From the sequence record OR770614.1: DNA of 64,000 nucleotides; one strand, 5' to 3'. The stretch's first letter is position 1; the number at the start of each line of letters is the position of its first letter. This document shows, piece after piece, positions 1 to 64,000 of the stretch. The translations under genes were made by a program, and so were the position numbers. The notes beneath the pieces are model-generated. The model was given only the letters and a program-made list of their open reading frames with translations, did no database searches and was not told where the DNA came from.

Positions 1-215
1 AATTAAATGATGTAGACATAACATTAGAAGATACATTTAAACAGTTTGACATAGAATTCTTCAATGATTACTATAAACACTATAATGGAATATATGAACT
101 TCTTGGAATTAATCAAGAGTTTAAAAATGCTAGTAAGGCATTAGTTTTAAGTAGCTTTATAACTTTAAGAAAAATATCAGATCATTCTTTTACAAAAAAT
201 AATCCCAATACCTAA
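1..215 (+). CDS. 3' end of a hypothetical protein (partial, begins before window)
   Basis: Open frame from nt 3 (LNDVDITLEDTFKQF...NNPNT) to TAA at 213-215, converging on the hairpin at 201-238. Confidence 0.6.
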   Translation, partial: LNDVDITLEDTFKQFDIEFFNDYYKHYNGIYELLGINQEFKNASKALVLSSFITLRKISDHSFTKNNPNT

Positions 216-238
216 TTTTAATTAAAGGTATTGGGATT
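201..238. terminator. Conserved intergenic palindrome (family member), bidirectional terminator candidate
   Basis: AATCCCAATACCT / AGGTATTGGGATT 13-bp stem between convergent genes. Confidence 0.75.
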
Positions 239-242
239 TAAA

Positions 243-1064
243 TTATTGAAATGCTTTATTTCTTTGGGCATTTTCAGTTTCTACTAATTTTACACTTACA
301 CCAAAGTTAACAATAATGTTACTTAGAATGTAGTCTTGTTTTAAGAATTGTGTTGAAGCTTGACGATTCATACTGAATAGTTTATTTGCTCTAGTAACGT
401 AAGCTTTTTGTTCGTTTATTTTTTCTTTTCTGTCAGTTTTTCCTTTTTCTAATTCTTTGATTTCACTAATAGCAGTTTTACTATCTTTTTGGATATCATC
501 TTTTAATTTTTTACATATTCTAGCAGATTCTTTAGAGAATGTTACAAGTTGTTCACTTTGTTTCAATAATGTTTCAACATTTTCTAAATTACCTAAAGCG
601 ATGCGATCATCTGCTTCACTCGCACTGTTATTTCTTAATTCACCGTATTCTTTATCAAAATCATCTGAATAGATCTTATTACTTAAATCTTTTAATTTCT
701 TATAATTTTCGGATTTAGCTAATTTACCAACCGGTATTTTCATTTCTGATTTAGATGCGACAAAATCTGCAAGCAATTTTTTATCTTTTTTAAGTTTAGC
801 TAGAACGGTTGCAGCTAAATTGTGTAATTTAGTTACTTTACCAAAATGTGCTACAAAGAAAGTAGAGAATTTTTTCATAGCTTCCTGAACTGCTTTAACA
901 ATCTTAATAAAGAATTCTTTTAATTTTTTAACCATTTTTTTAATGTTAGAATCTTTATTATCTTTAACAACTTCTTGAACTGCTTCATTCATAGAAATTG
1001 CTTCTGTAACTATTTCTAACTCTTCATTTAAAAAACTTTCTTCAATACTGATATTTTCAATCAT
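243..1064 (-). CDS. Putative virion head/internal protein, paralog family A
   Basis: 273 aa; acidic N-terminus with LNEE/MNEA motifs, then KKLKEFFIKIVKAVQEAMKKFSTFF helix shared with ORFs at 1085, 1903 and 27772. Confidence 0.55.
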   Translation of the reverse strand: MIENISIEESFLNEELEIVTEAISMNEAVQEVVKDNKDSNIKKMVKKLKEFFIKIVKAVQEAMKKFSTFFVAHFGKVTKLHNLAATVLAKLKKDKKLLADFVASKSEMKIPVGKLAKSENYKKLKDLSNKIYSDDFDKEYGELRNNSASEADDRIALGNLENVETLLKQSEQLVTFSKESARICKKLKDDIQKDSKTAISEIKELEKGKTDRKEKINEQKAYVTRANKLFSMNRQASTQFLKQDYILSNIIVNFGVSVKLVETENAQRNKAFQ

Positions 1065-1084
1065 CTTATATTTCCACCCTTTTT

Positions 1085-1822
1085 TTATTTTATATATTCT
1101 TCAACTTTATTTAATAACTCATTATGACTTTTTAATGAATTATTAATGACTTTTCTATATAGTATATTTAATTTGTTCAAGTCATTAACAAGTCTTTGAT
1201 TTTCTTTTATCTTCTCAGCTTCAATTTCTTTAGTAGCAAATTTAATTGAAGTTTCGGAAGCACCTTTCATAGTGTCTGAAGATATTTTAAAAGATTTAGC
1301 AAAATTCTTTGAAGCATTAAACTGTTCAAATGATTTTTCAACTACATATTTTAAATCTAATGACATTGTTAAAGGTATTTCTAAATAATGATTATTCTCA
1401 TTTAGATCCATTTCAAATTCTTTGTATTTTAAATCAAAACTAGTCTTACCTGCATGTTTTAATACATCTTCGTATTTCTTAAGATCTTTAGCTTTCCATA
1501 TATAAAATATAGATGCTGAACCAGATAAATTACTCATTGCAACATTTATATTTTCTTTATTCTTTTCTATTTTCTTAAGTATACTTTTTGTTTTTAGTGT
1601 AGTTCTATTAAAATGTGTATTAAAGAATTTCATAAATTTAACTAATGCATTCTTAATAAGTGATAGTATATTTAGAAAGAATTCTTTAACCATTTCAAAG
1701 AAATTACCAACAGGGGATTCGTTTAAAGAATTTATATTTTCATTAAATAATATTGATTCATTAACTATATTAATTTCTTCTTTAAGAATATCTTCCTTAT
1801 AATTTTTATTAGATAATAAAAT
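1085..1822 (-). CDS. Putative virion head/internal protein, paralog family A (start extended to ATT at 1822)
   Basis: ORF track starts at 1693, but the frame is open 43 codons upstream to ATT preceded by SD AAAGGGG at 7 nt; the extension encodes the family-type VNES/FNEN/LNES leader. Confidence 0.55.
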   Translation of the reverse strand: MLLSNKNYKEDILKEEINIVNESILFNENINSLNESPVGNFFEMVKEFFLNILSLIKNALVKFMKFFNTHFNRTTLKTKSILKKIEKNKENINVAMSNLSGSASIFYIWKAKDLKKYEDVLKHAGKTSFDLKYKEFEMDLNENNHYLEIPLTMSLDLKYVVEKSFEQFNASKNFAKSFKISSDTMKGASETSIKFATKEIEAEKIKENQRLVNDLNKLNILYRKVINNSLKSHNELLNKVEEYIK

Positions 1823-1850
1823 TTTAATACCCCTTTCTTATAAAAATATA

Positions 1851-1886
1851 TTGACCTAATACCCAATTTTAAAGGTATTAGGTCAA
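1851..1886. terminator. Palindrome family variant
   Basis: TTGACCTAATACC / GGTATTAGGTCAA stem downstream of the 1903 ORF. Confidence 0.7.
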
Positions 1887-1902
1887 TAATAAAAATTATT
1901 TA

Positions 1903-2700
1903 TTATGCATTTGCTGGTTTAGATTCTTTTTTATCACTTTTTTTCCCAGCAGCATTAATAGCTTTAGCAGCAGAAAATGCAGTAGCTAAAGTTTGATTAG
2001 AAAGTTTAATTGATTTAGTAATAGCTGAACTAGATAAAGAATGTGCTTTACTAGCATTTGATGCTACACGTTTGTTTTCATTAATAGCTTCTTTATCTTC
2101 TTTAGCAGCAGCTGCTACACCAGCTTTAGCAGCTTCTTGAGCTTTCTTATTAGATTGAGAAACTACACTAGCTGCAGCTTTAACTTTTGAAACTGAGTAA
2201 GAAGCAGCTTTAACAGCATCTCTAGCGTCAGAGATTTTTTTAATTGAACCTTTTACAATATGTTTCTCATCATTAAGACCAGATTTAGCATTTTCAAATC
2301 CACGATCAAAATGAGGACTATCAGCTTTAGCTAATTCTTGTAAGTTTTTCAAAGCAGATGAAGCTAATAGCGTATAACTTCTAGCTTCTTCTAATTCAGC
2401 TTTTGATTTAACTCCTTCAACATATTTTTTAACGTCAGTTAAACGATATTCTAATTTTTTATATACTTCTACAAAGAAAGTAGTGAATTTTTTAAATGCG
2501 TCTGAAATAGCCTTAGCAATTTTAATAAAGAAATCTTTAGCTTTTTTAGCAAGTTCTCCCGCTTTTGAAGGTTTTTTCTCTTCTTCTTCTTCACTAGCTT
2601 CATTTAGAGCATTAACACTTTCTAAAACAAAAAGTTCTGTTTGAGATGCAGAAAGTTCTTCTTGTAAGAAAGACATTTCAAATGATTGATTTTGCAACAT
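1903..2700 (-). CDS. Putative virion head/internal protein, paralog family A (Ala/Lys-rich)
   Basis: 265 aa; LQEE/LNEA leader and KAKDFFIKIAKAISDAFKKFTTFF helix. Confidence 0.55.
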   Translation of the reverse strand: MLQNQSFEMSFLQEELSASQTELFVLESVNALNEASEEEEEKKPSKAGELAKKAKDFFIKIAKAISDAFKKFTTFFVEVYKKLEYRLTDVKKYVEGVKSKAELEEARSYTLLASSALKNLQELAKADSPHFDRGFENAKSGLNDEKHIVKGSIKKISDARDAVKAASYSVSKVKAAASVVSQSNKKAQEAAKAGVAAAAKEDKEAINENKRVASNASKAHSLSSSAITKSIKLSNQTLATAFSAAKAINAAGKKSDKKESKPANA

Positions 2701-2739
2701 TATATTTTTCCTCCATTTATTTTTAATTTATTTTAATAT

Positions 2740-3828
2740 TTAGAATCTAATATTAAAATCATTTTCTAATTCTTTTCCAATTTCAACGTCAATAGATTCT
2801 GATTCTGATCTAGACTGAACTTCAGCTACACCATCTTCAATATCTATTTTATCAGCTAATTTATTTAATCTTTCAGCCATTTTTTCCTGTTTCTTACGTG
2901 CTGAATCACTAATATCATTATCTTTTTCACCTTCAATAATACTAACAGCATCACGTAAATATTCAGCAAAATCTGAACGTTTTTTAATAAAATAAATATA
3001 AGCTTGTTTAATCATTAATAATACCATTGGAGCTAAGGCAATAACAAGTATTCCACCTGCAGCCACTTTAGTTCCTTTATTTAATGATTTTAATTTATTC
3101 ATGATAGTTCCTAAAGCACCATCTTTATATGCTTCACTAGCATCGTCTGCAAGTTTTTTAAAATCAAATTCTTCATTTGTAGAAACAAATGAGCCATCAA
3201 TTTTAAAAATTTCTTTTAGTTTTCCAGCTTTATATGTTTTTAAAAGATTATCTAAAGTTTTAAGCTCTATTGAATCTTTTTTACTTAATTTTTTATCAGT
3301 GAATTTTAAATTTCCATTAAGATCTTTTTCAAATCCTAAGAAGAAAAGTTGTACTGTAGCTGACATAACAGAAGCAGCTATAGTTGTATAAGTCAATTGA
3401 CCTACTTCATTATCATTTGTAAAACATTTTTTAAAATTTTGTTTTTCTTTTTCAAGCAATTTTACAGAATTCTCAATAGTGTCAAAAGCGAAAATAAGTG
3501 TTTTGTCAAAGCCTTTAGATTTTTGAGCTTTTATGTAATTAAAAGTTTTCTCAAAATCTTTATACGCTTTGATTTTCTTAAAATCACCCTTACTAGAAAG
3601 AATTGATTTTAAGTTTTTATTTCCAGATTTTTTCAACAGTTTATCAGACATTTTAGCTACGCTTAAACCAAGAGCTTCTACTTGCTCTTCAGGTGATAAA
3701 CGTTTAAAAGGTCTGAAGGGTAAAGAGAATTCCTGTAAAACTTTTTGAGACATTGCATCTTCATTTAAAAGATGTTTACGTTCAAGTTCCACAGAGAATT
3801 CCACTTCCTTTCTAGAGTTAATATACAA
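2740..3828 (-). CDS. Hypothetical, probably virion protein
   Basis: 362 aa; late-type promoter AACA-N6-TA at 3888-3899; LLNED/TNEE motifs. Confidence 0.5.
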   Translation of the reverse strand: MYINSRKEVEFSVELERKHLLNEDAMSQKVLQEFSLPFRPFKRLSPEEQVEALGLSVAKMSDKLLKKSGNKNLKSILSSKGDFKKIKAYKDFEKTFNYIKAQKSKGFDKTLIFAFDTIENSVKLLEKEKQNFKKCFTNDNEVGQLTYTTIAASVMSATVQLFFLGFEKDLNGNLKFTDKKLSKKDSIELKTLDNLLKTYKAGKLKEIFKIDGSFVSTNEEFDFKKLADDASEAYKDGALGTIMNKLKSLNKGTKVAAGGILVIALAPMVLLMIKQAYIYFIKKRSDFAEYLRDAVSIIEGEKDNDISDSARKKQEKMAERLNKLADKIDIEDGVAEVQSRSESESIDVEIGKELENDFNIRF

Positions 3829-3969
3829 ATAAAATAAAAATATAGAATCACTACACGCTAATATAATTTTTCTAATTTTATATTTTATAAATAAATGTTT
3901 AAATTAAATAAACCTTAATTTTCTTCATCTTAAGATTTTATATATACATTATAACTAAAAGTTTCTAAA

Positions 3970-5517
3970 TTATCGTTTTAATAATTTAGCTAAATCTTTA
4001 GAATCAATGTCACCTTTTTTACTATCACTGCTTACTTTCAAAGCACCTAATTTATTTTGTTTTATAATTTCAAATTTACGATGTTCTGGAAGATATTTGT
4101 AAACCAATTCTCTAGCTTCATCAATTACGATAAATTCTAATAAGAAGAATTCTTTATAAACTTTATCTACAGCACGTCTATCATTTAATAAATCAACGCC
4201 AGTTTTACGTTTAACTTCTTGAGTTTCATCAATGCTAATCATTAAAGCTGTTGTAGGAATATAATTTCCGGATTTAGATCTAGTAATACTACCAGCTCTA
4301 TCTACAGTATAAATAGAATTTAATTTATTCCAAATAGCACCTGTACGTCCTTTTTTAGAATCTCTAGCAATTTTCTTAGTTCTTTCAGTATCTAATAATA
4401 AATCTCTAAATAATCTTAATTCACCTGTAGTAAATTTAACTAATTTAGTTACAAGATTAGATTTTCTAGATTTATCAGATAAATAGAATACTACATCTTC
4501 TGTTTTAACAGGATGTACTACAGTTTTTACACCAAATTTAACTGGTTTACTAGGATGATTAATTCCTGAAACTGGTTCACCTTTAGAATCTGTAATTAAG
4601 AAAGTAACATTCGTATTAACCATAGTTGGTATAGATGAATTTAATTTATCTTTTTGAATTGTAGTAGTAGTTCCATAATTATCATATTGATTCGTTTGTA
4701 TATCAGGTTTTACTCCTATAATATTTTTAATATATGAACTAAATGCTTCAGCAATTTCCATAGAACCATATAAGAATTTCATACCATTATCAGATAAAGT
4801 TCCTTCATTACTTGATGTTTTCAAGATATCATATAGTGATCTTGAATTGTCTTCTCCACCTCTATATTTAACCTCTTTCAAATTATTAAATAAGAATTCC
4901 AGTTGTTCACCGTTAGAATTCGGTTTAATTATATATACTGTTGCAGTATAAGTATCCTTAGTATCAGGATTATTAGCCTTTAAGAATTCTTTAACGTCAA
5001 ATTCAATATAACCTTTAATCTCTCTTGAATCCTCAAAATCAATTGTTTCTTCATTTAATAAATCCATTTCTTCTTTAGTAATTGACATATCATTAATTGA
5101 AGTTTTATTAAATTTTTCGTCTGGTGACTCAGTTAAATAATCATTAACACGTTTAATATCTTGCTTAGTACTTTCATTAAAATTAATATTTTGATGTAAG
5201 TCTCCCATAAATGAATTTGGATCTTTTGGATTATATTCTTGAATTGGAGTATTTGTTAAAATATATTCAAATTCATATGCTCTTTCTAATTCTAATTGAT
5301 TTCTCATTAATTCCACAGTATCATTATCTAAAGCATCAGAAGTCACTAATGGAAATTGTAAAATAAAATCTCCAGCTTTTCCTCTTAGTGTTCTATCGAA
5401 TGGTCTTTTACGTCTACTGTTATTTTTATAGTTATTTTTTACATTACCTGTAGTGGAATCCTTAAGTAAATCAATAACATCTGAAAGTATATTTACTTTT
5501 TTAACCAAAACTTTCAC
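3970..5517 (-). CDS. Hypothetical, probably virion structural protein
   Basis: 515 aa, GTG start with SD; late-type promoter at 5548-5559. Confidence 0.55.
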   Translation of the reverse strand: MKVLVKKVNILSDVIDLLKDSTTGNVKNNYKNNSRRKRPFDRTLRGKAGDFILQFPLVTSDALDNDTVELMRNQLELERAYEFEYILTNTPIQEYNPKDPNSFMGDLHQNINFNESTKQDIKRVNDYLTESPDEKFNKTSINDMSITKEEMDLLNEETIDFEDSREIKGYIEFDVKEFLKANNPDTKDTYTATVYIIKPNSNGEQLEFLFNNLKEVKYRGGEDNSRSLYDILKTSSNEGTLSDNGMKFLYGSMEIAEAFSSYIKNIIGVKPDIQTNQYDNYGTTTTIQKDKLNSSIPTMVNTNVTFLITDSKGEPVSGINHPSKPVKFGVKTVVHPVKTEDVVFYLSDKSRKSNLVTKLVKFTTGELRLFRDLLLDTERTKKIARDSKKGRTGAIWNKLNSIYTVDRAGSITRSKSGNYIPTTALMISIDETQEVKRKTGVDLLNDRRAVDKVYKEFFLLEFIVIDEARELVYKYLPEHRKFEIIKQNKLGALKVSSDSKKGDIDSKDLAKLLKR

Positions 5518-5605
5518 TGCCTTTCCTTATTTTTATTAAGATTTTTATAAAATTATGTTTGATGATGATTTTTAGTAAAAAAAGTAAAAAAAAAAATAAT
5601 CATCA

Positions 5606-5629
5606 TCGATCTCTAATTAAAGAGATCGA
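5606..5629 (-). terminator. Intrinsic terminator
   Basis: TCGATCTCT-AATTAA-AGAGATCGA hairpin with a downstream U-tract on the minus strand. Confidence 0.75.
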
Positions 5630-5812
5630 CAATGATTATCATAATATGAAATGAGTTGTTTTTTAAGTACTGTTATATTTAAGAAGGTTATCGCTTTAGG
5701 CGTTCGCCTGCCATATACTAGAAGCGATAAAATACGTATATGACTACTTTCCTGTTTTCCGATACAGTTCCGTTCATTAAATTTATTTCTATTTTTATTA
5801 ATTACTGAGTTT

Positions 5813-5956
5813 CTATATTTTTGGTGTATACAACACTTCATTTAAAATGAAATCATTTAAATTCATACACTTTTCTTTATTTCTTTTGCCATTATCTTGA
5901 TATATATTTTCTTTTTTATAATTTTCTTCCTTCTTTATTATTTCTTCTAATGTCAT
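5813..5956 (-). CDS. Small 47-aa ORF (MTLEEIIKKEENYKKENIYQDNGKRNKEKCMNLNDFILNEVLYTPKI), not in ORF track
   Basis: ATG 5956 to TAG 5813, preceded by SD-like AGGGGAA. Confidence 0.45.
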   Translation of the reverse strand: MTLEEIIKKEENYKKENIYQDNGKRNKEKCMNLNDFILNEVLYTPKI

Positions 5957-6327
5957 TTATTTTTATTCCCCTATACGAGCAGCATATCTCTTACGCTATC
6001 TTATAAATATGTGTAGACTATATTAATCTTATAATAAGATCAATACACCCAAATATAACAGTACGACTTTTTGATTTTAATTAATAATCTTTTTTATTTA
6101 ACTCATTTTGTCTACAATTAGCATTTATTTCCTATTCGATAACTGGGAGGTCCCAGACCTTCTGCTCTTTAATTATAAGGGTGAATTAAAGAGTCAGGCA
6201 TATTTATAGACTAGTTATAAGAGCGAAGAAAGATGACATTCTCTCTTCCATTATTATAATATAAATTTAAAAATTAAATTAAAATAATAAATGTGCTTTA
6301 ACATGTACTTATTAAAATTTTAAGAAA

Positions 6328-7317
6328 ATGAATGGTGGTGAAGAAAGATTGGCTGAAGATGATAAAAGCTTAGAAACTTCTTTTAAGGAAGAACTTAAAA
6401 AAGAAGGTAATGTAAAAGAAATAGAATCCTTTAACCCTTATAGAATGAAGGATAAAAATTCAGAAATATTTAATAAAGGATTACCTTATATTTTCTTTAC
6501 TGCTCCTCGTTTAAATTTAGTAGATGGTAATATAAATAGAGATAGTTTCTTTTCATATCTTAAAAGTGTTAAACCAAAATTATTAGAAACTTTAAATTTT
6601 AGTAATTTAAATGCTATAAGTTCAGGTAAACCTTTTATTCCAATCCTTTCAAATAGATTTATGGGTATATCTATACCTGATACACAAACTACAATGAAAG
6701 AATTCCATGAAACATTCTATGGATATAAACAACACTTACCGGTAGGAACAGTTAACTCAATTGCCGGTGGAGAAATTGCTGTTGACTTTGAAGAAAATAA
6801 AAATATAGATATTATACATTTAATAAAAGCTTGGAGCGAATATATTGAAGGAGTTACTAGAGGTTACATGTATCCTTCAGATGATGCTAAAGATAAACGC
6901 TATATAGATTATACTAGTTCTATATATTATTTCTTATTAGATTTTGATGGTGAAACTGTATTACATTACTCTAAATACACAGGATGTTTTCCTATTAATG
7001 TACCGTATGATATATTCTCTCAAAATGTTGGTGAAGATGTAGACGTTCCACATGTATCAGTTAACTTTGCTTATTCGTATAAAGAAGATATGAATCCAGA
7101 TACTTTAGTTGATTTTAATACAGTATCAACAATGGGAAGTTCAGTTGCAAATGCTTCAGGTGCTTCTCCTATAAGAGCTAATATAAATGCAGTAACAATG
7201 GGTGTTAAACTTAAATACGATGAAATGTATCCTATTAATACAGGTAATCCTTATATTGCGATGGGATCAAGAAGTGAAGATGGATCACAAAATAAATATA
7301 GATTAAGATTTTTATAA
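6328..7317 (+). CDS. Tail-tube-fold baseplate/tail protein (T4 gp19/gp48/gp54-like, tentative)
   Basis: 329 aa; KYTGCFPINVP and V.F.YSY motifs typical of tube-fold proteins; directly upstream of the baseplate wedge; late promoter 6300-6311. Confidence 0.5.
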   Translation: MNGGEERLAEDDKSLETSFKEELKKEGNVKEIESFNPYRMKDKNSEIFNKGLPYIFFTAPRLNLVDGNINRDSFFSYLKSVKPKLLETLNFSNLNAISSGKPFIPILSNRFMGISIPDTQTTMKEFHETFYGYKQHLPVGTVNSIAGGEIAVDFEENKNIDIIHLIKAWSEYIEGVTRGYMYPSDDAKDKRYIDYTSSIYYFLLDFDGETVLHYSKYTGCFPINVPYDIFSQNVGEDVDVPHVSVNFAYSYKEDMNPDTLVDFNTVSTMGSSVANASGASPIRANINAVTMGVKLKYDEMYPINTGNPYIAMGSRSEDGSQNKYRLRFL

Positions 7318-7340
7318 GAAAGTGAGTTGAAATTAATAAA

Positions 7341-10331
7341 ATGGCTATAACACAGTATTTCTCTAACGAACAAGAGAAATTAGATTTTTTAAATAATGCT
7401 AAGATAGATACGGATAGTGTTATTAAAATAGGAAGTACTTCATATGATGTTAAAGAAAAATGGTTTAATATGGCTAGTAAATTCTTTGAAATTGATACTG
7501 AAAATACTCCTATTGATGATAATGAAAATGAAGAACTTATTAGTTTGCTTAAAGCAGGCTTATTTGGTTATATTAATGAAATTAATTCTCATGAAGTTAA
7601 AAATGCTATTTATCACAGAAATGTTTTGTATGATGAATTATTCTTAAATACAGCATCAATACCGATGTCAATTTATAACTTTGCTAAATTATATAACGTA
7701 CCTATTCAAATGGCTACTCCTGCTAATTTTAAAGTAGATTTAGTAGTTAGAAAAGAGGATATATTAAAACTTCCAACTAAAGAGATTATATCCACTAAAA
7801 CTATTGATAAGGAAAAATCTTTAAAAACATATGAAGCAACTATATCTAAAAAACAAGATTTCACTATAGGTAACTTTAAATATAGCTTACCTTATGATGT
7901 TTCTATTATATTAAAACAATATCCAGTTACTAAAGATGGTAAAGAATTAATTGATTATAAAATATCAGCTAATTATAATATAGATAACAACTTATTTAAA
8001 TTCTCATCTATACTAGACAATAATGTTAAAGTAACTAAAAATATTTCTAATGGAATAGATTATTTATTCTTTAGTCTAGATCTATATCAAATTGATAGAG
8101 TTGAAAAAGAATTTAATATTACAAGTAATGATATTGCAGAAAATATTTATCTAGATAGTAGTTATGAAGGTCAATTAGCCGGGTTTAATGTATTTTATGA
8201 ATATATGGGTGAAAGAATCCCTATGGAAACTTATTTCAATAATACATTTACTCCAGATACAGATAATCCTTTCTGTTATTATAATTTTAAAGAGGAAAAT
8301 AAATTAGAAATATCTTTCTCTAATATTGCTAATTCATTTAGACCTAAAGCAAATAGTAGAGTTATAATTGAAACTTTAACTACTAGAGGTGAACAAGGTA
8401 ACTTTAATTATAATGATACATTAAATGTATCATTAGAATCTGGAGTTAGTACATTTGAAAAAATACCTGTTACAGTATTACCTAAAGGAAATTCTGTTAA
8501 CGGTAGAAATAAACCTACAGTAAACTCAGAGAAAAGACGTATTATTAATAAAGCTATAACTAGAGATAATATTATTACAGATTTTGATATTAAAAATTAT
8601 TTTAATGAAGTTAATGATAGTAATAATATTAATAATTCATTTATTAATTTCGTTAAGAAACGTAATGATCTATATACACGTATGTATAATGCATTCTTAT
8701 TATTAAGAGATAGTGATAATAAGGTTATGCCTACAAACACTGCACCTTATTTAGATTTCCCTAAAGAATATTTTATTGGAAATACATCTCTAGGAAATGA
8801 AGAAGACGGTTATGTTATTCCAGAAAATAGTCTATTTAAATACGATCATGAAGAAAAAGAATATATCCATATACCTGATGGTTTAGATGATAAAGATGAA
8901 AAAGAAAAATTTGAAAAAGATAAGGATTCTTTATATTATGTAAATCCTTTCTTAATCAAGATTAATAAGTATCCTTTCTTATCTTCCAACTATTATAAAC
9001 TTCATGTAAATGATTTATTCTCAACTGAATATAAATACATTAATGATTTAATACCTAGTAATATAACTACAACTGATTTATATGTAGAAAAATTAAATGA
9101 TTTCAAAAATACATTAGAGTCAGATACATTTAAATTTAGTGTAGAAATTGGTATGGATACATCATTACAAGAAATGAAAGATTTATTAAGTGTTAGAGCA
9201 GTTCTATTATCTCAAGAAACTGGAGAGAAGTATGGTTACTTTGAATTAAAACCAGAAGAAAATATTGAATCTGAAAATAATATTATTGATGACAGTGATA
9301 GTAGTGTTGATAAATCTTCACTATATACAGGTATGATATCTACAAATAGATCTTTCCATGAAGGAAAACTAGCAATCACAGATTCATTATATGATTCAAA
9401 AGGTATTGTACAAGATAATGTATTTATAGATGAGAAATTTGTAGTCAAAATTGGAATTATGTATAAAGATGAAGATATGAGATATTTTAATGAATTAGAT
9501 TATTCTGATGAAATGAATTTCTTTAAAGATGCTTTTCCTAATCATGAAGATAATGAAATTAATGACTATACATTAGCTTGTTCTATGGAAACTTTTGAAG
9601 GAGTATCTATCTATAAAGATATGTCAAATGTAATGAATAGTACAATATCCATGGATGATTCTAAATGTAGAGTGGAATTAATACCAATGTTTTCATTAGG
9701 TTACTTTATGAATAATTATGAAGAAGTATATAAAGTATTAGATGGTTATAAAGGTATACTAGAAGATGCTATTCCTAGATTACAAAATAATACTAGTATA
9801 GATATGAAACTGTATAATACAAAAGGTCCTTCTAATAATTATTATTTAGATACTAAATTAAATGATGATAATGTAGAAAATAAATATATTTCTAGAACTG
9901 ATATATTACTAGATCTAAATATAACATTATATGCTCCAATTAATGATTTCTTAGATAAAGAAATTAAAAGATATATATCAGATTTTATTGAAGCATGTAA
10001 TGAAAATGGTATTATACCTATATCTAATTTAATAAGATTATTAGAACAAAATTTTGATATTATTAAATATATTGTATTTAATGGAATTTCAGGTAAATAT
10101 GCAGAGAAAGTTGATAATCACTATCAAAAACTTCTTAACACTAATTTAGGTTATAATGATCTAAATAAACAAGAAATTATCGAATATGTTCCAGAATATA
10201 TAAATATTAAAAAGAATCTTAGAGAAAATAAAGTAGAAATTGAAAATGAAGATAATTCAACAGGAACTACAGTTATAGATTTAGGATTAACTTATGATGA
10301 TGTTGTAAATGTTACTTATTCAGTTTCTTAA
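7341..10331 (+). CDS. Baseplate wedge subunit (T4 gp6/baseplate J-like)
   Basis: 996 aa; TLTTRGEQGN and NKAITRDNIITDFD motifs resemble gp6/J proteins; structural context. Confidence 0.6.
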   Translation: MAITQYFSNEQEKLDFLNNAKIDTDSVIKIGSTSYDVKEKWFNMASKFFEIDTENTPIDDNENEELISLLKAGLFGYINEINSHEVKNAIYHRNVLYDELFLNTASIPMSIYNFAKLYNVPIQMATPANFKVDLVVRKEDILKLPTKEIISTKTIDKEKSLKTYEATISKKQDFTIGNFKYSLPYDVSIILKQYPVTKDGKELIDYKISANYNIDNNLFKFSSILDNNVKVTKNISNGIDYLFFSLDLYQIDRVEKEFNITSNDIAENIYLDSSYEGQLAGFNVFYEYMGERIPMETYFNNTFTPDTDNPFCYYNFKEENKLEISFSNIANSFRPKANSRVIIETLTTRGEQGNFNYNDTLNVSLESGVSTFEKIPVTVLPKGNSVNGRNKPTVNSEKRRIINKAITRDNIITDFDIKNYFNEVNDSNNINNSFINFVKKRNDLYTRMYNAFLLLRDSDNKVMPTNTAPYLDFPKEYFIGNTSLGNEEDGYVIPENSLFKYDHEEKEYIHIPDGLDDKDEKEKFEKDKDSLYYVNPFLIKINKYPFLSSNYYKLHVNDLFSTEYKYINDLIPSNITTTDLYVEKLNDFKNTLESDTFKFSVEIGMDTSLQEMKDLLSVRAVLLSQETGEKYGYFELKPEENIESENNIIDDSDSSVDKSSLYTGMISTNRSFHEGKLAITDSLYDSKGIVQDNVFIDEKFVVKIGIMYKDEDMRYFNELDYSDEMNFFKDAFPNHEDNEINDYTLACSMETFEGVSIYKDMSNVMNSTISMDDSKCRVELIPMFSLGYFMNNYEEVYKVLDGYKGILEDAIPRLQNNTSIDMKLYNTKGPSNNYYLDTKLNDDNVENKYISRTDILLDLNITLYAPINDFLDKEIKRYISDFIEACNENGIIPISNLIRLLEQNFDIIKYIVFNGISGKYAEKVDNHYQKLLNTNLGYNDLNKQEIIEYVPEYINIKKNLRENKVEIENEDNSTGTTVIDLGLTYDDVVNVTYSVS

Positions 10332-10359
10332 TATAAAATAAAAAGGAGAATTTAAACTT

Positions 10360-11340
10360 ATGTCTAAACCATTCATCTCAAAATATCGTCAAAGTCAAGC
10401 TGACTTAAATAAAAAAGCTAATAAAGCTTTAGAACAAAAGAAATACAACGATATGGTTAATGAAGAATTACAAGTTTCAAAAGAAAAAGATTTAATTTCA
10501 GGAAGAAATAACCAAATCAAGGCTACAAATAAAAGAGCTATAGATAACGCTAAAAATAAAAATGATAGAGATTTATTATCATTAAATACTCAAACTATCA
10601 TGACTACTTTATTCTCAGCATTAGTATTTAATACTTTCCCTAACAAAATTGCTGATAAAAGTAAATTACGTGACCATATTGTAAATAAGAGTCGTGTTTT
10701 CTTTAATGAAGCAATTGATGCTGAATTGGCTGATTATCAAGGTAGTGAAGTATTTAAAAATGCAAAATTCAATGCTGCAACTTATGCTAAAGATGCTCAT
10801 GGAGTTATTGATCCTAAAGACTCAATTAAAGGAGCTAAAGTAGTTTATAAAAAAGGTAGTACTGAATTTGACTACTTAGTAAATGTAGTTGCTAAGAAAA
10901 TTGAATCTGCAGTAATCAGAGAATCAGAACTAGTTGAAGTACGTGAAAAATTAAATGAAGGTATTGCTGATACTCATAAAAAACAAAGTAAAACATTTTT
11001 CCGTACATTACATGAAATGGCAATTAATGATATTGTAAATAATGAAGAATATCTTAAAGAAGAAATTTCTGCTGAAGAAGTTAATATGAATGCGTTAACT
11101 GAAGCTGTTTTAGACTATACTATTATGGAATTAGTTCATACAGCTAAATTAAGTACATTTGATATGTCAGAAGTTCAAAAATCTATTAAAAATGGATCAT
11201 TGAAAGTTAATACATCTCAATCTTCTAAAGTAAATCCTGAGAATGGTTCTACTAAACCATCTGGTGATGGTGTAAAACCTAGAGTTAGAGATAATGAAAA
11301 TAAACCAAAATCAGGAAAAGTTCAATTAAACGAAGAATAA
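10360..11340 (+). CDS. Hypothetical virion protein
   Basis: 326 aa with SD; VNEE/FNEA/LNEG/LNEE motifs. Confidence 0.5.
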   Translation: MSKPFISKYRQSQADLNKKANKALEQKKYNDMVNEELQVSKEKDLISGRNNQIKATNKRAIDNAKNKNDRDLLSLNTQTIMTTLFSALVFNTFPNKIADKSKLRDHIVNKSRVFFNEAIDAELADYQGSEVFKNAKFNAATYAKDAHGVIDPKDSIKGAKVVYKKGSTEFDYLVNVVAKKIESAVIRESELVEVREKLNEGIADTHKKQSKTFFRTLHEMAINDIVNNEEYLKEEISAEEVNMNALTEAVLDYTIMELVHTAKLSTFDMSEVQKSIKNGSLKVNTSQSSKVNPENGSTKPSGDGVKPRVRDNENKPKSGKVQLNEE

Positions 11341-11356
11341 AAAAAATAATAAAATT

Positions 11357-11388
11357 TCCCCAATACCTATTAATTTAGGTATTGGGGA
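11357..11388. terminator. Palindrome family member
   Basis: TCCCCAATACCT-ATTAATTT-AGGTATTGGGGA between convergent genes. Confidence 0.8.
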
Positions 11389-11396
11389 TTATATTT

Positions 11397-11867
11397 TTAA
11401 ATAGATTTTTGATAGTCATTTCTTTCTTTTACATATAGTGTTAATTTGTAGTACATTATATCTAATATGATATTTGGTAATTCTTCATTGTCATAAACTT
11501 TATAGAGTTTTTTCTTAAAGTCTTCAGATATATAATTCATGTATCTATTATAAACATCTTCTAGTATTGTATTCTTTCTTTGTTCCGTAATACTTACATT
11601 AGAAAATTTCATAGATGGATTTTCTAAATATACATCTAGATATATTTCTTCTATTGTTATATCATAAGTAGGTTTTAAGAAGTTATCAATAGAATAATCT
11701 AAATCATCAATGATACTTTTACCATCAAATTTGTCTTCCATGTCTTTTACTTTATATTGAAGTTGATTAATATTCTTTAAGCTTTGCTTATATTTATAAT
11801 AATAATGCCCTATGAATATACCTAGAAGTACACATATAAATATTAAAGCTGTAACTAAAAACCACAT
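11397..11867 (-). CDS. Membrane-anchored hypothetical protein
   Basis: 156 aa; hydrophobic N-terminus MWFLVTALIFICVLLGIFIG. Confidence 0.6.
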   Translation of the reverse strand: MWFLVTALIFICVLLGIFIGHYYYKYKQSLKNINQLQYKVKDMEDKFDGKSIIDDLDYSIDNFLKPTYDITIEEIYLDVYLENPSMKFSNVSITEQRKNTILEDVYNRYMNYISEDFKKKLYKVYDNEELPNIILDIMYYKLTLYVKERNDYQKSI

Positions 11868-11906
11868 TTATTTCACTTCCTTTTTATTTTTAATTCTAAT
11901 TTTTCA

Positions 11907-12461
11907 TTACAGTTCATCATCCTTAATTCTAATGAAGTTAACATTATTCTCTATTAATAAATCCATAACAGGTTCATAATCATCATAGAGTTCATTAAAG
12001 TAAACTGTTTTTATTCCTGAAGCTATGATATTCTTAGCACAATTGTAACATGGTGAATGTGTGCAATATAAATCAAGTCCTTCTGTAGATATTCCTTTTT
12101 TACTCATCTTAGTCAATGCATTTATTTCTGCATGAACTTCATTAAGTAATGACCATTTATGATGGAGTTCTTGATCTTTGCATTTCATTAACTCATCTCC
12201 ATTAATTTCATACCAAATATTATCTTTTTTCTTAAATATTTCATTACAATTAACTTTACCCGGAAATGATCCATTTACTCCTATAGAATATATTGAAGAA
12301 TTATCTGCAATAATTGCACTAACTTTTTTAGCTGCACATTTACTTAATTTAGAAGCTTCTTTACAGTATTTCATACATAATATGTTCCATTTATTAATTT
12401 CATAAAAATCATTAAATTCATTATCGTTAAAATCTATTTTTGTAGCCATAATTAAATTCAT
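11907..12461 (-). CDS. dCMP deaminase
   Basis: Zn-deaminase motifs HAEINAL and THSPCYNCAK. Confidence 0.9.
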   Translation of the reverse strand: MNLIMATKIDFNDNEFNDFYEINKWNILCMKYCKEASKLSKCAAKKVSAIIADNSSIYSIGVNGSFPGKVNCNEIFKKKDNIWYEINGDELMKCKDQELHHKWSLLNEVHAEINALTKMSKKGISTEGLDLYCTHSPCYNCAKNIIASGIKTVYFNELYDDYEPVMDLLIENNVNFIRIKDDEL

Positions 12462-12470
12462 AAACTCCTT

Positions 12471-13082
12471 TTATTTTAAATTATTAACAAATTCAGTTAT
12501 TTTCTCTATAATATAATCATATGAATAAGCTTCATCATTATTTTCATAAGCAAGTAATTTTCCTTTATTTGCATATTCATCAGCTATTTCATTATATTTT
12601 GAATCTTGATCAATTGATTTATTATGTCCTTTTGTCCATGATAAATTTATATTAAACTTCATTCCTAAATTATGTTTTATATCATCCACTAATAACCATA
12701 ATTCTTTATTTTTTATAGGAGTTCCTGTATTTGTTAACCAACCATTTTCTGACCATTTTAAGAGATATTTATTAAAACCATCAACAACATATCTAGAATC
12801 AGTTTTAATATTTATATTCAATTTTCTATCACCCTTATAAGTTTCTATAGCAAATAGAGCAGAAAATATAAATGATAGTATTTCTAAATTGTTATTAGTT
12901 AATTTTTCATCCATTACCGGTATTCCCATAGACTCAAAAGGTCTATTTTCTTCAGGTAAATATATACCTAGTCCACCATATTTAGTTCCTTTAGATTTAA
13001 CACCTTTTATTGCACCATCACAATATATTGTTACTTTATTACTATTTTCATTTAAATATTTCTTAAAGTCTATCAAATTCAT
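12471..13082 (-). CDS. rnhA: Ribonuclease HI
   Basis: IYCDGA, TNNNLEI, TDSRYV, WTKGH and NEIADEYA motifs. Confidence 0.9.
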   Translation of the reverse strand: MNLIDFKKYLNENSNKVTIYCDGAIKGVKSKGTKYGGLGIYLPEENRPFESMGIPVMDEKLTNNNLEILSFIFSALFAIETYKGDRKLNINIKTDSRYVVDGFNKYLLKWSENGWLTNTGTPIKNKELWLLVDDIKHNLGMKFNINLSWTKGHNKSIDQDSKYNEIADEYANKGKLLAYENNDEAYSYDYIIEKITEFVNNLK

Positions 13083-13116
13083 ACACCGTCCTAGAATTTA
13101 TAAAAAAAAAAAATAA

Positions 13117-13143
13117 ATGAAGAGAGATTTAATCTCTCTTCAT
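13117..13143 (-). terminator. Intrinsic terminator
   Basis: ATGAAGAGAGATT/AATCTCTCTTCAT hairpin plus U-tract on the minus strand. Confidence 0.75.
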
Positions 13144-13184
13144 CCTTTATATAATTAAAAAGTTTTCATCATTTATTAATTTTA

Positions 13185-15254
13185 TTAAACCATAAATGAA
13201 TCTAAAACTTCTTCATCTAAAGAATTGATATCAGTTTTCTCACCAGCAATTAAATTTACTAAATCTTCATCACTATCTAAATCTTTATTAGTAACTTTAA
13301 TTCTGATATCTTCTAAAGTATCTGTTCCTTCAAGAACATCAATATAATCACTAACAAATTGAACTTCACCATCAATATTAGTAACTTTAATAGTGTGACT
13401 ATCAGAGAACTCTACACTATCTACAAAAGCAAATTTAGTATTATCATTAATTAACTTGTTGATAAATAATTTACGTTTAGCAATTTCTAATTCAATATCA
13501 CCTTTACGAATTTTATCAATTCTATGTGTAGCTCCTGCATATTTAAATGATACATCCTTAGTGAATTTATTTTCTTTAATAATTTGGTATGTCATATTTA
13601 ATTTCTCCTCTTTTTTATCATTTTTAGTTTCTTCTACATGTTCTATAGTAGTTTCTTTTGATTTAATTTCTTCTTGTACTTCTTTCAATTCATCTTCATT
13701 ATTAATTTCAATAATACTTTCTTTAGGTTTAGAAATTGCATATTTTCCTTCAATTATATTTTGATATTGATTGGTAAATGCATCAACGTAATTTTTATCT
13801 TCATTGAATATTGCCTTTAATGAAGATTCTAAACTTAGTTTTAGATTTGTATATCTAGTTGAAGATGTTTTAATACGTTTACTACTATCAAATATATCTT
13901 TTCTTGAAGTGAAGACATCTTTAATATCTTCATTAAAATCAGTGTTATTATTTTCAAAAGTAATGAATTTCATTAATTTTATAACATTGAAATCATCAAG
14001 TTTTATAGTTTGATTACTTGACTGTATATATTCAAATAAGAAGTTATTGAATAAAGTATAACCTACTATATGAGTGCTAGTACTTGATGTTTCTAATATA
14101 TTCATTTTTAATGGATACTCATTTTTCTTCTTCTTAATATAACCACGTTTATTTTCTGAATTCAATAAATATGATTTTGATGTGAATTCATTAACATTAC
14201 CTTTAGAATATATTCCTGAATAAACCCCTTGAAGAAGTTCAAAAGTAAATCTCTTTAAAGTATTTTCAATATTTTCTATACCTAAGAAACTTAAGAATAA
14301 ATCATATATCAATGTCTCTCTAATAGGATGGTCATAACTAACTGATAAGAAACGTTGTCTAAATGGATTGAAATACAAATTTTCTCTAGTTAAGATACTT
14401 GTATCTCTTATCTTTTGTTCTTTTCCATTTGTGCATATAAATAAATCTACTCTAGTATCATCTCTTACATCGCTTACTTTTGGAATATTGAATAATGGAT
14501 TACTAGCGAAATAATAATCTGAACGTTGACTAAATGTAAACACTTCAGAATATGTTCTCTGTGAAAATATATCATTTCTTTCAATCTTTTCAATTAATTT
14601 ACCTTCTTTACTTCTAACATTTAGGTTAGCATCCATTAGTAAATCAAAATAATTAATTGCATCATAAGATTTATTTAATAGTTCCTCACTGTTTAGTGAG
14701 ATTAAATAACTACCTAAATTGTCTACACTTAATTCTTTATACGCTGTCATAATAGAATCTTTATTAATTTCAGCAATTAAATCGTATAATGTATTTCTTT
14801 CATAATTACCAAAACTGCTTAGTTTTTTATGGAAACTAAAATTTCCAGTTTTATAAAATTTATAAATCATTAAATTGTCAATTATACTTGATTTGACAAA
14901 TTTTAATAATGCATCTACATTTACATCGCTGTGTTTATCTTTAATATTCATTTTTGGACCATATACTCTAGTAACAAAAGGAATATTATCAATTGAATAA
15001 ATGATAAAAATATTTCTAGATTCTTCATTATTATCATTAGAAATAAATCTAAACATTGTATCTGTTATTTTATTTTCTTTCATAATATTAATAACACCAT
15101 CAAAAAGATTATCTACATTATTTACATAATCTTTATCATTTATCATTTTAGATGATTGATTAACATCCATTTCTTTCTTAAACCAACGTTTAACCTCTTT
15201 TAAACTGATATTACCTTCTGACAAATTGTTTTTCTTTAGTATTATTCTACTCAT
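13185..15254 (-). CDS. Hypothetical protein (early)
   Basis: 689 aa; SD GGAG; early-type promoter 15318-15334; no motif recognised. Confidence 0.6.
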   Translation of the reverse strand: MSRIILKKNNLSEGNISLKEVKRWFKKEMDVNQSSKMINDKDYVNNVDNLFDGVINIMKENKITDTMFRFISNDNNEESRNIFIIYSIDNIPFVTRVYGPKMNIKDKHSDVNVDALLKFVKSSIIDNLMIYKFYKTGNFSFHKKLSSFGNYERNTLYDLIAEINKDSIMTAYKELSVDNLGSYLISLNSEELLNKSYDAINYFDLLMDANLNVRSKEGKLIEKIERNDIFSQRTYSEVFTFSQRSDYYFASNPLFNIPKVSDVRDDTRVDLFICTNGKEQKIRDTSILTRENLYFNPFRQRFLSVSYDHPIRETLIYDLFLSFLGIENIENTLKRFTFELLQGVYSGIYSKGNVNEFTSKSYLLNSENKRGYIKKKKNEYPLKMNILETSSTSTHIVGYTLFNNFLFEYIQSSNQTIKLDDFNVIKLMKFITFENNNTDFNEDIKDVFTSRKDIFDSSKRIKTSSTRYTNLKLSLESSLKAIFNEDKNYVDAFTNQYQNIIEGKYAISKPKESIIEINNEDELKEVQEEIKSKETTIEHVEETKNDKKEEKLNMTYQIIKENKFTKDVSFKYAGATHRIDKIRKGDIELEIAKRKLFINKLINDNTKFAFVDSVEFSDSHTIKVTNIDGEVQFVSDYIDVLEGTDTLEDIRIKVTNKDLDSDEDLVNLIAGEKTDINSLDEEVLDSFMV

Positions 15255-15432
15255 ATCCGATTCACTCTCCTAGTGTAATTTTTATGAAATACTATTAGCT
15301 AATTAGTACTTCATTTTTATAATATATATTTAAAAATTGATATAAAACGGTAATATAAAATTCATGTAGTTTAAAATATTATGGTAACATATTATTATAA
15401 TAATACAAATAAAACTATCTAGAAAGAAGGTC

Positions 15433-16125
15433 ATGAAATCTATGCAAATGCCAAAAGTAGATAAAAAAGACCTGCCAAAATTAATAGAAACAATAGAGTT
15501 AAATGTAGATGAAACTAAAAAATTTGATATGTACAATACTGAAGACGAAATCAAGTCTGAAGAGACTTTTAATAAATATGTAGAAAAAATAATTAGAAGC
15601 TCATTTGAATATAAATCATTTATTAAAGCTTTGAAAACTGAAATGGATCTAACTAAATGTAAATTTATTCCAGAGGTAGATATAAATGATGATAAAAAGC
15701 TTACTATTGAGATGCATCACTACCCACTTTCATTGTATGACATCGTCTCTAGCTATCGTGAAAAATTAAAAACTAATTATGAATATAAAAAATCATATGA
15801 AAGTTTTACTGTAGCTGAAGATGTTATCAAAATGCATTTTGAAGGTAATATAGGTATTGTACCATTATCATATACTGCACATGAACTAGCTCATAATGGT
15901 GATCTTTTCATTCCATTAAATGAGGAATTTGTTTTTGGTAATTTTGAAGGTCTTTTTAATCAGATTGAGTTAGAAGCTCCTTTAGAAAATAAAATAGAAG
16001 CAGTTAAGAAAATGACTAAGAAATATGAAGAAGATCCTTCTTTATATGAGTCAGAGGTTCTTGATAAAGTTAAAACTGAAATCAAGATGAAGAATGAAGT
16101 TAAACCAAATAAGATAATACAATAA
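15433..16125 (+). CDS. Hypothetical protein with HNH-like His cluster
   Basis: 230 aa; IEMHHYP ... GIVPLSYTAHELAH; late promoter 15387-15398. Confidence 0.5.
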   Translation: MKSMQMPKVDKKDLPKLIETIELNVDETKKFDMYNTEDEIKSEETFNKYVEKIIRSSFEYKSFIKALKTEMDLTKCKFIPEVDINDDKKLTIEMHHYPLSLYDIVSSYREKLKTNYEYKKSYESFTVAEDVIKMHFEGNIGIVPLSYTAHELAHNGDLFIPLNEEFVFGNFEGLFNQIELEAPLENKIEAVKKMTKKYEEDPSLYESEVLDKVKTEIKMKNEVKPNKIIQ

Positions 16126-16143
16126 AAAAAAAAATAATAAAAT

Positions 16144-16173
16144 TCCTCTAACCTAAATTAATAGGTTAGGGGA
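16144..16173. terminator. Palindrome family member
   Basis: TCCTCTAACCT-AAATTAAT-AGGTTAGGGGA between convergent genes. Confidence 0.75.
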
Positions 16174-16184
16174 TATATTTTTAA

Positions 16185-18389
16185 TTATTCAAATATAAAA
16201 TTAGTTGAACCTGTGTCATATACTTTATTTATATAAGTTTTATTTCTATCAATCTTATTTCTTATATAGCTATCATTACTTGTACCTTTTAAGAAAGTCT
16301 TTTCAATAGGTAATTCATTACCTACTTTATACATTCCAAATTTTTCAAATTTATAACACGTATATGAATCAGATTTTACATTAAAAGTTAAACTTGGAAA
16401 TGTCTTTTTAATTTTAATTAAATCTGCGTCTGTATTTAAAAGTGAAATAAAATTATGTGATACATTAGTCTTATTATTAAAAGAAAATGCACAAATAATA
16501 TAACCTTTATAATAAAGAGCGAAGAAGTCAGAATCTTTCCCATAAAAGTCTTCTGTTGAGTGATTTTCAAAGAAATCTTTAAATGTAAAGAATCCCATAG
16601 ATTTAATTTTCACACCGCCATAGTCTAATACAGAATAATCATCTTTAAATAGTAACAATTGATGTAAGAATTTAGCATAATTCTTACCATCAATTCTTTT
16701 AGTTTCATTACGGATATCATCATCAAATAAATTAAGAAGATGGTATCCTTTTTCTTTAAGTTCATTGTATTTCTTAAGTTGATGATACTTAGCATTTATC
16801 TCAGATTTAGTTTCATTAGAATGATATTTAACTCCATTAACTTCAATAGCCAATTTATGTTCTTTACAGAGTATATCAATTTCTTTACCATCTAATAAAT
16901 CTCTATTCTGTCTTTCTATTTCAAAACCTAAATATTTCATTTCATCAGATACTTTTGATTCAGCAATAGATGATTTTCCATTACTACATGATGGACAATT
17001 AATACCTTTTTCTATTAAGTCATTTGCATTTATTTTAAATTCACCATGGTCTTTACATATTACTATTGATCTTTCATATTTATCGCTAGGTCTAAATTTA
17101 CTCATATTGTATTTATCTTTACCATGTTTAATATTTGCAAGTGTTTGATATACTTCAGTCTTTTCTTTTTCAGTATAATCAAAGTTATTAAGATTTTTAA
17201 TCTTAGTATTAAGTGACTTTATACGTTTATACTCTTTTAATTCTTGAACAGAATATTTTCTCTTATCCTTTATTTTTGGTATTGATTCTGGAATTATTTC
17301 TTTTTTATTTTCATTTGATTCTTTAATATTATCCTTAACTTTATCAATATTAAAATTATTAGAAATTTCTCTTTCTATACTTTCTTTCTTCATGTTCTTT
17401 TTAGCTTTTGGTGTTTTCTTTATACCCTTAAGTAATTTCTCAGTTTCTTCTTCACGTTTCTTTTTATTATTTTCTACAATCTTTTCCCAGTCTTTATCTA
17501 TACTAAGTTTTTCTTCTTCACACTTAGGGCAAGCTAATTTCTTATCAAATAACATTTCGTGTATAGATGTTTTAAATTCACCATGTTTTTCACATATAAT
17601 TGGTTGAACATCTTTTTCGTTAATAGGTCTAAATTTAGAAAAATCATAGTTTGTATTATTAGCTTTATTCAGAGCTAAATCATAAATATGACTTTTTTCA
17701 TCTTCTGTATAATCTTTAGTCAACTCTAAAAATAAATCAGGGTCTATGTCTTTTAAATTATTAAAGATATTTTCAGTAGTTGCAACTTCTCCATCTTTTT
17801 TACAACCTGGACAACCATCAAGATTATTCATAAGAAAATTTTTAACTGAACTTTTAAAGCTACCATGTTTTTCACAGATTATATTTTGTTTAGTATTTAT
17901 ACTGTTTGGTTTAAAATTAGATACATCATAAGGAGAATATAGTCCATATTTAGCTATCGTAACATTATAGAAGAATAAATATTTTTCTTCTTTACTTTTA
18001 TTTTTTAAATATCTAACTTTATCTTTCATTTTAGTAGAGCTATTTAAGAAAAATGTATAAGGTTCTAAATATTCATTAGGATCTTCTACCATAGGAGATT
18101 CAAGTCTCTTAGTTCTTTCTTTATTTTTTAAAAATTTCTCAGCGTTAGCTTTATTTTCATTTTCTCCTAATTCAATTATTCTTAAACAACTTTCAAAATA
18201 ATTATCAAACCATTCTTTACTTTTAACGTATTTAATCGTTCTTATTTTAAATTCTTCAGATATTTTTCCTTTATAAGTTACTTTTAATTTATCTTCATTT
18301 ATTTGATAATCTTTATCATTATCTATATTAAATGTATAGTCTTTACCTAATTTTTCTTTAAAGCTTTCTCTTAATTTTTTACCTAACAT
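16185..18389 (-). CDS. Free-standing homing-endonuclease-like protein: three CxxHG...CPxC Zn-ribbon repeats plus Vsr/Hef-like nuclease domain
   Basis: ICEKHG..GCPGC, ICEKHG..ACPKC, ICKDHG..NCPSC; EIDILCKEHKLAIEVNGVKYHS. Confidence 0.7.
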   Translation of the reverse strand: MLGKKLRESFKEKLGKDYTFNIDNDKDYQINEDKLKVTYKGKISEEFKIRTIKYVKSKEWFDNYFESCLRIIELGENENKANAEKFLKNKERTKRLESPMVEDPNEYLEPYTFFLNSSTKMKDKVRYLKNKSKEEKYLFFYNVTIAKYGLYSPYDVSNFKPNSINTKQNIICEKHGSFKSSVKNFLMNNLDGCPGCKKDGEVATTENIFNNLKDIDPDLFLELTKDYTEDEKSHIYDLALNKANNTNYDFSKFRPINEKDVQPIICEKHGEFKTSIHEMLFDKKLACPKCEEEKLSIDKDWEKIVENNKKKREEETEKLLKGIKKTPKAKKNMKKESIEREISNNFNIDKVKDNIKESNENKKEIIPESIPKIKDKRKYSVQELKEYKRIKSLNTKIKNLNNFDYTEKEKTEVYQTLANIKHGKDKYNMSKFRPSDKYERSIVICKDHGEFKINANDLIEKGINCPSCSNGKSSIAESKVSDEMKYLGFEIERQNRDLLDGKEIDILCKEHKLAIEVNGVKYHSNETKSEINAKYHQLKKYNELKEKGYHLLNLFDDDIRNETKRIDGKNYAKFLHQLLLFKDDYSVLDYGGVKIKSMGFFTFKDFFENHSTEDFYGKDSDFFALYYKGYIICAFSFNNKTNVSHNFISLLNTDADLIKIKKTFPSLTFNVKSDSYTCYKFEKFGMYKVGNELPIEKTFLKGTSNDSYIRNKIDRNKTYINKVYDTGSTNFIFE

Positions 18390-18478
18390 ATCATATTCAT
18401 CTCCATATTATAATATTAAGATTATATTTTAATAATCTCAAATTTATAATATATATTTAAAACGTAAAATAAAAATAA

Positions 18479-18508
18479 TCCCAATATCTATTAAATTAGA
18501 TATTGGGA
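18479..18508 (-). terminator. Palindrome family member ending the tRNA/ncRNA transcript
   Basis: TCCCAATATCT-ATTAAATT-AGATATTGGGA with compensatory A-T change, U-rich tail on the minus strand. Confidence 0.75.
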
Positions 18509-18509
18509 A

Positions 18510-19026
18510 ATATGTATAAAGATAACCCTAACCTCTTCGACTAATTTTGGAATCAATCTGTAGGTTAGGGTTATAGTTACTTTTACGAGAAAAGTATAAA
18601 GTTGCTTTAATAATTTTTTATATCCCATAAAGCATAAGAAGGATTAAAGAAACCAATATATGCATGGAACATATTAGGAATCTTGTAGCGATTTAATAGT
18701 CTAGTTTTTCTTATATTAGGGACTAAGAAACTAGAAAACCTAAAAAAGTATTAAAGTCAGATATTTATCACAAATTAATGTAAAATAAGTCCTCTTTAAT
18801 ACTTCGATCTAATAACTAAACGTAAATTAGATCTAAGACTGTAATGATTGTTGTGATACATATATTTAATTTGGCAGATTAAATATATGTGCTATTTTTT
18901 TTACAACTAAAGATATGCCTTAACTTTAGTTGAATCTAATAAATTAAGTTTGGCATATTACTTAATTTATATTTTATTCATAGCAGGTCTGCAGCCAAGC
19001 TATAAGGATGATTAATCCTATAGGGT
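18510..19026 (-). ncRNA. Candidate large structured RNA (hairpin array with complementary loops)
   Basis: No ORF; about ten stems, e.g. 18522-18574, 18701-18734, 18746-18804, 18806-18833, 18858-18890, 18904-18932, 18939-18970, 18981-19002; lies downstream of the tRNAs. Confidence 0.6.
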
Positions 19027-19129
19027 TGTTCCTAATGAGATTCGAACTCATAACCTACAGATCCATAAATTATCCTATCCAGGTATAATTCATAAAATCC
19101 GTACACTCTGACCATTGAGCTATAGGAAC
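19027..19129 (-). ncRNA. tRNA-like RNA with anticodon loop replaced by a long hairpin
   Basis: Acceptor GTTCCTA/TAGGAAC, D arm GCTC-AATGGTCA-GAGT, T arm ATGAG-TTCGAAT-CTCAT; 38 nt between TACGG and CTGTA instead of 7. Confidence 0.8.
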
Positions 19130-19136
19130 ATAGAAA

Positions 19137-19208
19137 CTGCTCTAGTTTGATTCGAACAAACAACCTCTTGATTAACAGTCAAGCATTCTACCATTGAATT
19201 ATAGAGCA
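19137..19208 (-). tRNA. tRNA-Asn (GTT)
   Basis: Cloverleaf TGCTCTA/TAGAGCA, anticodon arm CTTGA-CTGTTAA-TCAAG, T loop TTCGAAT, discriminator G; CCA not encoded. Confidence 0.92.
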
Positions 19209-19223
19209 TTAATAAAAAAAAAT

Positions 19224-19256
19224 AAAAGAGTACATTTATCATCTATGCACTCTTTT
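19224..19256 (-). terminator. Terminator-like hairpin immediately upstream of tRNA-Asn
   Basis: AAAAGAGTGCAT/ATGTACTCTTTT stem (G-U pair on the minus strand) followed by a U-tract. Confidence 0.55.
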
Positions 19257-19457
19257 AAGTAAATAAATATATAATAATATCTATTCATTTTTAATTATAC
19301 GTAAGGAGGCGTATGGATTTCTATTTAAAACCATGACATATTAAAAATAGAAACAAGAAATCAAAGGAACATTTTTAAAGCAACAACAAATGACAAAGTA
19401 AGTTATAATAGAATTTAATCTATTATATTTTTTAGTTAAATCAAAAACTAAAAAAAA

Positions 19458-19494
19458 AAATCTATAATAATTTGACGAGGATCATTATAGATTT
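19458..19494 (-). terminator. Intrinsic terminator downstream of tRNA-like RNA 19562-19631
   Basis: AATCTATAAT/ATTATAGATT stem followed by a long U-tract on the minus strand. Confidence 0.7.
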
Positions 19495-19561
19495 ATACTA
19501 TATAGTTAATTAATATTTTTAAATAAAATTTTTTAATAAATAGGAATTTTAGACCAAAAAA

Positions 19562-19631
19562 AGCTTATCCGAGGGATCGAACCCCGGACACATGATGAAA
19601 ATCATTGCTCTACCAACTGAGCTAGATAAAC
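19562..19631 (-). ncRNA. tRNA-like RNA with a 4-nt anticodon loop (Phe-like scaffold)
   Basis: GTTTATC/GATAAGC acceptor, GCTC-AGTTGGTA-GAGC D arm, CGGGG-TTCGATC-CCTCG T arm, anticodon arm ATGAT-TTTC-ATCAT; own early-type promoter 19644-19658. Confidence 0.75.
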
Positions 19632-19678
19632 TTTCTTCATTATTATAATATATGTTTATATTTCACTATATTACGCTT

Positions 19679-21055
19679 TTAATAAATATAATCTTCGATA
19701 TCAATTTCATTTTGTTTAATTGTCATATCATGGAAAGACTTCATGGAGCTTGTTACAATTGCTTGAGCTACCTGATTGACTAATAAACCAATATTTTCAA
19801 TACCTAATTTGTAAGGTAATTCTCCTGCACATTTACTACAAATATCTTCACTCGCACAATACATAGGACTTCTGAAGTTCAATACTTTCTCAATATACTC
19901 ATCTACATTTTCAGGAGTTAATAATATTAATTGACCTTTTCTTCCTGAAGTATTTTCAAAATATCTATAAAGTAAAAGACTTGCATTATCTTTAGTTAAA
20001 GTTAATTTTAATGTATGTTTTGTTCTACAATCAGAACCTTGTTTATCTAATACAGTTGTTTGGAAAGCGGACATAAGTTTTTTAGCTTGATCATTTTATT
20101 ATCTATATTTTACTATAGATTAGACTATATCTTATGAATTTAATCATTTCTATATTTAGTCGTTGGACAACTTTATTAAGTTGATGCTAGTTAGTTTTAA
20201 CATTCTAGCAATTAATAGAATTTATTGTGAGCATCTAATTTACCCACCTTCTTGAGTACCTAAAGCACGTCCAGCTGAACCAGCTGTCATAATATCACCA
20301 AACATATATAATTCTTCTGGATCAATTCCATCAGCTAAAGAACTCTTAGCAATACGTATTTTACTAGGATCAGCAAAATTTTTATTTGCTCCACGAATAA
20401 GAGCTGTTAATTTAAAGTTATTTTCAAAACTACCTCTTGATTTACTATCATAAATATCAAGATCTGCTAAACCTTCTAATTCTTCCTTACTTAACTTAAT
20501 TAATTCTTCTTCAATAGCACTAATAGCATTCAATTCTTCACCAGGAGTATTTAATGCTTTACCGTATTTCTCTAGTAATTCTTCTTTCTTTTGTTTAACT
20601 TTATCTGGAGCAACCATCATTGTAGTTGTTAAGCTAGAATTAATAAATCCTGCTATAGAGAAACCAAGCCATTGAAGTTTATCAATATACATATTCATAT
20701 CTTTAGTTGTAATAACGTCATTAAGTAATAAACTAGATAGTTCAGATTGTAGATTTCCTACACCTGATCCTCCCATATCTTTATTCATATATCCTATAAT
20801 AGGTCCTATTTTATTGTCTAATATAAATTTATTAAATATATATCTTCCAACTGTTGTTCTTTCATCTTTACTATTATAAACTAAATCTTTTTTAAGTTTA
20901 AATCTATCGCTAGGGTTAAACATTGGTTGTGTATTTTGTCTAAATGCAAATAATTCTTTAAGTTTATCAAGAGTAATATCTTCTTTTTTTATACTTAATA
21001 AAGTTGATATTTCTTTCTCAGATAAATCTTTTTTATCATAAGTCATATTAACCAA
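19679..21055 (-). CDS. rpoC: RNA polymerase beta' C-terminal subunit (probably virion RNAP), spliced; exons 21055-20242 and 20091-19679, 408 aa
   Basis: Splicing gives ALGTQEGGYQAKKLMSAF (bridge helix/switch); RSPMYC..ICSKC Zn site; SMKSFH trigger loop; late promoter 21089-21100. Confidence 0.88.
20092..20241 (-). mobile_element. Group I intron, 150 nt, no ORF
   Basis: P1 GTGGGT/GCTCAC with U-G splice pair; P AATTGCTAG, Q CTAGCATC, R TCCAACGACTA, S AAGATATAGTCT; terminal G. Confidence 0.9.
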
Positions 21056-21371
21056 TTTAATTTCACTTCTTTCATATATTATTTGTAATATTTGAATGTT
21101 ATCATCAATTTTATATTTTTGTAATTTATAAAATTATCTCATAAAAAATTTGAAAACCTCCGGAATATTATATTTATATAATAATATAATTATTATAATA
21201 TATTAAAATATAAAATATTTTAATATATAAAAAATATAATATTAGAGGGGGTATATTTAGATTTTGATATAATCAAAATCTAATAAATTATTTCTCCTTA
21301 AATTACATAAAAAAGATAAAGAAAACAAGTACATATATAAAATTTATTAAATGAAAGGAATTGAATAATAA

Positions 21372-24300
21372 GTGAAGTATCTTAATAGATTAAAGAATTT
21401 AAAATTCTATTCAATTTCAGGATATAAGATTAAAGCTATAGATGAAAATATTAAGGATCAAAAGAAAAACCAATTAATAATTTATAAAGGTTTTAAAGAA
21501 AATTCATTTATAGAATTCTTAAATAGTGGTATATTATATTATCAAAATTTCAAGAATATTTATACTCCTAGAATATATAGAACATCAAATAGAAAATCAA
21601 GATTAATTACTAATATTTCAGATTACCAACAAGAAATTAAAAGTAAATCAATCAAATCTTATAGAGTAGAAAGAAATGAGAAATTATTTAAAGGTAGAAA
21701 TTATATAGTTGATTCAAGTAAATTTATCAATCTTGAAAATAAATCTTTAATGACTAAGAATTTTAAAACTGTATTAGATTCAATTAAAAATACTTATAAT
21801 AATTTAAATAATCCAGAAGAATATGAAAATTTATTATATGTAATTAATGTAGATGGATACAATAAATCTTCTCAAGAAGCTATTAGACCAAATACAAAAG
21901 ATTTTATGTCAAGTTTATTTATGATGATTAAGAATCAGGAAGAATTACCTCACAAAGAAAATCAAAATGTAGTAGCTTTATTTGTTTCTATTGAGAACGG
22001 TATAATGTTCAAATTTGATTTTAAAGATTATAATAAATTGAATAATAGATTAAGACAAAGGTTAAGAAGAGCTATTGATTTAAATACTCAACAAATGGAT
22101 ACAGATGAAATTTCTAATGTTGAAGATGATGATAATACAGAAGCTATAGATTCAACTATTAAAAAGAAATCATTTAACAATGTTAAAGATATTGATCCAA
22201 TTGAATTACAAGATAATAATAAAGATGAAATTAATCAAAACATTGAAGATTCTAAGATGGAAAAAATATCTAAGAAAATAGATGATACATTAAGATATAT
22301 CAAATCTAATGATAATATTGATATGGATATTAATGATGAGTATAATATTGCAATGATAATTGAAAAAGAATTAAATGATAATAATGATCTTATTGATATT
22401 GATGAAGATACATTATATAATGATGTACTTGATAAGAATGATTCATTTAAATCAATTAAAAGAGATATTAAAAATAAATCATATATTGGAGACACTGCAT
22501 TAAAGAATTCTAAAAAGATATTATCATTATCTAAAAATCAAGATGAATATCTTGAAAAATTAGAAGATTTTAGTTTCTCTGAAGATAGTGTTATTGATAG
22601 AGAGATTAATGAAAATGTTAATAGTATTAATGATGAAGCAATCAACAATGTATCTTCGAATGATTTTGACTTATCTTATATGAAAAAGACATTTAATAAA
22701 GACTTTGTAAATATCATGAAGAGTTTTAATGATAAAGAAGAAATACCTGTATTCATTAGCAAAATGAATGTAGAAGATAATTCAGATTCTCAATCATTAA
22801 AAAATACTGTAAAAGTCCAATTTAAGAGTCCTGATGGGATTAATCATAATGTAAAATTTGATGTACCTAAAATTATTGATGGTAAATATTTAAAATTAAA
22901 TGGTGGTAAAAAGGTACTAACTAAACAATTAATGATGTATCCTATTGTTAAATATAGACCAGATACAGTTTGGATTACAACTAACTATAATAAATTCATC
23001 ATTGAAAAATTTGGTAGCAAAGAAAATTCTGAAACTGAATGGCTTAAAAAAGTTATTGAAGATAAACAAGTACTAGAATACATTAAAGATAAAAATGATA
23101 TTAGTATTCAAAAAGGTAATTCATCTTTAATTAATAAAGAATATTTAACTTCTGTGTTGTATAATAATTTATCTAAAAATATATTAAGATTCTCTAAAGA
23201 TGATTTAATAATTGATTTTAATCAAAGAAATCTTAAAAAAGTTATTTCAGAAAGTAAAACTTTAAGTGAGATTGATTACGATAAAGATAAATACTATCCT
23301 ATCGGTTATAATTCAAACAAATCTAAATTAATATTGTCAAATACTACAGAATCTATTATTTTTAAAGCTACTAAAAGTAATATAGAATCCATGAATATTA
23401 ATATCACAGATTATATTATTGAACAACTTGAAGATAATATTGATTTTAGTCTAATAGATAAAAAATTCAGTAAAAATATTCAAGCTAGTAAAACAATGGC
23501 ATTCTCTCGTGTTAAAATTACTAATAAATTAATCCCTACAATAGTGTTATTAGGTTTCTATAAAGGTTTAACTAGTATTCTTGATCTCTATGAAGTTGAT
23601 TATAAGTTTGTTAAGGAAAATGAAAGAATAACTATTAAAGATAAAAAGAATAAAATTAAATTCCAAGATGGTTATCTTATTTATTCAACAGATAAATTAA
23701 GATATGATTTATTATTATCAGGATTAAATACTATTCCTACTTCACAATATGACTTTGAAGAATTTAATAGTGAAACACCTTACTTAGAATACTTTAATGA
23801 TAAGTTCTATAGTCGTAATGTTGGTAAAGGTATTAAAAATGCATTAGATTTAGCAATGGATCCTATTACAGAAGATGTATTAAGAGATTTAAAATTACCT
23901 GAAACTATGGTAGAATTATTACTCTTAGCTAATACCATGCTAGAAGATGTAACTGCTAGAGAACACAATGACATGGGAATATATCGTGTACGTGGTCCAG
24001 AACAAGTTAATGCTTTAATATATAAAATGATTGCAAATGCATATAAAGAATATTCAGACTCTTACAATAATAAGAATCCTAAGAATATTTCTGTTAAGCA
24101 AGACCAATTAATCAAAACTATAATGGAACAACCTACTGTAGATGAAGTATCTGATCTTAATCCATCTTTAGAGATTGATAAGATGACTTCTGTTACATTT
24201 AAAGGTCCAGCAGGACGTAATAATGAACAATCATATGAACCTGACATTCGTTCATACAGTGAAAGTATGCAAGGTGTATTAGGAATATCTAGTCCTGATT

Positions 24301-25982
24301 CTAATAAAATTGGGGTAGTTAGACAGCTTTCATATAATTCACTAATTAAATCTACTAGAGGTTATACAGATGGTGGTAAAAAAGATGCTAATGACACATC
24401 TCTATATACTCCATTAGAACTACTTAACCCATATTCTAGTAGACATGCCGATGATCAAACATGGATAGTCGGCTTAAAAACTATTTAATTGCTGAAATTA
24501 CTTTAAAGTTAATCAGCATCAATCAAATTGTTCAACGACTAAATAATAGTTACTAATTATATAATTAGTAATGATATAGTCTCAACTATGTATAAAGTAT
24601 ATAGAAATAAGATAATGTCTCCACGTATTGGAATGACTGGTACTCAAGCCAAGCACGTAATTCCAACAAAAACTAATAGTAAACCATTAGTTGGATCTGG
24701 TGTTGATAAATCTTTAGCTTATCAATTATCAGATACATTTGCTTTTAAAGCTAAGCAAGATGGTAAAGTATTAAAAATTAATGAGAAAACTGGTTTAATG
24801 ACAGTGGAATATATCAATGGTGAAAAAGATATTGTTGATATATCTGAAAAATTAGCCAAAAACTCTAACTCAGGTTTTTATCAATCTAATAAACTTGATC
24901 CACAATTTAACGTAGACGACACTTTTAATAAAGGTCAAATACTTGCTAAAAATAATAATTTCTTTGCTGGATCTGGTAAAAATAATGATATTCAATTCAC
25001 TTCAGGTAAATTATCTAAAGTATCTGTAGCTAGCTCATATGGTATTATAAATGCCTTTCATTATAGTAATGTAATGTCAAAAAATTATTAATTGCTGAGA
25101 AATATTAAATTAATCAGCATCTCTATATTTATAGAGTTCAACGACTAAATATAATTATTCATTAATGCTAATGAATTTGATATAGTCTAATCTATTATAA
25201 AAATATAATAGCTAATATAAATGACTTATGAAGATAGTTCTATTATTTCTAGTAGTATGTCTGAAGCAATGTCTACTAAAGTTACTATGAAGAAAACAGT
25301 AAATATTCCATCAAACACAAATATTCAATATATAGTTAAAGAAGGTCAGAAAGTACGTACAGGAGATCCTTTAATGATATTTGAAACTTCATTCGATGAA
25401 GAAGGTATTGGTTCTTTATTAGATAAAATTGGTAGTGAATTTGAACAAGATATTCAAGATATAGCTAACCGAGCTGTTAGAAGTAAATATACAGGTAATA
25501 TTAAAAAGATTAATATTTATTATAATGATGATATTGAAAATATGACTGATAGTTTAGCTAAATTAGTTAATAATTACATTAAAAAATCAAATGATAAATA
25601 TAAAGAATATAAATCTGGAATTAAAAATAATAAAGAAACTTTACCTGGTATTGATGTAGATATCGCTGCAGTTGATAAAATTAATACAGAGAAAATTAAA
25701 GGGGAAAAAGTTGACGGAGTTCTTATTGAAATCTTCACTGAGTATGAAGATGATATGAGTGTTGGAGATAAAATTAGTTTCTATGGAGCTTGTAAAACTG
25801 TAGTTGCTGATGTAACTCCTCCAAATGAATCTCCTTATGCAGAATATAGACCTGATGAGGAAATCGAAGCTGTATTCTCTCCATTAAGTATTGTCTCTCG
25901 TATGACAGTTGATATTTACATGATGCTATTTACAAATAAAGCTTTAATAGAATTAAAACGTAAAGTAAAAGATATGATTTAA
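21372..25982 (+). CDS. rpoB: RNA polymerase beta subunit (probably virion RNAP, phiKZ gp178-like size), spliced; exons 21372-24452, 24618-25043, 25224-25982, 1421 aa
   Basis: KYLKLNGGK, SPDSNKIGVVRQL, spliced HADSPRIGM and SSYGTYED, GDKISFYGACKTVV, PLSIVSRM; late promoter 21324-21335. Confidence 0.88.
24453..24617 (+). mobile_element. Group I intron, 165 nt, no ORF
   Basis: P1 GCCGAT/GTCGGC; P AATTGCTGA, Q AATCAGCATC, R GTTCAACGACTA, S GATATAGTCT; terminal G at 24617. Confidence 0.9.
25044..25223 (+). mobile_element. Group I intron, 180 nt, no ORF
   Basis: P1 GGTAT/ATGCC; same P/Q/R/S core; ends AATATAAATG; splicing yields YG|TYED. Confidence 0.9.
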
Positions 25983-25987
25983 TTCAC

Positions 25988-26020
25988 ATATCCCAATGAT
26001 TATATTGATCATTGGGATAT
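25988..26020. terminator. Palindrome family variant
   Basis: ATATCCCAATGAT-TATATTG-ATCATTGGGATAT after the beta gene. Confidence 0.75.
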
Positions 26021-26071
26021 TATTATTTAACACAATATTATTATAAATATTAAAGAAATGAGGAAAATATA

Positions 26072-27100
26072 ATGGATTTTAAATCTCTAGAAGAATCTTT
26101 AGATAAAGAATTTGGTTTAGTTAATGAAGATCCTGAACAAAACCTTTTTAATGATTTAAAAGGTGTTATTATAAATCAATATCAAAAAGGAATTGATAGA
26201 TTAACTAAACAAGGATATGCTAATTTTCAACCTAGTAAATTTGTTTATGCGGGAACTAATATAAACTTAGAAGTAAAATGTAAACATTTAGTTAGCGGAG
26301 ATAATACGGAAAGAGACTTTGCTGTAGTTAGAGTTAATAGAACTATTGCATCTGGTGGACAGTATGAAAGTTTAATGAATAGAAATAAATCATCCGTATT
26401 TCCTGAACTTAAAAAGATGAAACCTTCAGATGAAGCTAAAAAAGCTGCTGAAAGTAGAATTAAGAAAGATAAAATGAAAACGGAACTTCAAAAAGATATT
26501 GAAGATATTAGAAATACTAAAGACAAACAAGAGAAAAAAAGAAAGATTAAAGAATATAAAGAGAAATTGAAAAATAGTAAGAAAAAATTAAATGAAGAAT
26601 TGAATCGTGATATCGATACTGATAAAGAAGAACCTATTTGTGAAGAGTGTGGTTCTAAAATGTCTCCAAATGAATCAGGTCAATTAGTATGTGAAGATTG
26701 TGGTAACACTGCAGATGTTGCTGTTCAAGAAGGAATTGTTGAACCTGATACTCTTGAAGCGGATTTTGCTAAAGCTTGTATGAATTTTAAAATAAAAGCT
26801 AAAAGTAAAGGTATTAGGATTGATTCGGGTAATGCTGTGGTAGTAGCTAAACGTACTGGTGGCAAAAACGCTGCTTTAGAAGTACCTATTATATATAAAG
26901 GTAAAGATAAAATTAGAAGAATACCTATTGGAATAGTTGCAGATCGTTTCAAAGAAGCTCAGAAATGGGCTCAAAGTAATGGTAATAAATTTGTATCTAT
27001 CTTTAAAAAAGCTCCTGATAAAAAACCTGAGATTGATGAAGATGATAAAGTGGTAGAAGAATTAGAAAATAAATTGAATGAAGAATTCTTTTTAAACTAA
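26072..27100 (+). CDS. Putative virion head protein with Zn ribbon
   Basis: 342 aa; N-terminal LEESLDKEF; CEECG...CEDCG; late promoter 26029-26040. Confidence 0.55.
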   Translation: MDFKSLEESLDKEFGLVNEDPEQNLFNDLKGVIINQYQKGIDRLTKQGYANFQPSKFVYAGTNINLEVKCKHLVSGDNTERDFAVVRVNRTIASGGQYESLMNRNKSSVFPELKKMKPSDEAKKAAESRIKKDKMKTELQKDIEDIRNTKDKQEKKRKIKEYKEKLKNSKKKLNEELNRDIDTDKEEPICEECGSKMSPNESGQLVCEDCGNTADVAVQEGIVEPDTLEADFAKACMNFKIKAKSKGIRIDSGNAVVVAKRTGGKNAALEVPIIYKGKDKIRRIPIGIVADRFKEAQKWAQSNGNKFVSIFKKAPDKKPEIDEDDKVVEELENKLNEEFFLN

Positions 27101-27137
27101 TAATTATTAAAAATAAAAAAAAGGTAGGAAAAAACTT

Positions 27138-27728
27138 ATGGAAGATATTTATATTCAAGAAGGTAAAAAATTAGATAAAGCTAAAAAAGCAGCTAGAAAA
27201 TTATTTTTAGGATTAACTCCTGAAGAAATTAAAGAAAAATTTGCTATACGTGTAGCTAAAAAGAAATATAGTCTTGAAGTTAAAAAAGGTTATAAGATAA
27301 ATTATTCTGACGCTAAATTATTTACACATGCAACTACACGTAAAGATTCACATGCTATAGATTACGAATTAAGTTTAGTGTTTTCTTTTACTAAACCTAA
27401 TGGTAAGAAAAGTTTCTTTGATAGAAGCGTTTTTATTTATAATCGTTTCGGATCAATGCAAGAAGCTGTATCATTCCAAAATAAACATGGAAAAGATTTA
27501 TTAAAAATATTTAAAACGACTAAAGCAGATAAAAAACCTAAGAAATCTAAATCAGTTAATGAAAGTATGGAAGAATTAGGTATTAATGAAGATTTTGAAG
27601 ACAAATTATTTGAATATTTAGAAGGCGTTACAGAGCAAATCTTATCTGAAGAAAATAAAGAAGAAAATGATAATAAAAAAGAATTAGATTCTCTAGAAGA
27701 ATCTTTAGATAAAGAATTCAGTTTATAA
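27138..27728 (+). CDS. Putative virion head protein
   Basis: 196 aa; basic core with acidic tail ending LEESLDKEFSL. Confidence 0.55.
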   Translation: MEDIYIQEGKKLDKAKKAARKLFLGLTPEEIKEKFAIRVAKKKYSLEVKKGYKINYSDAKLFTHATTRKDSHAIDYELSLVFSFTKPNGKKSFFDRSVFIYNRFGSMQEAVSFQNKHGKDLLKIFKTTKADKKPKKSKSVNESMEELGINEDFEDKLFEYLEGVTEQILSEENKEENDNKKELDSLEESLDKEFSL

Positions 27729-27732
27729 TAAT

Positions 27733-27766
27733 TATCCCAATACCTAAATTAATAGGTATTGGGATA
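27733..27766. terminator. Palindrome family member
   Basis: TATCCCAATACCT-AAATTAAT-AGGTATTGGGATA between convergent genes. Confidence 0.8.
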
Positions 27767-27771
27767 TTTTA

Positions 27772-28941
27772 TTATTTAAGTAAATCTAATTTATATTGTA
27801 ACGTTTCAATTTCTATGCCTAGTTTAACTGCTTTAAGAATATTTTTTCTTTCAGTTATAATTGTAGGAATAACATAAGATATTTCAGTGTTTAAGAAATT
27901 AATATAATTTAATTTCTTGCTATTTGATGCAATAAATTTATTAAGACTATCTATGTCTTCTCTAGTTATATCTGATTCTGGATCATTAGCTGCTTTAAAA
28001 TACTCATCTGATCTTTCTAAATCTTCATTAAGTTCTTTTTCAACTTCTTTATAAATTTTATCCATATCCTTAGAGAATAATTTTAAGTTATTTGTAAATT
28101 TATCAATTTTTTCTATATCTTTATATCTAATATTTGCAGCATTATTTTCATTAATCACTTCATTAGCTGGAAAGATTTTTAAAGAGCTCTTATAATTTCT
28201 ATAATTAGATATTAATTCATCGATTTGTCTTACACTTCTTTTAACTTTAATTACTGAGCTGTTTATATTAACTTCATCTTTTATTCCCATAAATAAATCT
28301 TTAATGTCATTCAATACAGAAAGTTCTTTTAATAATCCTACGCTACCTCTTCCGATTATTCCTTCATAACCATCTTTTATTTTAATTTCACTTAAAGCTT
28401 TTTTCTTAGAGATTATTATATCATTAAATTCTTTTTTCTTCTCTTCTTTATTTTTTCTTAATTCTCTTTCATAGGTATCATTTAAATTATTTAAATATTT
28501 TCTAGATTTTTCTAGATCATTTATTGTTGAATCTTTCTTTTTACTTTCTCTTTCTTTATCTGCTAATTCTTTTTCTTTTTTCTCTATAGTCTTTTTCATA
28601 CGATCTAATTCAGAAGAATAAATATTATAATTATCTGAATTTACTTTTTTCATTTTTTCATTTTCTTTTTTAAGTTTATCTATCTCAGCAATAAATGCTT
28701 CTTCTTTCTTAGAATAACCTGTAATTTTATTAAATAGATTAACTATAAATTTCTTGAATTTCTTATAAATATTTACTAAGAAATTTTTAATTTTTAAAAG
28801 CATTTTCTTAATCTTTTCTAATACACTCTTTTTATTTTTATTTGAAGATTCTTCTTCATTAATTACTTCATAAAAAGAAATTGATTCTTTAACAAAATCT
28901 ATTTCATATTCTTTCATCTCCAACATAGTATCTTCCCTCAT
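27772..28941 (-). CDS. Putative virion head/internal protein, paralog family A (with coiled coil)
   Basis: 389 aa; VKESI..INEEE leader, KIKNFLVNIYKKFKKFIVNLF helix. Confidence 0.5.
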   Translation of the reverse strand: MREDTMLEMKEYEIDFVKESISFYEVINEEESSNKNKKSVLEKIKKMLLKIKNFLVNIYKKFKKFIVNLFNKITGYSKKEEAFIAEIDKLKKENEKMKKVNSDNYNIYSSELDRMKKTIEKKEKELADKERESKKKDSTINDLEKSRKYLNNLNDTYERELRKNKEEKKKEFNDIIISKKKALSEIKIKDGYEGIIGRGSVGLLKELSVLNDIKDLFMGIKDEVNINSSVIKVKRSVRQIDELISNYRNYKSSLKIFPANEVINENNAANIRYKDIEKIDKFTNNLKLFSKDMDKIYKEVEKELNEDLERSDEYFKAANDPESDITREDIDSLNKFIASNSKKLNYINFLNTEISYVIPTIITERKNILKAVKLGIEIETLQYKLDLLK

Positions 28942-29029
28942 TTTATTATTATTTTTTATATAAATTTAATGTTAACATTAACATATCGTATAAATAATAA
29001 TAATAATAATAAGAAAGTGAGGAAAATTA

Positions 29030-30298
29030 ATGGGTTATTTTATTAGTAATGATGATCTTCAACCGAAAGATATTGTAAATAGTTATGTATCTTCATATCT
29101 TTCAGGTACTGAAAAGTATAGTAAATTCCAAGCTGGAGCTCCTAGTTTTGTTACTTATTACAGTAAAGATCATGAGAACTCAACCTCAGATAGATCATTA
29201 GATAATGTTGAAGAAATTGTTGGAGATAATTCTCCACTTAAATATAATAAATTAAAAGATTTTCCTATATATTCTGTTACTGAAATGAATCCTACTATAG
29301 AATGGGATGAAGAGTGGGGAACTGAAAAAGATTTAGAAAGTGAAGCTGTAATATTACCTGGAACTATTGAACCTCTTCCAGATGATTTTATTGTATTTCA
29401 GTATCAAACTAAAGATAATTTAAATAGTAGAATATATAGAGTAAATAATGTAGAAATGAGTTCATTAGAAAATTCATCATATTATAAAATAAGTTACCAG
29501 AATTTTAATGTAAATACAGAAGATATTGAAAGACAAGTTTCTAATACTTATAGAACTGTATTTTCTAATATTGGTACAGATAATAAATCATTGATATTAG
29601 AAGAAGATTTCTATCAAGTTAATAATAGTATTAAATACTCCGATGAAATATCTGCGTTAATTATTGATAATTTCTATAATTCTTCATTAAATACATTCAT
29701 TTATTATGAAGATGAAATTAGTGCAATAGCAAATATAAAATATATAGATTTAAATTTATCTAGATTTATATACGATAATAATTTATTAGTAAAGTCTAGT
29801 ACCTATTTATCAAACATAATGCCTTATAAAGATAAAAATCCTAAAAATGAAAGAATAAACCAGAAAAATTATAAATATTCTTTATATGAAAGATTGAAAG
29901 ATAGAAAAGAATTACCTAATATAATAACTTTAGATGAAACTAAAGATAATTTTTTAAAAATGTTTAGAGAGAAATATTTAGAGATTAACTTTATGAATAA
30001 AGCTCTTCATGATACAAAAATATTAAATGATATGAATGATTTCACTGAATTATCTAATATAAGTAAGATTAATAGAATTAATGAAGATTATCAAGGTTTA
30101 AATAGTTTAACTGATCTTGATGAACGTTATAAATTAATTATACTATACTTACAAAAAGATAATATTGATGAAAAAATTCTTGATAAAATATTTAAGTACT
30201 ATGACAATAAATTTGAATTAGATATGGAAGATTATATATTATTACCATGCATATTATTTATTATAAAGAATAATATTGAATCTAAATTTAAAAAATAA
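29030..30298 (+). CDS. Virion structural protein, possibly neck/head-completion
   Basis: 422 aa; PLPDDFIVF..IYRVNNVE resembles head-closure proteins; late promoter 28974-28985. Confidence 0.4.
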   Translation: MGYFISNDDLQPKDIVNSYVSSYLSGTEKYSKFQAGAPSFVTYYSKDHENSTSDRSLDNVEEIVGDNSPLKYNKLKDFPIYSVTEMNPTIEWDEEWGTEKDLESEAVILPGTIEPLPDDFIVFQYQTKDNLNSRIYRVNNVEMSSLENSSYYKISYQNFNVNTEDIERQVSNTYRTVFSNIGTDNKSLILEEDFYQVNNSIKYSDEISALIIDNFYNSSLNTFIYYEDEISAIANIKYIDLNLSRFIYDNNLLVKSSTYLSNIMPYKDKNPKNERINQKNYKYSLYERLKDRKELPNIITLDETKDNFLKMFREKYLEINFMNKALHDTKILNDMNDFTELSNISKINRINEDYQGLNSLTDLDERYKLIILYLQKDNIDEKILDKIFKYYDNKFELDMEDYILLPCILFIIKNNIESKFKK

Positions 30299-30336
30299 TA
30301 AACTGTGAAATATAGAAAATAAAGGAGAATTTTAAT

Positions 30337-32253
30337 ATGTCTAAAAAAATAAATAAAACAGATTTAAATGAAGAAGATATGTTTTTATATGAAGGAAATG
30401 ATTTAGATAGTAATGATGAAGAATTAAAACGAGATATTCCTGAAGATGAAGAAGAAATTGAAGAAACTTTCAATAAATTAATCAATGAAGAAGAAATTGA
30501 TGATGAAGAATCTGATGATCTTGATGAAGTAGAAGATGCTGAAGAAGAAGATGATGTAAAAGTTATTGATTCTGATGATCCTGAATACGATGATCCTATT
30601 ATCTTAGATAAAGATGATGTAGTTGATGATGATACTGCAAATAATGACATTCAAGAGAATCTTTTATTTAATGAAGATGATAAAGAAGATGAAGAAAAAA
30701 CACAACCTGGTTATACTGAATTAAGAGCTAAATTCTTAGATTCTCAAATGGTAGTTCCTACTACTTTTGGTCCTCATTCAACTTATGGAGTTAATACATC
30801 CAGTGCAAATACTTCAGCACCTTCCGTTAGTGATGGAGGAATGTCAACAGCTAACGGTACAGCTAGTGTTGGAGGAGCAGTTACTGAAACTTATTTATAC
30901 AATAAAGATCCTAAACCTGAATTTACTTTTGTAGATTTAAAAAATGCTTTGTTAGATACTGATGCCGAAGTAGGATATACAATAGGTACACCTGAATCTA
31001 GTGAAGTAAAAAATCAAAGTAAAAATATTGTTGCGAATGAAGCTTATGTAGATGAGGAAAATAAAGCATTTCCTTTTGTTAAAGTAAATGAAAATTACGA
31101 TACTGCTATTGTAAAAGCTTTTAATGGTGAAGTTAAGAAAATTAGTGAATCCATTTTAAATACTTTTAAATTAGAATCTAAAAGTAGAAAACAAATTTTT
31201 GTTACTAATGAATCAATTGAAACTATGCGTGGATTATTAAATGAAACTGGAAAAATTAAAAACGGTCAACAAATTTGTGAAGATTGTGGTAGTAAACTTT
31301 CTCTTAATGAATCCAATGAATTAATCTGTGAAAATTGTAATAAAGATATAAATGAAGCAATTAAACAAGAAAAAGAAGTTGGAGAAGTTATCTGCAATGA
31401 GTGTGGGGTACAAGAAGAAGTTGACCCTAACGTTAATGAAGCTGAATTAGTTTGTGAAAATTGTGGTTCTGATGATGTTGAATTTAAAACTAAAGTTATT
31501 AATGAATTTGAAACTAATGAAGAATTTTCACCTAAAGATTTATTAAGATATGCAACTACAATTTCCGAATCATTAGGTAAACGTGTAGATATAGTTGTAT
31601 CTAAAGAATCTTATTCACAAATTCCTTCTGTATATGATCCATCTTCTTTACTTGTAGATAAAGTTGACTTTGGTAAAGGATTTAAAAAGGTAATTGTTGT
31701 GGCTCCTAAAGGAAATAAATTACTTAAAGAACTTTATACTAGTAATGAAATTGATTTTGATTCACTTAAAGAAGAATTCAATAGTCAATTAATACAACGT
31801 GTCACTAATGAATCACTAAATGGAATTTTAGAAAACTTTTTAAATCCTTTAGATGAAGTTGATCATAGTGTAAAAGAAGAACTTAATAATAATGAAGTTG
31901 ATCTAGAACAATTAGAAGAATCAATTAATGCTGAAATGAAAAATAAAGATGAAGTATTATATGAAGGTCATCAAGAGTCTTTAGAAGAATTCTATGAAGA
32001 TATTGTTTTTGAAGCTTATGAAAATGTACCTAATAAAGATGAAGAAAAATTCAAAAAAGCTTTAAGTGAAAATATCAATGATCTTAATATCAATAAAGAA
32101 ATTAAAGTTAGTGAATCATCATTAATTATCAATGGAAAAACTATTGATTTTGAAGATAAAAGTGAAAAAGAATTAAAAGAAATGCTAATGAATGAAAGTA
32201 GATTAGAACAAAATCTATTGAACGAAAATATTTTTAAAATTATTAATGGTTAG
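30337..32253 (+). CDS. Acidic putative scaffold/head protein with two Zn ribbons
   Basis: 638 aa, very D/E-rich, many x-N-E motifs; CEDCG..CENC and CNECG..CENCG. Confidence 0.5.
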   Translation: MSKKINKTDLNEEDMFLYEGNDLDSNDEELKRDIPEDEEEIEETFNKLINEEEIDDEESDDLDEVEDAEEEDDVKVIDSDDPEYDDPIILDKDDVVDDDTANNDIQENLLFNEDDKEDEEKTQPGYTELRAKFLDSQMVVPTTFGPHSTYGVNTSSANTSAPSVSDGGMSTANGTASVGGAVTETYLYNKDPKPEFTFVDLKNALLDTDAEVGYTIGTPESSEVKNQSKNIVANEAYVDEENKAFPFVKVNENYDTAIVKAFNGEVKKISESILNTFKLESKSRKQIFVTNESIETMRGLLNETGKIKNGQQICEDCGSKLSLNESNELICENCNKDINEAIKQEKEVGEVICNECGVQEEVDPNVNEAELVCENCGSDDVEFKTKVINEFETNEEFSPKDLLRYATTISESLGKRVDIVVSKESYSQIPSVYDPSSLLVDKVDFGKGFKKVIVVAPKGNKLLKELYTSNEIDFDSLKEEFNSQLIQRVTNESLNGILENFLNPLDEVDHSVKEELNNNEVDLEQLEESINAEMKNKDEVLYEGHQESLEEFYEDIVFEAYENVPNKDEEKFKKALSENINDLNINKEIKVSESSLIINGKTIDFEDKSEKELKEMLMNESRLEQNLLNENIFKIING

Positions 32254-32303
32254 AATTTTATAACATTATTATATAATATTAATTATTTTTCGCTGTTTTG
32301 AAT

Positions 32304-32388
32304 AAATACCCTAATACATTACTAAACGATGAGCCAATTTAAATATAAGAGACAATCATCGGTTTACAAGTGTATTAGGGGGATTTAT
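32304..32388 (+). promoter_or_regulatory. Structured 5' leader of the fibre operon (palindrome-family stem with inserted inner stem-loop)
   Basis: CCCTAATACA/TGTATTAGGG outer stem enclosing AAACGATGA/TCATCGGTTT; late promoter at 32262-32273 upstream. Confidence 0.45.
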
Positions 32389-32421
32389 TTGAAAAATTTA
32401 AACAGAAAGTAGGAGAAACTC

Positions 32422-33576
32422 TTGAATAATGAAGATGGTAAAATTCTAATAACGGTCCCACATAGAACATATATACCCAATAAAGGAATGGGACCAATAA
32501 ATAAACCTTTTTATGTTGATAAAGATATTTTAAAATTGTATGACTTAATGAACATACAATATAAAAGAATAACTGAGTATGATTATGTTGATATAAATGA
32601 AGATGGAAAATATGAAGTTGAAGAAATTAAATCAGTAGAAGAATTTATTGAACTAAAGTATCTACAAATTAATGAAATACTTAAACAAATAAAGATTATG
32701 TCTAATGACAGTGAAAAGATTAATAAAGAAATGGAAGATAAATTTAACAAAGTTAAAGAAAATTTAATCAATACTGATAATCTTGATGCATACTTAAGTG
32801 ATCTTGATGAATTTAAAAACAACATAGAAAATAAAAAATCAGATCTTCAATCTGAAAAAGAAGATGTGATTTCAACAATAGAAGATATGAATACTAAGTT
32901 GAATGATATGAAAGCCACTTTATCTGATTTTGAAAAAGTCAAAGAACAGTTCAATAGTAATTATAACAATACAATGAGTCTTAATGATGAAATGCAAAGT
33001 TTAAGTGAAACTGTAAATTATATTAAGGATATGGAAAATAGTGTAATTAAGGTTGAAGAAAAATTAAATCTTATAAAAGATAAATCTGAAGAATTAAAAT
33101 CTTCACAAGATTCATTTAATAATAGAATAAACGATTTTGAAAATAATTTATTAGATTATAAAGAGAATCTTAAAAATTATATGATAGAAAATGCTGAAAT
33201 GTATAAAGGTGATCCAGGCAAACAAGGACCTAAAGGCGATCCTTTCAAATACTCTGACTTTACTCAAGAGCAGTTAAATGGATTAAAAGGTGAAAAAGGA
33301 GATAAATTAACTTTTAATGATTTAACTAGCGAAGAAAAAGAAGAATTAAAAGGTGAAAAAGGAGATAAATTAACTTTTAATGATTTAACTACTAAAGATA
33401 AAGAAGAATTAAAAGGTGAAAAAGGCGACCCCTTCAAATATTCTGATTTTACAGAGGAACAATTATCTAACTTAAAAGGTGAAAAAGGCGATTCAGCACC
33501 TCCTAAAGTTTTTACTAGAGAAGAGTATGAAACTTTAGAAGAAAAAGACCCTAATACTCTTTACTTTATTATATAG
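32422..33576 (+). CDS. Fibre-like protein: coiled coil plus collagen-like GEKGD repeats
   Basis: 384 aa, TTG start; ~60-nt tandem repeats at ~33225-33495; C-terminal TREEYETLEEKDPNTLYFII motif. Confidence 0.65.
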   Translation: MNNEDGKILITVPHRTYIPNKGMGPINKPFYVDKDILKLYDLMNIQYKRITEYDYVDINEDGKYEVEEIKSVEEFIELKYLQINEILKQIKIMSNDSEKINKEMEDKFNKVKENLINTDNLDAYLSDLDEFKNNIENKKSDLQSEKEDVISTIEDMNTKLNDMKATLSDFEKVKEQFNSNYNNTMSLNDEMQSLSETVNYIKDMENSVIKVEEKLNLIKDKSEELKSSQDSFNNRINDFENNLLDYKENLKNYMIENAEMYKGDPGKQGPKGDPFKYSDFTQEQLNGLKGEKGDKLTFNDLTSEEKEELKGEKGDKLTFNDLTTKDKEELKGEKGDPFKYSDFTEEQLSNLKGEKGDSAPPKVFTREEYETLEEKDPNTLYFII

Positions 33577-33581
33577 AAAGG

Positions 33582-34322
33582 ATGGCTAAAATGATAAATA
33601 TAGGAAGTCTTAAATCATCTTTTCTATATAAAGGTAAAGATTTAATCTATCCGAATCCTATTAAAGATGGTTTAATTCTATGGTATGATTTTGCAAGCAT
33701 GAAAAATGATAGTGCTAATAAAAGTATTGCAAAAAATATGATAAATATTGATAATGATGGAAAATTAAATAATTTTGCTTTTAATAGTGAAAGTGGATAT
33801 AGTAATAATAATCTTAATTTTGACGGAATAGATGACAAGATAATTGTTGATGGATCTGATGGCAGATTTATGTTAGATAGTTTAACTGTAGAATGGACTG
33901 GAAAAATGAATGCAACTGAAAATAGTGGAACAAATCATATAATATATTGTGGTTATTATATGGGCTGGTCCTTAACTTATCATGATTCAAATCAATTGAT
34001 GTTGTGCATGAAAAATTCTTTAAAGGAAGATGGATGGAATAGAAATTACTTATCAAGAACCGTATTTGAAGTTGGTTCAGAAGCTTTTCACTTTACTGCA
34101 GTTTTCAGTCCTAATGGAATTAAATGTTATATTAATGGAGATTATAAAGAAAACGGATCAAACACTACAGAAATAAAACCTCAATATGAAAAAATGTTTG
34201 ATATAGAGATTATGAATGATTTAGAAGGAAGTTTAATGTCAACTAGAATATATAACAGAACTCTTACTGAAGAAGAAATCAAACATAATTATCAGTTAGA
34301 AAAAGAAAGATGGGGGTTATAA
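33582..34322 (+). CDS. LamG/concanavalin-like lectin-domain virion protein
   Basis: IKDGLILWYDF, FDGIDD, IYNRTLTEEEIKHNY. Confidence 0.7.
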   Translation: MAKMINIGSLKSSFLYKGKDLIYPNPIKDGLILWYDFASMKNDSANKSIAKNMINIDNDGKLNNFAFNSESGYSNNNLNFDGIDDKIIVDGSDGRFMLDSLTVEWTGKMNATENSGTNHIIYCGYYMGWSLTYHDSNQLMLCMKNSLKEDGWNRNYLSRTVFEVGSEAFHFTAVFSPNGIKCYINGDYKENGSNTTEIKPQYEKMFDIEIMNDLEGSLMSTRIYNRTLTEEEIKHNYQLEKERWGL

Positions 34323-34324
34323 TT

Positions 34325-35149
34325 ATGAATACAATTAGATTAGGCAATAATCCCATATCTTTTGTTTATCAAGGTAGTAAATTAATATACCCTAACCCAA
34401 TTAAAGATGGATTAGTTTTATGGTATGATTTTAATGGTATGAAAAATATTGATACTAATAAAGGTGTTACCAAAGATCTAACTGGAAGATCTACTGAAAA
34501 TACACAACATTTTAATTTCCTATATAACTCTGAAAGTGGTTATAATAAAGGATTAAAATTTGATGGTATTGATGATAGAATTATACCTATGGCAAAACAC
34601 CCTGACGGAACGGTAAGTCAGTTAGATATGAAGAAAATTAACAATGGTCAAAAATTTTCAGTTGAAATGACACTAAAAATGTCAGATAAACTTATAGAAA
34701 AAGGATCTGAAATTTTTATGACCAGTAAAACATATGGTAGATTTTGGTTACAGTTTATAAAGGACAATAATATAGTTTCTTCTGAGGAATATAGTATTTC
34801 TGCTTCTACTTACTATGGAGCTGAAGGTGGTAGAAGTACCTATTCATTTAGTAAATCAGAAGGATATAAATATGGCGATGAATTTCATCTAGTATCTACA
34901 GTTGATAAAAACGACAAAATTACATTATATGTAAATGGGGTAAAAAAGGATGAGAAACCTTTAAATGATATTACAATTACAACTTCTCAAGAAACAGATT
35001 TTAAAGTATTTTTAGGTCAAGGAGATGCTACAGCTTATTATAGAAGATTTGAACATGAACTCTATTCAATGAAAATTTACGATAGAGTGCTTACTGAACA
35101 AGAAATTCAGTACAACTATAATTTAGAAAAAGAAAGGTGGAACTTGTAA
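34325..35149 (+). CDS. LamG/concanavalin-like lectin-domain virion protein (paralog)
   Basis: IKDGLVLWYDF, FDGIDD, IYDRVLTEQEIQYNY; start taken at ATG 34325. Confidence 0.7.
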   Translation: MNTIRLGNNPISFVYQGSKLIYPNPIKDGLVLWYDFNGMKNIDTNKGVTKDLTGRSTENTQHFNFLYNSESGYNKGLKFDGIDDRIIPMAKHPDGTVSQLDMKKINNGQKFSVEMTLKMSDKLIEKGSEIFMTSKTYGRFWLQFIKDNNIVSSEEYSISASTYYGAEGGRSTYSFSKSEGYKYGDEFHLVSTVDKNDKITLYVNGVKKDEKPLNDITITTSQETDFKVFLGQGDATAYYRRFEHELYSMKIYDRVLTEQEIQYNYNLEKERWNL

Positions 35150-35370
35150 TGAAATTTGTAATTGCAAATGTAGAATTTTTTGAGAAATTAGGATATAGTA
35201 CTAAATATTGGAGAAAATCTGTAGATGGAAATAAAACTATTTGTCATCTAGAATATGCTGAAATTTTAGATAATGGAATTCAAGAGGAAGAAAATGTTTT
35301 AGTTGTTGATGCAGCTGAAGCCCAAGATATTATGAATACTGAAGAATGGTCTAGTAAAGAAGAAGAATAA
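35149..35370 (+). CDS. Small hypothetical protein (possible fibre chaperone)
   Basis: 73 aa; TAATG translational coupling with the upstream gene. Confidence 0.5.
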   Translation: MKFVIANVEFFEKLGYSTKYWRKSVDGNKTICHLEYAEILDNGIQEEENVLVVDAAEAQDIMNTEEWSSKEEE

Positions 35371-35411
35371 GAACAAGTAAATATAATAAAAATAAATGGA
35401 GGAAATTTTTT

Positions 35412-36374
35412 ATGGCTAAAAAACATATCGGTACATGGAACGGTGTTCCTGTATATACTGATTTTTTACCAATAGGTACTCGTAGAGCTGGAGATAAGCT
35501 TAACGGACCTAAATTTATTGTTGCTCATGACACTGGGAACCCTAACACTACAGCACAAAATAATGTAGATTACTACCGTAATTCATATAATATTGATTGG
35601 AATTATACAGCATCAGCTCATATCTTTGTTGATGATAAAGAATGTATTATCTGTGTTCCTTTAGATGAAAAAGCATGGCACGTTATGTATGGTACACCTA
35701 CAGATAATGCTTGGTATGGAGTGGATGCAAACGATTCAGCAATTGGAGTAGAAGGATGTTACTTCTCAGACCGTAATCGTTCATTAAAATCATTTGATAA
35801 TTACTGTCGTGTATTAGCTTATTTATGTAAAACATATAAGATTAACGCTAGCACAAATATGCCTGGACATCAAGATATTCAGGCAGATAAACAAGATCCA
35901 GGTAACTTATTAGCTGCGTGCGGTATGTCTCGTAGTGTTTCTAATGTAGATAAAAAAGTATTAGCTTATATGAAATCTGGTGTTACTTCGACTGCAAAAG
36001 ACAGTAAAACAACTAAAGTTGCTACTAAAGAAGAAGTTGCTAAGAAAGCTCCAGCTAAACCGGCTAAAACTTCAACTGTAACTTCTAAAACTTGGAAACG
36101 TAATTCTGCAGGAATTCTATGGAAAACTGAAAAAGCTACATTTAAATGTGGTGTTTCAGTAGGTATTAAAACTCGTAAAGGTGGTCCATGGACTGGATGG
36201 CCGCAAGGTCCATTTATGGCTAAAGGAGATACTATTAAATATGATGAAATTCAAGATTTTGATGGTTATATTTGGGTATCAGGTAACTTTAAAGGTCAAT
36301 ATGTTTATGTACCGGTTGGTAAATCAACAGGAAATGGTAAACGTGTAGGGCCAGCATGGGGTACATTTAGTTAA
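35412..36374 (+). CDS. N-acetylmuramoyl-L-alanine amidase (Amidase_2) with SH3b cell-wall-binding domain
   Basis: IVAHDTGN, SAHIFVD, AWHV, E-C, GHQDI..KQDPG; C-terminal IKYDEIQDFDGYIWVS; late promoter 35372-35383. Confidence 0.9.
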   Translation: MAKKHIGTWNGVPVYTDFLPIGTRRAGDKLNGPKFIVAHDTGNPNTTAQNNVDYYRNSYNIDWNYTASAHIFVDDKECIICVPLDEKAWHVMYGTPTDNAWYGVDANDSAIGVEGCYFSDRNRSLKSFDNYCRVLAYLCKTYKINASTNMPGHQDIQADKQDPGNLLAACGMSRSVSNVDKKVLAYMKSGVTSTAKDSKTTKVATKEEVAKKAPAKPAKTSTVTSKTWKRNSAGILWKTEKATFKCGVSVGIKTRKGGPWTGWPQGPFMAKGDTIKYDEIQDFDGYIWVSGNFKGQYVYVPVGKSTGNGKRVGPAWGTFS

Positions 36375-36389
36375 TTTATTAATTTAATT

Positions 36390-36418
36390 GTCCTAACGTT
36401 CATATAGAGCGTTAGGAC
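36390..36418 (+). terminator. Intrinsic terminator
   Basis: GTCCTAACGTTC/GAGCGTTAGGAC stem followed by T-rich sequence. Confidence 0.75.
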
Positions 36419-36489
36419 TTATTTCTTTAATAGAAGAACAGGTTATTATAAATATATAAAATGGAATAAAGAAAGGATTTGAATTCTAT

Positions 36490-37287
36490 ATGAAAACAAA
36501 AACTCAAGCTCTTGATTGGGTTAATAGTCGTATTGGTCGTAGACTAGATTTTGATGGTTGGTATGGAGCTCAGTGTATGGATTTAACTATAGGTTACTGT
36601 AATTATATCTCAGGTGGTTCTTTCCGTCCTTGGGGTAATGCAATTAATCTTAAAGACAACACAATGCCAGCTGGATGGAAATTAATTAAAAATACTCCAT
36701 CATTCTTACCTCAACCTGGTGATATTGCTATTTGGGCTTATGCACCTTATGATGTTTATGGTCATACAGGTATTATTACTTCAGCTAACTTAAATAACTT
36801 CTATTCAGTTGACCAAAACTGGTTTAATGCAGGAAGTAACGGTTCACCGGCAGCTAAAGTATTTCATGATTATACAGGTTTCTGGGGAGTAATTCGTCCA
36901 GCTTTTGGTAGTACATCTACTAAGAAAGCAACTCCTAAGAAAGCGGCTCCTAAGAAAAAAGTAGTTAAAAAAGCAGCTACTAAGAAAGCAGCTACAACTG
37001 CTACTTGGAAACGTAATTCTGCAGGAATTCTATGGAAAACTGAAAAAGCTAAATTCACATGTAATGTTTCTTCAGGAATTATTACTCGTAAAAATGGTCC
37101 ATGGACTGGATGGGCTCAAGGTCCATTTATGAAGAAAGGTGATACTATTAAATATGATGAAATTCAAGATTTCGATGGACATATTTGGGTATCAGGTAAC
37201 TTTAAAGGTCAATATGTTTATGTACCAATTGGTAAATCAAATGGTAAAGGACAACGTATTGGTGCTGCATGGGGTACATTTAGTTAA
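36490..37287 (+). CDS. CHAP-domain endolysin with SH3b domain
   Basis: DFDGWYGAQCMDL, PQPGDIAIW, YGHTGII, DQNW; SH3b near-identical to that of the amidase; late promoter 36437-36448. Confidence 0.9.
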   Translation: MKTKTQALDWVNSRIGRRLDFDGWYGAQCMDLTIGYCNYISGGSFRPWGNAINLKDNTMPAGWKLIKNTPSFLPQPGDIAIWAYAPYDVYGHTGIITSANLNNFYSVDQNWFNAGSNGSPAAKVFHDYTGFWGVIRPAFGSTSTKKATPKKAAPKKKVVKKAATKKAATTATWKRNSAGILWKTEKAKFTCNVSSGIITRKNGPWTGWAQGPFMKKGDTIKYDEIQDFDGHIWVSGNFKGQYVYVPIGKSNGKGQRIGAAWGTFS

Positions 37288-37297
37288 TTAAGTTCTT

Positions 37298-37322
37298 AAA
37301 GGGATTTTTATAAAATCCCTTT
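37298..37322 (+). terminator. Intrinsic terminator
   Basis: AAAGGGATTTT/AAAATCCCTTT stem. Confidence 0.7.
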
Positions 37323-37372
37323 TTAACTTTTTTATATAATAAAATAATAAAGATGAAAGGAAAGAAAATTAT

Positions 37373-37897
37373 ATGTTAAATTTCAATGAAGATAATAATT
37401 TCATTATTATTAATGAAAAAGCATTTGTTCCTGGTAAAGGTAAAGGTCCTTTTGTTAAACCATTTGTGGCTACAGGATCTCAAATTCGTTTATATAGACG
37501 TTTAGGTTTACAAGTAACAATAGTGGATGAAAATTATGAATATCCTAGTGATAAAGATAATAAAAAAGAAGAAAAAGCTGAAAAGAATGAAGAAGTCAAT
37601 GTTGAAGAAAATAATGATACAACAACTGAGACAAAGAAAGATGAGGAAAGCGACTCTTCAGAAAGCAAAGAAGAGAGCGAAGTTTCTGAAGAAAGTAATG
37701 AAGAACATTCAACTGATGAAAAAGTAGATGAACCTCAAGAAGATAATTCTAAAGAAGAATCAGAAATTAGTGAAGAAGATTTAAATGAATTCACTGTTGC
37801 TGAACTTAAAGATGAATTAGATTCAAAAGGCATTGAATATGCAAATAATGCACGTAAAAAAGATTTAATTGAATTATTAAAAGAAAACTCAAAATAA
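37373..37897 (+). CDS. Acidic protein with C-terminal HeH/LEM/SAP-like helix pair
   Basis: 174 aa; LNEFTVAELKDELDSKGIEYANNARKKDLIELL. Confidence 0.6.
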   Translation: MLNFNEDNNFIIINEKAFVPGKGKGPFVKPFVATGSQIRLYRRLGLQVTIVDENYEYPSDKDNKKEEKAEKNEEVNVEENNDTTTETKKDEESDSSESKEESEVSEESNEEHSTDEKVDEPQEDNSKEESEISEEDLNEFTVAELKDELDSKGIEYANNARKKDLIELLKENSK

Positions 37898-37917
37898 GAA
37901 AGGAAGTTTAACTAATA

Positions 37918-39825
37918 ATGGCAACTACTAACTTTTATAAAGTGAAAGTATTAGATGAAAAAATAATTCCATTTTTAGGTTATAAAGAATACGGTCCTAG
38001 AGAAAATGTTATTCTTTCTGGTAGCGATTTAGCTAGTTTAAAACAAGCTGGCTGGACTATTACTGATGTTACACCTTTACCTGAAACTGGAAAAATTAAA
38101 TATGATAGACGTACTATCTATTTCAAAACTGAAGGAGAACAAAATAAATTTATTAACGTTCCTTTCTATGTAAATCCTATTGATGCTCGTGATGTATTTG
38201 GTTTACTTAAATTTGATTTAATCAAATTATCTGATAAAACAGTTGTAAGTACACATAATGTTAAAGAAATTAAAAATGAAATATTAAGTATACCTACTTC
38301 TGATCTTGAAATTGGTGAAGAATACAAATTAAGATTATACTTCCCTAAAGATGCAGATGAAAACTATGACATCGCTATTTCTGAAGGTTATAAAGATCTT
38401 TTTGAAAGAGTACATGATGAAGTATTTATTCAAGTAAAAGAATACGGTAAAATTACAGGTCGTCTTGTTCAATTACAACAAGATATTAATGTATATAAAG
38501 AATCTGTATTACCTTTAGAGAAAATTGTAGGATATAAAGACTTTGATTCTAAAGAAGTAACTCCTATAAGTAAAGAGAATTTATTACAATTATTATCAGT
38601 TGAAGTTAGTGATACTAGCTTTGCTAAATTTGAACGTAATAAAAATCGCTTATTCTTCTATAGTAAAGAAGGAAAAATAGTTGTTAAAGTTATTGAAAGA
38701 AACATTCAAGACAATATCATTAACTTTAATGTACGTATTTTAAGTGAAGAAACTGCACAAAAAGAAATTGATAAAAAACTTGAATATTCTGTTTATAATC
38801 CTAAAGATGGAAAATTTGAAAGCATTAATCAAACTAAAAGTATAACTGTTACTCCAGAAACAGTTAATATTGAAGCAGAAGGAACTCAAAAATTAGAAGT
38901 TACTACTGAACCAGAAGGAAGAAAAGTAAGCTTTGAATTAAAAGACGGTTCTGAATTTGCTTCATTAGATAATAACGGAAATATTACTGGTATTTCTGAA
39001 GGAACTGCAACTGTTACAGTTAAATCAGATAATGTTTCTAAAGATGTAAAGGTTAATGTAAGCCGTTTAAAGACTAAGAGTCTAACTGTTACTCCAGAAG
39101 AAATTAACATAGACGCAGAATCATCTCAACAGTTAGACGTTAAACTACAACCATCTACAAATGTTGTAAATTATTCTATTACTGAAGGATCTGAATTTGC
39201 TTCAGTTAATAGTAGCGGTCTTATAACTGCTAAAGCTGTAGGAACTGCTAAAGTTAAAGTAAGTTCTGATTCTATTAGTAAGACAGTTAATGTTAATGTA
39301 ACTAGAGTAAAAACTAAAAATCTAACTGTTACTCCACAGACAGTTAGTATAGATGCAGAATCAACTAAACAGTTAACTGCAACTACAGATCCTAAAGGAA
39401 ACCCTGTAAGTTATTCTATTACTGAAGGATCTGAATTTGCTTCAGTTGACAATAACGGTCTTGTAACCGCTAAAGATGTAGGAACTGCTAAAGTTAAAGT
39501 TGTTTCTGATAGCGTAAGTAAGACAGTTAGTGTTAATGTAACTAGAGTAAAAACTAAAAATCTAACAGTTACTCCTAATAGTGTTGATATGAAAGATAAT
39601 GAAACTCAACAATTAACAATAACTACAGATCCTAAAGGAAACCCTGTAAGTTATTCTATTACTGAAGGATCTGAATTTGCTTCAGTTAACAACAGTGGTC
39701 TTGTAACTGCTAAAGCTGCAGGAACTGCTAAAGTTAAAGTTACTTCTGATAGTGTAAGTAAAGATGTTAGTATTAATATTTCTACTTCACAAGTAGAAGA
39801 AACTCCAGAAGGAACTTCAGAATAA
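37918..39825 (+). CDS. Ig-like (Big_2) repeat virion surface protein
   Basis: 635 aa; four 80-aa repeats with ASV..SGLVTAKAVGTAKVKV. Confidence 0.85.
   Translation: MATTNFYKVKVLDEKIIPFLGYKEYGPRENVILSGSDLASLKQAGWTITDVTPLPETGKIKYDRRTIYFKTEGEQNKFINVPFYVNPIDARDVFGLLKFDLIKLSDKTVVSTHNVKEIKNEILSIPTSDLEIGEEYKLRLYFPKDADENYDIAISEGYKDLFERVHDEVFIQVKEYGKITGRLVQLQQDINVYKESVLPLEKIVGYKDFDSKEVTPISKENLLQLLSVEVSDTSFAKFERNKNRLFFYSKEGKIVVKVIERNIQDNIINFNVRILSEETAQKEIDKKLEYSVYNPKDGKFESINQTKSITVTPETVNIEAEGTQKLEVTTEPEGRKVSFELKDGSEFASLDNNGNITGISEGTATVTVKSDNVSKDVKVNVSRLKTKSLTVTPEEINIDAESSQQLDVKLQPSTNVVNYSITEGSEFASVNSSGLITAKAVGTAKVKVSSDSISKTVNVNVTRVKTKNLTVTPQTVSIDAESTKQLTATTDPKGNPVSYSITEGSEFASVDNNGLVTAKDVGTAKVKVVSDSVSKTVSVNVTRVKTKNLTVTPNSVDMKDNETQQLTITTDPKGNPVSYSITEGSEFASVNNSGLVTAKAAGTAKVKVTSDSVSKDVSINISTSQVEETPEGTSE
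38841..39790 (+). repeat. Four tandem 240-nt Ig-domain repeats
   Basis: TAAC(T/A)GTTACTCC recurs in register near 38842, 39082, 39322 and 39562. Confidence 0.9.
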
Positions 39826-39841
39826 AAAAAATAATAAAATT

Positions 39842-39873
39842 TCCCCAATACCTAAATTAATAGGTATTGGGGA
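39842..39873. terminator. Palindrome family member
   Basis: TCCCCAATACCT-AAATTAAT-AGGTATTGGGGA between convergent genes. Confidence 0.8.
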
Positions 39874-39881
39874 TTATATTT

Positions 39882-40730
39882 TTAACCTCTAATAATATCA
39901 TCATCAGAAAGTTCTATTTTATTACCTGCATCCATTTTATTTATCTCATCTGTATCTATTGTTTCTTTAATGAATTCTATTTTTAAATTCATTCCTAAAG
40001 AATTGATGACTGTTTCCATAGTCTTCCAAGTTAATTTTCCTTGTTTGATCATTTTATCTAAAGATGATTTTAGTTTACTTACTACATTAACTTCATCTGA
40101 ATTCTTTTCTAGCTCACCAAATAACATTTCAAATGTATAACCTTCATTACCTAATATTTCTAAGAAATCCACAAATTCTAATATATATTCTTCATATAAA
40201 ACATCCGGCATTAATTTAAATCCTAGTTTACCTGAAAATTTAGATGTCTTAGTTTTTCTTTTAGGATTATATAAAGTTAATTCATCTTTATCTTTAAATT
40301 CTTCTGAAACTAATGAAACTTTATACCCGATTACTTCACAAATACTAATTAATGAATGTATAGTAAATACTTTACTACTCTTTAATCTATACATAGTGTT
40401 TTTAAATGAATCGATTTCACCTTCACCATATACTTTAGCATATCTTTCAAAATATTCTTCGAAAGTCATTCCTTCTTTATCGCCTACAATATTTTCCATA
40501 AATTGTATTACCTTTTTACCTAAATAAGGTAATTTATCATATTCTTCTTTAGTAACAATTCCTTGTATACTACCATGATATTTTGAAGAATTTGATTGTT
40601 CTTCTTGATCTTCCATTTCATCATTTAATTCAGTATATCTGACATCTTTAAATACTGATTTAACATCAACTTCGTCTACATTAGATATAATTCTTTCTAA
40701 TTCGTCTGAAACATCTCTATTGTTTTTCAT
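39882..40730 (-). CDS. Hypothetical protein with two HTH-like repeats
   Basis: 282 aa; internal duplication FTIHSLISICEVIGYKVSL / LTWKTMETVINSLGMNLKI. Confidence 0.45.
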   Translation of the reverse strand: MKNNRDVSDELERIISNVDEVDVKSVFKDVRYTELNDEMEDQEEQSNSSKYHGSIQGIVTKEEYDKLPYLGKKVIQFMENIVGDKEGMTFEEYFERYAKVYGEGEIDSFKNTMYRLKSSKVFTIHSLISICEVIGYKVSLVSEEFKDKDELTLYNPKRKTKTSKFSGKLGFKLMPDVLYEEYILEFVDFLEILGNEGYTFEMLFGELEKNSDEVNVVSKLKSSLDKMIKQGKLTWKTMETVINSLGMNLKIEFIKETIDTDEINKMDAGNKIELSDDDIIRG

Positions 40731-40810
40731 TTACATAATCTCCTTACAGTATATAAAAAATAAATATAATATTGGTATAATGTGAGGTTAATCACATTAT
40801 ACCGTATTTA

Positions 40811-42016
40811 TTAAATTCCTAAATCATCATCTTTATCTAATTCTTTACTTTTACTTGTAAATTTATCTAATAATGATTTTGATCTACCTTGATCTTCACC
40901 ATTTTCTTCATTTACATTATTTGATAAGTCTTCCATAGATCCAGATTCTTTATTAACATCTGCATCTTTAAACATTGTAGATTTATCAATTTGTCTATCA
41001 TCTTGTTGATTGTTAGTTTCTGTTTTATCAGCAAAAGGTAAATCGTCATCAGAAATATTATCCACTGCACCAAAAGGATTTTCCGGAGTACTTTGTTGTT
41101 GATTTTGTGGTGTATTATTTACATTACCGAAAGGATTTGGATTTGATTGTTGCTGCTGTTGAGGTTGATTAAAATTACCAAATTGATTATTTGATTGTTG
41201 AGGAGCATTATTCTGTTGTTGATTAAATCCTCCATTATTATTACCAAAATTTCCAAAACCATTATTTTGTTGGTTAAATCCACCTGAGTTATTTTGTTGT
41301 CTTGGAGCACTATTGTATGAAGCTTTCTCATCCATATGATGATTAGACATATCAGTTGGTAAACCTTGAGCTCTTAATAATCCTTTAAGTAGTTGATTAT
41401 TTTCAATTTCTTTAGCTTGCATTTCAGCTTGTACACATTGATTTCTAAATGTTAAAGGATCATTAGTAATTCTAACTAATAAATTAACTAAACTAATAAA
41501 AGCATTTGCTGAAATGAAATCATATTTATTATTATCATTTACAATAATAGCAAAACCAATTTCAGTTGAATTAGTACGTTTATTAACAATTGTAGTTGGA
41601 GCGAAAGCAATACCTTTACCTGAAACTAAACTAGGTGATTGCCAAATATGATTTTGATACTCAGCAGTTACTTGATTATTTTGGAAAATACTATTAAAGT
41701 TTTCACCAATACTTTTGTAAGTAGCTTTTAAGAAATTATTAAATTCTTGTAAGTGTGGATAACTAATTAATACATCCTCTGAAATAGGTGCTTGACCTTG
41801 TTGAAATTTACTGTAAGAGAATGAAATATAATGATTACCGTTATTTTCAATTTCACTTAAAAATGGAATATTGTTATATTGACTTGATTTATAAGTATTG
41901 ATATATTCACCATTAATAGCATTACCAGTGTTTTTATTCTTTCTAGCAAATAGTGTGTAAATTGAAACTGAAACATTTTGTCCTCGGTATAGATGGTCTT
42001 TGAAATTTGTTAACAT
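40811..42016 (-). CDS. Putative single-stranded DNA-binding protein
   Basis: 401 aa; N/Q/G/F low-complexity linker followed by NPFG..ISDDDLPF, the Firmicute SSB tail motif. Confidence 0.5.
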   Translation of the reverse strand: MLTNFKDHLYRGQNVSVSIYTLFARKNKNTGNAINGEYINTYKSSQYNNIPFLSEIENNGNHYISFSYSKFQQGQAPISEDVLISYPHLQEFNNFLKATYKSIGENFNSIFQNNQVTAEYQNHIWQSPSLVSGKGIAFAPTTIVNKRTNSTEIGFAIIVNDNNKYDFISANAFISLVNLLVRITNDPLTFRNQCVQAEMQAKEIENNQLLKGLLRAQGLPTDMSNHHMDEKASYNSAPRQQNNSGGFNQQNNGFGNFGNNNGGFNQQQNNAPQQSNNQFGNFNQPQQQQQSNPNPFGNVNNTPQNQQQSTPENPFGAVDNISDDDLPFADKTETNNQQDDRQIDKSTMFKDADVNKESGSMEDLSNNVNEENGEDQGRSKSLLDKFTSKSKELDKDDDLGI

Positions 42017-42081
42017 AATAAAATCTCTCCTAATAAAATAATTTTTGTATTACTACTTTTATATAATATATATTTAAATTT

Positions 42082-42687
42082 TTAATCTAAAATTTTTGCT
42101 TTCTTAATGAATGACAATAATAATGATGCAATTGATAGTGAGGAATCAGTCATAGATTCATTTGTTCCCATTAATTCTTCTGCATAAGAATAATCACCAT
42201 CTTTAATACTAGACATTCTTACTACTGATTTCACATCAATAGGTTGGAAATCAATATATGAAGGAAATTCATAAGTGTTATCTGAAGATCCACCGTATAC
42301 CAATTCAATTAATTGACTCCATAAAGTTATTTCATCTATCCAGAAAACTAATTTATCTGCATATTCAGAAAGTCCTTCAAAATAATCTCTAATACGTTGA
42401 ACTTGAATAACTGTATCATCTTTAATTAATCTCAAGTTATAATCATCTAACGTTTTATCAATCTTAGTATAGTTAGACAATTGACCTTTTTCATATGCAT
42501 CCTTAAGCATTTCATTTTTAAATACTTCATTTAGATCTATATCTGAGAACTCTAAATACAAGTCTTTAAATTTAGGACTATCTACCATAAATGTCATATT
42601 GATAAATTCAGTATTAGTTTTAGGTGAAGTAGTTACTGCAGAAACTATTATATTTAACGCTGGCAATTTTTCTTCAAATTCTATCAA
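42082..42687 (-). CDS. Hypothetical; degenerate DEDD (Rv2179c-like) exonuclease fold, tentative
   Basis: 201 aa; LYLEFSDIDL, FWID..LWSQL, PIDVKS spacing, but no ExoI D-x-E; early promoter at 42062-42078 lies downstream of it. Confidence 0.35.
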   Translation of the reverse strand: MIEFEEKLPALNIIVSAVTTSPKTNTEFINMTFMVDSPKFKDLYLEFSDIDLNEVFKNEMLKDAYEKGQLSNYTKIDKTLDDYNLRLIKDDTVIQVQRIRDYFEGLSEYADKLVFWIDEITLWSQLIELVYGGSSDNTYEFPSYIDFQPIDVKSVVRMSSIKDGDYSYAEELMGTNESMTDSSLSIASLLLSFIKKAKILD

Positions 42688-42689
42688 TC

Positions 42690-43403
42690 TTATAACCTAC
42701 CTTCATATTTAATGTAAAATTCAAAACCATATTCATTTCTAAAATACTGTAAGAAACCATTTATCTTATTGATAATGAAATCTTTATTAGCAAATCTGAA
42801 GTCATATTTACTAATTGTATCTTTTTCTTTTTGAAGTGAGTTTAATTCTTTATTATTCTTATCTAATAACTCTTCATTACTATAGATTCTCTCTTTTAAT
42901 TCATTTATTTCTTTTTTAATTTTAAATGAATTATCCATACCTACTAGATTTAATAATGCATTAGATAAAGAACCTAGTTTAATTTTTTCAATTAGTTCAT
43001 TATTTTTATCTTCTAATTCTCTATTATATTTTTTATTATTTCTATTCATAATTTCGATAGTATTTTTTCTAGTGTCTATTTTATTTTCTAATATATTTAT
43101 TTGATTATTAATTGATTCTTTTAAAAATTCAATATTCTCTTCTAAGTCATATAAGAATATAATACCTTCGTAAATATCAAATTCAATAAATTTGTTTAAG
43201 ATTAAAAGGGATATATTATTCTTATTTTCAACTATATCAAAATTAGATTTAATATTTTTAATAATAGATGATTTAAAACTAGTATGATTAATTTTAAATA
43301 TCTCATCTGATAAAAAATTATTAATATCTCTTCTTACATTTATAAATAATTCGTTGAGGTATTGATAATTATCAATTGCCTCTTTACGAGATATACGTGT
43401 CAC
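42690..43403 (-). CDS. Coiled-coil hypothetical protein
   Basis: 237 aa, GTG start with SD. Confidence 0.55.
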   Translation of the reverse strand: MTRISRKEAIDNYQYLNELFINVRRDINNFLSDEIFKINHTSFKSSIIKNIKSNFDIVENKNNISLLILNKFIEFDIYEGIIFLYDLEENIEFLKESINNQINILENKIDTRKNTIEIMNRNNKKYNRELEDKNNELIEKIKLGSLSNALLNLVGMDNSFKIKKEINELKERIYSNEELLDKNNKELNSLQKEKDTISKYDFRFANKDFIINKINGFLQYFRNEYGFEFYIKYEGRL

Positions 43404-43423
43404 AATACCTCAACTACCTTTCT

Positions 43424-44980
43424 TTATTTTAACTTAAAATCAGTAACGTTTAAAGCTTTTTTCTTAAATACATTTTTTAATCTATTATTAGCTTGCGTTA
43501 CTAGTTTTTTAAAACCATGATCGACAAAATCAAAATACATCAATTTTTCATTTTCAATATAGCGTAATCTTCCCATTATCTGTATAACTTTACTTTCAGA
43601 AGATAATGGAACTGTATTAATGACAGCTTTGAGATCAGGTATGTCTATACCTGTTCCTAAAGATAAATCTGTAGTAATTATTAGATTAGATTCTAATACT
43701 TTAGATTTTTCTTCTTTATCAATTCCATCATAGTAGCGAATACAGTTTAGAAATTCTAATCCTTCTTTACCTAATTTTTCTTCTAAATAGTAATAAAACT
43801 CATCTATCATATTTTTCAATTTAAACATAACGACAGTTTTTCTTATTTCTTTTTTCATAATAACTTCATTAATGATATTAAATATCATATCAAAATATTT
43901 ATCTTTTCTCTCATCTTTATCTATAAGATATTTACTGTAATGATTTACATTAAGACCATTTCTTCTTGATGCTGAAACAAAATCTGCTAGCTCTGTTTCA
44001 CTAGGTTCACTATTGTAGCGTATAATGAACACATCATGATATTTAGATGGTATCTTTCTATTAGAAGCTATTTGTTTATCATAATTGTCAGATCTAAATA
44101 TAGGAACATTTAAGAATATATTATTAAATACAAAGTTCTCTGATTTATCAGATCTTTCAGGAGTTGCAGAGAGATATATAGACGGTAAATCTGTTTGTAT
44201 ATCTATATTTGTTAAACTTCTAAAGTCTAAATGTGCTTCATCAAATATCTTAATAGATACTTTAGTTTTAAATATTAGTTCTTGTAGTTTTTCAATGTCG
44301 TCTTCTATAAATGAATTTAATGTCTTATACATAACTATATAGAAATCTATTTTATTACGTTCATCAGACTTCATTTTAAATAATTTATTAATACTTGATT
44401 TACCTTGAATAATATATATTCTTTCATCATCAATATTGGTATATTCTTTAATCTTATCAAACCATTGTTCTTTAAGTTTATTATTATTGACAAATATCAT
44501 AGGAACTAACTGACGATCAATAACACTTTTTAAAGCACAAAAAGTTTTACCTTCACCAGTTTTAAGTGATAAAAATTTCTGAGTTGAAGCTTCATATATA
44601 CTAAAAGCATTTAAGAATTCAATAGATTTCTTTTGTAATAAATCTCTTGGTTTAAAATTCATTTCTACATCATAATTCTTTTTAGGTTTAAAATATAAAT
44701 TGTCTACTTTTCTAAAATCTTGAAAATCTACTTCTCCATGATTTTGTAATGACTGAATTAGTATCTTCATATTTATTCCAGCAGGAAATGATATAGTTTT
44801 CTCTTCTTCATTATATACGAAAGCTTTATACGTATGTTTAAAGTATATTTTATCCCATACAGATAGATACTTCTCTATTGCTGAACAATATCCTAGTTCA
44901 TAATTTTCAACAAGAATTCGTGTCGGATAAACCGACACTTTTATTTTTCTTGTTTTATTTAAAACTACCATAAATTTCAA
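43424..44980 (-). CDS. Superfamily 2 DNA helicase (UvsW-like)
   Basis: LKTGEGKT Walker A, IFDEAH, LSATPERSD, LGTGIDIPDL, QIMGRLR. Confidence 0.9.
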   Translation of the reverse strand: MKFMVVLNKTRKIKVSVYPTRILVENYELGYCSAIEKYLSVWDKIYFKHTYKAFVYNEEEKTISFPAGINMKILIQSLQNHGEVDFQDFRKVDNLYFKPKKNYDVEMNFKPRDLLQKKSIEFLNAFSIYEASTQKFLSLKTGEGKTFCALKSVIDRQLVPMIFVNNNKLKEQWFDKIKEYTNIDDERIYIIQGKSSINKLFKMKSDERNKIDFYIVMYKTLNSFIEDDIEKLQELIFKTKVSIKIFDEAHLDFRSLTNIDIQTDLPSIYLSATPERSDKSENFVFNNIFLNVPIFRSDNYDKQIASNRKIPSKYHDVFIIRYNSEPSETELADFVSASRRNGLNVNHYSKYLIDKDERKDKYFDMIFNIINEVIMKKEIRKTVVMFKLKNMIDEFYYYLEEKLGKEGLEFLNCIRYYDGIDKEEKSKVLESNLIITTDLSLGTGIDIPDLKAVINTVPLSSESKVIQIMGRLRYIENEKLMYFDFVDHGFKKLVTQANNRLKNVFKKKALNVTDFKLK

Positions 44981-44988
44981 CTACTTTC

Positions 44989-45447
44989 TTATTTATTAAT
45001 TTCAATTGTAGAAGAAAATACGTTATTAATTATTTGAAAGATATCAGGTCCATCAGCTTTAAACATTCCTGAAAGATCAAATGTAGCATTTTCATCTTCT
45101 AAATTAACATATACAGGCATAGGACCGAATAAAATATCAGAAACAACATAGAATAAACCTTCTTTGAATTGATTATTTTCTTCAGCTTTAATTAGAGTAA
45201 TCTGTTGATCTTCTTCTTTATCTACAATAATATTTAATTTATAAATATCTTTAGAAGTAATACCATCTTTTGAGTATTTTAAATAATCTTCAACATTTTC
45301 ATTAATTAATTTAGTAATAGAAAAAGTACCTTTTTCTGAATTGAAAAAAGCATCTTTAATCTCTTTTAAGTATTTATCTTCTGTATTTAACTCAATTGTA
45401 ACTTCTTTAGGGTATTCTAATTCTTTTAATTTAGTAACTTTCAGCAT
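44989..45447 (-). CDS. Hypothetical protein
   Basis: 152 aa ORF with SD in operon. Confidence 0.6.
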   Translation of the reverse strand: MLKVTKLKELEYPKEVTIELNTEDKYLKEIKDAFFNSEKGTFSITKLINENVEDYLKYSKDGITSKDIYKLNIIVDKEEDQQITLIKAEENNQFKEGLFYVVSDILFGPMPVYVNLEDENATFDLSGMFKADGPDIFQIINNVFSSTIEINK

Positions 45448-45516
45448 ATTGAAAATTCTCCATTCTATATAATTTTAAAATTTTATATCTATCAGTTATT
45501 ATAAATTTTTAATTTT

Positions 45517-45810
45517 TTACGAATTAATTTCTCTAATTATCTTTTTATTTAAATCTTCAAACTCATAAATATCTTCAATAGAAAAACTATGTGAAGACAC
45601 AGGTATATCATCTTTAGTTAATAAGAATGAAAGTACATATTTATCATTAATATCAGCATCAGAAATTAAATATATATTTCGTTCACCATCGTCATTAATA
45701 TTGTCAAATACCGCATCACAATTTTTAAATATCGCCTTTAGTAATTCATCTTTATCATAATGAAACTTCTCTAATAAATTATCATTAAAAATATTTTCTT
45801 CATTAATCAT
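45517..45810 (-). CDS. Hypothetical protein
   Basis: 97 aa ORF with SD GGAGG. Confidence 0.6.
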   Translation of the reverse strand: MINEENIFNDNLLEKFHYDKDELLKAIFKNCDAVFDNINDDGERNIYLISDADINDKYVLSFLLTKDDIPVSSHSFSIEDIYEFEDLNKKIIREINS

Positions 45811-45886
45811 ACTTAAATTCCTCCTTAGTAATTTTTATATAATATACCAAACTCTAAAGTTAATTAGAGTTTGGTTAAATCAATTA

Positions 45887-47803
45887 TTAAATATCAAAAT
45901 CAAATAATGGATCGAACATAGATTCATCATCTTTACTGAAGAATCCATTAGTTTCATCTGTAGTAAGCTGAGCACGAACATTTTCAAATATCAATGAATG
46001 TACTGGTGAAGGTGAATTTAATATAGAGTTACCTACATTACGTAAAGTAATTTTAGGATTAAAGTCAGGATCTTTATATTTCACTCTATCTTTATATATA
46101 GTATCATTTAAGAATACCATATTACGAATAATAGTCTCAACATGAACTGACATAACATCTGTACCTGATTTTAATAATAGATCCATTACATCATTAAACA
46201 TTCTTTGATAATCTTTTTCTTCATAATCATTCTTAATAAAATTACTTCTTTCTAATATAGAACGAATTTTTAGAAGTGGATCTGCGACACCTTCATTTTT
46301 AATTTTAATATTAAATAAGAAATTCTCTCCTAAATCTTTCATATTAAATACATAAGCATTTTCATCTTCATTGTAGAATTTTTCAATTGAATCAAATTTC
46401 TGATCTGGTATTCTAAGAATAACAGGTGATTTAACTTCATGTACTTTAGTACCTATTTTAAATTTAAATGATTTAGCTTTATATTTTCCATAATCAATAT
46501 CTTCATTAATAATCATATCATCTATAATAACTTTAGTTTTCTCATCACGAGGAATAATATTATCACCAGAGAATTCAAAGTGTTCGTTAAATATATCTGG
46601 CCATGAGAATTCAGAAAGTTGAACAGCTTGAAGATGCTTTGTTGAAAGTAATTTCTGTGTCATAGGTTCTGTTAACTGTAATGTAGCTATGATACCTACT
46701 GCTAAATTTCTATTAATATCATATAGTCTTCTTCCATAACACATTTGACATATTTTACCATTTGGTTCAGCACATGTTATAGGAGATCTTAATGGTACAA
46801 TTTGCCCTATTAAATGAACATCATTTCTACTATCAATTAATTTAAATTCTTGATCGTTATCATCATAATAATATCTATCATTAATACGATCTAGTTTTTC
46901 TTGACTATCTACATTAAAGTAAAGTAAGTGCTTACTACCACAATCATGATTATCTGATAGTTTTAAATCTGAAGTTAATAATGTAATCTTACGGTTTAAG
47001 TATCCTGATTCTCTAACTTTATTCTTAGAGTTCATTAATGCATTTAAAGAAGATTCTGCATCAATAGCAAATTGAGTTGTATTCTTTAATCCACGCATAA
47101 ATGAAGTATCAATAATATCAGTAACAACATCTCCACGAATATCAGGTTTAAATCCTACAAAACTTAATACCTCATTCAATTGTATTTTATTTATACCTGT
47201 TCCTGACTCTAAGAAAGTTTTATAATCATTTTCTTTATCCATCTTAATATGTTTAATAAGATTATCCATATTAGGTTTTTGAACTTCATTAATAATTTGT
47301 TGATACGTTAAATTAGGATCGATATCGTCATTATCAAAGTTAATTAATCTTTCAATTTCTTTATCTTCATTAGCTAATCTCATAATATCATATAAAGATA
47401 TAGAAGGTCCATCTACAGGAAGAATATATTCATTTGAGAATATAGTAAGTTCATCAATGATATAAGCTATTGATTGACTGATTTTAATAGGATCATGTCC
47501 TTCTTTAATAAAGTTCACTACAATTTTATCAAAATAATCATAGTATTCATTAATATTAGTTGGATTAACTAAATACTCTTCTGTAAATTTCTTATTCATT
47601 TCTCTAAAAGGTTTTCCTAAAATTAATAATGTTAAATAATTACTTTTAGAAATATTATCTTCAAAATAGTCATTCATTCTATCTTTAGGGTTATTAATAA
47701 TATCCTGCTTTAATTCTTCTATTATTTCATAATAATTATCTGAATGTAAATAATTATTATATTTACCCAATTTTAAATCCAAAACTAACTTTTCTTCACT
47801 CAT
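45887..47803 (-). CDS. rpoC: Second RNA polymerase beta' C-terminal subunit (probably non-virion RNAP)
   Basis: KVRESGYLNRKI, DCGSK, RSPITC..ICQMCYG, EPMTQKLLSTKH, VHVETIIRNM; early-type promoter 47852-47864. Confidence 0.88.
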   Translation of the reverse strand: MSEEKLVLDLKLGKYNNYLHSDNYYEIIEELKQDIINNPKDRMNDYFEDNISKSNYLTLLILGKPFREMNKKFTEEYLVNPTNINEYYDYFDKIVVNFIKEGHDPIKISQSIAYIIDELTIFSNEYILPVDGPSISLYDIMRLANEDKEIERLINFDNDDIDPNLTYQQIINEVQKPNMDNLIKHIKMDKENDYKTFLESGTGINKIQLNEVLSFVGFKPDIRGDVVTDIIDTSFMRGLKNTTQFAIDAESSLNALMNSKNKVRESGYLNRKITLLTSDLKLSDNHDCGSKHLLYFNVDSQEKLDRINDRYYYDDNDQEFKLIDSRNDVHLIGQIVPLRSPITCAEPNGKICQMCYGRRLYDINRNLAVGIIATLQLTEPMTQKLLSTKHLQAVQLSEFSWPDIFNEHFEFSGDNIIPRDEKTKVIIDDMIINEDIDYGKYKAKSFKFKIGTKVHEVKSPVILRIPDQKFDSIEKFYNEDENAYVFNMKDLGENFLFNIKIKNEGVADPLLKIRSILERSNFIKNDYEEKDYQRMFNDVMDLLLKSGTDVMSVHVETIIRNMVFLNDTIYKDRVKYKDPDFNPKITLRNVGNSILNSPSPVHSLIFENVRAQLTTDETNGFFSKDDESMFDPLFDFDI

Positions 47804-47909
47804 ATCCTAATCTCTCCTTAAGTATAAATAAATCAAATATTGTTACATGTTTATAATATATAATTGAATAATGATTTGTAATAAACCATTATTCAATTAT
47901 TTTTATATC

Positions 47910-50396
47910 TTAAAAATCACTATCATCATCTGCATTGTTATCATCAGAACCAAATGAATCATCATCTGTATTACCATCAGAACCAAATGAATCATCATCA
48001 GATTTTTTTGATAACTCATCTTCTTTTTTATCTTTTTCTATATCTTTTTTAACATTCTCAATAATGTTTTCAAATCTATCATAAGATAAATTAGACATAA
48101 ATTCTTGTGTTACTAATTCTTTCCTAAATAATCTCTTAAGTTTATCATTTTCAGTCTCGTCTTCAGTTTCTGGAGTATATAAAGGAACTAAGAAATCTAA
48201 CATTTGTGTTACTGCACCAACTTCTTCATTTAAATTACCTAAATTTAAAAATACTGGTGGTGGGAAATATGCTTCTATTTCTGATACAGTTCCTAATAGT
48301 TCTTCATAATCTTTTTCATTATTAGTTTCTTTATTTTCTAAATAATATAAACGTCTTAATACTTTAGTAAAGAAATCTCCAAATGAATTTTGATAGTTAA
48401 CTACTTTTCTTACAAATCCATTATTTTGCATTGCTAATGATCTTGCATAATCAGTTTCAGCTTCAGAATCAATATAATTTAAAGGTACTCCTGTACCTGA
48501 AATAACGGATTTCTTAAGCCATTCTAAGAATTCATCATTAATATCAATTTGAATACCTGAAATGGTATCTATTTCTAAAGGTGTATTACCATCTTTATTC
48601 TCAGGAATGTACATGTTCTCTAAATTACCTACTTGGTTAAACATTGTTTGAACTGATGTTCCATCTCCAAACATACCAGAAGACATTTCACTAGATCTTA
48701 CATTACGGATAACTTCTTCTACAGTACCTTCATAATCATCATCTAATCCAGATTTAACTCTAAATACACGTCTATCTCTTGACTGATTTATTTTAACCAT
48801 CATTGTAGTAATTAATGTACTTAAATATAATTTAGCAAAGAATAATGATTTGTATAATCTTGAAACTCCATATGTCTTCTGACTATCAAGTTTATGATGT
48901 ACAACTTCTTCAGGTTCTAAGTACGTTAATTTAATACCATTTTCAATAATATAATTTTTACGTATTAAACGATATATAACATCTTTAAAAGAATCATTTT
49001 TATTTACAAAATCCATATCAATCTTTTTAGCTATACCTTTAACCATTACATCTACAAGACCTTGATAAGCCATTAATGTATTACCATTTTCAAAGTAAGA
49101 ACCTGAAGTAGCATTCATTCCAGCATTTGGATTTTTAGAATTAGTAGTTGTTCCTCCCGTAGCTGAATTACCTGTAACAGGATCTAAATTAGTTATTCCC
49201 ATTCCATTTGGCATAGAACCCATTTGGGATTGTTTTTGATATCCATCTCCCATAATACCGTTCATAGCACTTAATAAAGGATTTGCTCCTCCTCTAATAT
49301 CAGTACCAGAATCAGGTTCAATATAAAGATAACCAATACATAAACCATCAATTTCTAATTTAATCATATCTTCTGGATTAACATTTCGGAAATATGTAGT
49401 TCCACTTTTAATCTTTTTATCTCTGTTACTTCCTTGAGCTTTATCTAAGAAAGATTGAAGGTCATTTGAACCTTTATATTTACCAACATCAGAAAGCAAT
49501 TCAGAAGAATTTTTAAAGAACTCTACATTTTCATTAATACTCTTAAGAATCTCATTTTTAAAATTTTCTTTTTGTAATTTAACATTCTTTTCATCTTTAT
49601 ATATTGATCCTTCATCAATATGATTATTTAATTCCTTAAGTAAGATATCTAAATCTTCATTATTAATTTCTTCATCTAAAAATGATTCATTAATAACTTT
49701 AGCATCATCAACAGAAGAACTTTCTCTACCTAAAACATCATCGTTCTCAGTAAGTATTTCTTCAAAATCTTTTCTAGTATCTTTAATAATATAGAAGAGA
49801 TCACCTAACATTAATCCTTCTCTCACTGAAGGATATATTAATTTATTTAAATCATATTTATCTACAATACGATCTAATTCTCTTTTAACTTTTCTATTCT
49901 CTTCATTATTTTCATTAATGTCAGATTTATATCTATACATTAATGATAATTTACTAGTATCATCAGGAGCTATAATTGAAGTTGAGAATACATCTATACT
50001 AGAAGAAATTTCTGGTATAAATTTATCTATAATACGATAATCATCATATCTAGATATTCTAGCTACTTCAGTACTAAAATCTTGATCATCGATATTCTCT
50101 TTAATAAAATCATTAACAAAGTTTTGTCTCTCATCTTTAGATACAGTTTTATTCCTTCTACTGTTACTCATTTCTTTAGCAGTAACCTTAGCACCTAAAG
50201 ATAATAAATCTCCACCATTTTCATCTCTATGACTAGTTTTTCTTCTTATATTAGGCAATCTTTTATTAAAATCGTTAATACTATTTCCTAGTATTTTAGG
50301 ATTTTCTTCAGGATCTAAACTTTTAATAATATCTTTATCTAAATTATTAAAAGAATTATTTATTTTATTATTTTCATCAGCCAAATTCCATTTCAT
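47910..50396 (-). CDS. Portal protein (T4 gp20-like)
   Basis: 828 aa; SRDRRVFRV, ENMYIPEN..LEIDTISG, LKKSVISGTGVP pattern matches gp20-type portal core. Confidence 0.75.
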   Translation of the reverse strand: MKWNLADENNKINNSFNNLDKDIIKSLDPEENPKILGNSINDFNKRLPNIRRKTSHRDENGGDLLSLGAKVTAKEMSNSRRNKTVSKDERQNFVNDFIKENIDDQDFSTEVARISRYDDYRIIDKFIPEISSSIDVFSTSIIAPDDTSKLSLMYRYKSDINENNEENRKVKRELDRIVDKYDLNKLIYPSVREGLMLGDLFYIIKDTRKDFEEILTENDDVLGRESSSVDDAKVINESFLDEEINNEDLDILLKELNNHIDEGSIYKDEKNVKLQKENFKNEILKSINENVEFFKNSSELLSDVGKYKGSNDLQSFLDKAQGSNRDKKIKSGTTYFRNVNPEDMIKLEIDGLCIGYLYIEPDSGTDIRGGANPLLSAMNGIMGDGYQKQSQMGSMPNGMGITNLDPVTGNSATGGTTTNSKNPNAGMNATSGSYFENGNTLMAYQGLVDVMVKGIAKKIDMDFVNKNDSFKDVIYRLIRKNYIIENGIKLTYLEPEEVVHHKLDSQKTYGVSRLYKSLFFAKLYLSTLITTMMVKINQSRDRRVFRVKSGLDDDYEGTVEEVIRNVRSSEMSSGMFGDGTSVQTMFNQVGNLENMYIPENKDGNTPLEIDTISGIQIDINDEFLEWLKKSVISGTGVPLNYIDSEAETDYARSLAMQNNGFVRKVVNYQNSFGDFFTKVLRRLYYLENKETNNEKDYEELLGTVSEIEAYFPPPVFLNLGNLNEEVGAVTQMLDFLVPLYTPETEDETENDKLKRLFRKELVTQEFMSNLSYDRFENIIENVKKDIEKDKKEDELSKKSDDDSFGSDGNTDDDSFGSDDNNADDDSDF

Positions 50397-50421
50397 CTCC
50401 TTTTTAGAATTTTTCCTTACA

Positions 50422-51207
50422 TTATATATTATAAATCAAAAAATCTAAATTTGCTATAAATTTATCTTGAGAAATTGAAAATTTTAGTAAGATAAATTCA
50501 CTATATACATCTGTTTCCGGAGCAAAGATATCTACATGAACTTCAGGACAAACAATATTTCCTTTTGTCGTTTTATATTTTAATCCTAATAGATATTTCT
50601 TTGAAGTTCTGAAATCAATTAAATAATCATCTTCATCATAAATATAATACGGTTCTCTTACAAACATTTCATTTTCAGTAAATATACATTTAAAGAATTC
50701 AGAAGGTTTACATTCTTTAATATATAATAAAGATTTTTCATCTAAATTAAAAGAATAGAAAGGATCTGATTCTTTAAGAAATTTAATAGCATCCTCTGTA
50801 TAATTATATTCTTCATTGATATTCTCTTCAATATGATAATCTTTATCATCAATAATTGTTTCTAAATCAGATTCTCTAGTAAACTTAATACCTTTATTAT
50901 CTTCATCATTAAAGAATTCTACTTTAATAATTTTATCAGCTTTATTAGTTCTAACTTGTATAAAATCTTCTACATTAAAGCTACAATATTCAATTGGAAG
51001 AAGATAATCATAAATTGGATTATCTTCTTTAATTTGTACATTAACATTATTAGGTATAGTCTCTAAATTAGAACCATTAGTAAATACATTATTTTTGAAA
51101 TCTATCAATTTATTTCCATTTTCAATATTATTAAATAATTTAGAAATTTCTTCAAAAGTCATGACTAATTTATTTACTATTTTACTTTCTTCAATTAAAA
51201 TACTCAA
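50422..51207 (-). CDS. Hypothetical protein
   Basis: 261 aa, TTG start, coupled downstream of DNA polymerase. Confidence 0.6.
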   Translation of the reverse strand: MSILIEESKIVNKLVMTFEEISKLFNNIENGNKLIDFKNNVFTNGSNLETIPNNVNVQIKEDNPIYDYLLPIEYCSFNVEDFIQVRTNKADKIIKVEFFNDEDNKGIKFTRESDLETIIDDKDYHIEENINEEYNYTEDAIKFLKESDPFYSFNLDEKSLLYIKECKPSEFFKCIFTENEMFVREPYYIYDEDDYLIDFRTSKKYLLGLKYKTTKGNIVCPEVHVDIFAPETDVYSEFILLKFSISQDKFIANLDFLIYNI

Positions 51208-51210
51208 AGG

Positions 51211-53844
51211 TTAAGCTCCTTTACTTTTTATTTTATCAGATACTTTCTTAGCTGCAACATTCAATGGAGGTAAACCATGAAATTCTTGAGCAAATGCTAC
51301 ACTATCTTGACTGTTAAATTTACTAATAAATTCAGTATTAAAGTCGTAATTTAATTTGTCTTCTTCATACTTAGGAACTGTCATTGTAGATTTATCTTGT
51401 ATTTGAATTTTACCTATATGTCCTTCAGGTGTTATATTATATGCTCTAATAATAGATGGATATAGAGCAGTCAAGTCAAAGTCACAAACATTACTAAATA
51501 ATCTATTAGATCTAATATCTCTACCTTTAACTAAAATATCACCCATACGTTCTATTAATGTCATATTAGCTACAAATCCACCACGTATTTTATCTGCGTT
51601 TGGATCAGATAGTATTTTAGAGTGATTATTACTTAATACATATCCTTGATTTTCAAAGAAGACAGAACTACGATTTCTTAAACAAATAGTTTTCTTAAGT
51701 GCTTTACTTGGTCTCGTTCTAGTCATATCTACAATAGAGAATAATAAATCAAACATATTAGTGTTCTTTTCTATTAAAGCAGTTAATACTGTATCTTTAA
51801 TATTGTATAGAATAAATGTATAATAATCTCTAAAATGTAAATCAGAGATAGATCCTTCATATACATCCTTTTTAATACCAGTTTCTTTTTCACCAACATC
51901 ATTTAACTTAACTGATTCCATAACACCATTTGGTTTATTTACATTTGCATATAAAGCTAATTGGTCAATCCAGTTAGTGTATGAGTTAGTTTCGAATGTA
52001 GATGATCTATTAGCTGCATCTGTAGCATTTTTATCTAATCTATAATAAGCTTTTTTATCTTGTAAATCTTTAGAACAGAAATAATCAGCTGGATCTTCTC
52101 CATTAGCTCTGATTCTTTCAAATATAGCAGGAAAATCGTAATCAAGATTCCACTTTTATTTAAATAGACTGTATCTTATTTGTTATTTAAACAAATTTCC
52201 TTATTCAGTCGTTGAACGTATATTAATACGATGCTGATTAGTTTAAACACTTCCAGCAATTAAAGGAATTTTACACGACCTAGAATTTTGATTAAGCCGT
52301 ACATACATCAGGTTTACTAATTTCATTAATATAATATAAAAATGCTTTTATAATTTCCATTTCAGATTCTAATTCATATATTTCAAATTCTAATCCTAGA
52401 TTACCAATTTTACTATTTTCATTATTATAAATATTATTTAAATCTTCTAACAGTTTACTTTTATTTTCCATAGTTTCTTTATAAGTATCTGTATCATATT
52501 TTAAAGCAAATGTTAAACATTTACGTTTACTCCAGTCAACAGCAGTTATAATATTAACTTCAGCCTCTGCTTTTTCTGGTTCAGGGACATTTATATTAAC
52601 TTTATACAATTGTATAAAGATTAGACTATATCTTTTAAATTCAAATATATTTCCATTTAAAATTTTTGTAAGTTTTACTATTTCTATAACCATTTGCAAC
52701 TGCTTGTATTCCTTTTCTATCTATATTTAATTCTTCCGCTGCAAATTTAGCACTTTCATATTCTTTTATAATTTTATCTGTTTCTTTATCTATTTGTGCC
52801 ACTGGTTTTCTTCTCTTTTTTAATGATTCTTCCATTTTATCAGTTTTATGAAGATTATTTTCTATAGCATGTAAATTATTTTCTAATACTGACATCCATT
52901 CTAAATTAGATAAATTATTATTTAATTTATTACCGTCAATATGATTAACTACATTTTTATCAATATCTTTATTTTCGATAAAATTCTCTGCAACTAAACG
53001 GTGTATTCTTCTTGTATGCTTCTTATTATTTTTATATAATTGAACATCTTCATAACCATTTTTATTTATTCTTGTCTTTAATACTCTTTCTTTAATAAGC
53101 ATTCTTTTATCTTTACCTTTTAAAGAATCATTATATACATATCTTGAAACCGATTTAACTTTACCAGTATTGGATATTTTATAGTAATTTTCAAAATCTT
53201 TAATGTCTTTCCATATTTCTTTCATTATTTTCCTCCTTTTATAAAGGAAGTATATTTGAATTATATTATTATATTTAGTCGTTGAACACTAAATTAGTGA
53301 TGCTGATTATTTTTAAACTTTTCAGCAATTAATAATTTTTTAATTGAGCTACCTAAATTAACCCAACTGTTTGCGAAGAATCAACTTCTATATCAAAGAA
53401 AACTATATCAATTCCAACTTTACTATCTAAGTTTTGTTTGATATACTCATTAATATTATAATCTTCAATATTAATATCAGATCCATGAACATTATTCATT
53501 AAATGAAAATCTTTTAATTTTCTAAACTCTTCATAATTACCTGAAGATAATATTCTATCGTATTCTGATTTATCTTGAGCATTACCTGCTTCTCTAACTA
53601 TAGATTTAATAACATCTTTATGTTTACAGTGTACAGTTCTAACTTTTTCTTTAGCCATAGAACCTACAACTATATTAGGTGGTAACCAATGTTCATCTTT
53701 AGTTACATAATAATGCATCATAGGATCTACTATTTCCATATGTTTCTTAGTTCCATCTTCTTCTTTGACTACCATTACTACTTTTTCTTTTTTATTAGAT
53801 GTTTCTTTTTTATTCAAATATGTTGATTTTATAAAACGACCCAT
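51211..53844 (-). CDS. Family B DNA polymerase, N-terminal half (exonuclease plus motif A), spliced; exons 53844-53361, 52587-52295, 52152-51211, 572 aa
   Basis: Splicing restores FFDIEVDSSQTVG|FPEPE and CTA|WNLDYD; YNIKD ExoIII; DFDLTALYPSII motif A; no motif B/C. Confidence 0.9.
52153..52294 (-). mobile_element. Group I intron, 142 nt, no ORF
   Basis: P1 TACGGCT/GGTCGTG; P4 TGCTG/CAGCA; P7 GACTG/CAGTC (covariant with GACTA/TAGTC of the sister introns); terminal G at 52153. Confidence 0.9.
52588..53360 (-). mobile_element. Group I intron, 773 nt, with HNH endonuclease ORF in P8
   Basis: P1 TTGGGT/GCTCAA; P/Q/R before the ORF, S AAGATATAGTCT after it; ends AATATAAATG. Confidence 0.9.
52641..53225 (-). 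CDS. Intron-encoded NUMOD4-HNH-NUMOD1 homing endonuclease (I-HmuI-like)
   Basis: EIWKDIKDFENYYKISNTG, IHRLVAENF, VNHIDGNKLNN..NLEW, YESAKFAAEEL; SD AAGGAGG. Confidence 0.92.
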   Translation of the reverse strand: MKEIWKDIKDFENYYKISNTGKVKSVSRYVYNDSLKGKDKRMLIKERVLKTRINKNGYEDVQLYKNNKKHTRRIHRLVAENFIENKDIDKNVVNHIDGNKLNNNLSNLEWMSVLENNLHAIENNLHKTDKMEESLKKRRKPVAQIDKETDKIIKEYESAKFAAEELNIDRKGIQAVANGYRNSKTYKNFKWKYI

Positions 53845-53921
53845 AACTAAAAATTCCTCCTAATTCAAGTTATTTCATAATTGCTAGTTATTACAATTTT
53901 GTAAAAAATTAAAAATATAAT

Positions 53922-53950
53922 GCCAAACAACCTTATTAAAGTTGTTTGGC
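53922..53950 (-). terminator. Intrinsic terminator
   Basis: GCCAAACAAC/GTTGTTTGGC stem. Confidence 0.7.
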
Positions 53951-54009
53951 TTGTTTTATATTTATTTAGTCCAAATAAAAACTGTTTCTTTAGTAGTTTT
54001 TGATTCTTT

Positions 54010-54210
54010 TTAAATTTTCTCCTTTGATTTTAATTCTAAGTAATAATCATTTAACTTTTCACAAATATTTAAAGATAATCCACCTATTTCTCTTTTACCA
54101 TTCTTAAGTTTAGATATTTGTGATTGATCTACTTTTGTTTCTTTTGCAATTCTACTTCCATTTATATTACTTTTAAGTAATTTTTCTATATTATTTCTCA
54201 TCTCACTCAT
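54010..54210 (-). CDS. XRE-family HTH protein
   Basis: 66 aa; GSRIAKETKVDQSQISKLKNG. Confidence 0.8.
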   Translation of the reverse strand: MSEMRNNIEKLLKSNINGSRIAKETKVDQSQISKLKNGKREIGGLSLNICEKLNDYYLELKSKEKI

Positions 54211-54232
54211 ATATAAACTCCCATTCTATATT

Positions 54233-54394
54233 TTATAATAATTTATCTTCTTCATTATATACATATTTTTCTGTATCAACTGTGTCGATATCATCTTGCT
54301 GATATCTAGTTCTTAAATGTTCAAAGAATAAGTTAAGTGGTAAAGCAATTGCAATAGTCATTAAAGTAGATATTAGTAGTCTTTTTTTATTCAT
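54233..54394 (-). CDS. Small membrane protein, 53 aa (not in ORF track)
   Basis: MNKKRLLISTLMTIAIALPLNLFF...; SD AAAGGA upstream. Confidence 0.55.
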   Translation of the reverse strand: MNKKRLLISTLMTIAIALPLNLFFEHLRTRYQQDDIDTVDTEKYVYNEEDKLL

Positions 54395-54434
54395 TTTAAA
54401 ACATCCTTTTCAAATTTATTTAAATAAGTCTTGT

Positions 54435-57170
54435 TTAATTTAATTTAAATAACACATTCTTACCTTGCATTATTTCTTCATCATTAATATCAATCTTACT
54501 TTCATATCCTTTAAGTAAAATTAAATCAATATCAGAACTATAAAATTCATCATTATGACTAATTAAGAATACTTGTTCTAATCCCATTAATTCAATTTGT
54601 TTATCTATAACATCAACAAATCTTCTACGATTATTAGAGTCTAATGTTGCGTCCATCTCATCTAGGTAAAGAATATTATAATCTTGTGATACTTTATTTA
54701 ATAATGATAATGATAAACTAATATTAGTTAAAGCTGTTTCACCTTGAGAAGCTTCTTTAATGTCTTGTAATTCAGTTCCATTACCTTTATAAACATTAAT
54801 AAAGAAATCCTTGTCAGTTAAATCAAAATCAATCTTGAATGAATTATTATAAGCTACTGAAAGAAGTTCATTAGTACTTACTGCAATATCTTTAAGGTAA
54901 TTAGTAATGAATATTAATGGTATAGAATCTTTTTTAGGGTTTAATGAATCGACTACTAATGAATATTTCCATAAAACTTTCTCAATATCATCAATCTTAT
55001 TAATAATCGTATTTACTGTAAAGTATTTTTCTTTAGTAGATTCTAATTCATTTTTCTTCATAGTTAAATTATCTTTAATAGAATTAATCTTATTATCTGA
55101 TTGTTGATTAAGTTCATATAATCTACTTAATTTATTTAAATCTTTATCAACTTCATCAATCTTATATTGTTTATCTTTAATGTTAGATTTAATTTCATCA
55201 GACTTCTCTGTTAAATTAATAAATTCATTAATAATGTCTAAAGTATTTTGTCCTTTATCTTTCTTTGCATTAAGTTCATTAAGATTCTCTAAGATATTAT
55301 CTTTATTACTTTTAACTTCTTCAATCTGCTTTTCTAATTCAGCTTTATCTTCATTATATTGATTCATTAATTTTTGATTAGAATGATCTTCTTTAAACGC
55401 ATATCTTTTTCTTTCTAATTCTTTAGATAATTCATCTCTATTGCGTTCAGATGTTCTAATTTCATTAACATTATCTGATAATGATTTCAAGCTATTTTCT
55501 TCATTAGTAAATGAGCTATTATTAATAAATATTTCTTTAATATTATCCATAGTAATAATATCAAAACCTAAATATTCGTTTAATGAATCGACATCTTCTT
55601 TAATATAATTAAATTGATTTAATATATCGATATGATTAGAAAGAAGTTCATTATCATTTTCTAACTGATTATTTTCTTCATAAAGTTCATTAACTCTAGT
55701 TTCCAATTTATCAATTGAATCATATTCATTATCTTTAAAATCAACTACTAAAGGTACAAACACACATTCTTTATAATGTTCATGATCTTTTTGTTCTAAT
55801 ATTTTAAGTAAATCTGATTTACCTTTAATTTGATTAAGACTTGTATTAAGTTCATTAGCTTCATTTAGGTTCATAGAAATTTTTTCTTTATTAGATTTAA
55901 TTTCAGTTTCAAAATCTCCATGAATATCATTATATTTAAATTTATTATCATTAACTAGACTCTTGAATTTATTAACTTTATTTAATAGATTATCTATATA
56001 TAAATTAAGCGTATTAACTTCAATGTCGTCTTTAATTTTAATATTAAAGTTATTGAAATAAGATCCTCTAGCAGCATCTATATCATTATCCAAATCAGTT
56101 AGATCATCTTTATATGATTGAAGAATTTCATCAATTTCCTGTGAAGCGTCATAATCTTCATTGAACTTAATAGCATTCATTCTAGATTCAATTTTAGATT
56201 TTCTACTAATTAAATCATCTAATTTATCTTGATTAGATTCTTTATCTTTTTTAGTTGATGTTAAATTTGTATGAACTTCATTAAGTATAGAAGATACTTT
56301 TTCTTTCTTTTCATTAGCAGATTCTAATGTATAATTATTTAAATTTTCATTAGATTCTTTTAACTTTCTTTCTTTTTCTAATTCAATTTCAAGTTCATGA
56401 AGTTCATTACTTAAATTTTCTTTTAATTGAGTTGGATGAATTTCATTATACTTTTCTTCCATAATAGAATTTAATTTAGTTTCATTAGAAGTCTTTTCTT
56501 TATTAGCATTATCTAATTCATCCTGAATTTCATTAATTAGATTTTCTAGTACTTCTTTTTCTTTCTTAATTTCATCAAATTCTTTATATTTATCTAAATC
56601 AAATCTTAATGATTTAAGATCTTTATCAATAAGTCTTTTCTTTTCATTAGCTACTTTATAAGCTTCTAAATATTTATCAATATTAGGTACAAATTTATTA
56701 ATATATGTCTTACGATCACCAGTAGTATAATCAATAAAGTTAGAAACATTATCTCCTAATCTACCTACAGTGAAATATTCTTGAGATACGTCTAATTCTT
56801 TATCAACTATTTCATTAAATAACTTAATACCACCATTCTCATTTAGCTCTTCACCATTCTTTTTAATAAATGATTTATTTTGAGAACTGTTTTTTCCATA
56901 ATGATGTTTAATCTCATATATGTCACTATTTTTAATATAATCGATTTCTTTAATTCCTTTTTCATCTTCAATAATATGATTTTTTCTTACATCATTAGAA
57001 CCTCTGTATGGACTTAATTGAGATATAATCGCTGATTTTCCAGATCCATTATCTCCAAGAAGCATTATCATATTATTTTTACTTTTACTGAAGTCTATTT
57101 CAATTTCTTTTAATCCTGTTCCAGCATATATACCTATAAAATTCTTTAACTTTAATCTTTTAATTTTCAT
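54435..57170 (-). CDS. sbcC: SbcC/Rad50-like SMC ATPase
   Basis: GDNGSGKS Walker A, long coiled coil, ASQGE signature, LYLDEMD Walker B, LISH. Confidence 0.88.
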   Translation of the reverse strand: MKIKRLKLKNFIGIYAGTGLKEIEIDFSKSKNNMIMLLGDNGSGKSAIISQLSPYRGSNDVRKNHIIEDEKGIKEIDYIKNSDIYEIKHHYGKNSSQNKSFIKKNGEELNENGGIKLFNEIVDKELDVSQEYFTVGRLGDNVSNFIDYTTGDRKTYINKFVPNIDKYLEAYKVANEKKRLIDKDLKSLRFDLDKYKEFDEIKKEKEVLENLINEIQDELDNANKEKTSNETKLNSIMEEKYNEIHPTQLKENLSNELHELEIELEKERKLKESNENLNNYTLESANEKKEKVSSILNEVHTNLTSTKKDKESNQDKLDDLISRKSKIESRMNAIKFNEDYDASQEIDEILQSYKDDLTDLDNDIDAARGSYFNNFNIKIKDDIEVNTLNLYIDNLLNKVNKFKSLVNDNKFKYNDIHGDFETEIKSNKEKISMNLNEANELNTSLNQIKGKSDLLKILEQKDHEHYKECVFVPLVVDFKDNEYDSIDKLETRVNELYEENNQLENDNELLSNHIDILNQFNYIKEDVDSLNEYLGFDIITMDNIKEIFINNSSFTNEENSLKSLSDNVNEIRTSERNRDELSKELERKRYAFKEDHSNQKLMNQYNEDKAELEKQIEEVKSNKDNILENLNELNAKKDKGQNTLDIINEFINLTEKSDEIKSNIKDKQYKIDEVDKDLNKLSRLYELNQQSDNKINSIKDNLTMKKNELESTKEKYFTVNTIINKIDDIEKVLWKYSLVVDSLNPKKDSIPLIFITNYLKDIAVSTNELLSVAYNNSFKIDFDLTDKDFFINVYKGNGTELQDIKEASQGETALTNISLSLSLLNKVSQDYNILYLDEMDATLDSNNRRRFVDVIDKQIELMGLEQVFLISHNDEFYSSDIDLILLKGYESKIDINDEEIMQGKNVLFKLN

Positions 57171-57227
57171 TATCCAAAGTCATCTCCTAGCCGAATTATA
57201 ATTTTCCGTTACTATAGATTTTTAATT

Positions 57228-58088
57228 TTATTTAAAATTATCCCTTACTTTATATTTAGCTATAATCTTTTCATCATTAATTTTCTCAAATGTATCTGTT
57301 TCATCTATATAACTGAATAATTCTATATATTCATCTTTAATATCTTCTTCTTTTATTTTTAAATCTTCTTTGCTAAATTCTAAAAAATATTTTTCATTTA
57401 AATAAAAATTTATATTAAGATGGTTAGTTATTTTATTCAATAATATTAGTATTTCACTATTTATATTTAGAAGAACTTTATACATCATATGATGACCTAG
57501 ATTTTTTTTCTTTAAAGCATTATATAATTGAATTGGATCTTCTTCAGGTATAAATTTATTTATTTCAAATACCAATGTATTATTTTCTCCTTTAAACTCA
57601 AATACATTTCCACATATTTTATTAAATAATTTTTTGTCTAATTCAGTTCCAAGATTTGAAATATTCAATTCTAAACTAAGATCAATACCATTTTTAAGTA
57701 CATAAATATCATTATCGTCTTTATCTTTATATTTACCTTTTTCATGAAATTTAACATCTGAATTTAAATTTATACTAAAATTATTTAATATTTTTGAATT
57801 GTCTATACTATAAGATAAAAAAGGTAGAAATGACATCATATCTAGATTAACTCCTTTAATATGTCTTGGTTCCTCTTTAAAAATATTAAAAAGCATAAAA
57901 GGGGATTTATCAGGGTTTCTATTTTCTTTATTTGAGAATTGTAAATTTGATAATATATGACTTAAAGTATTAATTTCTGGAGTTATAAAATTCTTTATAC
58001 CTATATCCGATAAATCTTCAATTTCATTTTCAACTGTGTACATTTTGTCTTCTAATTTATATAGATAATAATCTTTATTTTTATCCAA
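57228..58088 (-). CDS. Hypothetical, paralog family B
   Basis: C-terminal FEKINDEKIIAKYKVRDNFK. Confidence 0.65.
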   Translation of the reverse strand: MDKNKDYYLYKLEDKMYTVENEIEDLSDIGIKNFITPEINTLSHILSNLQFSNKENRNPDKSPFMLFNIFKEEPRHIKGVNLDMMSFLPFLSYSIDNSKILNNFSINLNSDVKFHEKGKYKDKDDNDIYVLKNGIDLSLELNISNLGTELDKKLFNKICGNVFEFKGENNTLVFEINKFIPEEDPIQLYNALKKKNLGHHMMYKVLLNINSEILILLNKITNHLNINFYLNEKYFLEFSKEDLKIKEEDIKDEYIELFSYIDETDTFEKINDEKIIAKYKVRDNFK

Positions 58089-58102
58089 CGAAAAATCCTC
58101 CT

Positions 58103-58834
58103 TTATTTAAAATTTTCTCTTACTAAATACTTCTCAATAGTTTCTTTATCAGTTATTTCCTTAAATATTCTACCAGAATCAAAATTTTTAAGAAATTCAA
58201 TTTCTTTATTATCGAATTTACTATAGTCTTCTAAATTTTTAGTTCCAATTATAGATGCAAAAGAAACTTCTTTTATTAAGAATTCTAAATCAAAATGTTT
58301 AGACATTGCATGTAAAACATTGATAATTGCACCATTCATATCAGATAAAGTAAACACCATATCATTATTATTTTTAAGATTTTCATTTTCAAGATCTGAA
58401 ATGAAAATATCATAATCACTTATTACCGGTAAATACTCCATTTTTATTGAATTATTTTTGTCTAAGATATCTCCAGATACAGATCTAAAGAATGGATTAT
58501 AAACAGTAGGATAAACTCCAGTATTAAATACTAAAGTTAAGTAGCTGGTATCATTTTTATTTATTTCAAATCTTCCAGCAATATCGATATAATCAATTGA
58601 TTCTTCATTTTTACTTTTTATTGAATAATATAATCTAGGAAATATATTATGAAAATCTATAGTACAAGATTTTTTATCTTTTTCATAGCTGGACCATTCA
58701 TAGGAATCAGTTTTAACTTGTAAACTAGCAAGCAAATAATTGAAAAATATTTCATTATTTGTTTGCTCTGAATTTATATTATCTATTTCAATTAATCTTT
58801 CACTTAGTTTTGTTACAAAATATTTTTTACCCAT
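58103..58834 (-). CDS. Hypothetical, paralog family B
   Basis: C-terminal FKEITDKETIEKYLVRENFK. Confidence 0.65.
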   Translation of the reverse strand: MGKKYFVTKLSERLIEIDNINSEQTNNEIFFNYLLASLQVKTDSYEWSSYEKDKKSCTIDFHNIFPRLYYSIKSKNEESIDYIDIAGRFEINKNDTSYLTLVFNTGVYPTVYNPFFRSVSGDILDKNNSIKMEYLPVISDYDIFISDLENENLKNNNDMVFTLSDMNGAIINVLHAMSKHFDLEFLIKEVSFASIIGTKNLEDYSKFDNKEIEFLKNFDSGRIFKEITDKETIEKYLVRENFK

Positions 58835-58850
58835 ATTAAATTTCTCCTTT

Positions 58851-59633
58851 TTATTTAAAATTATTTTTCACTAAATATTTTTTAATAATCTTTTCATCTT
58901 TAATCTCTTCAAATACTCCAGATATTTTATACTCGTCAAATAAATTATAGTATTCATCATCTATATCAACATTATCTCTTTTATCATTCTCTGGTATGTG
59001 CGAGAAACAACCATCTGATACAAAAAATTCTATATCAAAATGATCTCTAATTTGTGATAAAATTTCCAATATAGAACTATTTACTTCAACTAATATTTGG
59101 TATAAATCTTTATTATTTCTAAAATTATTCTCTGTACCACTATTAAAATCTGATATTAAATCTTCCATGCTATTTATATGAAATCTAAAAGGCACTTTTA
59201 AAGAATTGGATTCATCTAATATATTGCCAATAACGCTATTAAAAATTATTGAATTTATACCTGAAGAGTATGGATTTTCAATTCTAACTTTTAAATAGTT
59301 CTTATTTTCTATTGATTCGTTGAAAATAATATCAAAATCAATAATAAGTATATTCGTTGTCTTTTTATTATTAACATTATATTTGATAACTGGAAAAATA
59401 TATCCAGCCGATATAATCCCTGACCATAAATTCTCTCCATTATCATCTTTATCAACAATCTCTTCAGAAGATATAGTTATTTCTTCATTACTTTTTACTT
59501 GTAAATTAGAAAGTAATTGAGGTAGATATAAATAATCTTCACTTATATTATATTTGTATAAATTAGTAACTTCAAATAAATCATCTGTCATTTTACTTAA
59601 AAAATATTTTTTATGACTTTTATTTATACTCAT
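58851..59633 (-). CDS. Hypothetical, paralog family B
   Basis: C-terminal FEEIKDEKIIKKYLVKNNFK. Confidence 0.65.
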   Translation of the reverse strand: MSINKSHKKYFLSKMTDDLFEVTNLYKYNISEDYLYLPQLLSNLQVKSNEEITISSEEIVDKDDNGENLWSGIISAGYIFPVIKYNVNNKKTTNILIIDFDIIFNESIENKNYLKVRIENPYSSGINSIIFNSVIGNILDESNSLKVPFRFHINSMEDLISDFNSGTENNFRNNKDLYQILVEVNSSILEILSQIRDHFDIEFFVSDGCFSHIPENDKRDNVDIDDEYYNLFDEYKISGVFEEIKDEKIIKKYLVKNNFK

Positions 59634-60442
59634 TATGAAAATCCTTTCTTGACTTTAAAATTTTTAATATCTTTTTCATCTGTTAATTCTTTAAATAAAT
59701 CATTTTCATCACTTTCTATTAGATGTAATAAATTAATTAAACTGCCACCCTTACTGGAGAAACTAATATAAAATTCTATATCATCTTTATACATATATTT
59801 AATCTCATAAAGAGACATTAATACACTAAGATTATTCTGATATAATATTATAAAGAATAAATCCTTAAAATCTTCTATAAATTTAATAATAGGATTTTTC
59901 TCAAATGCCGATATTGAAAAACTTAAATCCATAAATGATTCATTATTATATTTGATCTCGTATAAACTCTTTTCAAATAATTCAATATTTACAAGAGATC
60001 TCATTTTTTCATTTATTCCTTCATTAACTAAATTATTTTCATTTACTAAACCATTAGTAATTGTATTGAAATATTCTTTATATAATGAATTATCAAAATG
60101 AAAATCTAATTTAAATTCTCCAGTTTCAATTTTATCCATTCTACCAGTATTGAAATTAATATGAAAATTAGTATTAAATCTTTTAAAAGCATCATTTTTA
60201 TTATGTTTGTCTATAAAATAAATATCATTATCAATTTCTTTATAATGAAAATTCATATAATCTTCTTCTTTAGAAATATTATTTATGAAAGATTTAGCGT
60301 ATCCTTTACTACTTAAAATATTATTAATATCCATAGTGGTTAATACATATGCAATATATTCATATCGGTTAAGATAATTTCTATCAATTTCAATTAATTC
60401 ATCTCTTTCTTTATCTATAAAATATTTTGTATTATTTTTCAT
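59633..60442 (-). CDS. Hypothetical, paralog family B
   Basis: Start taken at ATG 60442; C-terminal FKELTDEKDIKNFKVKKGFS. Confidence 0.65.
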   Translation of the reverse strand: MKNNTKYFIDKERDELIEIDRNYLNRYEYIAYVLTTMDINNILSSKGYAKSFINNISKEEDYMNFHYKEIDNDIYFIDKHNKNDAFKRFNTNFHINFNTGRMDKIETGEFKLDFHFDNSLYKEYFNTITNGLVNENNLVNEGINEKMRSLVNIELFEKSLYEIKYNNESFMDLSFSISAFEKNPIIKFIEDFKDLFFIILYQNNLSVLMSLYEIKYMYKDDIEFYISFSSKGGSLINLLHLIESDENDLFKELTDEKDIKNFKVKKGFS

Positions 60443-60443
60443 A

Positions 60444-61223
60444 TTAGGAAAATCCTTTCTTGACTTTAAATTTTTTAATCTCTTTCTCATCAGTTATTTC
60501 TCTAAAATATGCATCAGCGTCAAAATCATTTAAACTGATATACTTATCATATTCTTTTTCAAAACTAAAACCTTTTTCTTTTACCTTTTCCTTAACGCTA
60601 AAATCCCAATCCGGTGCAATAAGAAATTCAATATCTGAATGGTCTTGTATCTGATCTAGTAATTCAAAGATTAATTTATTTGTATCATTAAATATTTTAT
60701 ATAAATCATCTTTGAGTTCTACAGCTCTTTTTCCTTTTTGTATATGACTTTTATAATATTTTAAAAATCGAGATATAATTTCTTCATTAAAGCTATGATG
60801 TAAATATAGTTCGCCATCATCATCAAATATACCAGATCTTTTACTAAATAATCTTTTACCTATCTTACTATTATTATATACAGGGAAAGCTCTAATCTTA
60901 ATATAGTTATCGTCTTCTTCTTTTAAACTAAAACGTATTGTAGCGTAAAAGAGAAGTTCCATTTTATTTTTTTTACCCTTATATTTATATTTTACGGTAG
61001 GGAAAGCATCAAAAAATAATCTAACACCAAATAAGCCATCATTATCATCATATTCTTCATGAGTTATGAAAAATCTTTCATTATACTTTAACTGCATTTC
61101 AGCGAATAATTTGCTTAAAACTTTCCATTTAAAGTCAAAATAGTTTGTTTCATTTTCATTGAAACTTAATTCCATAAATTCTTCTCTCAATTTACTAATA
61201 TAATATTTATTAATTTTCTCCAT
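60444..61223 (-). CDS. Hypothetical, paralog family B
   Basis: C-terminal FREITDEKEIKKFKVKKGFS. Confidence 0.65.
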   Translation of the reverse strand: MEKINKYYISKLREEFMELSFNENETNYFDFKWKVLSKLFAEMQLKYNERFFITHEEYDDNDGLFGVRLFFDAFPTVKYKYKGKKNKMELLFYATIRFSLKEEDDNYIKIRAFPVYNNSKIGKRLFSKRSGIFDDDGELYLHHSFNEEIISRFLKYYKSHIQKGKRAVELKDDLYKIFNDTNKLIFELLDQIQDHSDIEFLIAPDWDFSVKEKVKEKGFSFEKEYDKYISLNDFDADAYFREITDEKEIKKFKVKKGFS

Positions 61224-61248
61224 TTATTTAACTCCTTTTATTATAATA

Positions 61249-61280
61249 ATCCCAATACCTAAATTAATGGGTATTGGGAT
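61249..61280. terminator. Palindrome family member
   Basis: ATCCCAATACCT-AAATTAAT-GGGTATTGGGAT. Confidence 0.75.
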
Positions 61281-61305
61281 AACATTTTTATAATATATAT
61301 TTATT

Positions 61306-61707
61306 CTAATCTTCAGAATTGAGTGACACTTGAACATTTTCCATTTCTTCACGTTGTTCTTTAAGTCTATCAAGAACTTCTTTTTCTTCTTTATTTTGAG
61401 TTAATTCTGGTTCAATTAATAATTCTTTTTCTTTCATGTCTTCTAATATACTTAAACCTTTTTGAACCTCTGGCGATTCATTAGAAGGATTAAATCTATT
61501 ATGTTTATTATCATAATAATTTAATTTAACTAGATCTGAATTAGTTTCAATAACCACTTCAGCTTCTATGAATAAAATATCATTCGGATCAGTTACACGT
61601 TTTCTATATATTAAAGCTTTAGTATAAGAATCCTTTTTAAAACCATAATCTCTTAATAGCTGTTTAATATTTTCTTTATTACTATTTAATCTATATTCTG
61701 ATAACAT
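61306..61707 (-). CDS. Hypothetical protein
   Basis: 133 aa with SD GGAG. Confidence 0.6.
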   Translation of the reverse strand: MLSEYRLNSNKENIKQLLRDYGFKKDSYTKALIYRKRVTDPNDILFIEAEVVIETNSDLVKLNYYDNKHNRFNPSNESPEVQKGLSILEDMKEKELLIEPELTQNKEEKEVLDRLKEQREEMENVQVSLNSED

Positions 61708-61720
61708 TATAAATCACTCC

Positions 61721-61846
61721 TTAATTATTTTTACTAAATTCATGAACTTCATTAAGATGCTCATGATCTTGGTAGCTAAATTTAAACTCGTATAGTTTCT
61801 TTTCAAATCTTTTTCTAGTTAATAATTCGTATAATCTTTTTAACAT
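61721..61846 (-). CDS. Small 41-aa hypothetical protein (not in ORF track)
   Basis: MLKRLYELLTRKRFEKK...; SD AAGGAG upstream; fills the gap in the operon. Confidence 0.5.
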   Translation of the reverse strand: MLKRLYELLTRKRFEKKLYEFKFSYQDHEHLNEVHEFSKNN

Positions 61847-61869
61847 ATCTAATACATCTCCTTATTAAT

Positions 61870-62280
61870 TTAAAATGAAGCATCTATTACTAAATAAAAA
61901 TTATGCTTATTGCTTTCTAAATAGTATCTATTTTGAAATATTTCTAACATTAATTTGTAGTATTTTGTTAGATCATTATCAAAATTATCTTCTTTTAATT
62001 CTTTTTTCATTAATTCTTTTAAATTTGATTCTGAAATTACTTGAACATCATAACCTTCATCATCTTTAAAAATAGTTGAATTTTCACTTAAAACTTTAAA
62101 TAATTCATGTGGTTTATATAATTCTAATTCAAATAAGTGATTTTTCTTATTTATATATCTTTTATTTTTAATATACCAATCTAAATTTCTTTGATGACTT
62201 TTATTTATTCCATATATACTAAGTTCCATACCCATAAATAATACATCTCCTATATAATAAATACCCATAATATATTGCAT
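61870..62280 (-). CDS. Hypothetical protein
   Basis: 136-aa ORF; true start may be an internal Met. Confidence 0.5.
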   Translation of the reverse strand: MQYIMGIYYIGDVLFMGMELSIYGINKSHQRNLDWYIKNKRYINKKNHLFELELYKPHELFKVLSENSTIFKDDEGYDVQVISESNLKELMKKELKEDNFDNDLTKYYKLMLEIFQNRYYLESNKHNFYLVIDASF

Positions 62281-62294
62281 TAATATATTATGGG
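62264..62294 (-). terminator. Hairpin terminator candidate
   Basis: CCCATAATATATT/AATATATTATGGG stem. Confidence 0.6.
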
Positions 62295-62303
62295 CAAAAT
62301 AAT

Positions 62304-63089
62304 CTAAAATTCTGCTTTTTGATAAATATTTCCAAATTCATCTTTAACTATTTCATCATTACCTTCAATATCTTCAAAGATAAGATCTCTAGTCATAGTA
62401 AATAATTCTGGATATTCATCTTCAAGCTCATCTTCTTCAATGATATTCATTTCATTATCAGCAATTACTAGTTCATATTCATTTGGAGTATCACCTAATA
62501 CAAAGAATTGCAATGTGCCTTTATATACTTTTAAAATAGAAGCTAAGTCTTGATATTTAAGTTCATTGACCTCTTTTTGTAATTCCTCTCTTTTTTCAAT
62601 TTCTTTTTCATCTTCATCTATATCTTTATTTAGATTTTCTAAAGTTTGATCTAATTTATCTTTCAAATCTTCTTCATCTTCAGCAGTATCTTCTTCATTT
62701 TCTGTCATGCTGTTTAATATATCTTTATTAGACATATTATTAAGCTGACTAAGTACATTTTTAGCAAGCACTTTATAGTTATCTTCAGATTCATCATCTT
62801 CAGCCATTTTCTGAGCTTTCATAGTTAAGTCAATAATATCTTTTTTAACATTTTTCATTTGCATAATAGTGTCTTTAATTTCTTTTTCTACACTAATAAT
62901 ATTAGCTTCCATATTAGATACAAATGTATGTTTAGGATATTTCAGATTCTTAGTTAAATCTCTAATTCTTTCTTCTAATTGAATTTCTTTACGTTCCATT
63001 TTAGATTTAAAACCAACTAGCATTTTATATTCTTCCATCATATCATTAATTTGTGAAATTAAATCAATTCCGTTATTTTCATTAGACAT
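62304..63089 (-). CDS. Acidic coiled-coil hypothetical protein
   Basis: 261 aa with SD. Confidence 0.6.
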   Translation of the reverse strand: MSNENNGIDLISQINDMMEEYKMLVGFKSKMERKEIQLEERIRDLTKNLKYPKHTFVSNMEANIISVEKEIKDTIMQMKNVKKDIIDLTMKAQKMAEDDESEDNYKVLAKNVLSQLNNMSNKDILNSMTENEEDTAEDEEDLKDKLDQTLENLNKDIDEDEKEIEKREELQKEVNELKYQDLASILKVYKGTLQFFVLGDTPNEYELVIADNEMNIIEEDELEDEYPELFTMTRDLIFEDIEGNDEIVKDEFGNIYQKAEF

Positions 63090-63135
63090 TTAGTTAATCA
63101 CTTCTTTCATATATTATAAAAGTAAGTTAATTAAA

Positions 63136-63813
63136 TTACCTAAAGTTTTTATTTACTAAATAGTTTTTAATTTCTTTCTCATCTTTAATTTCAATAAATT
63201 TCTTACTGAAATTTAATATATTATAATCTTCTAATGTACCATCTTTATACTTCGAGAAATTTTCTAGTTTTATTTTATTCTTATTTTCTTCAAATTCTTC
63301 TATAATTTCTTCATTAATTACATAAAAATCAATATCATCATTTTCAATTTCTTTTAATACCGCTTCAAACATTTCACTAAAGAAAATCTGATCTTCTTCT
63401 TTATAATCATATTCAAATTTAGGATAATTTTCATATTTAAATAATTTCCGGTTATAAAATAAGTTTCTTACTTTTGTGAAATTTCCAACACTTTCAAATT
63501 TATTAAGAGTTGCAGCTGTAGGTGTAAGTTTAATATTAATTATAGCTTCATGATTAAGCTTCAACCGAATAGTCAATTCTATGTGTTTTATTCTATACAT
63601 AATGTTATTGTGATTAATTACAATGAAACTTCCAGTCATTCCTTGATGTCTCAATATATAGTCGTCTTTTGTATATTTTTCATGCTTCACTAAGTATAGA
63701 TTATCATCCACATAGTTAATAAATGAAAAAGATCTAATATATTTTTCTATACCATCTTTTGCTTCTATATATTTTCCATTATCTATATTTTTGTATAATT
63801 TAAAATCAATCAT
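63136..63813 (-). CDS. Hypothetical, paralog family B
   Basis: C-terminal FIEIKDEKEIKNYLVNKNFR; start taken at ATG 63813. Confidence 0.6.
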   Translation of the reverse strand: MIDFKLYKNIDNGKYIEAKDGIEKYIRSFSFINYVDDNLYLVKHEKYTKDDYILRHQGMTGSFIVINHNNIMYRIKHIELTIRLKLNHEAIINIKLTPTAATLNKFESVGNFTKVRNLFYNRKLFKYENYPKFEYDYKEEDQIFFSEMFEAVLKEIENDDIDFYVINEEIIEEFEENKNKIKLENFSKYKDGTLEDYNILNFSKKFIEIKDEKEIKNYLVNKNFR

Positions 63814-63814
63814 A

Positions 63815-64000
63815 TTATTCAAAACCTTTCTTGACTAAGTAATTTTTAATTTCCTTTTCATCCGTTACTTCTTTAAATAGTTCATCTATAATATTTAAAT
63901 TATAGATTTCTTTTATATCCTCTTTACTTATTTTGTAATCATGAATATTGTCTTCGTTATTTAATGAAAAGACATTAAATGCAGAACCATTTTTATTAAA
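63815..64000 (-). CDS. 3' end of a paralog family B gene (partial)
   Basis: Reads ...DELFKEVTDEKEIKNYLVKKGFE then TAA at 63815-63817. Confidence 0.65.
   Translation of the reverse strand, partial: FNKNGSAFNVFSLNNEDNIHDYKISKEDIKEIYNLNIIDELFKEVTDEKEIKNYLVKKGFE

Follow-up and report, generated by a model that had tools for sequence, protein, structure and literature searches.

The virion RNA polymerase beta gene of Staphylococcus jumbo phage PB50 contains a miniature, ORF-free group I intron from a multi-copy family with inferred guide-directed spread

We analyzed a stretch of 64,000 nucleotides (hereafter the window) from the genome of the Staphylococcus jumbo phage vB_StaM_PB50 (OR770614.1, 273,701 bp; record position = window position + 186000). 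The segment of interest, termed beta I2, lies in the gene for the beta subunit of the virion RNA polymerase (RNAP). In the PB50 record, this gene appears as three separate CDSs, each named 'viral RNA polymerase beta subunit' (207372-210488, 210588-211091, and 211221-211982), with neither joins nor introns. The same gene is joined from four exons in the Machias record and from two in the Madawaska record. According to the record annotation and the accessible part of the accompanying preprint, these exon boundaries are predictions from protein alignment to AR9 (Korn et al., bioRxiv 10.1101/2020.12.14.422802). The coordinates of the exons, of beta I2 and its structural elements, and of its siblings in the window are collected in Table 1.

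The boundaries of beta I2 were derived by comparison with relatives. The alignment to Madawaska runs to position 25021 and resumes at 25224; 22 nt of Madawaska sequence lie in between compared to 202 nt in PB50, and the insertion is therefore exactly 180 nt long. In a spliced, gap-tolerant alignment with DC4, a phage free of these introns, it falls at record positions 211044-211223, that is, window positions 25044-25223. Beta I2 contains no ORF, and its G+C content is only 20%. It splits, codon-exact, the conserved motif ..SSYG/TYEDSS.. of the virion RNAP beta subunit, which corresponds to the GYNxEDS active-site motif of bacterial RNAP beta. We translated the exons and compared them one at a time, without a joined spliced model. 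The downstream exon is 50% identical to AR9 beta over 248 amino acids, starting with its first residue, and the intact DC4 homolog of the gene matches the PHROG families for RNAP beta (E 1e-196). In AR9 beta, the site is uninterrupted (..SADYTYEDSS.., tblastn and translation).

Table 1. Positions in the window of the RNAP beta exons, of beta I2 and its predicted helices, and of the four sibling introns
Feature	Position	Strand	Description
Upstream exon, virion RNAP beta	24618..25043	+	SPRIGMTG...VASSYG; translation and tblastn to AR9 beta; PB50 annotation
RNAP beta intron I2	25044..25223	+	180 nt; 5' splice site after U25043; omega G = 25223
Downstream exon, virion RNAP beta	25224..25982	+	TYEDSSIISS... 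to stop codon
Ligated exon junction (predicted)	25043/25224		..CATATGGT/ACTTATGA..
P1	25041..25055	+	exon GGU and intron AUU with AAUGCC (guide 25050-25055); sequence and Rfam alignment
P2 hairpin	25059..25071	+	CAUUA-UAG-UAAUG; MFE fold
P3 5' strand	25083..25088	+	pairs with 25151-25156; pseudoknot with P7
P4 and minimal P5	25093..25119	+	P4 25093-25098/25114-25119; P5 25101-25103/25109-25111; RNAalifold and pair counts
P6 hairpin	25121..25136	+	compensatory changes in up to 26 of 52 sequences per pair
P7 5' strand	25141..25147	+	A-(C bulge)-GACUA, inside R element; pairs with 25183-25188
P3 3' strand	25151..25156	+	partner of 25083-25088
P8 hairpin	25158..25175	+	18 nt; occupied by HNH ORF in polymerase sibling
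P7 3' strand	25183..25188	+	UAGUCU, inside S element
P9 hairpin	25193..25210	+	pair counts and MFE fold
RNAP beta intron I1	24453..24617	+	165 nt; P1 GCCGAU/GUCGGC
RNAP beta' intron	20092..20241	-	150 nt; P1 GUGGGU/GCUCAC
DNA polymerase pol I1	52588..53360	-	773 nt; HNH/NUMOD4 endonuclease ORF 52641-53225 in P8
DNA polymerase pol I2	52153..52294	-	142 nt; P9 nearly gone

Beta I2 contains the core motifs TTAATTGCTG (P), AATCAGCATC (Q), GTTCAACGACTAAAT (R, 25136-25150), and GATATAGTCTAATCT (S, 25179-25193), and its 3' end AATATAAATG finishes at 25223. The classical elements were read as UUAAUUGCUG (P), AAUCAGCAUC (Q), GUUCAACGACUAAAU (R), and GAUAUAGUCUAAUCU (S). P1 is weak, since just three base pairs involve the exon; U25043 and G25053 form the splice-site wobble. 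The P2 hairpin is missing from the four other copies in the window, which show a 17-nt gap instead.

For a covariation analysis, 52 members of the family, representing about 40 sites, were aligned with the structure-blind program MAFFT, and P3 was written as a pseudoknot. Across 37 pairs in seven helices, 94.9% of the cells are paired, compared to 75.6% in shuffled alignments and 26-48% if the partners are slid against each other. Double changes occur in 327 cells (100 after shuffling, 50-86 after sliding), and 26 of the 37 pairs change on both sides. None of 500 shuffles matched the observed values for pairing and covariation. The P3 pseudoknot is 98.7% paired in the 52 sequences, with changes on both sides in five of its six pairs. 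P7 is 100% paired and has one double change, from A-U to G-C, which belongs to pol I2; its G-C pair beside the bulged C, the predicted guanosine-binding site, is invariant in all 52 sequences. Unaided, RNAalifold recovered P4, P6, P7, and P8 from the 52-member alignment. The minimum free energy fold of beta I2 as a single sequence contains P2 and P4-P9 (-31.8 kcal/mol, z = -2.79).

Rfam does not recognize these introns. No Rfam group I match was obtained in the 64-kb window at the gathering score, which holds for all five introns that it contains, nor on 10 kb at E ≤ 10. Offered 311 nt alone, RF00028 (Intron_gpI) gave a full-length match (model positions 1-253), but with only 15.4 bits relative to a threshold of 50; this weak match has a high composition bias, and its alignment lacks the P5, P8, and P9 extensions. 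Additional helices P7.1 and P7.2 between P3' and P8 are the mark of subgroups IA1 and IA2 (T4 td, SPO1, and Twort type). In beta I2 both are absent, and only one hairpin, P8, is found between P3' and J8/7. Taken together, the exact insertion relative to Madawaska and DC4, the core motifs, and the covarying fold confirm, at the level of sequence comparison, that positions 25044-25223 are a group I intron, as an earlier reading of the sequence alone had proposed; this real intron is unusually small and has a complete predicted P1-P9 fold. Self-splicing of beta I2 is a prediction, and given its small size the intron may need a protein helper.

RNA evidence came from a metatranscriptomic run, here X1, which is labeled as a tick metagenome and contains a relative about 2.3% diverged from PB50. 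Two X1 contigs cover window positions 20000-25900 with exactly three joints. The joint 25043 to 25224 omits beta I2 (exactly 180 nt), the joint 24452 to 24618 omits beta I1 (exactly 165 nt), and the joint 20090 to 20241 omits the beta' intron (150 nt, with one base ambiguous). All three coincide with the independently derived bounds of these introns. The joints probably reflect splicing; an intron-less strain or DNA in the library would be the alternative sources. However, beta I2 and the beta' intron are both found in Machias and AH12, even though these phages are further from PB50 than the X1 contigs; beta I1 is present in AH12 and absent from Machias.

With up to one mismatch allowed, the R element is found five times in the window, each time in a gap that separates pieces of RNAP beta', RNAP beta, or DNA polymerase. 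Among its four siblings there, beta I2 is most similar to pol I1, whose endonuclease ORF contains NUMOD4 and HNH_3 domains: after removal of this ORF, the two are 89% identical over 147 aligned bases, in good agreement with the near identity of core and 3' end noted at the outset. The other three are 83-85% identical to beta I2. We then determined the size of the family with a covariance model of the 5' half of the core, built from the five window copies, and with an nhmmer profile; the counts agree. Seven phage genomes were reassembled from record pieces. We found 22 copies in PB50, 31 each in Machias and AH12, 34 in LY01, 12 in Madawaska, and 10 in MarsHill, while neither the covariance model nor nhmmer detected any copy in S6, DC4, PALS_2, and SA1. 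AR9 gave one weak match to the family model, with 28.9 bits compared to 33-93 bits within the family. The total is about 140 copies in six phages. Aligned to DC4, they occupy about 55 sites, and the 16 genes concerned are two DNA polymerase pieces, six RNAP subunit genes, gyrB, TerL, the prohead protease, NrdA, an HNH gene, two giant ORFs, and a virion protein. The initial count of five sites in three genes holds for the window, but is an underestimate for PB50 and its relatives. The site counts are approximate, because automatic boundaries failed in 14 of the 140 copies and were off in a few others (at the beta I2 site of LY01, 12 nt had to be corrected). Family members range from 127 to 190 nt; most are 140-190 nt long and ORF-free, about 85% of the copies have no ORF, and a few, such as the nrdA copy, bear HNH-type ORFs. 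In a blastn search of a phage collection, beta I2 hit only the six phages, apart from 49-nt chance matches in Flavobacterium phages.

The presence and absence of beta I2 can be compared with the phage phylogeny. Based on genome-wide identities, PB50, Machias, and AH12 form clade A (94-97%), and Madawaska and MarsHill (97%) form clade B together with DC4 (94%) and LY01 (91%); between the clades, identity drops to 80%. Beta I2 is present in PB50, Machias, and AH12, in copies 98% identical to each other, and in LY01 (188 nt); Madawaska, MarsHill, and DC4 have an uninterrupted site. The introns of AH12 and LY01 are 82% identical and their flanks 84-89%. Intron and flanks have thus diverged to a similar extent, indicating that beta I2 is about as old as the split between clades A and B, or else goes back to an old homing event. 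The copy looks old at its site and was presumably inherited or homed, with no recent jump. DC4 is free of copies, though nested among intron-bearing phages of clade B; either it lost every copy or its relatives gained copies repeatedly. A tree of 96 intron bodies is star-like, with 43 of 85 inner branches unsupported, and orthologs cluster. Apart from its orthologs, beta I2 groups most closely, if weakly (SH-aLRT 89), with the intron that AH12 and Machias carry at DNA polymerase site 17530. Because of this star-like shape and weak support, the order of jumps cannot be read from the tree. A site-specific homolog in the distant phage AR9, which would have contradicted a common origin of these introns, was not found: AR9 beta is contiguous at the site, and none of the six Rfam group I matches in the AR9 beta gene lies there.

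If the family moved to new sites by means of its internal guide, exon ends should match the guides. A U precedes every resolved copy. Among 57 site representatives, 84% form at least four base pairs between their own exon and the guide, compared to 33% with foreign exons; at least six base pairs are formed by 42% and 3%, respectively. Near-identical 5' arms were found behind CGAT/ (guide GUCG) at six sites in four to five genes and behind GGGT/ (GGGU/ in RNA; guide GCUCA) at seven sites in six genes, and GGT/ACTCAAG (GGU/ACUCAAG) occurs in both beta and beta'. Within these arm classes, target similarity ends 4-5 nt upstream of the insertion, with one exception of 10 nt. Reverse splicing predicts recognition of 4-6 nt (PMC3984707). 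Since sub-lineages share both the guide and a 4-nt target in unrelated genes, ectopic spread is well supported circumstantially. However, a match between guide and exon is needed for splicing anyway, and the pattern would equally result from untargeted insertion with subsequent selection. We suggest that guide-directed ectopic insertion brought the family to its roughly 55 sites. The sequence-only reading had favored transposition over simple homing. For the family as a whole this is a possible reading of the shared guides and targets, but beta I2 itself was presumably inherited or homed.

Reverse splicing would be one of three possible routes of such spread and the most economical one. In the scheme that we favor, the beta gene would be transcribed through beta I2, and the RNA would fold into a stripped-down P1-P9 core that has neither P7.1/P7.2 nor peripheral extensions. 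Splicing after U25043 and G25223 would then restore the interrupted motif. The family members are reduced relatives of group I introns of 260-380 nt from Bacillus phage AR9. They would have inserted ectopically behind exon ends of 4-6 nt that pair with the internal guide, putatively through reverse splicing, with reverse transcription and recombination as the subsequent steps, and later transmission at the beta I2 site would have been vertical or by homing. As a whole, a miniature, ORF-free group I intron in PB50 beta that belongs to a multi-copy family with putative guide-directed spread is, with high confidence, the best explanation of our results. A more far-reaching version, in which the mini-introns are an actively proliferating RNA-guided family that reverse splices into transcripts, is copied by the phage reverse transcriptase, and is fixed by recombination, appears possible but doubtful; such proliferation would account for the roughly 55 sites in 16 essential genes. 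If true, it would provide the first protein-gene system for testing group I intron retro-transposition, and the same pathway acting on spliced mRNA could explain the loss of all copies in the DC4/S6 lineage. A reverse transcriptase (PF00078) is encoded by all ten Staphylococcus jumbo phages. It was considered as a marker of intron-rich phages and rejected: four family-free phages encode PF00078 as well, and there is hence no correlation between reverse transcriptase and introns.

Other explanations were weighed against this scheme. The 180 nt could simply be the spacer between two naturally separate genes for parts of the beta subunit, as implied by the three beta CDSs in GenBank. Jumbo-phage RNAP subunits are often split, and an in-frame ATG (25221-25223) directly precedes the downstream exon. 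But no ribosome-binding site was found before 25221, the break is codon-exact within a conserved motif, the gene is contiguous in Madawaska, MarsHill, DC4, and AR9, the segment has a covarying group I fold, and an X1 contig joins both parts exactly. We regard this explanation as extremely improbable. More serious is the idea that the copies spread at the DNA level and are non-autonomous descendants of IStron-type elements (a group I intron combined with IS200/IS605) that are mobilized in trans by a TnpA-type single-strand transposase, retained by TnpB, and inserted 3' of a short target recognized by the left end of the element. Machias and LY01 indeed contain five members of 1.65 kb, at five different sites in five genes, in which a complete mini core is followed by a 400-aa TnpB (OrfB_IS605, Cas12f-like TNB) and a GC-rich 3' part. 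TnpB genes number four in Machias and six in LY01. Like group A IStrons, the 1.65-kb members follow ..GAT/ and end with ..ACAG (PMC4227781). Against this stands the lack of a Y1 TnpA in the five phages tested, and neither PB50, with 22 mini-introns, nor AH12, with 31, encodes TnpB. Moreover, the targets are diverse (GGGT, CGAT, GAGT, GGAT, AGGT, and GCCT), while a single IS lineage normally keeps one target. This route therefore seems unlikely to us.

We assign a similarly low probability to ectopic insertion by homing endonucleases acting in trans with relaxed specificity and illegitimate recombination, with selection keeping those insertions that fit the guide. Survivorship of this kind could account for the guide-exon match, siblings with endonuclease ORFs exist (NUMOD4/HNH_3 in pol I1, HNH in the nrdA copy), and many free-standing HNH and Hef-like endonucleases are encoded in these genomes. 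On the other hand, the great majority of copies have no ORF, and the short target similarity of 4-5 nt, even with the 10-nt exception, contrasts with the 14-40 bp of endonuclease sites (PMC4227781).

Introns in the RNAP, polymerase, terminase, and gyrase genes of this phage group have already been published as predictions: intron-disrupted genes were reported for MarsHill, Madawaska, and Machias (Korn et al., bioRxiv 10.1101/2020.12.14.422802; J Virol 2021). That work, in its accessible part, concerns the same phages and genes (RNAP subunits, DNA polymerase, TerL, prohead protease, and gyrB), but derives exons from protein alignment only; the class and structure of the introns, the family and its copy number, and the targets are not treated there. 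The paper on DC4 states that Rfam found no introns in this phage, and our model of the PB50 family likewise gave no match. Taken alone, an intron that interrupts a conserved motif of a phage polymerase, as beta I2 does, is ordinary; the interest lies in its small size and in the family.

The Azoarcus pre-tRNA-Ile intron is the classic minimal group I intron, with a compact P1-P9 core and proven self-splicing; it is ORF-free, GC-rich, and single-copy. Its length is reportedly 205 nt, in work attributed to Reinhold-Hurek and Shub (in 1992) and Tanner and Cech (in 1996). Beta I2 is likewise compact and ORF-free, but has only 180 nt and the low G+C content given above, resides in a protein-coding gene, and is multi-copy. 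Together with its siblings of 142-165 nt, all shorter than the Azoarcus intron, it offers a test of how small a natural group I ribozyme can be and whether a helper is needed. IStrons (CdISt1-type, group A; Tourasse et al. 2014, PMC4227781) combine a group I intron with TnpB, as do the 1.65-kb members, whereas beta I2 and all other PB50 copies lack an IS part, and neither OrfB_IS605 nor Y1_Tnp has a match in PB50. The spread by reverse splicing that has been proposed for rDNA group I introns resembles the PB50 family in that related introns occupy different sites with 4-6 nt of guide complementarity (Hausner, Hafez and Edgell 2014, PMC3984707). The PB50 family differs by its protein-coding sites in phages, by their number (dozens), and by a reverse transcriptase gene in the same genome. 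According to that 2014 review, direct evidence for the reverse-splicing pathway is lacking (PMC3984707). With 10-34 introns per genome, their absence from sister phages of 94% identity, and guide-matched targets in unrelated genes, the family provides an unusually rich circumstantial case for ectopic movement. Since both phage and host grow in the laboratory, mobility is open to experiment.

Bacillus phage AR9 offers the closest comparison for the host gene. Its introns were reportedly described by Lavysh and co-workers in 2016. Gene g189, which encodes virion RNAP beta in AR9 (six joined pieces in the GenBank annotation), is the same kind of host gene as that of beta I2. Its six Rfam group I matches score 31-102 bits, and four of them (69-102 bits) are above the threshold. 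The AR9 introns share the wording of the P/Q/R/S core with beta I2 (GTTCAACGACTA.., GAAGATATAGTCTCAAC), and one that follows GGTGGGT/ has the guide GGCTCAC, as in the GGGT/ class of the PB50 family. They are 160-380 nt long, with a gap between R and S of about 110 nt compared to 35-45 nt in the PB50 family.

Since Rfam misses the family, essential genes of PB50, AH12, and LY01 have been deposited as fragments labeled 'hypothetical'. A pattern scan of IMG/VR retrieved 107 stretches with 204 related cores, in contigs of 200-400 kb and 29% G+C. In 177 of these cores the distance from R to S is at most 60 nt, which makes them compact, and the scan thus points to a wide distribution of compact introns of the beta I2 type in uncultured jumbo phages. 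One of the IMG/VR cores splits the NADFDGD motif of beta'.

No copy of the mini-intron family was found genome-wide in DC4, nor did the covariance model detect any in S6, PALS_2 and SA1. DC4 is nested within clade B and shares 94% identity with both Madawaska and MarsHill, yet these two phages hold 12 and 10 family copies, respectively. Therefore, either DC4 underwent a wholesale precise loss of the family, or its relatives gained copies repeatedly.

In the RNAP beta gene, Machias, AH12 and LY01 carry an additional intron at GMTG|TQAK (the bar marks the insertion point); the beta I1 site lies 24 nt upstream of it. Its 5' arm is nearly identical to that of the beta' intron (RALG|TQEG), and both share the target GGT|ACTCAAG. 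In the PB50 record, the annotated CDS starts of beta fragments 2 and 3 are artefacts: the ATG at window position 24588 lies within intron I1 (24588-24617 being intronic), while the one at 25221-25223 represents the final three bases of the 180-nt beta I2 intron. As deposited, fragments 1 and 2 read through into the introns until chance stop codons at 24486-24488 and 25089-25091.

Five larger family members of 1.65 kb, found in Machias and LY01, combine a complete mini group I core (∼170 nt) with a 400-aa TnpB (domains HTH_OrfB_IS605, OrfB_IS605 and Cas12f-like TNB). Their GC-rich 3' portion, ∼195 nt long, may represent a guide RNA. They occupy five different sites in five genes. Their upstream exons end in ..GAT| and the elements themselves in ..ACAG, both of which resemble the target and end of IStrons. 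Overall, six TnpB genes are present in LY01 and four in Machias, but none in PB50, AH12 and DC4; TnpA was not detected in any of the five phages tested. Each of the ten Staphylococcus jumbo phages has a conserved reverse transcriptase gene (505-533 aa; RVT_1, 76-84 bits), carriers and non-carriers of the intron family alike.

Coordinates of introns and associated genes (L plus number, stretch of retrieved DNA)
Feature	Source	Position	Remark
TnpB-bearing member, 1.65 kb	Machias	record 205526-207178	L058:5526-7178
TnpB-bearing member, 1.65 kb	Machias	record 227900-229552	
TnpB-bearing member, 1.65 kb	Machias	record 77816-79457	
TnpB-bearing member, 1.65 kb	LY01	record 134552-136201	L082:14552-16201
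TnpB-bearing member, 1.65 kb	LY01	record 80914-82557	
Extra beta intron	Machias	L003:1640-1860	
Extra beta intron	AH12	record 237204-237415	
Extra beta intron	LY01	record 138059-138242	
Reverse transcriptase gene	PB50	record 151181-151819	RVT_1; outside window
Related compact introns	IMG/VR	L145:4400-4640	about 100 further loci (L138-L244)

In IMG/VR, uncultured viral contigs of 200-400 kb and 29% G+C hold many related compact group I introns of ∼185 nt. One of them interrupts RNAP beta' at ..FDGDTVS|IGTPPE.., the NADFDGD catalytic motif. In AR9, the virion RNAP beta gene (within record 149000-156000) gave six group I matches in Rfam (31-102 bits), one of which adjoins an HNH/AP2 endonuclease gene. 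One AR9 intron, behind GGTGGGT|, has a guide and P3 wording that resemble those of the mini family's GGGT| class.

Two tRNA-like genes were called on the minus strand of the window. The one at 19027-19129 was called by Rfam (52.5 bits) as a tRNA whose anticodon arm contains a 34-nt insert, and received no ARAGORN call; the other, at 19561-19632, was reported by ARAGORN as tRNA-like, with a two-base 'anticodon'.

What the first reader, a model, noticed from the sequence alone, without database searches (positions are those of the whole stretch)
52153..52294. 142-nt group I intron: a near-bare catalytic core in an essential gene
Seen: P1 IGS GGTCGTG; P3 TTCCTT/AAGGAA; P4 TGCTG/CAGCA; a P5 of only ~12 nt; P6 CGTAT/ATACG; J6/7 TTCAAC; P7 GACTG/CAGTC (compensatory change versus the sisters); P8 ATTTGTT/AACAAAT; J8/7 AAGATA; P9 TATTT/AAATA; omega-G. 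No P2, P5abc, P7.1/7.2 or P9.1/9.2. Splicing is obligatory (142 is not a multiple of 3) and restores TAWNLDYD. Known: the compact model Azoarcus intron is about 205 nt and relies on peripheral tertiary contacts. Inference: with the 150-, 165- and 180-nt sisters this defines an ultra-minimal intron family that either self-splices with almost no periphery or needs a phage or host trans-factor (protein or one of the structured RNAs here). Whether it is already described was not checkable.
Basis: partly seen in the sequence, partly recalled or inferred. Interest (0 to 1): 0.87.

Follow-up and report, generated by a model that had tools for sequence, protein, structure and literature searches.

The report
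142-nt minimal group I intron

Summary
Window 52294→52153 (− strand) is a 142-nt intervening sequence in the DNA polymerase exonuclease-domain gene of Staphylococcus jumbo phage vB_StaM_PB50.

- **Splice junction:** removing it gives a protein that aligns without gaps to the uninterrupted MarsHill homologue.
- **Group I features:** 6-bp P1 with U•G, 6-bp P10, P3–P8 with the P3/P7 pseudoknot, canonical J6/7 and J8/7, and a terminal G. There is no P2, P5abc, P7.1/7.2 or usable P9.
- **Independent model:** a covariance model built only from 16 copies outside the window scores it 99.7 bits (E≈7e-17).
- **Family:** 22 copies in PB50. They are 96.6% paired, and 18 of 29 pairs show compensatory changes.
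- **Mobility:** the site is empty in AH12 and MarsHill and holds a 1087-nt endonuclease-bearing intron in Machias.
- **Detection:** Rfam finds none of them.

Two corrections. A second 142-nt copy exists elsewhere in PB50. Similar 110–180-nt matches are abundant in metagenomic phage contigs, and a 2026 paper reports thousands of short (~206 nt average) group I introns in gut jumbo phages, about half of those tested with transcript support.

This is a reduced variant of a known kind. Autonomous self-splicing remains untested.

The parts
52153..52294 (-). The 142-nt group I intron (RNA reads 52294→52153)
   Evidence: Sequence. Exon junction confirmed against intact MarsHill gp138. Independent CM R2 99.7 bits, E=6.8e-17.
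52295..52300 (-). 5' exon strand of P1 (ACGGCU); U at -1 forms the U•G wobble
   Evidence: Intron-bearing alleles (PB50, Machias) read ACGGCU. Empty alleles read ACCGCA (AH12) and ACGGCA (MarsHill). All differences are synonymous.
52292..52294 (-). In-frame UAA stop, intron nt 1-3
   Evidence: the ORF of exon 2 ends here.
52281..52286 (-). P10 guide (AUUCUA, intron nt 9-14), pairs with the 3' exon UGGAAU
   Evidence: Read from the sequence; 6 bp including one G•U.
52275..52280 (-). Internal guide sequence GGUCGU (intron nt 15-20), 3' strand of P1
52263..52268 (-). P3 5' strand UUCCUU (nt 27-32)
   Evidence: 5 of 6 P3 pairs covary across the family.
52197..52202 (-). P3 3' strand AAGGAA (nt 93-98)
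52232..52258 (-). P4-P5 hairpin: P4 UGCUGG/UCAGCA (nt 37-42 / 58-63), P5 AGU/ACU (nt 44-46 / 53-55) with a 6-nt loop, A-rich J4/5 and J5/4
   Evidence: Predicted in the MFE fold of the intron alone and of the precursor. P4 is 100% paired in 22 copies.
52217..52230 (-). P6 hairpin CGUAU-UAAU-AUACG (nt 65-78)
   Evidence: 4 of 5 P6 pairs covary.
52211..52216 (-). J6/7 UUCAAC (nt 79-84)
   Evidence: Nearly invariant in the family alignment.
52206..52210 (-). P7 5' strand GACUG (nt 85-89)
   Evidence: Pseudoknot partner of 52167-52171. It was not in the model, yet is 97% paired. This copy carries the only G-C at the last pair.
52167..52171 (-). P7 3' strand CAGUC (nt 124-128)
52178..52196 (-). P8 hairpin AUUUGUU-UAAAU-AACAAAU (nt 99-117)
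   Evidence: 6 of 7 pairs covary.
52172..52177 (-). J8/7 AAGAUA (nt 118-123)
52153..52166 (-). 3' tail UAUUUAAAUAAAAG ending in the terminal G (52153); no stable P9
   Evidence: the P9 candidate is +2.5 kcal/mol.
52147..52152 (-). 3' exon strand of P10 (UGGAAU = Trp-Asn of the Exo II motif)
51211..53844 (-). Host gene: DNA polymerase exonuclease-domain subunit. Exons 53844-53361, 52587-52295, 52152-51211; 572 aa after splicing.
52588..53360 (-). Sister intron D (773 nt) in the same gene, with an HNH endonuclease ORF (53225-52641) in the P8 loop
   Evidence: AH12 has an ORF-less 154-nt version.
20092..20241 (-). Sister intron A, 150 nt, in the virion RNA polymerase beta' gene
   Evidence: junction confirmed.
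24453..24617 (+). Sister intron B, 165 nt, in the virion RNA polymerase beta gene
   Evidence: junction confirmed.
25044..25223 (+). Sister intron C in the same beta gene. Either 180 nt (from 25044, by protein homology) or 159 nt (from 25065, by the P1 rule).
   Evidence: unresolved.

Best explanation
It is a genuine group I intron, reduced almost to the catalytic core, and it must be removed from the mRNA for the phage to make its DNA polymerase exonuclease-domain subunit.

**Mechanism (inferred from group I chemistry):**
1. The 5' exon end ACGGCU pairs with the guide GGUCGU. This is P1, with U•G marking the cleavage site.
2. A free guanosine bound in P7 attacks that site.
3. The terminal G then enters the same pocket.
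4. The adjacent guide AUUCUA holds the 3' exon UGGAAU (P10).
5. The exons are ligated, restoring ...CTA|WNLDYD....

The in-frame UAA at intron nt 1-3 stops ribosomes before they enter the ribozyme.

**Family and mobility:**
- The intron is one of 22 related copies in phage vB_StaM_PB50. They sit in RNA polymerase, DNA polymerase, gyrase B, terminase and ribonucleotide reductase genes.
- This copy has no endonuclease gene of its own.
- It sits at a site that is empty in close relatives and holds a larger endonuclease-bearing intron in another. It is therefore a recently acquired, now passive, mobile element.

**Shown versus inferred:**
- Shown: boundaries, structure, family membership, site polymorphism.
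- Inferred: that it splices in vivo, which is very likely.
- Open: whether it splices without help. I put that at about even odds.
For: - **Boundaries:** the spliced protein aligns without gaps to intact MarsHill gp138 across both junctions.
- **Structure:** P1, P10, P3-P8 and the terminal G are read from the sequence. The precursor MFE fold recovers P1, P3, P4, P5, P6 and P8.
- **Family membership:** CM R2, built from 16 copies outside the window, gives 99.7 bits, E=6.8e-17.
- **Covariation in 22 copies:** 96.6% of cells are paired. 18 of 29 pairs change on both sides. Slid controls give 28-55% paired. P7 was not in the model and is 97% paired.
- **Site polymorphism:** empty in AH12 and MarsHill, 142 nt in PB50, 1087 nt with an endonuclease ORF in Machias.
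- **Exon-guide match:** the two synonymous exon positions next to the site match the guide only in the intron-bearing alleles.
- **Sister junctions:** four other family members are confirmed by uninterrupted homologues.
- **Transcript support in other phages:** gut jumbo phages carry many short group I introns, and reads support splicing for 37 of the 76 tested (PMC12880540). The model finds related-looking 110-180-nt matches in 370-400-kb human-gut contigs.
Against: - No transcript or biochemical data exist for this phage.
- Rfam RF00028 gives no hit, even at E≤10.
- The helices are short and A-U rich, -2.4 to -4.3 kcal/mol each at 37 C.
- There are no GNRA loops, and none of the peripheral contacts known to stabilise Azoarcus, Twort or T4 introns.
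- The GenBank record annotates the three exons as separate proteins.
Confidence: 0.88

Rival explanations
1. It is a group I intron, but the 142-nt core cannot fold or react on its own. Splicing in the cell would depend on a trans-acting helper: a host or phage RNA chaperone or binding protein, or ribosomes on the upstream exon.
For: - There is no P2, P7.1/7.2 or stable P9, and no tetraloop-receptor candidates.
- All helices are weak.
- With exons removed, the guide is predicted to mispair with J6/7-P7.
- From general knowledge: many reduced organellar group I introns need proteins, and T4 td splicing in vivo benefits from translation and chaperones.
- These phages grow at 30 C but not 37 C.
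Against: - No maturase-like or CYT-18-like gene was seen near the intron.
- From general knowledge: engineered sunY derivatives of about 180 nt keep activity, and phage group I introns studied so far self-splice in vitro.
- 22 copies in essential genes argue for robust splicing.
Confidence: 0.4
2. It is a dead relic that no longer splices. The polymerase would then be made as separate polypeptides, as the GenBank record annotates, or the gene would be non-functional.
For: The PB50 record lists three separate 'DNA polymerase exonuclease domain protein' CDSs.
Against: - Exon 3 has no start codon for its first 77 codons. They stay in frame and nearly identical to MarsHill, and they carry the Exo II motif.
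- Every core helix and joining region is intact.
- P7 shows a compensatory G-C change.
- P1 and P10 match the exons exactly.
Confidence: 0.04
3. The gap is crossed by translational bypassing or another recoding event rather than by RNA splicing.
For: A stop codon lies at the take-off position. From general knowledge, T4 gene 60 is the precedent for translational bypassing.
Against: - 142 nt is far longer than known bypasses.
- The element has the full group I core with covariation.
- It belongs to a family whose larger members carry homing endonucleases.
Confidence: 0.01

Closest known systems
Phage group I introns of subgroup IA2 (T4 td, nrdB, nrdD/sunY; Twort; SPO1)
   Same: - Same core sequence blocks (AAUUGC..., AAUCNGCA, GUUCAACGACUA, AAGAUAUAGUC).
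- Inserted in conserved motifs of DNA and nucleotide metabolism genes.
- Early in-frame stop.
- Relatives carry homing endonuclease ORFs in loops.
   Different: - Only 3 nt lie between P7 and P3, so the IA-defining P7.1/7.2 are absent.
- There is no P2 and no P9/P9.x.
- Ordinary phage introns with the same blocks in IMG/VR span a median of 153 nt from P4 to P7, against 95-98 nt here.
- Rfam finds those ordinary introns at 180-265 nt.
Azoarcus pre-tRNA-Ile intron (subgroup IC3, 205 nt), the usual compact model
   Same: ORF-less, lacks P5abc and most periphery, complete P3-P8 core.
   Different: - Azoarcus keeps P2 and P9 with tetraloop-receptor contacts and is G-C rich and thermostable (general knowledge; 205 nt per PMC13168695).
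- This intron is 63 nt shorter, 26% G+C, and has neither P2 nor a stable P9.
Short group I introns of gut 'Jug' jumbo phages (Sci Adv 2026, PMC12880540)
   Same: Many ORF-less group I introns per jumbo phage genome (18.5 on average) in essential genes. Splicing is supported by metatranscriptome reads for 37 of 76 tested.
   Different: - Reported average is about 206 nt, found with subgroup CMs. No structural description is given, and the authors likened them to GIR1-like ribozymes.
- Different phage lineage and host.
Machias intron at the identical site (L002:6400-7486, 1087 nt)
   Same: Same insertion point, same guide sequence GGUCGUG, same P4 and P7 blocks.
   Different: It carries a 762-nt endonuclease ORF between P4 3' and P7 and has extended P5 and P8 regions. 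It is not a simple deletion parent of the 142-nt form.
Introns of Bacillus jumbo phage AR9/PBS1 (Lavysh et al. 2016)
   Same: Related phage group, with a similar set of interrupted genes. The abstract, recalled from memory, reports them as self-splicing.
   Different: The two AR9 gyrA introns I read are about 350 nt and G-C richer. Model R1 found nothing in the first 50 kb of AR9, which includes them. The rest of AR9 was not searched.
Degenerate 56-81-nt putative group I introns of fungal rRNA genes (Harris & Rogers, PMC3160393)
   Same: They are claimed minimal group I elements with P1, P7 and P10.
   Different: They lack P3-P6 and P8, and in vitro they needed about 300 nt of exon/ITS context. 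The PB50 intron keeps the whole canonical core.

Membership tests
Group I intron | 5' splice site after a U that forms a U•G wobble in P1 with an internal guide sequence | tested here: met
   ACGGCU/GGUCGU, 6 bp. The exon positions match the guide only in the intron-bearing alleles.
Group I intron | Terminal guanosine at the 3' end, and P10 pairing of the 3' exon with the guide | tested here: met
   G at 52153. UGGAAU/AUUCUA, 6 bp.
Group I intron | Core helices P3-P8 in the canonical order, with the P3/P7 pseudoknot | tested here: met
   All are present. In 22 copies 96.6% of cells are paired and 18 of 29 pairs are compensatory. Slid controls give 28-55%.
Group I intron | Conserved joining regions (J3/4, J4/5, J6/7, J8/7) and a G-binding P7 | tested here: inconclusive
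   The blocks UAAU, UUCAAC-GACUR and AAGAUA-YAGUC are nearly invariant in the family. They match the classical consensus as I recall it. No 3D or functional test was possible.
Group I intron | Precise exon ligation restoring the host reading frame | tested here: met
   Shown by homology only: gap-free alignment to intact MarsHill gp138 and to the intron-less AH12 allele.
Group I intron | Guanosine-dependent self-splicing | not testable with these tools
   Needs an in vitro transcript, or RNA from infected cells.
Group I intron (Rfam RF00028 Intron_gpI) | Score at or above the gathering threshold of the Rfam model | tested here: not met
   No hit in the window at gathering threshold, nor at E≤10 over 50000-55000. 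The same search finds ordinary phage introns of 180-265 nt. This is a limit of the model, not a defining feature of the class.
Subgroup IA2 (T4/Twort type) | P7.1/P7.2 between P7 and P3, plus P2 and a P9 extension | tested here: not met
   There are 3 nt (AAU) between P7 5' and P3 3', and 6 nt between the guide and P3. The 14-nt 3' tail has no stable hairpin.
Subgroup IC3 (Azoarcus/Anabaena type) | P2 and P9 hairpins with tetraloops docking into P8 and P5 | tested here: not met
   No P2, no stable P9, no GNRA loops.
PB50 compact intron family (this work) | Significant match to a model built from other members | tested here: met
   R2: 99.7 bits, E=6.8e-17.

The most novel reading that the evidence does not exclude
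The 142-nt RNA splices by itself in vitro. That would make it, and its 142-165-nt relatives, the smallest natural self-splicing group I ribozymes with a complete P3-P8 core, about 30% shorter than Azoarcus.

Variants that also lack P8 or P9 would together define the natural minimum of this ribozyme class.

A weaker corollary: marginal stability of about 20 such introns in essential genes contributes to the inability of some of these phages to grow at 37 C.
Probability: 0.4. Interest if true: 0.75.

Novelty: new variant of a known kind. Interest (0 to 1): 0.55.

Why it matters
- **Ribozyme structure:** if it self-splices, this would be a much smaller natural group I ribozyme than the standard compact model. 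That is useful for structural and folding studies and for asking which peripheral contacts are really needed.
- **Engineering:** it could serve permuted-intron RNA circularisation, where short introns are an advantage.
- **Annotation:** a whole family is invisible to Rfam. PB50 is deposited with its essential genes cut into fragments, and a sister-phage paper reports that Rfam found no introns. A dedicated model would repair the gene calls in these and in many metagenomic jumbo phages.
- **Evolution:** one site has three states (empty, 142 nt, 1087 nt with an endonuclease) among ~96% identical phages. That makes it a clean system for studying intron gain, endonuclease loss and shrinkage.

Tried and rejected
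- **Rfam:** no group I hit for any of the five window introns at gathering threshold or at E≤10.
- **BLAST of the intron against phage records:** no copy above 80% identity outside PB50.
- **First IMG/VR pattern:** it had one N too many (AATCNNGCA) and wasted a scan. It was corrected.
- **Family-specific exact pattern in IMG/VR:** zero hits.
- **AR9:** model R1 found nothing in its first 50 kb. The two gyrA introns there are ordinary, about 350 nt. I did not fetch the rest of AR9.
- **Simple deletion derivative of the Machias intron:** rejected. Similarity is confined to the exon-dictated guide and the universally conserved core blocks.
- **My first boundary for sister intron C (159 nt):** This is left unresolved.
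- **Literature:** phrase searches for 'smallest', 'minimal' or 'short' group I introns found only the fungal 56-81-nt elements and the Azoarcus papers. Lavysh 2016 and the final Korn 2021 paper are not held. No supplement was available for the Jug phage paper.
- **Trans-factor:** I did not attempt a systematic search for a phage-encoded splicing cofactor.
Full report
**Source.** The window is 100% identical to Staphylococcus jumbo phage vB_StaM_PB50 (OR770614.1; window 1-64000 = record 186001-250000). PB50 is about 96% identical to phages Machias and AH12 and about 80% identical to MarsHill, Madawaska, S6, PALS_2, LY01, UFV_DC4 and SA1. The finding lies on the − strand inside a gene that the PB50 record lists as three separate 'DNA polymerase exonuclease domain protein' CDSs plus an HNH endonuclease. 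The Machias record annotates the same gene as a three-exon join. MarsHill has it uninterrupted.

**The observation.**
- P1 is exon ACGGCU with guide GGUCGU (nt 15-20), and U•G sits at the splice site.
- P3 is nt 27-32 with 93-98. P4 is 37-42 with 58-63.
- P5 is 3 bp with a 6-nt loop. P6 is 65-69 with 74-78.
- J6/7 is UUCAAC. P7 is 85-89 with 124-128. P8 is 99-105 with 111-117.
- J8/7 is AAGAUA. A 14-nt A-rich tail ends in G.

- A 6-bp P10 forms between the 3' exon UGGAAU and intron nt 9-14.
- An in-frame UAA occupies intron nt 1-3.
- The proposed P9 is not stable (+2.5 kcal/mol).

Six nt separate the guide from P3, so there is no P2. Three nt separate P7 from P3, so there is no P7.1/7.2. Folding the precursor with only 12 nt of each exon gives an MFE structure containing P1, P3, P4, P5, P6 and P8 exactly as drawn. 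P7 is pseudoknotted and cannot appear in such a fold.

**Boundaries.** Joining exons 53844-53361, 52587-52295 and 52152-51211 gives a 572-aa protein. It aligns without a gap across both junctions to the 573-aa MarsHill protein, and the sequence SKPD(V/I)CTAWNLDYDFPAIFERIR is conserved across the junction. AH12 also has this site uninterrupted.

**Family.** Conserved blocks located four further introns in the window. An HMM and then a covariance model (R1) found 22 members in the whole PB50 genome. They lie in these genes:
- virion and non-virion RNA polymerase subunits;
- both DNA polymerase subunits;
- gyrase B;
- large terminase;
- the ribonucleotide reductase alpha subunit.

On the 22-sequence alignment, 96.6% of cells pair and 18 of 29 pairs show changes on both sides. 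Sliding the partners by 1-3 columns drops pairing to 28-55%. That alignment was fitted to the model. P7 was not part of the model, yet it is 97% paired, and the finding carries the family's only G-C at its last pair.

For an unbiased score I rebuilt a model (R2) from 16 members outside the window. It scores the finding at 99.7 bits, E=6.8e-17.

Junctions of four other members were confirmed by one-piece tblastn matches to intron-less homologues: A at 150 nt, B at 165 nt, a 149-nt copy, and a second 142-nt copy at PB50 254521-254662. The finding is therefore tied for shortest in this genome. Some members have a P2 hairpin. Others have lost P8 (for example L123:29289-29435).

**Mobility.** The site has three states among close relatives:

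| Phage | State at the site |
|---|---|
| AH12 | empty |
| MarsHill | empty |
| PB50 | 142-nt intron |
| Machias | 1087-nt intron with a 762-nt endonuclease ORF and the same guide sequence |

Machias and AH12 exons are identical over ±60 nt except for two synonymous positions right at the site. There the intron-bearing allele reads ACGGCU, complementary to the guide, and the empty allele reads ACCGCA. MarsHill reads ACGGCA. PB50's flanks differ more (54/60 and 50/60 identical to Machias), which would fit a longer co-conversion tract from a different donor.

The first intron of the same gene exists with an HNH ORF in the P8 loop (PB50, Machias) and as an ORF-less 154-nt form (AH12).

**How it most likely works.** It would follow standard group I chemistry, as set out under best explanation. 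The intron has no endonuclease and cannot home by itself. Splicing in vivo is inferred from four points.
- Every core element is intact.
- P1 and P10 match the exons exactly.
- Exon 3 has 77 conserved codons with no start codon.
- 22 such elements sit in essential genes of a lytic phage.

Whether the bare core suffices is open. The helices are weak (-2.4 to -4.3 kcal/mol each at 37 C). There are no tetraloops. Without its exon, the guide is predicted to mispair with J6/7-P7.

**Comparison with what is known.** Rfam RF00028 detects none of the window introns. It also misses the similar metagenomic ones and both Machias introns in the homologous gene, while it finds ordinary phage introns of 180-265 nt in the same run.
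- The UFV_DC4 paper states that Rfam found no introns in that genome (PMC10638138).
- The MarsHill/Machias preprint predicted introns from protein alignments only and never names their class.
- Azoarcus (205 nt) is still described as the compact model in 2026.
- Fungal 56-81-nt 'group I' elements lack most of the core.

The size class is not rare in raw data, however.
- ≥115 IMG/VR stretches of DNA carry the same P-Q-R blocks, though with a median P4-to-P7 span of 153 nt against 95-98 nt here.
- R2 finds clusters of 141-175-nt matches in several large uncultured phage contigs.
- R2 finds 154 matches of 110-180 nt in 100 metagenomic loci, some in tandem with very short exons and some without P8.
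- Only 4 matches occurred in 185,579 bacterial and archaeal genomes.
- A 2026 paper reports 2513 group I introns, about 206 nt on average, in 136 gut 'Jug' phage genomes, with read support for splicing of 37 of the 76 tested (PMC12880540).

Several of my metagenomic hits come from 370-400-kb human-gut contigs, the size range of those phages. I did not verify that they are Jug phages.

**Verdict.** It is an unannotated member of a reduced, Rfam-invisible variant of group I introns. Dense short group I introns in jumbo phages are already published. The ≤150-nt architecture and its catalytic autonomy are not, as far as I could search.

Noticed in passing
L125:5521-5662 (PB50 record 254521-254662), - strand: There is a second 142-nt family member, near the 3' end of the virion RNA polymerase beta' gene (P1 GAGAGU/GCUCUC). 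Its junction is confirmed by one-piece matches in S6, PALS_2, DC4 and SA1.
   Followed up: yes
L125:5789-5937 (PB50 record 254789-254937), - strand: A 149-nt member is inserted inside the catalytic NADFDGD motif (GADFDG|D). The last exon base is C, facing an A in the guide, instead of the usual U•G. P8 is almost absent.
   Followed up: partly
window 25044/25065-25223, + strand: The boundary of sister intron C is in conflict. The family's P1 rule gives 159 nt (CAUUAU/GUAAUG, guide 6 nt before P3). The intron-less DC4 homologue lacks the 7 residues IINAFHY, which implies 180 nt.
   Followed up: partly
window 19027-19129, - strand: A tRNA-like gene (Rfam tRNA, 52.5 bits) has about 30 extra nt where the anticodon loop should be. 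It folds into a cloverleaf with a continuous ~22-bp 'anticodon' arm (z = -3.4). ARAGORN does not call it, and no feature is listed there in the PB50 region I fetched.
   Followed up: partly
window 19561-19632, - strand: ARAGORN reports a second odd tRNA as 'tRNA-???' with a 2-base anticodon. The anticodon stem ATGAT/ATCAT closes a 4-nt loop.
   Followed up: no
window 52588-53360 versus L253 ~1066-1219 (AH12): The same intron exists with an HNH endonuclease ORF in the P8 loop (773 nt; PB50, Machias) and without it (154 nt; AH12). This shows endonuclease gain or loss within ~96% identical phages.
   Followed up: yes
L121:35559-35899 and L123:29077-29435 (PB50): Pairs of family introns are separated by very short exons (roughly 40-60 nt), in the large terminase and virion RNA polymerase beta genes.
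   Followed up: no
L130:3912-4875; L014:405-1781; L154:2746-6040 (metagenomic / IMG/VR contigs): Arrays of five or more 140-175-nt model matches lie in tandem, with gaps of only 15-45 nt between them. Some have no P8 (for example L154:2746-2885, L104:1511-1651). This may account for the unexplained 'gene fragmentation' noted for some crAss-like phages (PMC7886860).
   Followed up: partly
whole PB50 record: The GenBank annotation lists the exons of at least ten intron-split genes as separate proteins. No intron or joined CDS feature is present.
   Followed up: partly
L220:464-1070: A metagenomic contig carries three tandem matches with the best scores outside PB50 (up to 111 bits), including one at the same site as sister intron C. 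It is probably an unsampled Staphylococcus-type jumbo phage.
   Followed up: no
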